Positions 1 to 14,786 are shown, counted from the stretch's first letter. The stretch: 14,786 nt of DNA from Promethearchaeota archaeon (GCA_048938895.1 JBHLLU010000079.1:1-14786); one strand, 5' to 3'. Notes: a model not told the origin generated them from the sequence alone. Translations and numbers: made by a program.

Positions 1-229
1 ATTATGTCTAATTGAATTTTTATATTCCTGTAATAAGTGTTAATTTTCTAATCTAATATGTTGAATTACTCCATAACTGTGAGGTAAAATATAGAATTTT
101 ATTACCTTTCATATTCTTATTATTCGAAAATCTTAGGAGTATCAATAAATTTATAAATTCACATATTCTATAAATTATAATTTTAATTAGATAAGTTTTT
201 GAACAAATAGACACTAAATTAATCTATAA

Positions 230-256
230 TTTATATATTTTGCATAAAAAAAGGAA
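230..256 (+). promoter_or_regulatory. Possible TATA box and purine-rich RBS-like element for mvaS
   Basis: TTTATATA at 230-237 and AAGGAA at 251-256. A second TTTATAAA lies at 150-157. The region is very AT-rich, so this is ambiguous. Confidence 0.3.
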
Positions 257-261
257 TAACT

Positions 262-1896
262 ATGCTTTCAGATGATTATCTTTTTTCAAATATCGGTATT
301 GACAGTTTTGGATTCTACGCTCCCAAGCATTTTGTAAAACTTGAAGAACTTGCTTTAAAAAGAGGTGTTGATCCAGCCAAATATTCTAAGGGTCTTTTAT
401 CCAAAGAAATGAGAGTTGTTGATGTGGATGAAGATGTAATTTCTTTAGGTCTTAAAGCAGGATATAACGCTCTACAGAGAGGAAACATAAATCCTAAGAG
501 TATTGATGCTTTATTCGTAGGGACAGAAACGGAAGTATATTCCGCTAAGAGTATTTCGAATATATTCGCTGAAATGCTCGAAATTTCACCGAATGCTTTT
601 ACTCAGGACACATATAATGCTTGTGCTGGTGGGACTCTTGCGATTATAAATGCAATTGCAATGATTCAGAAAGAAATTATTGAAAAAGCACTTGTTATAA
701 GTGCAGACATATCTAGATACCATCTAGGCTCTCCTGGTGAACCTACCCAAGGTTCAGGTGCGATCGGTCTTGTAATTTCGAAAAATCCAAGGATCGCAGT
801 ATTTAGCCACAAATTTGGAAAAATCTCGGGAAATGTAAATGATTTTTTCAGACCTGCAAATGAAATTAATGCGAAGGCTTTTGGGGATTATTCTCAAAGT
901 GCTTATATAGACTTCCAATTGAAAGCTTACGATGATTTAGTTAAAAACATTGGAGATTTTCATGCTGATTTTTATACATTTCACGCCCCTTTTTCAAAAT
1001 TACCCTTAAAAATTATGCAACAAATTATTTTAAAGCGCTGGATTGGGCATATTAGCGATTTACCTAAATTTGAAAAAAATCGATTTAGATCATCAATTCT
1101 AAAAAAAATTGATTCCTTTCTGCATGATGTTACTGTTTTACCAGAATATCTTTATTTAAAACTAAATGAGAGAGGTTTTACCTCATCAACGTTAGAAAGA
1201 TTATCAGACTGGGTAAATACTAACATAAAAGCGCGAGTACTACCACAATTACGAGTACCAATGCATTTTGGTAATATGTATAATGCTGCAATATGGGCAC
1301 AAATTGTATATCTAATTGAAAATCATGCTCACGTTAACGATTTAATTTATTTCGGTTCATATGGTTCTGGAGCTACATGTATTTCTGGATTACTTAAAAT
1401 CCAACCAGGATTTAAGGAAACTGCTAAAGTAAAACCATTTATTGATGATTTTATTCATTTAAAGAAAAAGCAAAGTATATTAGAATATGAACTCATTAAA
1501 AATGGTGATGTGAAACCAATAATATTATTAGGAAAAATTACAGAACATGAATTAAATAAAAAAAGGGGTTTTACTCTTTATTTCTGTGATGAAGGATGCA
1601 TAATTCCTAATATTAGTGGATTAAATCATTGTCCTAAAGGACATTCTGGATTTCATAAACGTTTTTTTCCATTGTTTGCAAAATTAACATCAGAACCTAT
1701 TGCTCAAAATGAATTTGATGACCTAAAATATCTGAAAAAAGGTTTAGTTAGGGTTGCAGGCAATGTTAGCAAAGGTAATGCTTTAGAATATGAAATAAGA
1801 AGAGTAGAGACAGAAAATGAACCAAATTTTAATGCGAAAGGATTACTAAATTGGTGCCCCATTTATATAGCAATTCCTGAGCACCATATTTATTGA
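262..1896 (+). CDS. mvaS: Hydroxymethylglutaryl-CoA synthase with C-terminal Zn-ribbon/OB-fold (DUF35-like) extension
   Basis: 544 aa ORF. Catalytic triad in context: Glu89 (VGTET), Cys121 (NACAGGT), His241 (FHAPFSK). Also GEPTQGSGA, GNMY and SYGSG motifs and an N-terminal GIDSFGFYAP...RGVDPAKY typical of HMGS. AAGGAA lies just upstream of the ATG. First gene of the MVA cluster. Confidence 0.93.
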   Translation: MLSDDYLFSNIGIDSFGFYAPKHFVKLEELALKRGVDPAKYSKGLLSKEMRVVDVDEDVISLGLKAGYNALQRGNINPKSIDALFVGTETEVYSAKSISNIFAEMLEISPNAFTQDTYNACAGGTLAIINAIAMIQKEIIEKALVISADISRYHLGSPGEPTQGSGAIGLVISKNPRIAVFSHKFGKISGNVNDFFRPANEINAKAFGDYSQSAYIDFQLKAYDDLVKNIGDFHADFYTFHAPFSKLPLKIMQQIILKRWIGHISDLPKFEKNRFRSSILKKIDSFLHDVTVLPEYLYLKLNERGFTSSTLERLSDWVNTNIKARVLPQLRVPMHFGNMYNAAIWAQIVYLIENHAHVNDLIYFGSYGSGATCISGLLKIQPGFKETAKVKPFIDDFIHLKKKQSILEYELIKNGDVKPIILLGKITEHELNKKRGFTLYFCDEGCIIPNISGLNHCPKGHSGFHKRFFPLFAKLTSEPIAQNEFDDLKYLKKGLVRVAGNVSKGNALEYEIRRVETENEPNFNAKGLLNWCPIYIAIPEHHIY

Positions 1897-1966
1897 TTCT
1901 ATTTCAGTCTATTATTCAAATTATGATTTCGAGATCTCTCTCAATCTTATTAGTTCCTTGGGGATT

Positions 1967-1980
1967 GAAAAAGTTTTAAT
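1967..1980 (+). promoter_or_regulatory. Possible archaeal BRE/TATA promoter for mvaD-mvaA
   Basis: GAAAAAGTTTTAAT ends about 30 nt upstream of ATG 2010 in a 113 nt gap. The AT-rich background makes this weak. Confidence 0.35.
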
Positions 1981-2009
1981 CCAAGAATTAAATGATATTA
2001 AAAACTTGA

Positions 2010-3221
2010 ATGATAATGAAAAATTTTATCTCAAACGGTCTAATTTCTAAATTACATGAAGATCATAACAATATCCTTCAATATTTAATTGAGAGGAATT
2101 ATGAACTTCAAGATCTTCCACTAAGAAATACTTATCTACAAGAACAAGGTGAAGCTTATACTTTAGCATACCCTATTCAAGGGATCTTAAAGTATCATGG
2201 AATAGTGAATCCAAAGCATAAAATTCCATACTTTCCTAGCATTTCTTTAAATAATGATTGTGGATTTACAGTTTCTTATTTGAAATTCGATAAAGGTTTT
2301 AAAGAAGATCAAGTCATTCTTAATGGAGAATGTGCTTCAAAGGCAGATTCGGAACGAGTTAAGTTTACACTAGACTTCATTCGAAATTATTCTGAAATAA
2401 ATACTAAAGCTATCTTAGTCTCTCGAAATTTTTTAAAAGATAATAGTGAAGGTTATATTGGTAAGGGTCTTGGGACTTCAGCATCAGGATCTTCAGCCCT
2501 TGCTTTAGCAGCAGCCTCTATCGTATATAATAATAATGAAAATTATGTGATGAATAAAAGATTGATAAGTATATTTTCAAGATACCTTGCCTGCTCCGGG
2601 GCTCGTAGTGCAGTAGGGGGTTTTTCTCTATTACTCAGTCATCCAAGTATTAATCCATTTGATAGTTATGCTATTAGGTTAGATCGTAGTGAAAATCAAT
2701 CGTTTTTAGAAAATATTTCTTTATTGACAATACCAATGAAATCTGATTTAAAAACTCATCAAGCTCATGAAATTGCCCCAAGATCGTCTTTTTTTCCTAC
2801 TTGGTTGAAACAAAGGAAAAAATTGATCTTCGAATTTTTTAATGCATTAAAGAATTCTGATTTGAATAAAATAGGGGAACTAGCCGAATATGATACATTA
2901 TGTCTACATTCCGTAATAATGTCTGTAAGAAATAATAATATTATCGCTTGGGATCCAAATACATTAAAAGTTATGCATAAAATTCGTGATCTACGCAAAA
3001 ATCATGGTTATAATGTTTATTATTCAATTGACACTGGACCCTCAATAGTCCTATTAACTATTGAAAATGAAAAAAAAAGAATAATTAATGAATTGAAAAA
3101 TATTATCCCTGAATATTTAATAATAGAAGGCAAAATTGGTGGGCCTTCCAGAATAATTTCTCCTAATTCCTCAGAATCTAGGAAATTAAAAGAGGATATT
3201 GAAAAATTTAATAAGTTTTAG
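2010..3221 (+). CDS. mvaD: Phosphomevalonate decarboxylase (haloarchaea/Chloroflexi type; MvaD/GHMP family)
   Basis: AYPIQGILKYHG...IPYFPSIS matches the recalled PMD signature (AHPIQGLVKYHG...PYHDSIS) rather than the diphospho-enzyme NIALIKYWGK. Also GHMP loop GLGTSASG, SGARSAVGGFS, KTHQAH, LAEYDTL, YYSIDTGPS and GGP near the C-terminus. Confidence 0.88.
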   Translation: MIMKNFISNGLISKLHEDHNNILQYLIERNYELQDLPLRNTYLQEQGEAYTLAYPIQGILKYHGIVNPKHKIPYFPSISLNNDCGFTVSYLKFDKGFKEDQVILNGECASKADSERVKFTLDFIRNYSEINTKAILVSRNFLKDNSEGYIGKGLGTSASGSSALALAAASIVYNNNENYVMNKRLISIFSRYLACSGARSAVGGFSLLLSHPSINPFDSYAIRLDRSENQSFLENISLLTIPMKSDLKTHQAHEIAPRSSFFPTWLKQRKKLIFEFFNALKNSDLNKIGELAEYDTLCLHSVIMSVRNNNIIAWDPNTLKVMHKIRDLRKNHGYNVYYSIDTGPSIVLLTIENEKKRIINELKNIIPEYLIIEGKIGGPSRIISPNSSESRKLKEDIEKFNKF

Positions 3222-3237
3222 AAATGTGAATTATAAT

Positions 3238-4518
3238 ATGAAAGAACTGCGTTCAGATATCTCAGGATTTTATAAGTTATCATTAGAAGAGCGTCAACAA
3301 AAAATATCACAAATACTTAACCTCTCAAAAGAGGATGTTAATATTTTAAAAAATTTAGGATATTTTACTTCAGGACAGATTGACACTTTAATTGAAAATG
3401 TAATTGGGAGTTATCAATTACCATTTGGTTTAGCTTTTAATTTTAAAATAAATAAAAGGGACTATATTATCCCCATGGTTATTGAAGAACCCTCTGTCGT
3501 TGCAGCAGCTTCAAATGCAGCAAAATTTGCTAGAAAATATGGAGGATTTACATCAGAAAATGTTAAGTCTATAATGATTTCACAAATCCAAATAACCCAA
3601 ATAGACAATATTGACTATGTGAAAAATCAAATATTAGACAATAAAGACAAAATATTAAGAATCGCAAATGAGCAAGATCCATTGTTAAATGAATTAGGTG
3701 GTGGTGCACTCGAATTGGAACTTCGGGAACTAAATACAAGGAAGGGTAAGATGCTGATAATACATTTGTTAGTTAATGTTCTAGATGCCATGGGTGCTAA
3801 CGTTGTTAATACTATGGCAGAAGCAGTAAGTCCTTTCATTGAGGAAATAACAAATGGAAAAATATATCTACGTATATTGTCAAATTTGGCAACACATAGA
3901 ATAGCAAAAAGTAAAGCAACTTTTGATAAAGATTTATTAGGTGGTCCAGAAATTGTGGAAGGAATATTAAATGCATATGAATTTGCAGTAGCTGATCCTT
4001 ATCGTGCCACTACTCATAACAAGGGTATAATGAACGGGATTGTTGCTTTAACCTTAGCAACAGGAAATGATACTCGCGCAATAGAATCAGGTGCTCATGC
4101 ATATGCTTCCTTGAGTGGAAAATATTCTCCATTGACAAAATTTGAAATAGACTCAAAAGGTAATTTAGTGGGGGAAATTGAAGTCCCTCTGGCTTTAGGG
4201 ATCATAGGCGGGATGACAAAAATCCATCCAATGGCGCGTTTAGCATTAAAAATCTTAAATGTAAAAAGTGCTAATGAGCTCTCTCAGGTAGGTGCTGCTC
4301 TTGGTTTAGCTCAAAATGTTGCAGCATTAAGAGCCTTAGCCTCAGAAGGGATTCAAAAAGGTCATATGGCACTTCATTCTCGAAATATTGCAAAGATTGC
4401 TGGAGTGCCAGATAATTTAATAGAAAAAGTTGCGAAAAAAATGATTGAAGATAAAAAAATTAGAGTTGATTATGCAAAAGAAATCTTAAAGAAAATGAAT
4501 GAAGGTGAAAACCTTTAG
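3238..4518 (+). CDS. mvaA: HMG-CoA reductase, class II
   Basis: SGFYKLSLEER, IENVIG, EEPSVVAAASNAAK, DAMGANVVNT, RILSNL, DPYRATTHNKGIMNG, GNDTRAIESGAHAYA and GIQKGHMALH are class II signatures. ATG 3238 is preferred over the track's TTG 3199, which overlaps mvaD. Confidence 0.96.
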   Translation: MKELRSDISGFYKLSLEERQQKISQILNLSKEDVNILKNLGYFTSGQIDTLIENVIGSYQLPFGLAFNFKINKRDYIIPMVIEEPSVVAAASNAAKFARKYGGFTSENVKSIMISQIQITQIDNIDYVKNQILDNKDKILRIANEQDPLLNELGGGALELELRELNTRKGKMLIIHLLVNVLDAMGANVVNTMAEAVSPFIEEITNGKIYLRILSNLATHRIAKSKATFDKDLLGGPEIVEGILNAYEFAVADPYRATTHNKGIMNGIVALTLATGNDTRAIESGAHAYASLSGKYSPLTKFEIDSKGNLVGEIEVPLALGIIGGMTKIHPMARLALKILNVKSANELSQVGAALGLAQNVAALRALASEGIQKGHMALHSRNIAKIAGVPDNLIEKVAKKMIEDKKIRVDYAKEILKKMNEGENL

Positions 4519-4595
4519 TTTTATAAAAAGTGGTTCTTTAACTCCTCTAAGAAAAACCACTATGTTATTTATTATATCAAGATAAACAAGCAAGG

Positions 4596-5912
4596 ATGAA
4601 TAATTTTATGGGATTTAGAGAATATATAGAAAGAATAAGTAATGAAGGAATTCTTCGAAATGTTAATCTAGAAGTTTCACGGAAATTAGAAATTTCTGGA
4701 ATTTTAAAAGAAATCGAACCGACTCCTGTAATTTTTAATAATGTGAAAGAATCTGAATTTCGGGTGGTTGGAAATGTGTTTTGTACAAAGAATGTTATTG
4801 CTTCTTATTTTGGGGTCACTACTGCCGATCTTATACCAATGCTTTCAGAAGCGATCGAAAAACGCTCTGAACCAGAAATTGTATCTAAAGCTCCATGCCA
4901 AGAAATTGTTGAATCTGAAGTAGATTTAGACAAAATTCCAATTTTATTTCATTGTGAGAAGGATGGAGGAAATTACATCAGTTCTGCAGTTTGTGTTACG
5001 AGAGATCCTGAATATGGACAGAACTTAGATTTTCATCGAGCAATGCAATTCTCAAAAGATAGTTTTGCGACTCGTATAGTAAAAGGTCGTCATTTTTCTA
5101 GATTTTTAGAAAAAAATGGGGAATTGGAAGTAGCTTTTTGTATAGGTAATACGCCTAACATTTTGATCGCGGGAGCAACTTCAGTAGATATTGGAGTAGA
5201 TGAGTTACATATCGCTAATGCATTAGAACCAATTAAAATAGTAAAAGCAAAATCAGTTGATCTTTTGATACCTGCAGAAGCAGAATTTATCTTAGAAGGT
5301 CGTGTTTATTTAGAACAAAGACATTCTGAAGGTCCTTTTGTTGATTTGACAGAAACATATGATACAATAAGGGAAGAGCCGATATTTGAAGTTAAAACGA
5401 TTACTCATCGAAAAGATGCAATATGGCAAGCTTTACTACCAGGGGCCCTTGAACATAAAATATTGATGGGTATGCCACGTGAACCAACTATCTTTAAAAA
5501 AGTAAATGAAAATGGAGTAAAATGCTTAGATGTAAACGTTAATCCCGGTGGTTGTTCTTGGCTCCACGCAATAGTTCAGATTGATAAAGAAAACGAAGAT
5601 GATGGAAAAAAAGCAATAGATGGCGCATTTGCTGGTCATACTAGTTGCAAACATGTATTTATTGTAGATAAAGATATTGATATATATGATCCTTTATCTG
5701 TAGAATGGGCTATGGCAACTCGTTTTCAAGGAGATACTCGAATGGTAATAAAAGATAAAGAACCAGGTAGTAGTTTAGACCCCAGTGCTGAACCTGGAAC
5801 AAAAATGACAACTAAAATAGGGTTTGACCTTACTAAACCCCTTATGGTGAGAGGAAAGAGTTTTGATTTAGCAGAATTTCCTAAAATCGATGTGGATAAA
5901 TATTTAAACTAA
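4596..5912 (+). CDS. ubiD: UbiD-family prFMN-dependent decarboxylase, by context trans-anhydromevalonate 5-phosphate decarboxylase (AMPD)
   Basis: UbiD motifs: EKDGGNYI, DFHRAM, AEFILEG, EGPFVD (catalytic Glu), VDKDIDIYD..VEWAMATRFQ, GSSLDPS, TKIGFDLT. Directly upstream of both AcnX subunits. Alternative start at ATG 4608. Confidence 0.92.
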   Translation: MNNFMGFREYIERISNEGILRNVNLEVSRKLEISGILKEIEPTPVIFNNVKESEFRVVGNVFCTKNVIASYFGVTTADLIPMLSEAIEKRSEPEIVSKAPCQEIVESEVDLDKIPILFHCEKDGGNYISSAVCVTRDPEYGQNLDFHRAMQFSKDSFATRIVKGRHFSRFLEKNGELEVAFCIGNTPNILIAGATSVDIGVDELHIANALEPIKIVKAKSVDLLIPAEAEFILEGRVYLEQRHSEGPFVDLTETYDTIREEPIFEVKTITHRKDAIWQALLPGALEHKILMGMPREPTIFKKVNENGVKCLDVNVNPGGCSWLHAIVQIDKENEDDGKKAIDGAFAGHTSCKHVFIVDKDIDIYDPLSVEWAMATRFQGDTRMVIKDKEPGSSLDPSAEPGTKMTTKIGFDLTKPLMVRGKSFDLAEFPKIDVDKYLN

Positions 5913-5926
5913 AGGTGTAGTGATTT

Positions 5927-7120
5927 ATGAAGTTAACAACCGAAGAGCAAGACATGCTAGATGGTAAGTTTGGAAAAGCGGCTCAGAAGTCGATGGAAAT
6001 ATTAACCACTTTAGGTGAAATCTTTGATGCTGAATGCATGATAAATGTTACCGGTGTTCAGATAGCTGGAGTTTCATATGAAAATCTCGGAGAAGCAGGT
6101 TTGGAGTTTTTAAGTGAAATGGCAGAAGATGGAAGAGTTAGAGTTCTAACGACTTTGAATCCTGCTGGAATGGATCGCGAAAATTGGGAAACTCTGGGGA
6201 TTGATAAAGAATTTGCAAAAAATCAGAATCGTGCTATAGATGCGTTCGCAAAGATGGGTATTATTACCACCTGTTCTTGCACACCATATTTAATTGGACA
6301 TACACCTCATTATGGTCAGCACCTAGCATGGGCAGAAAGTAGCGCTGTGTGTTATGCTAATTCGGTTATTGGTGCTCGAACAAATCGTGAAGGGGGTCCT
6401 AGCGCATTAGCAGCAGCAATTACAGGGAAAACCCCAATGTATGGATACCATTTAGAAGAAAACCGTCATGGTGAAGTATTTATTGAAGTAAATGCTCAAG
6501 TTAAAGGAACTGATGAATTTGGTGTCTTGGGAAAACTAATAGGGGATAAACTAGTTGAATTAGGCAAAAAAATTCCATATATCACTGGAATTTCAAATGC
6601 TACAGTTGAGGAATTAAAATCCTTCTGTGCTTCTGTAGCAACTTATGGAGGTACTGCTTTATTTCATATGGAAGAAATAACCCCAGAATATAATAACTAT
6701 CCTAAACCGGAGAAAATTTCTTTTGAAATCACTCAAGATGACCTAAAAAAATCACGCTCTGAACTGATTGATGAGGATCTTGAAATAAATTTTATCAGTA
6801 TTGGTTGTCCTCATGCTTCGATTCATGAAATTGCTAAAATTGCTAATTTATTGAATGGAAAAAAGGTAAAAAAAGAATTTTGGATTACGACAGCACGACC
6901 TACAAAAAGGATAGCCGATGAAGCTGGATATTCAAAAATAATAGAAGATGCTGGCGCAAAATTTGCTGCGGATACTTGTTGTGTAGTTGCACCCATCAAA
7001 GGACGATTTAAAGGAATAATGGTAGACTCAGCAAAAGCGTGTTATTACGGTCGTGCGAAAAATCAATTTAAAGTAAAAATTGGCTCTATTGAAAAGTGTA
7101 TAGAGGAGGCAATAAAATGA
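5927..7120 (+). CDS. Aconitase X catalytic subunit (DUF521); phosphomevalonate dehydratase large subunit
   Basis: MKLTTEEQDMLDG start, QIAGVSY, TTLNPAGMD, SCTPY, WAESSAVCYANSVIGARTNREGGPSALAAA, IGCPH and DTCCVVAP, including the candidate Fe-S Cys ligands. AGGTG SD-like element at 5913-5917. Confidence 0.94.
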   Translation: MKLTTEEQDMLDGKFGKAAQKSMEILTTLGEIFDAECMINVTGVQIAGVSYENLGEAGLEFLSEMAEDGRVRVLTTLNPAGMDRENWETLGIDKEFAKNQNRAIDAFAKMGIITTCSCTPYLIGHTPHYGQHLAWAESSAVCYANSVIGARTNREGGPSALAAAITGKTPMYGYHLEENRHGEVFIEVNAQVKGTDEFGVLGKLIGDKLVELGKKIPYITGISNATVEELKSFCASVATYGGTALFHMEEITPEYNNYPKPEKISFEITQDDLKKSRSELIDEDLEINFISIGCPHASIHEIAKIANLLNGKKVKKEFWITTARPTKRIADEAGYSKIIEDAGAKFAADTCCVVAPIKGRFKGIMVDSAKACYYGRAKNQFKVKIGSIEKCIEEAIK

Positions 7121-7506
7121 AATTTTCAGGAAGAACAATTTATAAGGGAATTGCTGAAGCAGAAGCTATAGTCACTAAAGACGGGATCTCTTTTTACGGT
7201 GGTGTTGACCCGGATACCGGAAAAGTTGTTGAAGTGGGTCATGAGCTTGAAGGTCAAACAGTATCGGGAAAGATTTTGGTGTTTCCAACCGGTAAGGGTT
7301 CAACAGTGGGATCCTATACTATGTATAGAATGAAGAAGAATAAGACTGCACCTGCTGCAATTGTAAATAAAGAGATTGATACAATTATAGCGGTTGGGTG
7401 TATAATAAGTGAAATTCCTTGTGTTGATAAGATAGATATTGATCATCTAAAAACAGGTCAAAAATTATTTGTTAACGGTTCAGACGGCACAGTAGAGGTA
7501 AAGTAG
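7117..7506 (+). CDS. Aconitase X swivel subunit (DUF126); phosphomevalonate dehydratase small subunit
   Basis: ISFYGGVDPDTG, GKILVFPTGKGSTVGSY (catalytic Ser motif) and APAAIV. The ATG at 7117 overlaps the upstream stop (ATGA) and follows GAGGAGG at 7103-7109, so it is preferred to GTG 7096. Confidence 0.94.
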   Translation: MKFSGRTIYKGIAEAEAIVTKDGISFYGGVDPDTGKVVEVGHELEGQTVSGKILVFPTGKGSTVGSYTMYRMKKNKTAPAAIVNKEIDTIIAVGCIISEIPCVDKIDIDHLKTGQKLFVNGSDGTVEVK

Positions 7507-8442
7507 ATGGGTCTAGGGAAGGGATTTGGGAAAACAATCCTATTCGGGGAACATTTTGTTGTGTATGGCTTACCAGCAATAGCATCAGCTTTAGAAGCTT
7601 ACACAACAGCAGAGGTTAAGATCGTCGAAGGAAATGGATGGGTTATGAACGATCAAAGATCAGCTACCCCAGGATATAAAGAAAAGAAATATGATGAAGC
7701 ATTACAATCTATACAAAATGTCATTGAATATTTAGATATTGATACAAGAGATCAAAAACTTGAAATTAGATTTGAAGGCAATTTAATTGCTGCCAGTGGC
7801 GTTGGTGCTTCAGCTGCCCAATGTACTTCTTTAGCTCGGGCATTAAATGATACATTTAACCTTAAATTGGATGACGAACAAATTAACGATGCAGCATATG
7901 AAGGAGAAAAAGCATACCACGGCACACCCTCTGGTATTGATAATACAGCCTCAACCTATGGTGGGTTGATATGGTTCAAAAAGAATTTAGCAGGGGGCAA
8001 AAATACTATGAATCTTATGCAGGCTTCAAAAAAAATGTATCTTGTAATTGCAAATTCAGGAATCACAGCATCAACAACAGAAGTAGTTGCTGATGTTAAA
8101 CGTCTAAAACAGGAAAATCCTAATAAATTCCTAAAGATTTTTCAAGACTATGAAAAAATAGCTGAAGAGGCGAAGAATGTCCTTTTAAAAGGAGAAACAA
8201 AATCCTTAGGAAATTTAATGAATCAAAACCACATACTTTTACAAAAAATTACTGTATCAGGAGAGGTGAATGATTTATTGGTTGATTTAGCCAAGGGAAA
8301 TGGGGCGTTGGGAGCTAAAATGACGGGCACTGGGAGGGGTGGTTTAGTCATTGCTTTAGCAGAAAATCAAAAATCTCAGAATAAAATTGCTAAAGCCATC
8401 AGAAAAAAAGGATATGATGCTTGGAAAACCATGATTGGATAA
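7507..8442 (+). CDS. mvk: Mevalonate kinase
   Basis: GKTILFGEHFVVYG, GHMP loop SGVGASAA, EKAYHGTPSGIDN and GAKMTGTGRGG. The ATG directly abuts the upstream TAG. Confidence 0.95.
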   Translation: MGLGKGFGKTILFGEHFVVYGLPAIASALEAYTTAEVKIVEGNGWVMNDQRSATPGYKEKKYDEALQSIQNVIEYLDIDTRDQKLEIRFEGNLIAASGVGASAAQCTSLARALNDTFNLKLDDEQINDAAYEGEKAYHGTPSGIDNTASTYGGLIWFKKNLAGGKNTMNLMQASKKMYLVIANSGITASTTEVVADVKRLKQENPNKFLKIFQDYEKIAEEAKNVLLKGETKSLGNLMNQNHILLQKITVSGEVNDLLVDLAKGNGALGAKMTGTGRGGLVIALAENQKSQNKIAKAIRKKGYDAWKTMIG

Positions 8443-9274
8443 GAGAGAGGTAAAATTGAAAAAAGAAAATGAAGTTATTCTATTAAAACTAGGTGGCGGC
8501 TTATTAACCGATAAAGATAAACCCTTGTTTATTAGAGAAGATATCGCAAAGAGCGTAATTCAACAAATAGTCAAAGCAAATGAAAAAGTAATTCTGATTC
8601 ATGGTGGTGGTTCTTTTGGGCATCCTCTAGCAAAAAAATATGATCTCATGAAAGGATTAGATCCCTCTATTTCCAATCAAATTTTTGGATTAACAGAAAC
8701 CCATCAAGCTATGGTTAATTTTAATTCTTACTTAGTTAATTTATTTCTTGAACGAAATTATCCTGCATTATCAATTCAACCCTCGAGTATTTTTAAAAAG
8801 GATAACAGGAAAATTACAATCATTAATATCAAGCTCATTGAAGATTTATTAGCTTTTAACATCCTTCCTATATTATATGGAGATATTATATTTGAAAATC
8901 ACACATCATTTTCGATATTATCTGGAGATCAAATTATCTTTAAGTTATGTGAAAAATTGAATAATTATCGGGTTTCGAAAGTTATATTCGCTATTGAAGT
9001 TGATGGATTATTTGTCAATGAAAAGGATCCTAAAAATAAAAAAATTAAACTAGTATCTGAGATACTTTCAAGCGAATTAGTTAATTTAGATTTAGCAGAT
9101 TTAGGAAAAAAAATAGACGTAACAGGTGGAATTCAAGGTAAAATTAACTCAATAAAAAAAATTTGTGCTTTCAAAATTCCAGTACAAATTGTTAATGGAC
9201 TTAAAGAAAATAATATATATAAATCGTTAAAGAATGAAAAAGTAATTAGTACCTATATAAAAATTAAGAACTAA
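8435..9274 (+). CDS. ipk: Isopentenyl phosphate kinase (amino-acid kinase family)
   Basis: LKLGGGLLTDK, IHGGGSFGH (IPK-specific His), PILYGD, ILSGD and DVTGGIQGK. Lies between mvk and fni and overlaps mvk by 8 nt. The start codon (TTG) is uncertain. Confidence 0.92.
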   Translation: MDKREVKLKKENEVILLKLGGGLLTDKDKPLFIREDIAKSVIQQIVKANEKVILIHGGGSFGHPLAKKYDLMKGLDPSISNQIFGLTETHQAMVNFNSYLVNLFLERNYPALSIQPSSIFKKDNRKITIINIKLIEDLLAFNILPILYGDIIFENHTSFSILSGDQIIFKLCEKLNNYRVSKVIFAIEVDGLFVNEKDPKNKKIKLVSEILSSELVNLDLADLGKKIDVTGGIQGKINSIKKICAFKIPVQIVNGLKENNIYKSLKNEKVISTYIKIKN

Positions 9275-9289
9275 CATATCTTATTAGAA

Positions 9290-10408
9290 ATGACTCAAAT
9301 AGAGAGAAAAAATATGTCAAAGGAGAATGATTCTAATAAAATAATGGAAAGAAAGTTAGAACATATCAAAATACCATTAGAGTATGATGTTCAACATTCT
9401 AAAAATTATTTTAGTGATATTAAATTAATCCATTACCCAATTCCAGACATAGATTTTGATGAAATTGATCTTACAGCAGAATTTTTTGAGAAAACTATTT
9501 CTGCTCCCATTTGTATTTCGGCTATAACAGGTGGACATCCCGTTTCAAAAGAGATCAATGAAATATTGGCAAAAGCAGCAGAAGAAGAAAACATAATTAT
9601 GAGTGTGGGAAGTCAACGGGCTGGTCTTGAAGATCCAAATCTATTAGACTCATTTAAAATTACCCGTCAAGTCGCTCCTACTATCCCAATCATTGGCAAT
9701 ATAGGAATTGGACAAGTTAGTGATATTAATTTTGATGTAGAGGATTTTAATAAATGCATAGAAATGGTTAAAGCTGATGTAATGGCAATTCACTTGAATA
9801 TATTACACGAATTGGTGCAGGATAAAGGAGATATATCATATAGACTTTTTCGAAAGAATTTCCAAAAGATCCGAGAAATGTATGATATTCCAATAATTGC
9901 AAAAGAAGTAGGAACTGGCTTCAACCAAGATTTAGCTCTTAACCTTGATAGACTTGGTTTTGATGGCTTTGACATTGGAGGAACAGGAGGAACTAGTTTT
10001 GCCGCAATTGAATCAAAACGTAAAAATTTCAACAATCAGCGATTTACTCGAGATCCATCAATAGTATTTAGGGAATGGGGTATCCCTACACCAGTAAGTG
10101 TTATTTATGTTAGAAAGGTCTCTCAAAAGCTTATAATTGCTACTGGGGGATTAAGAACTGGAATTGATATTGCTAAATCTATTGCACTTGGAGCAGATAT
10201 AGGTGGATTTGCATATAATTTTCTCCAATCAGCATGGAAAGATAGAAAAAATAATTCTATATCTCATACTGTTAAAGAAATAAGAACTCTAAAGAATGAG
10301 TTGAGATCGTGTTTATGGTTGATGAATTTAGATGAGATTGGAGAATTAAAAGGCAAAAGAGATAAATATGTTGTTCTAGGAAGCTTATATCGATGGTTAC
10401 ATCAATGA
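9290..10408 (+). CDS. fni: Isopentenyl-diphosphate delta-isomerase type 2 (FMN-dependent)
   Basis: RKLEHI, ISAITGG, VGSQR, GNIG, HLN, KEVGTG, GGTSFAAIE, EWGIPT and ATGGLRTGIDIAKSIALGA. The true start may be a later in-frame ATG. Confidence 0.95.
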   Translation: MTQIERKNMSKENDSNKIMERKLEHIKIPLEYDVQHSKNYFSDIKLIHYPIPDIDFDEIDLTAEFFEKTISAPICISAITGGHPVSKEINEILAKAAEEENIIMSVGSQRAGLEDPNLLDSFKITRQVAPTIPIIGNIGIGQVSDINFDVEDFNKCIEMVKADVMAIHLNILHELVQDKGDISYRLFRKNFQKIREMYDIPIIAKEVGTGFNQDLALNLDRLGFDGFDIGGTGGTSFAAIESKRKNFNNQRFTRDPSIVFREWGIPTPVSVIYVRKVSQKLIIATGGLRTGIDIAKSIALGADIGGFAYNFLQSAWKDRKNNSISHTVKEIRTLKNELRSCLWLMNLDEIGELKGKRDKYVVLGSLYRWLHQ

Positions 10409-10785
10409 ATATCTTCTAGTGAATCCTGAATAAGGTTTTCAAATTGAGAAAAGGCACTAAGTTGCCCTTTATAATTTTCTAACTTTATTGAATAAAGTTT
10501 TAAAAATTTCTTTGAAATTTTTTCTAATTCTCGGTTAATTTTTTTTTGTTTGAATTGTTTTGATGAATTTGCTACAAAGATTAAATCACTCTTTTTAATT
10601 AAAGTAAACCTTTTGTTATTCAATTCAAAATTAGATAAGCCGCCGTCAACCAATTCTTCGGCAAACATGTTCAATGCACTCATCATTGCCCCAAATAAAT
10701 GGGGGGACAGAGATTCATTGAAGGCTCTATGAAAAATTACAATTCCTGATTCTTTTACTATCCAAATATCCTGGAGCACCTTCAT
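10402..10785 (-). CDS. Asgard-type longin-like small protein (127 aa)
   Basis: Pattern DIWIVKESGIVIFHR...PHLFGAMMSALNMFAEE..GGLSNFEL...LIFVA...ELEKISKKFLKLY...YKGQLSAFSQF is a beta-beta-alpha-beta-beta-beta-alpha-alpha layout typical of lokiarchaeal longin-like proteins. ATG 10785 is 25 nt after the ubiX stop; the track's TTG 10851 overlaps ubiX. Confidence 0.65.
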   Translation of the reverse strand: MKVLQDIWIVKESGIVIFHRAFNESLSPHLFGAMMSALNMFAEELVDGGLSNFELNNKRFTLIKKSDLIFVANSSKQFKQKKINRELEKISKKFLKLYSIKLENYKGQLSAFSQFENLIQDSLEDIH

Positions 10786-10810
10786 TTGAAATCTTCTCTT
10801 TTCACATTTT

Positions 10811-11359
10811 CTAAGTAGAGCCCCATCGATTGATATTACTTTCAATCCCAATTTGATCTAATATTCTTCCTATGGTATAATCAATAAGCTCATCAACACT
10901 TTTTGGTTTTATATAGTAAGAAGGGATTGGTGGATATATGATCACACCTAACCTTGCCAATTTCAGCATATTTTCAAGATGAATAACACTGAATGGAGTC
11001 TCTCTGACGACCAATATTAATTTTCTTCTTTCCTTTATCATTACATCTGCAGCTCTTGAAATTAAATTATTCGCATAACCATTTGCTACTGCTGATAAGG
11101 TCTTCATTGAGCAAGGGATTATGATCATACAATCTATTTTATGAGAACCACTTGAGGGCGGTGCTAATAAATTATCAACTTCATAATTGATATCTGCTAA
11201 TTCACGAATATAAGAAACTTTATATTCTGTTTCAATGTTGATTATTTGTTCCGCAATTTTTGAAATTATTAAATCTGTCTTAATTTTCTTTTCTTTTAAT
11301 TTTTTTAATAGGTGAACAGCTAAATCAATTCCAGTTGCACCGGTAATTGCTACTAACAT
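10811..11359 (-). CDS. ubiX: Flavin prenyltransferase UbiX (prFMN synthase)
   Basis: VAITGATG, APPSSGS, IPCSMKTLSAVANGYANNLISRAADVMIKERRKLILVVRETP, HLENML and PPIPSYYIKP. An in-frame TAA lies immediately before the ATG, fixing the start. Confidence 0.96.
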   Translation of the reverse strand: MLVAITGATGIDLAVHLLKKLKEKKIKTDLIISKIAEQIINIETEYKVSYIRELADINYEVDNLLAPPSSGSHKIDCMIIIPCSMKTLSAVANGYANNLISRAADVMIKERRKLILVVRETPFSVIHLENMLKLARLGVIIYPPIPSYYIKPKSVDELIDYTIGRILDQIGIESNINRWGST

Positions 11360-11402
11360 TTAACAATACCTTGATTTGTTTAATAAACGAGAATATTAAT
11401 AC

Positions 11403-11419
11403 TGCTTTTAATATTTTTC
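11403..11419 (-). promoter_or_regulatory. Possible BRE/TATA promoter for ubiX-longin
   Basis: The minus strand reads GAAAAATATTAAAAGCA about 44 nt upstream of the ubiX ATG. A similar ATATTTAAAAGCA lies upstream of idsA (about 12592-12604). Confidence 0.35.
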
Positions 11420-11488
11420 ATGTTTTCTTTTTCTTATCCTTTACCATTTATATTAATCGAATATCTAAGATGTTCTTAAAAATATCCT

Positions 11489-12556
11489 TTAGAATTTTCT
11501 ATTCATAACAAAATTCAGTAGACTCTCAAAAAATTCTAATTCTGAGGAATTAATATGTGAGTTTAGATTTTCTAACGATGTAATTGCTTTTTGAAAATAA
11601 TCATATGCTAACTCTTTGCATGAACTAACTGAATCTGCTTCTGAAAACAAATCCTTAACTTCCTGAACATTTTCATTTGTCATATTTCTATTTTCTAGTA
11701 GTTGGATAAGCTTATTTCTTTTTTCGTTATTTAAATTGTTTAACGCAGTAAATTTGAGCGCAGTTAATTTATTCTCTCGAATATCACCATCAGTTGGTTT
11801 TCCAGTTACTTTTTCATCCCCGAAGGTACCTAAAATATCATCTATTATCTGAAAAATTCTCCCAAGATTGATACTATAAATAGAAAGATCTTTAAACCAC
11901 ACCTCACTTACCTGTGCATAATTTGCGCCTACTAATACTGATTTTTCAATTAATGCTCCTGTCTTTAGTGTTATCATTTCAATATAATCTGAAAGTGTTA
12001 AATTTGACCTATTTACCATATCCATTTCAATTAGAACTCCATCAGCTACTTCGATAAATGCTTGTTCATATAACTGTATTGCATTCAAATTTAACACTTT
12101 ATTGAAATCATTATTAAAATATGCTTCTAAACCCAGAAAGAAAGCAGAATCCCCCCCGATAATTCCTATTGAATTACCAAAATCTGAGGCTATCATCCTT
12201 TTTAATTTATATTTGTCATAATAATTCCTAAATCGGAAGTGAAATGCAGGGTTTCCCCTCCTAAAATCATCTTTATCAATTATATCATCATGAATTAGAG
12301 AGGCATTGTGAAGAAATTCAATACCCACACTTGGGATTATTATTTTCTCGTCGGGATTGTCCTTAAATGCATTATATGCGGCTATACATAATAAAGGACG
12401 AATTCTTTTTCCTCCTGCCAAAAAATAATCTTTTAATTCAGAATAGTAATCATTAAGAAACGGATTTTTGATGGTTAATAGTTTTCGTTTATAAATAGAT
12501 TCTATTGCCTTGTTAATTTTTTGCATGTATTTATTCACATAATCAGTAAACTTCAT
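11489..12556 (-). CDS. idsA: trans-Polyprenyl diphosphate synthase (IdsA/GGPP synthase family; chain length uncertain)
   Basis: GGKRIRP, first Asp-rich motif LIHDDIIDKDDFRRG, LKTGAL, second Asp-rich motif FQIIDDILG, and TGKPTDGDIRENK. Confidence 0.9.
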   Translation of the reverse strand: MKFTDYVNKYMQKINKAIESIYKRKLLTIKNPFLNDYYSELKDYFLAGGKRIRPLLCIAAYNAFKDNPDEKIIIPSVGIEFLHNASLIHDDIIDKDDFRRGNPAFHFRFRNYYDKYKLKRMIASDFGNSIGIIGGDSAFFLGLEAYFNNDFNKVLNLNAIQLYEQAFIEVADGVLIEMDMVNRSNLTLSDYIEMITLKTGALIEKSVLVGANYAQVSEVWFKDLSIYSINLGRIFQIIDDILGTFGDEKVTGKPTDGDIRENKLTALKFTALNNLNNEKRNKLIQLLENRNMTNENVQEVKDLFSEADSVSSCKELAYDYFQKAITSLENLNSHINSSELEFFESLLNFVMNRKF

Positions 12557-12753
12557 TATACAGTCAATTCCATCTGTGTTTATAATGATAATGCTTTTAA
12601 ATATAAAAGAAAAGTTTTTACTAGAATAAAAGTAATTTCAAATTATCAAGATTTTTAATTATTTTATAATTTTATAATGTATTTCGAGAATTTGAAGTTG
12701 TAATTAATAGAAGATATAGACAAATAATATCATAAATCGAGTAGAGAGACTTC

Positions 12754-14439
12754 TTGGTTGATTTGAAGAGTTTATTATCAAATAGGAAGAAAATGGGGCT
12801 ATTTATCGGTGTTTCAATAATTATAATTGGTGTAATCCCATTATTCTTTCTAACTTTTTTTCCCGAATTAAAACAGTCATATACAATAAAACCCTTAGCT
12901 TTAGAAACAGAAGATGGGGTATACATAAGTGCTTTTAAATACACCCCAAAAGGAGAAAAGAGTCACGGGGGAGTAGTTGTTGGTCATAGTTTTTTTGGTA
13001 ATAAGCTCAACATGCAACCCATAAGCATTGAATTAGCTAAACGAGGTTTTACAGTTATTAATATAGATTTCCGTGGACATGGTGCTTCCGGAGGATTTTT
13101 CGCACGTAATAAAGTAATTTTCGATATGAAGGCTGCTATTGATTATCTAGAAAATGATTTGTCTTATATTACAGAAATTGGACTTGTTGGGCATTCTTTA
13201 GGTGCATATGCCGCATTATCTCTATCAAACAGTTACCCTCATAGAATTAATTCAACTGTAGTCATTGGTGCTATCTCCACTAAAGTCTTAAATATATCAA
13301 ATCTTCTTATGATTTCAGGAAAGTTTGATCTTGGACTAACCGAAGATCAGCTCCTTGAGGTTTTAAGGATCTATACAGGTAGAGAAGATCCAGAAATTGG
13401 GGTTGTCTACGATGGAGACTTTATCAATGGAAATAACACAAAAGCGTATATTAGCCCATTTGCAGATCATTTATCAGAAGTTGTAGATTATTCTGTTATC
13501 TATCAAACAATTCAATGGCTTGAACAATCCTTTAACGGACAAAAAGGAAAGAATATCATCATTACGGCTCCTGCTTTACAATTTTTTTCTTATTTTTCTC
13601 TAGTTGGTATTATTATACTCAATTCAATATTTGTAGTCTATTTAGCTAACTTTTTATTCAAACGCAAAAAGAAAAATATTGATAAAAAAATATTGATTAA
13701 TTATAAGGAAATCTCAATCTATCGACTTATTTTACATTATACCTTCCTAGTGGAGTCAATACAAATTTTCATTTTTTTATTATTATCAACCCTCTCAGAA
13801 GATATATTATCTTGGTCTACAACCAGTCTTACATTATCCCTTATAATTGGAGCCTCAATTGGATCATTCCTTATGTATAATTTTATTTTGTTGAATACAA
13901 GACCAAAATATACTATAAAAGATTTTTTTTATAAGGCAAAATCAATGTCATCCTCTAATCCAGGACGTTCGATAATTTTCGGTTTTATAATAGTTCTTTT
14001 TTCTATTTTGTCAATAGCCGCGATATGGCATTGGTCAATTCAAAATACCTTACCGACATTAAGAGGTATAGGCAGTATTATCTTATTAACTATAATATCC
14101 TTTCCTTTTTTATTTATAAGAGAATTTTATTTTAGGAGTATTCAGAATAAATTACAGTATTCAACTCACTATGAAGAATATTTTGTCATGATAGGCATAG
14201 GAATTTTTATTGATAATTTTCTCATTTTGTGTATAATCATAGTGGGAAAATTAAATTTTGCTTATCTCCCCCCATATGCTCTGTATTTATTAGCTTGGGT
14301 GGTGTTTTCGATTATTCAAAATTGTACCGTTACATGGGTATATATTCAATCAAGAAATATCCTTGGCTCAACGATTTTTAGTTCAATATTCTATGCATGG
14401 ATGCTTGTTGTTTTCTTTCCTAGTTACGGATTTCTTTAA
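12754..14439 (+). CDS. Membrane-anchored alpha/beta hydrolase with C-terminal multi-pass membrane domain
   Basis: N-terminal hydrophobic helix after NRKK, DFRGHGASGG, nucleophile elbow GHSLG (13189-13203), candidate catalytic His in ADHLSEV, then roughly 8 hydrophobic segments. Start is either TTG 12754 or ATG 12793. Confidence 0.8.
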   Translation: MVDLKSLLSNRKKMGLFIGVSIIIIGVIPLFFLTFFPELKQSYTIKPLALETEDGVYISAFKYTPKGEKSHGGVVVGHSFFGNKLNMQPISIELAKRGFTVINIDFRGHGASGGFFARNKVIFDMKAAIDYLENDLSYITEIGLVGHSLGAYAALSLSNSYPHRINSTVVIGAISTKVLNISNLLMISGKFDLGLTEDQLLEVLRIYTGREDPEIGVVYDGDFINGNNTKAYISPFADHLSEVVDYSVIYQTIQWLEQSFNGQKGKNIIITAPALQFFSYFSLVGIIILNSIFVVYLANFLFKRKKKNIDKKILINYKEISIYRLILHYTFLVESIQIFIFLLLSTLSEDILSWSTTSLTLSLIIGASIGSFLMYNFILLNTRPKYTIKDFFYKAKSMSSSNPGRSIIFGFIIVLFSILSIAAIWHWSIQNTLPTLRGIGSIILLTIISFPFLFIREFYFRSIQNKLQYSTHYEEYFVMIGIGIFIDNFLILCIIIVGKLNFAYLPPYALYLLAWVVFSIIQNCTVTWVYIQSRNILGSTIFSSIFYAWMLVVFFPSYGFL

Positions 14440-14472
14440 ATAATATTCATATCTTAACTATTTATTATAAAA

Positions 14473-14784
14473 TCATTCTATTAATTCATAATTAAGTTTT
14501 AAAGTAACTATAACATTAGGTTCTAATTCGATTTTGAGGTTGTTGTGATTATAAGTAGTGATTTCTGCTTTTATCTCGTTCTTAGGTTCCTCTTCAAGTA
14601 AATTAACTATCTTGGCATTTTTAATGAGAATTTTTTCATAGAAGGTTAGATTCGCCTTTTGGGATTTAGATGATATATTAAATACTCTAAGAATAATGTC
14701 GTTTCCTTCTTCTGCTCTTTTCAAGGCACTTAAATTTATTAATTTATTATCAATATTAAGAAAAGATAGGGAGGCAGGGAGATA
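14473..14784 (-). CDS. C-terminal fragment of a GH38 alpha-mannosidase-like protein (gene continues beyond the window)
   Basis: The frame is open to the window edge: YLPASLSFLNIDNKLINLSALKRAEEGNDIILRVFN...NLLEEE...ELEPNVIVTLKL, matching the GH38 C-terminal beta-sandwich pattern (LKxAEdg..ilRlye...nLLEe). Confidence 0.75.
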   Translation of the reverse strand, partial: YLPASLSFLNIDNKLINLSALKRAEEGNDIILRVFNISSKSQKANLTFYEKILIKNAKIVNLLEEEPKNEIKAEITTYNHNNLKIELEPNVIVTLKLNYELIE

Positions 14785-14786
14785 AG

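Follow-up and report, generated by a model that had tools for sequence, protein, structure and literature searches.

Co-occurrence of a long-form MVD-family decarboxylase and the AcnX/UbiD route in a mevalonate gene cluster of a Lokiarchaeia-type archaeon

Gene content of the cluster

The window, that is, the whole stretch of DNA analysed here, is an entire 14.8-kb contig of a Lokiarchaeia-type genome. Genes for HMG-CoA synthase (HMGS), an MVD-like decarboxylase, class II HMG-CoA reductase (HMGR), UbiD, the large and small AcnX subunits, mevalonate kinase (MVK), isopentenyl phosphate kinase (IPK) and type 2 IPP isomerase (IDI2) follow one another in one direction, while UbiX and a polyprenyl synthase are encoded on the opposite strand. 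All ORFs of the cluster are intact and their families were checked with Pfam and NCBIfam, which bears out the ORFs listed in the preliminary description, as well as its central claim that a single cluster, seen here to be co-directional, encodes two different enzymatic solutions for the conversion of mevalonate-5-phosphate to isopentenyl phosphate. The HMGS-like gene, class II HMGR, IDI2 and the polyprenyl synthase are further cluster genes that were absent from that list.

The HMGS-like protein (544 aa; 262..1896, plus strand) matches PF01154 (6e-22) and PF08540 (2e-8), scores below every HMGS equivalog cut-off (best, TIGR01835, 212.6 versus 360) and ends in a 171-aa C-terminal tail for which no Pfam family was matched. 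Its gene is kept at the same position in 13 of the 14 loci fetched; no match was found at that position in the G213 locus, and the L024 locus ends before it. It is followed by the gene for a long-form MVD-family decarboxylase (P0001, 403 aa; 2010..3221, plus strand; PF22700, 79.7 bits), in which the motifs PIQGILKYHG and DTGPS quoted earlier were found at residues 55–64 and 341–345, respectively. The decarboxylase ORF overlaps the start of the class II (NAD-type) HMGR gene (3199..4518, plus strand; TIGR00532, 481.2 bits versus a cut-off of 259.95) by 23 nt, which suggests that the decarboxylase is co-translated with an essential gene, the HMGR being the only one in the genome (a single PF00368 match).

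Downstream of the UbiD and AcnX genes lie those encoding MVK (7507..8442; TIGR00549, 234.8 versus 163.05), IPK (8435..9274; NF040647, 217.7 versus 120) and IDI2 (9290..10408; TIGR02151, 340.1 versus 281.3), all on the plus strand, and the polyprenyl (GGPP-type) synthase gene is found at 11489..12556 on the minus strand (PF00348, 1.8e-56). The placement of MVK upstream and IPK downstream of both routes therefore holds in the pathway sense, but in gene order the MVK gene follows those encoding AcnX.

The AcnX/UbiD route

The AcnX large subunit (type IIb; 5927..7120, plus strand; PF04412, 500 bits, 4.7e-150) and the small, or swivel, subunit (7096..7506, plus strand; PF01989, 120 bits, 3e-35; NF003046, 176.8 versus 163) are encoded as separate ORFs in tandem. 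The best PDB match of the pair is the phosphomevalonate dehydratase TkPMDh (7cnr, 1.2e-99), as opposed to 2.3e-58 for hydroxyproline dehydratase. When aligned to 7cnr, the large subunit has Cys at sites A, 1 and B and Val at site C, and Cys at A, 1 and B with none at C is the dehydratase pattern given in the pertinent passages of Komeyama et al. 2023 (PMC10040528). By these sequence criteria, the pair is of the phosphomevalonate dehydratase type (type IIb), in agreement with its earlier assignment to the mevalonate pathway.

The adjacent UbiD-family protein (4596..5912, plus strand; TIGR00148, 370.6 bits versus 244.85) contains the three UbiD domains and is the only UbiD of the genome. The cluster also encodes the flavin prenyltransferase UbiX (10811..11359, minus strand; TIGR00421, 246.4 versus 108.9), which makes the prFMN cofactor for UbiD. 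The assignment of the UbiD protein as AMPD is made by context: nothing named AMPD was returned from NCBIfam or the PDB, where the best match was the UbiD-family structure 6h6x (4.9e-72), and the homolog search gave generic names only. The functional linkage of UbiD and AcnX is indicated by both adjacency and co-variation, as UbiD lies directly upstream of AcnX in 11 of 11 loci fetched from family f1, and five sister-family genomes, which keep only the decarboxylase, yielded no UbiD, no UbiX above cut-off and no intact AcnX.

Distribution and maintenance of the decarboxylase gene

A strong match to the decarboxylase was observed in 25 of the 135 species genomes of its own family, whereas 90 had no match at E<=1e-10. 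AcnX was found in 60 of 68 sampled family genomes; two thirds of the family have the AcnX/UbiD route only, and the sister family has only the decarboxylase, together with a decayed AcnX fragment. In a phylum sample of 301 genomes, AcnX is present in 37 of the 54 with any MVD-family match. The co-occurrence of the two routes is thus neither exceptional nor rare. Even within the genus the decarboxylase gene is patchy, and in some relatives it is replaced by a different homolog from the DMD (diphosphomevalonate decarboxylase) clade. Carrier and non-carrier loci are interspersed in a tree built from the cluster genes common to both, and the three loci without the decarboxylase gene showed no relics of it.

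Such a distribution could indicate that the decarboxylase is redundant in its own family, with little or no flux passing through it, either as a leftover heading for loss or as an enzyme recruited to a substrate outside the mevalonate pathway. This would also fit the rate of the gene, which evolves 3–4 times faster than those encoding AcnX and UbiD, as well as the mixing of carriers and non-carriers among close relatives. We nevertheless consider it unlikely, given that all 25 carriers have an intact ORF and none has a stop within the match, that the overlap with the HMGR start points to co-translation, and that the catalytic and ATP-site residues (D341, H253, N140 and the P-loop K152-G153-x-G155-T156-S157-A158) are invariant in 26 clade members. 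Moreover, the dN/dS ratio against five relatives is 0.18–0.24, similar to that of IPK (0.15–0.26); dS is saturated (1.0–2.7), which makes these values rough. The decarboxylase is under purifying selection.

Nature of the long-form decarboxylase

The preliminary description regarded the decarboxylase as a phosphomevalonate decarboxylase (PMD) of the haloarchaeal type. This did not hold: in a tree of 130 rows the protein falls outside the 91-row clade of short-form PMD and DMD proteins (SH-aLRT 100) and groups with long-form archaeal proteins, including a BMD-like clade. The tree was obtained by a quick search (LG+G4, midpoint rooting) and leaves the branching order among the long-form groups open. 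The protein also scores below the cut-off of each NCBIfam equivalog, namely those for PMD (NF040704, 165.9 versus 475 bits), BMD (NF040847, 161.1 versus 560) and DMD (TIGR01240, 108.3 versus 171.35). On sequence grounds, its place is in an Asgard clade of long-form proteins close to the bisphosphomevalonate decarboxylases of Thermoplasma. As the gene stands outside the DMD lineage, its suggested bearing on the transition from archaea to eukaryotes is weak.

Our best guess for the function of the long-form enzyme is an ATP-dependent PMD, because the catalytic Asp and PMD-type His are retained, as are ATP-site motifs that the BMD-like clade has lost. In the alignment, D341 falls on Asp309, the catalytic residue of PtoMBD (PMC9254496), and H253 corresponds to the PMD-type His that stands in place of the DMD Met. 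At the Lys/Asn position, where DMD has its specific Lys at the beta-phosphate site, the alignments to 6n0x and 6n0z show Ile. The motif YPIQGxxKYHG is common to the decarboxylase and to PMD-like representatives scoring 364–454 bits on NF040704. Like high-scoring PMD-like and DMD representatives, the enzyme retains the P-loop GKGLGTSASG and S138-x-N140, whereas four BMD-like representatives have GL(G/S)ES in place of the P-loop and have lost S-x-N.

The partner genes also bear on the function. The ortholog of the sister families f2 and f3 lies in an HMGS-MVDl-HMGR2-MVK-IPK cluster without UbiD and without an intact AcnX, and therefore it must link MVK to IPK there; section 11 of Zhu et al. 2024 (Microorganisms 12:707, PMC11052028) reaches the same conclusion for MK-D1. 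No assay of any enzyme from the long-form Asgard clade was found in the literature searched.

Several features could instead suggest an ATP-independent, bisphosphomevalonate decarboxylase (MBD)-like enzyme supplied with mevalonate-3,5-bisphosphate by a yet-unrecognised kinase. The top match of a single-sequence PDB search was the ATP-independent PtoMBD (7t71; 99.5 bits, 2.1e-27), with PMD at 95.3 bits. The NF040847 alignment starts at residue 15 and so covers the N-terminal extension, which the decarboxylase shares with MBD along with a 6–8-residue insertion just before the P-loop, in a region bordering the ATP site. The position on the long-form side of the tree, together with the BMD-like clade, is in line with this, and section 6 of Zhu et al. 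(PMC11052028) notes that the identity to MBD exceeds that to PMD. On the other hand, the Ser/Thr P-loop and S-x-N are kept, and when the clade profile was searched against the PDB, PMD and DMD structures ranked above MBD (best, Anaerolinea PMD 6n0x, 178.8 bits; PtoMBD, 157.1). The cluster provides MVK and IPK, and a PF22700 scan of the genome returned only the decarboxylase, MVK and RFAP synthase, with no PMK or M3K. Lokiarchaeia MAGs are stated in the main text of Zhu et al. (PMC11052028) to be devoid of M3K, M3PK and M3P5K, and it is on this statement that the absence of M3P5K rests. An MBD-like function is therefore considered improbable.

A DMD acting with an unrecognised phosphomevalonate kinase, as in a eukaryote-type branch, is very improbable. 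Homology to the MVD family is compatible with it, as is a second MVK-like GHMP paralog of unclear role on contig C170, one of five other GHMP proteins (the others being an HddA-like kinase, an unassigned 423-aa protein, pantoate kinase and RFAP synthase). However, the TIGR01240 score falls short of its cut-off, the protein has the PMD His but not the DMD Lys, its position in the tree is outside the DMD clade, and PMK models gave nothing above 45 bits on any of the GHMP proteins examined in the genome.

Integrity of the contig

The gene order HMGS-MVDl-HMGR2-UbiD-AcnXL-AcnXS-MVK-IPK-IDI2 recurs in four other genomes (G255, G207, G147 and G065), and a fifth (G210) has the dual cluster in a variant order; some loci of the same or variant order sit on contigs of 106–793 kb. 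This recurrence in other genomes shows that the two routes were not joined by chimeric assembly. A chimeric contig, which would have undone the preliminary description, was ruled out on this ground and by the single-copy state of the genes concerned. Despite an estimated contamination of 7.5% in the genome and the shortness of the contig, the chance that an artefact of assembly or binning explains the co-occurrence is practically nil, considering the recurrence on long contigs, the single copies of AcnX, UbiD, HMGR and the MVD-like gene in the genome, and the even GC content over the window (28–38%).

A proposed parallel-step model

The reading that we favour, with moderate confidence, is a full archaeal-type mevalonate pathway with an accessory, PMD-like one-enzyme parallel step that was ancestral and was then repeatedly lost. 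Gene content, synteny, motif retention, purifying selection and distribution form the observed part of this model. The core consists of HMGS, class II HMGR, MVK, the AcnX dehydratase, the UbiD decarboxylase with UbiX, IPK and IDI2. The accessory long-form enzyme would most probably use ATP to phosphorylate the 3-OH of mevalonate-5-phosphate, followed by decarboxylation to isopentenyl phosphate; its substrate and ATP dependence, like flux through both branches, are what we infer. This one-enzyme route would run parallel to the two-enzyme AcnX/UbiD step and would need neither an Fe-S cluster nor prFMN, at the cost of one more ATP. The proposed switch between the routes, which would be governed by O2, iron or ATP, is plausible.

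As to the direction of evolution, which is likewise inferred, the decarboxylase was probably inherited from an ancestor common with the sister family, which would then have retained only this enzyme. Within its own family, the AcnX/UbiD route represents the stable core, and the decarboxylase is a dispensable component that would since have been lost repeatedly.

A more far-reaching proposal, possible but in our view doubtful, is that the ATP-independent Thermoplasma MBD arose from an ATP-dependent ancestor of which the long-form decarboxylase is a living representative, and that the latter serves as a conditional cofactor-free bypass in its own family. Such a bypass would sustain isopentenyl phosphate supply under conditions in which oxygen, a shortage of iron or a shortage of flavin inactivates the dehydratase with its Fe-S cluster or the decarboxylase that needs prFMN. 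The bypass could, in addition, 'prime' the archaeal route, as the synthesis of its cofactor prFMN consumes a prenyl phosphate made by the pathway. Environment-dependent selection on the bypass would account for the repeated gain and loss of two non-orthologous MVD-family genes in one genus, at fixed positions of an operon that is otherwise frozen.

Relation to known pathways

The decarboxylase resembles the haloarchaea/Chloroflexi-type PMD (NF040704; 6n0x from Anaerolinea thermophila) in its MVD fold, active-site residues, intact GHMP P-loop and partnership with MVK and IPK, and 6n0x is the best match of its clade profile. It differs in having approximately 50 extra N-terminal residues and the pre-P-loop insertion, as well as in its model score and tree position. 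With the Thermoplasma-type MBD (NF040847) it shares the long form and the KGLG motif, although it keeps the ATP-site motifs and belongs to a genome in which the PF22700 scan revealed no M3K. The remainder of the cluster follows the Aeropyrum/Methanosarcina-type pathway, with tandem AcnX subunits bearing the three dehydratase cysteines, adjacent UbiD, and UbiX, MVK, IPK and IDI2. Unlike in that pathway, an MVD-family decarboxylase lies in the same operon-like array and the HMGR is of class II.

Chimeric mevalonate gene sets in Asgard archaea are already published, and hybrid clusters were largely reported in the 2024 survey. According to its main text (Zhu et al. 2024, PMC11052028), Asgard MAGs contain 'chimeric MVA pathways', Lokiarchaeia have PMD homologs that are sister to the Thermoplasmatales MBD, Hodarchaeales have PMK and DMD together with AMPD and AcnX on one contig, and order CR-4 has DMD homologs and no PMK. 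The present cluster is like these in combining enzymes of two pathway variants on one Asgard contig; the combination of a long-form Lokiarchaeial PMD-like gene with AcnX and AMPD is not explicit in the main-text passages of that survey. Because such chimeric sets are in print, the gain provided here is one of resolution rather than discovery.

Conclusions

If both branches carry flux, these Lokiarchaeia would be an example from nature of a lower mevalonate pathway with two branches, of which one is ATP-saving but dependent on Fe-S and prFMN and the other is ATP-costly but cofactor-free. The family represents a rare intermediate state in which the replacement of one pathway variant by another may be studied, and the long-form enzyme bears on the question of how MBD lost its kinase half-reaction.

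Gene content of the mevalonate cluster

Nine ORFs, separated by short gaps or overlapping, run in one direction on the forward strand from position 262 to 10408 of the window. They encode, in order, an HMGS-like protein (262–1896), a protein of the MVD family, which unites phosphomevalonate, diphosphomevalonate and bisphosphomevalonate decarboxylases (PMD, DMD and BMD or MBD; 2010–3221), class II HMGR (HMGR2), UbiD, the large and then the small subunit of the phosphomevalonate dehydratase AcnX, MVK (7507–8442), IPK and type 2 IDI (ending at 10408). The genes for UbiX and a polyprenyl synthase lie on the strand opposite to this array, with an alpha/beta hydrolase gene and a GH38 fragment beyond the latter. 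Between IDI2 and UbiX there is a small longin-domain gene (10402–10851, reverse strand; PF19036, 1.6e-7), which adjoins the mevalonate cluster in six of the 11 compared loci of the window's family, f1. ORF calls and Pfam/NCBIfam searches confirmed the pathway genes listed in the preliminary description, and all assignments pass curated NCBIfam cut-offs except those of HMGS and the MVD-like protein. The HMGS-like protein (544 aa) falls under all HMGS equivalog cut-offs and its C-terminal 171 residues have no Pfam match, while the protein is kept full-length across f1 (60–81 % identity, ~99 % coverage). The decarboxylase gene has two in-frame ATGs at 2010–2016, and its database copy (P0002), at 401 aa, begins at the second. 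Scans for Rfam families and tRNAs in the window returned none, and GC content is even (28–38 %). The window is a complete contig (C169) of an assembly that comprises 4.65 Mb in 174 contigs, with an estimated completeness of 98.7 % and contamination of 7.5 %. Homologue names, together with the longin gene, assign the organism to the Lokiarchaeia/Promethearchaeota.

Placement and predicted activity of the decarboxylase

The decarboxylase scores under all equivalog cut-offs (PMD, 165.9 vs 475; BMD, 161.1 vs 560; DMD, 108.3 vs 171; M3K, 39 vs 440). In a single-sequence PDB search, its best matches are PtoMBD (7t71, 99.5 bits) and Anaerolinea PMD (6n0x, 95.3 bits), an order that is reversed by a profile of 26 clade members (6n0x, 178.8; bacterial DMDs, 161–169; 7t71, 157.1). 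An MVD-family tree of 130 rows (quick search, LG+G4) was built from eight locus ORFs and 122 proteins of 290–450 aa, other lengths being dropped; the latter were drawn from the best 150 representatives of a search of 1.84 billion proteins and a few earlier matches, and NCBIfam labels were put on 30 rows. A short-form clade of 91 rows (SH-aLRT 100) contains a PMD-like grade, scoring up to 454 bits on NF040704, with the DMD clade nested inside. The window's protein lies outside it, in a 15-row Asgard clade (SH-aLRT 99) that stands beside two further long-form groups, one of them with BMD-like proteins (308–439 bits on NF040847); the tree is midpoint-rooted and does not resolve how the long-form groups branch. 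The label of 'haloarchaea-type' PMD, given to this protein at the outset, is thus phylogenetically wrong. The tree agrees with the account of Zhu et al. (2024; PMC11052028), in which Lokiarchaeial homologues form the sister group of Thermoplasmatales MBD, resemble MBD more than PMD, and are named PMD because M3K and M3PK are absent.

Residues were mapped by HMMER alignments against those described by Aoki et al. (2022; PMC9254496), with the 7t71 mapping assuming a 20-residue tag offset deduced from four residues of the cavity. D341 corresponds to the catalytic Asp of PtoMBD (D309), and H253 to the His that distinguishes PMD from DMD; these two residues do not vary among the 26 clade members, and neither do K152, G153, G155, T156, S157, A158 and N140. 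Alignment of 19 labelled representatives shows that the S-x-N motif and a Ser/Thr-rich, PMD/DMD-like P-loop are retained in the Asgard clade, in two intermediates and in a DPANN-like long-form group, whereas S-x-N has been lost from all four BMD-like sequences, whose P-loop contains a Glu. The YPIQGxxKYHG motif is common to the window's protein and high-scoring PMD-like proteins, while DMD has NIALIKYWGK in its place; long forms, including BMD, are distinguished by an N-terminal extension of ~50 residues and a 6–8-residue insertion ahead of the P-loop. We infer from these sequence features that the decarboxylase is probably an ATP-using, PMD-like enzyme, possibly of a lineage ancestral to MBD; no published assay for the long-form Asgard clade was found in the literature. 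In comparisons with five relatives, the long-form gene has a dN/dS of 0.18–0.24; the values are 0.15–0.26 for IPK and 0.04–0.09 for AcnX and UbiD, and all are rough because dS is saturated.

The window's own genome encodes six GHMP-N proteins, namely MVK, an MVK-like paralogue, an HddA-like kinase, a 423-aa protein, pantoate kinase and RFAP synthase, none of which approaches the phosphomevalonate kinase (PMK) models, and a PF22700 scan of the same genome found no M3K-like gene. The MVK-like paralogue (318 aa), on another contig (G000:C170:32429-33382; positions 1252–2205 of locus L030), scores 157.1 on TIGR00549 (cut-off, 163) and shares ~29 % identity with the MVK of the cluster.

The AcnX/UbiD branch

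The archaeal mevalonate pathway was reportedly first described by Hayakawa et al. in 2018. The AcnX large subunit matches the Thermococcus kodakarensis homologue of phosphomevalonate dehydratase (7cnr/7cns) at 1.2e-99, and alignment to 7cnr places Cys at the three cluster-ligand positions, with Val at the site of the third Cys of type I AcnX. According to Komeyama et al. (2023; PMC10040528), three Cys ligate the [4Fe-4S] cluster in the enzyme from Aeropyrum. The best PDB match of UbiD is the UbiD-family entry 6h6x; PDB and NCBIfam gave no AMPD-named match, and a homologue search returned 120 Asgard proteins (83–100 % identity) with generic names only, so that the putative assignment of UbiD as AMPD rests on context. 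In this respect, UbiD precedes AcnX in all 11 compared f1 loci, and the window's genome has only one UbiD.

Conservation and distribution of the dual cluster

When the window's proteins were mapped onto 14 related loci, the nine-gene order, decarboxylase included, was found again in four genomes (G255, G207, G147 and G065), the last three on contigs of 293, 106 and 137 kb, respectively; in a fifth (G210, 793-kb contig) the decarboxylase is relocated between AcnX-small and MVK. This synteny rules out a chimeric assembly, and the presence of single copies of AcnX, UbiD, HMGR and the MVD-like gene in the window's genome shows that two strains were not merged. The placement of UbiX varies: in L022 (G228), L024 (G150) and L029 (G049) it is inverted between HMGS and HMGR2, the slot taken by the long-form decarboxylase in the window. 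The sequence nearest to the window's decarboxylase (G121:C69:897-2105, locus L005; 81 % identity) is binned in another genus and lies on a 3-kb contig apart from the AcnX of that genome, which could reflect mis-binning or between-genus transfer.

In a phylum sample of 301 genomes, the long-form gene (E<=1e-89) was detected in 25, comprising 17 of f1 and all members of its sister families f2 (7/7) and f3 (1/1), and AcnX in 256 (f1, 60/68; f2, 0/7; f3, 0/1). The two occur together in 15 genomes, all of f1, and on one contig in 14 of these. Any MVD-family match (E<=1e-10) was found in 54 genomes, accompanied by AcnX in 37 of them. Across the complete set of 135 f1 species genomes, 25 have the long-form gene, 13 a different homologue of ~343 aa, seven weak matches and 90 no match; the corresponding numbers for the window's genus (54 genomes) are nine, 12, none and 33. 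The dual cluster is therefore recurrent rather than unique, and the identity between other long-form genes and the window copy mostly tracks genus membership.

The other homologue was inspected at three loci from species of the window's genus (L023, G008:C87, 8360–9376; L024, G150:C223, 5419–6435; L029, G049:C10, 7706–8722), where it is 339 aa long, lies between AcnX-small and MVK and has a KYWGN motif. Its TIGR01240 score of 245.7 bits exceeds the cut-off of 171, it belongs to the DMD clade of the tree, and it probably corresponds to the 'CR-4 DMD homolog without PMK' described by Zhu et al. (2024). The three cluster types are intermixed in a tree built on eight genes that the clusters of 12 loci share; G171, with neither gene, and G008, with the DMD-clade gene, are sisters (100/100 support) and differ by a clean indel of ~1.2 kb that holds the gene, between flanks that are 95 % and 89 % identical. 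Sensitive tblastn revealed no relics of the long-form gene in three loci that lack it.

Evolution of the two routes

The f2 and f3 clusters have the order HMGS–decarboxylase–HMGR2–MVK–IPK, with the UbiD/AcnX block missing, and searches of five sister-family genomes (89–93 % complete) found UbiD, UbiX above cut-off and intact AcnX in none of them. This gene content matches that of MK-D1, for which Zhu et al. (2024; PMC11052028) describe the decarboxylase route only. In one f2 genome, a 39.9-bit match to AcnX (PF04412) is interrupted by five in-frame stops (G165:C13:13840-14247; ~7841–8248 of locus L040); it sits in a 1.2-kb ORF-free gap, is significant by tblastn only over 29 aa and is possibly a decayed remnant of the archaeal route. 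The MVKs of the sister families (L025–L027; G213, G165 and G240) are 31–33 % identical to that of the window (7507–8442), compared with 51–66 % for the flanking genes. This low identity was considered as a mark of a swap of the whole UbiD–AcnX–MVK module; the f3 MVK, however, shares only 33–42 % identity with each of the MVKs matched in 101 sampled genomes of the phylum, so the value is not diagnostic. Alternatively, f1 may have gained the AcnX/UbiD block later. Taken together, the sister-family clusters without UbiD/AcnX, the AcnX match in f2 and the genus-tracking identity of the decarboxylase favour the presence of both routes in an ancestor and their reciprocal loss thereafter.

Conclusions

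The co-encoding of both gene sets in one cluster is confirmed. The proposal that they provide two routes from mevalonate 5-phosphate to isopentenyl phosphate is reasonable and partly supported; the 'haloarchaea-type' designation of the decarboxylase falls away in the phylogenetic sense. The general phenomenon of chimeric mevalonate gene sets in Asgard archaea has already been published by Zhu et al. (2024; PMC11052028). The present analysis adds the co-linear cluster and the retention of ATP motifs relative to BMD, the turnover of two non-orthologous decarboxylases within one genus, and a possible AcnX relic in the sister family f2.
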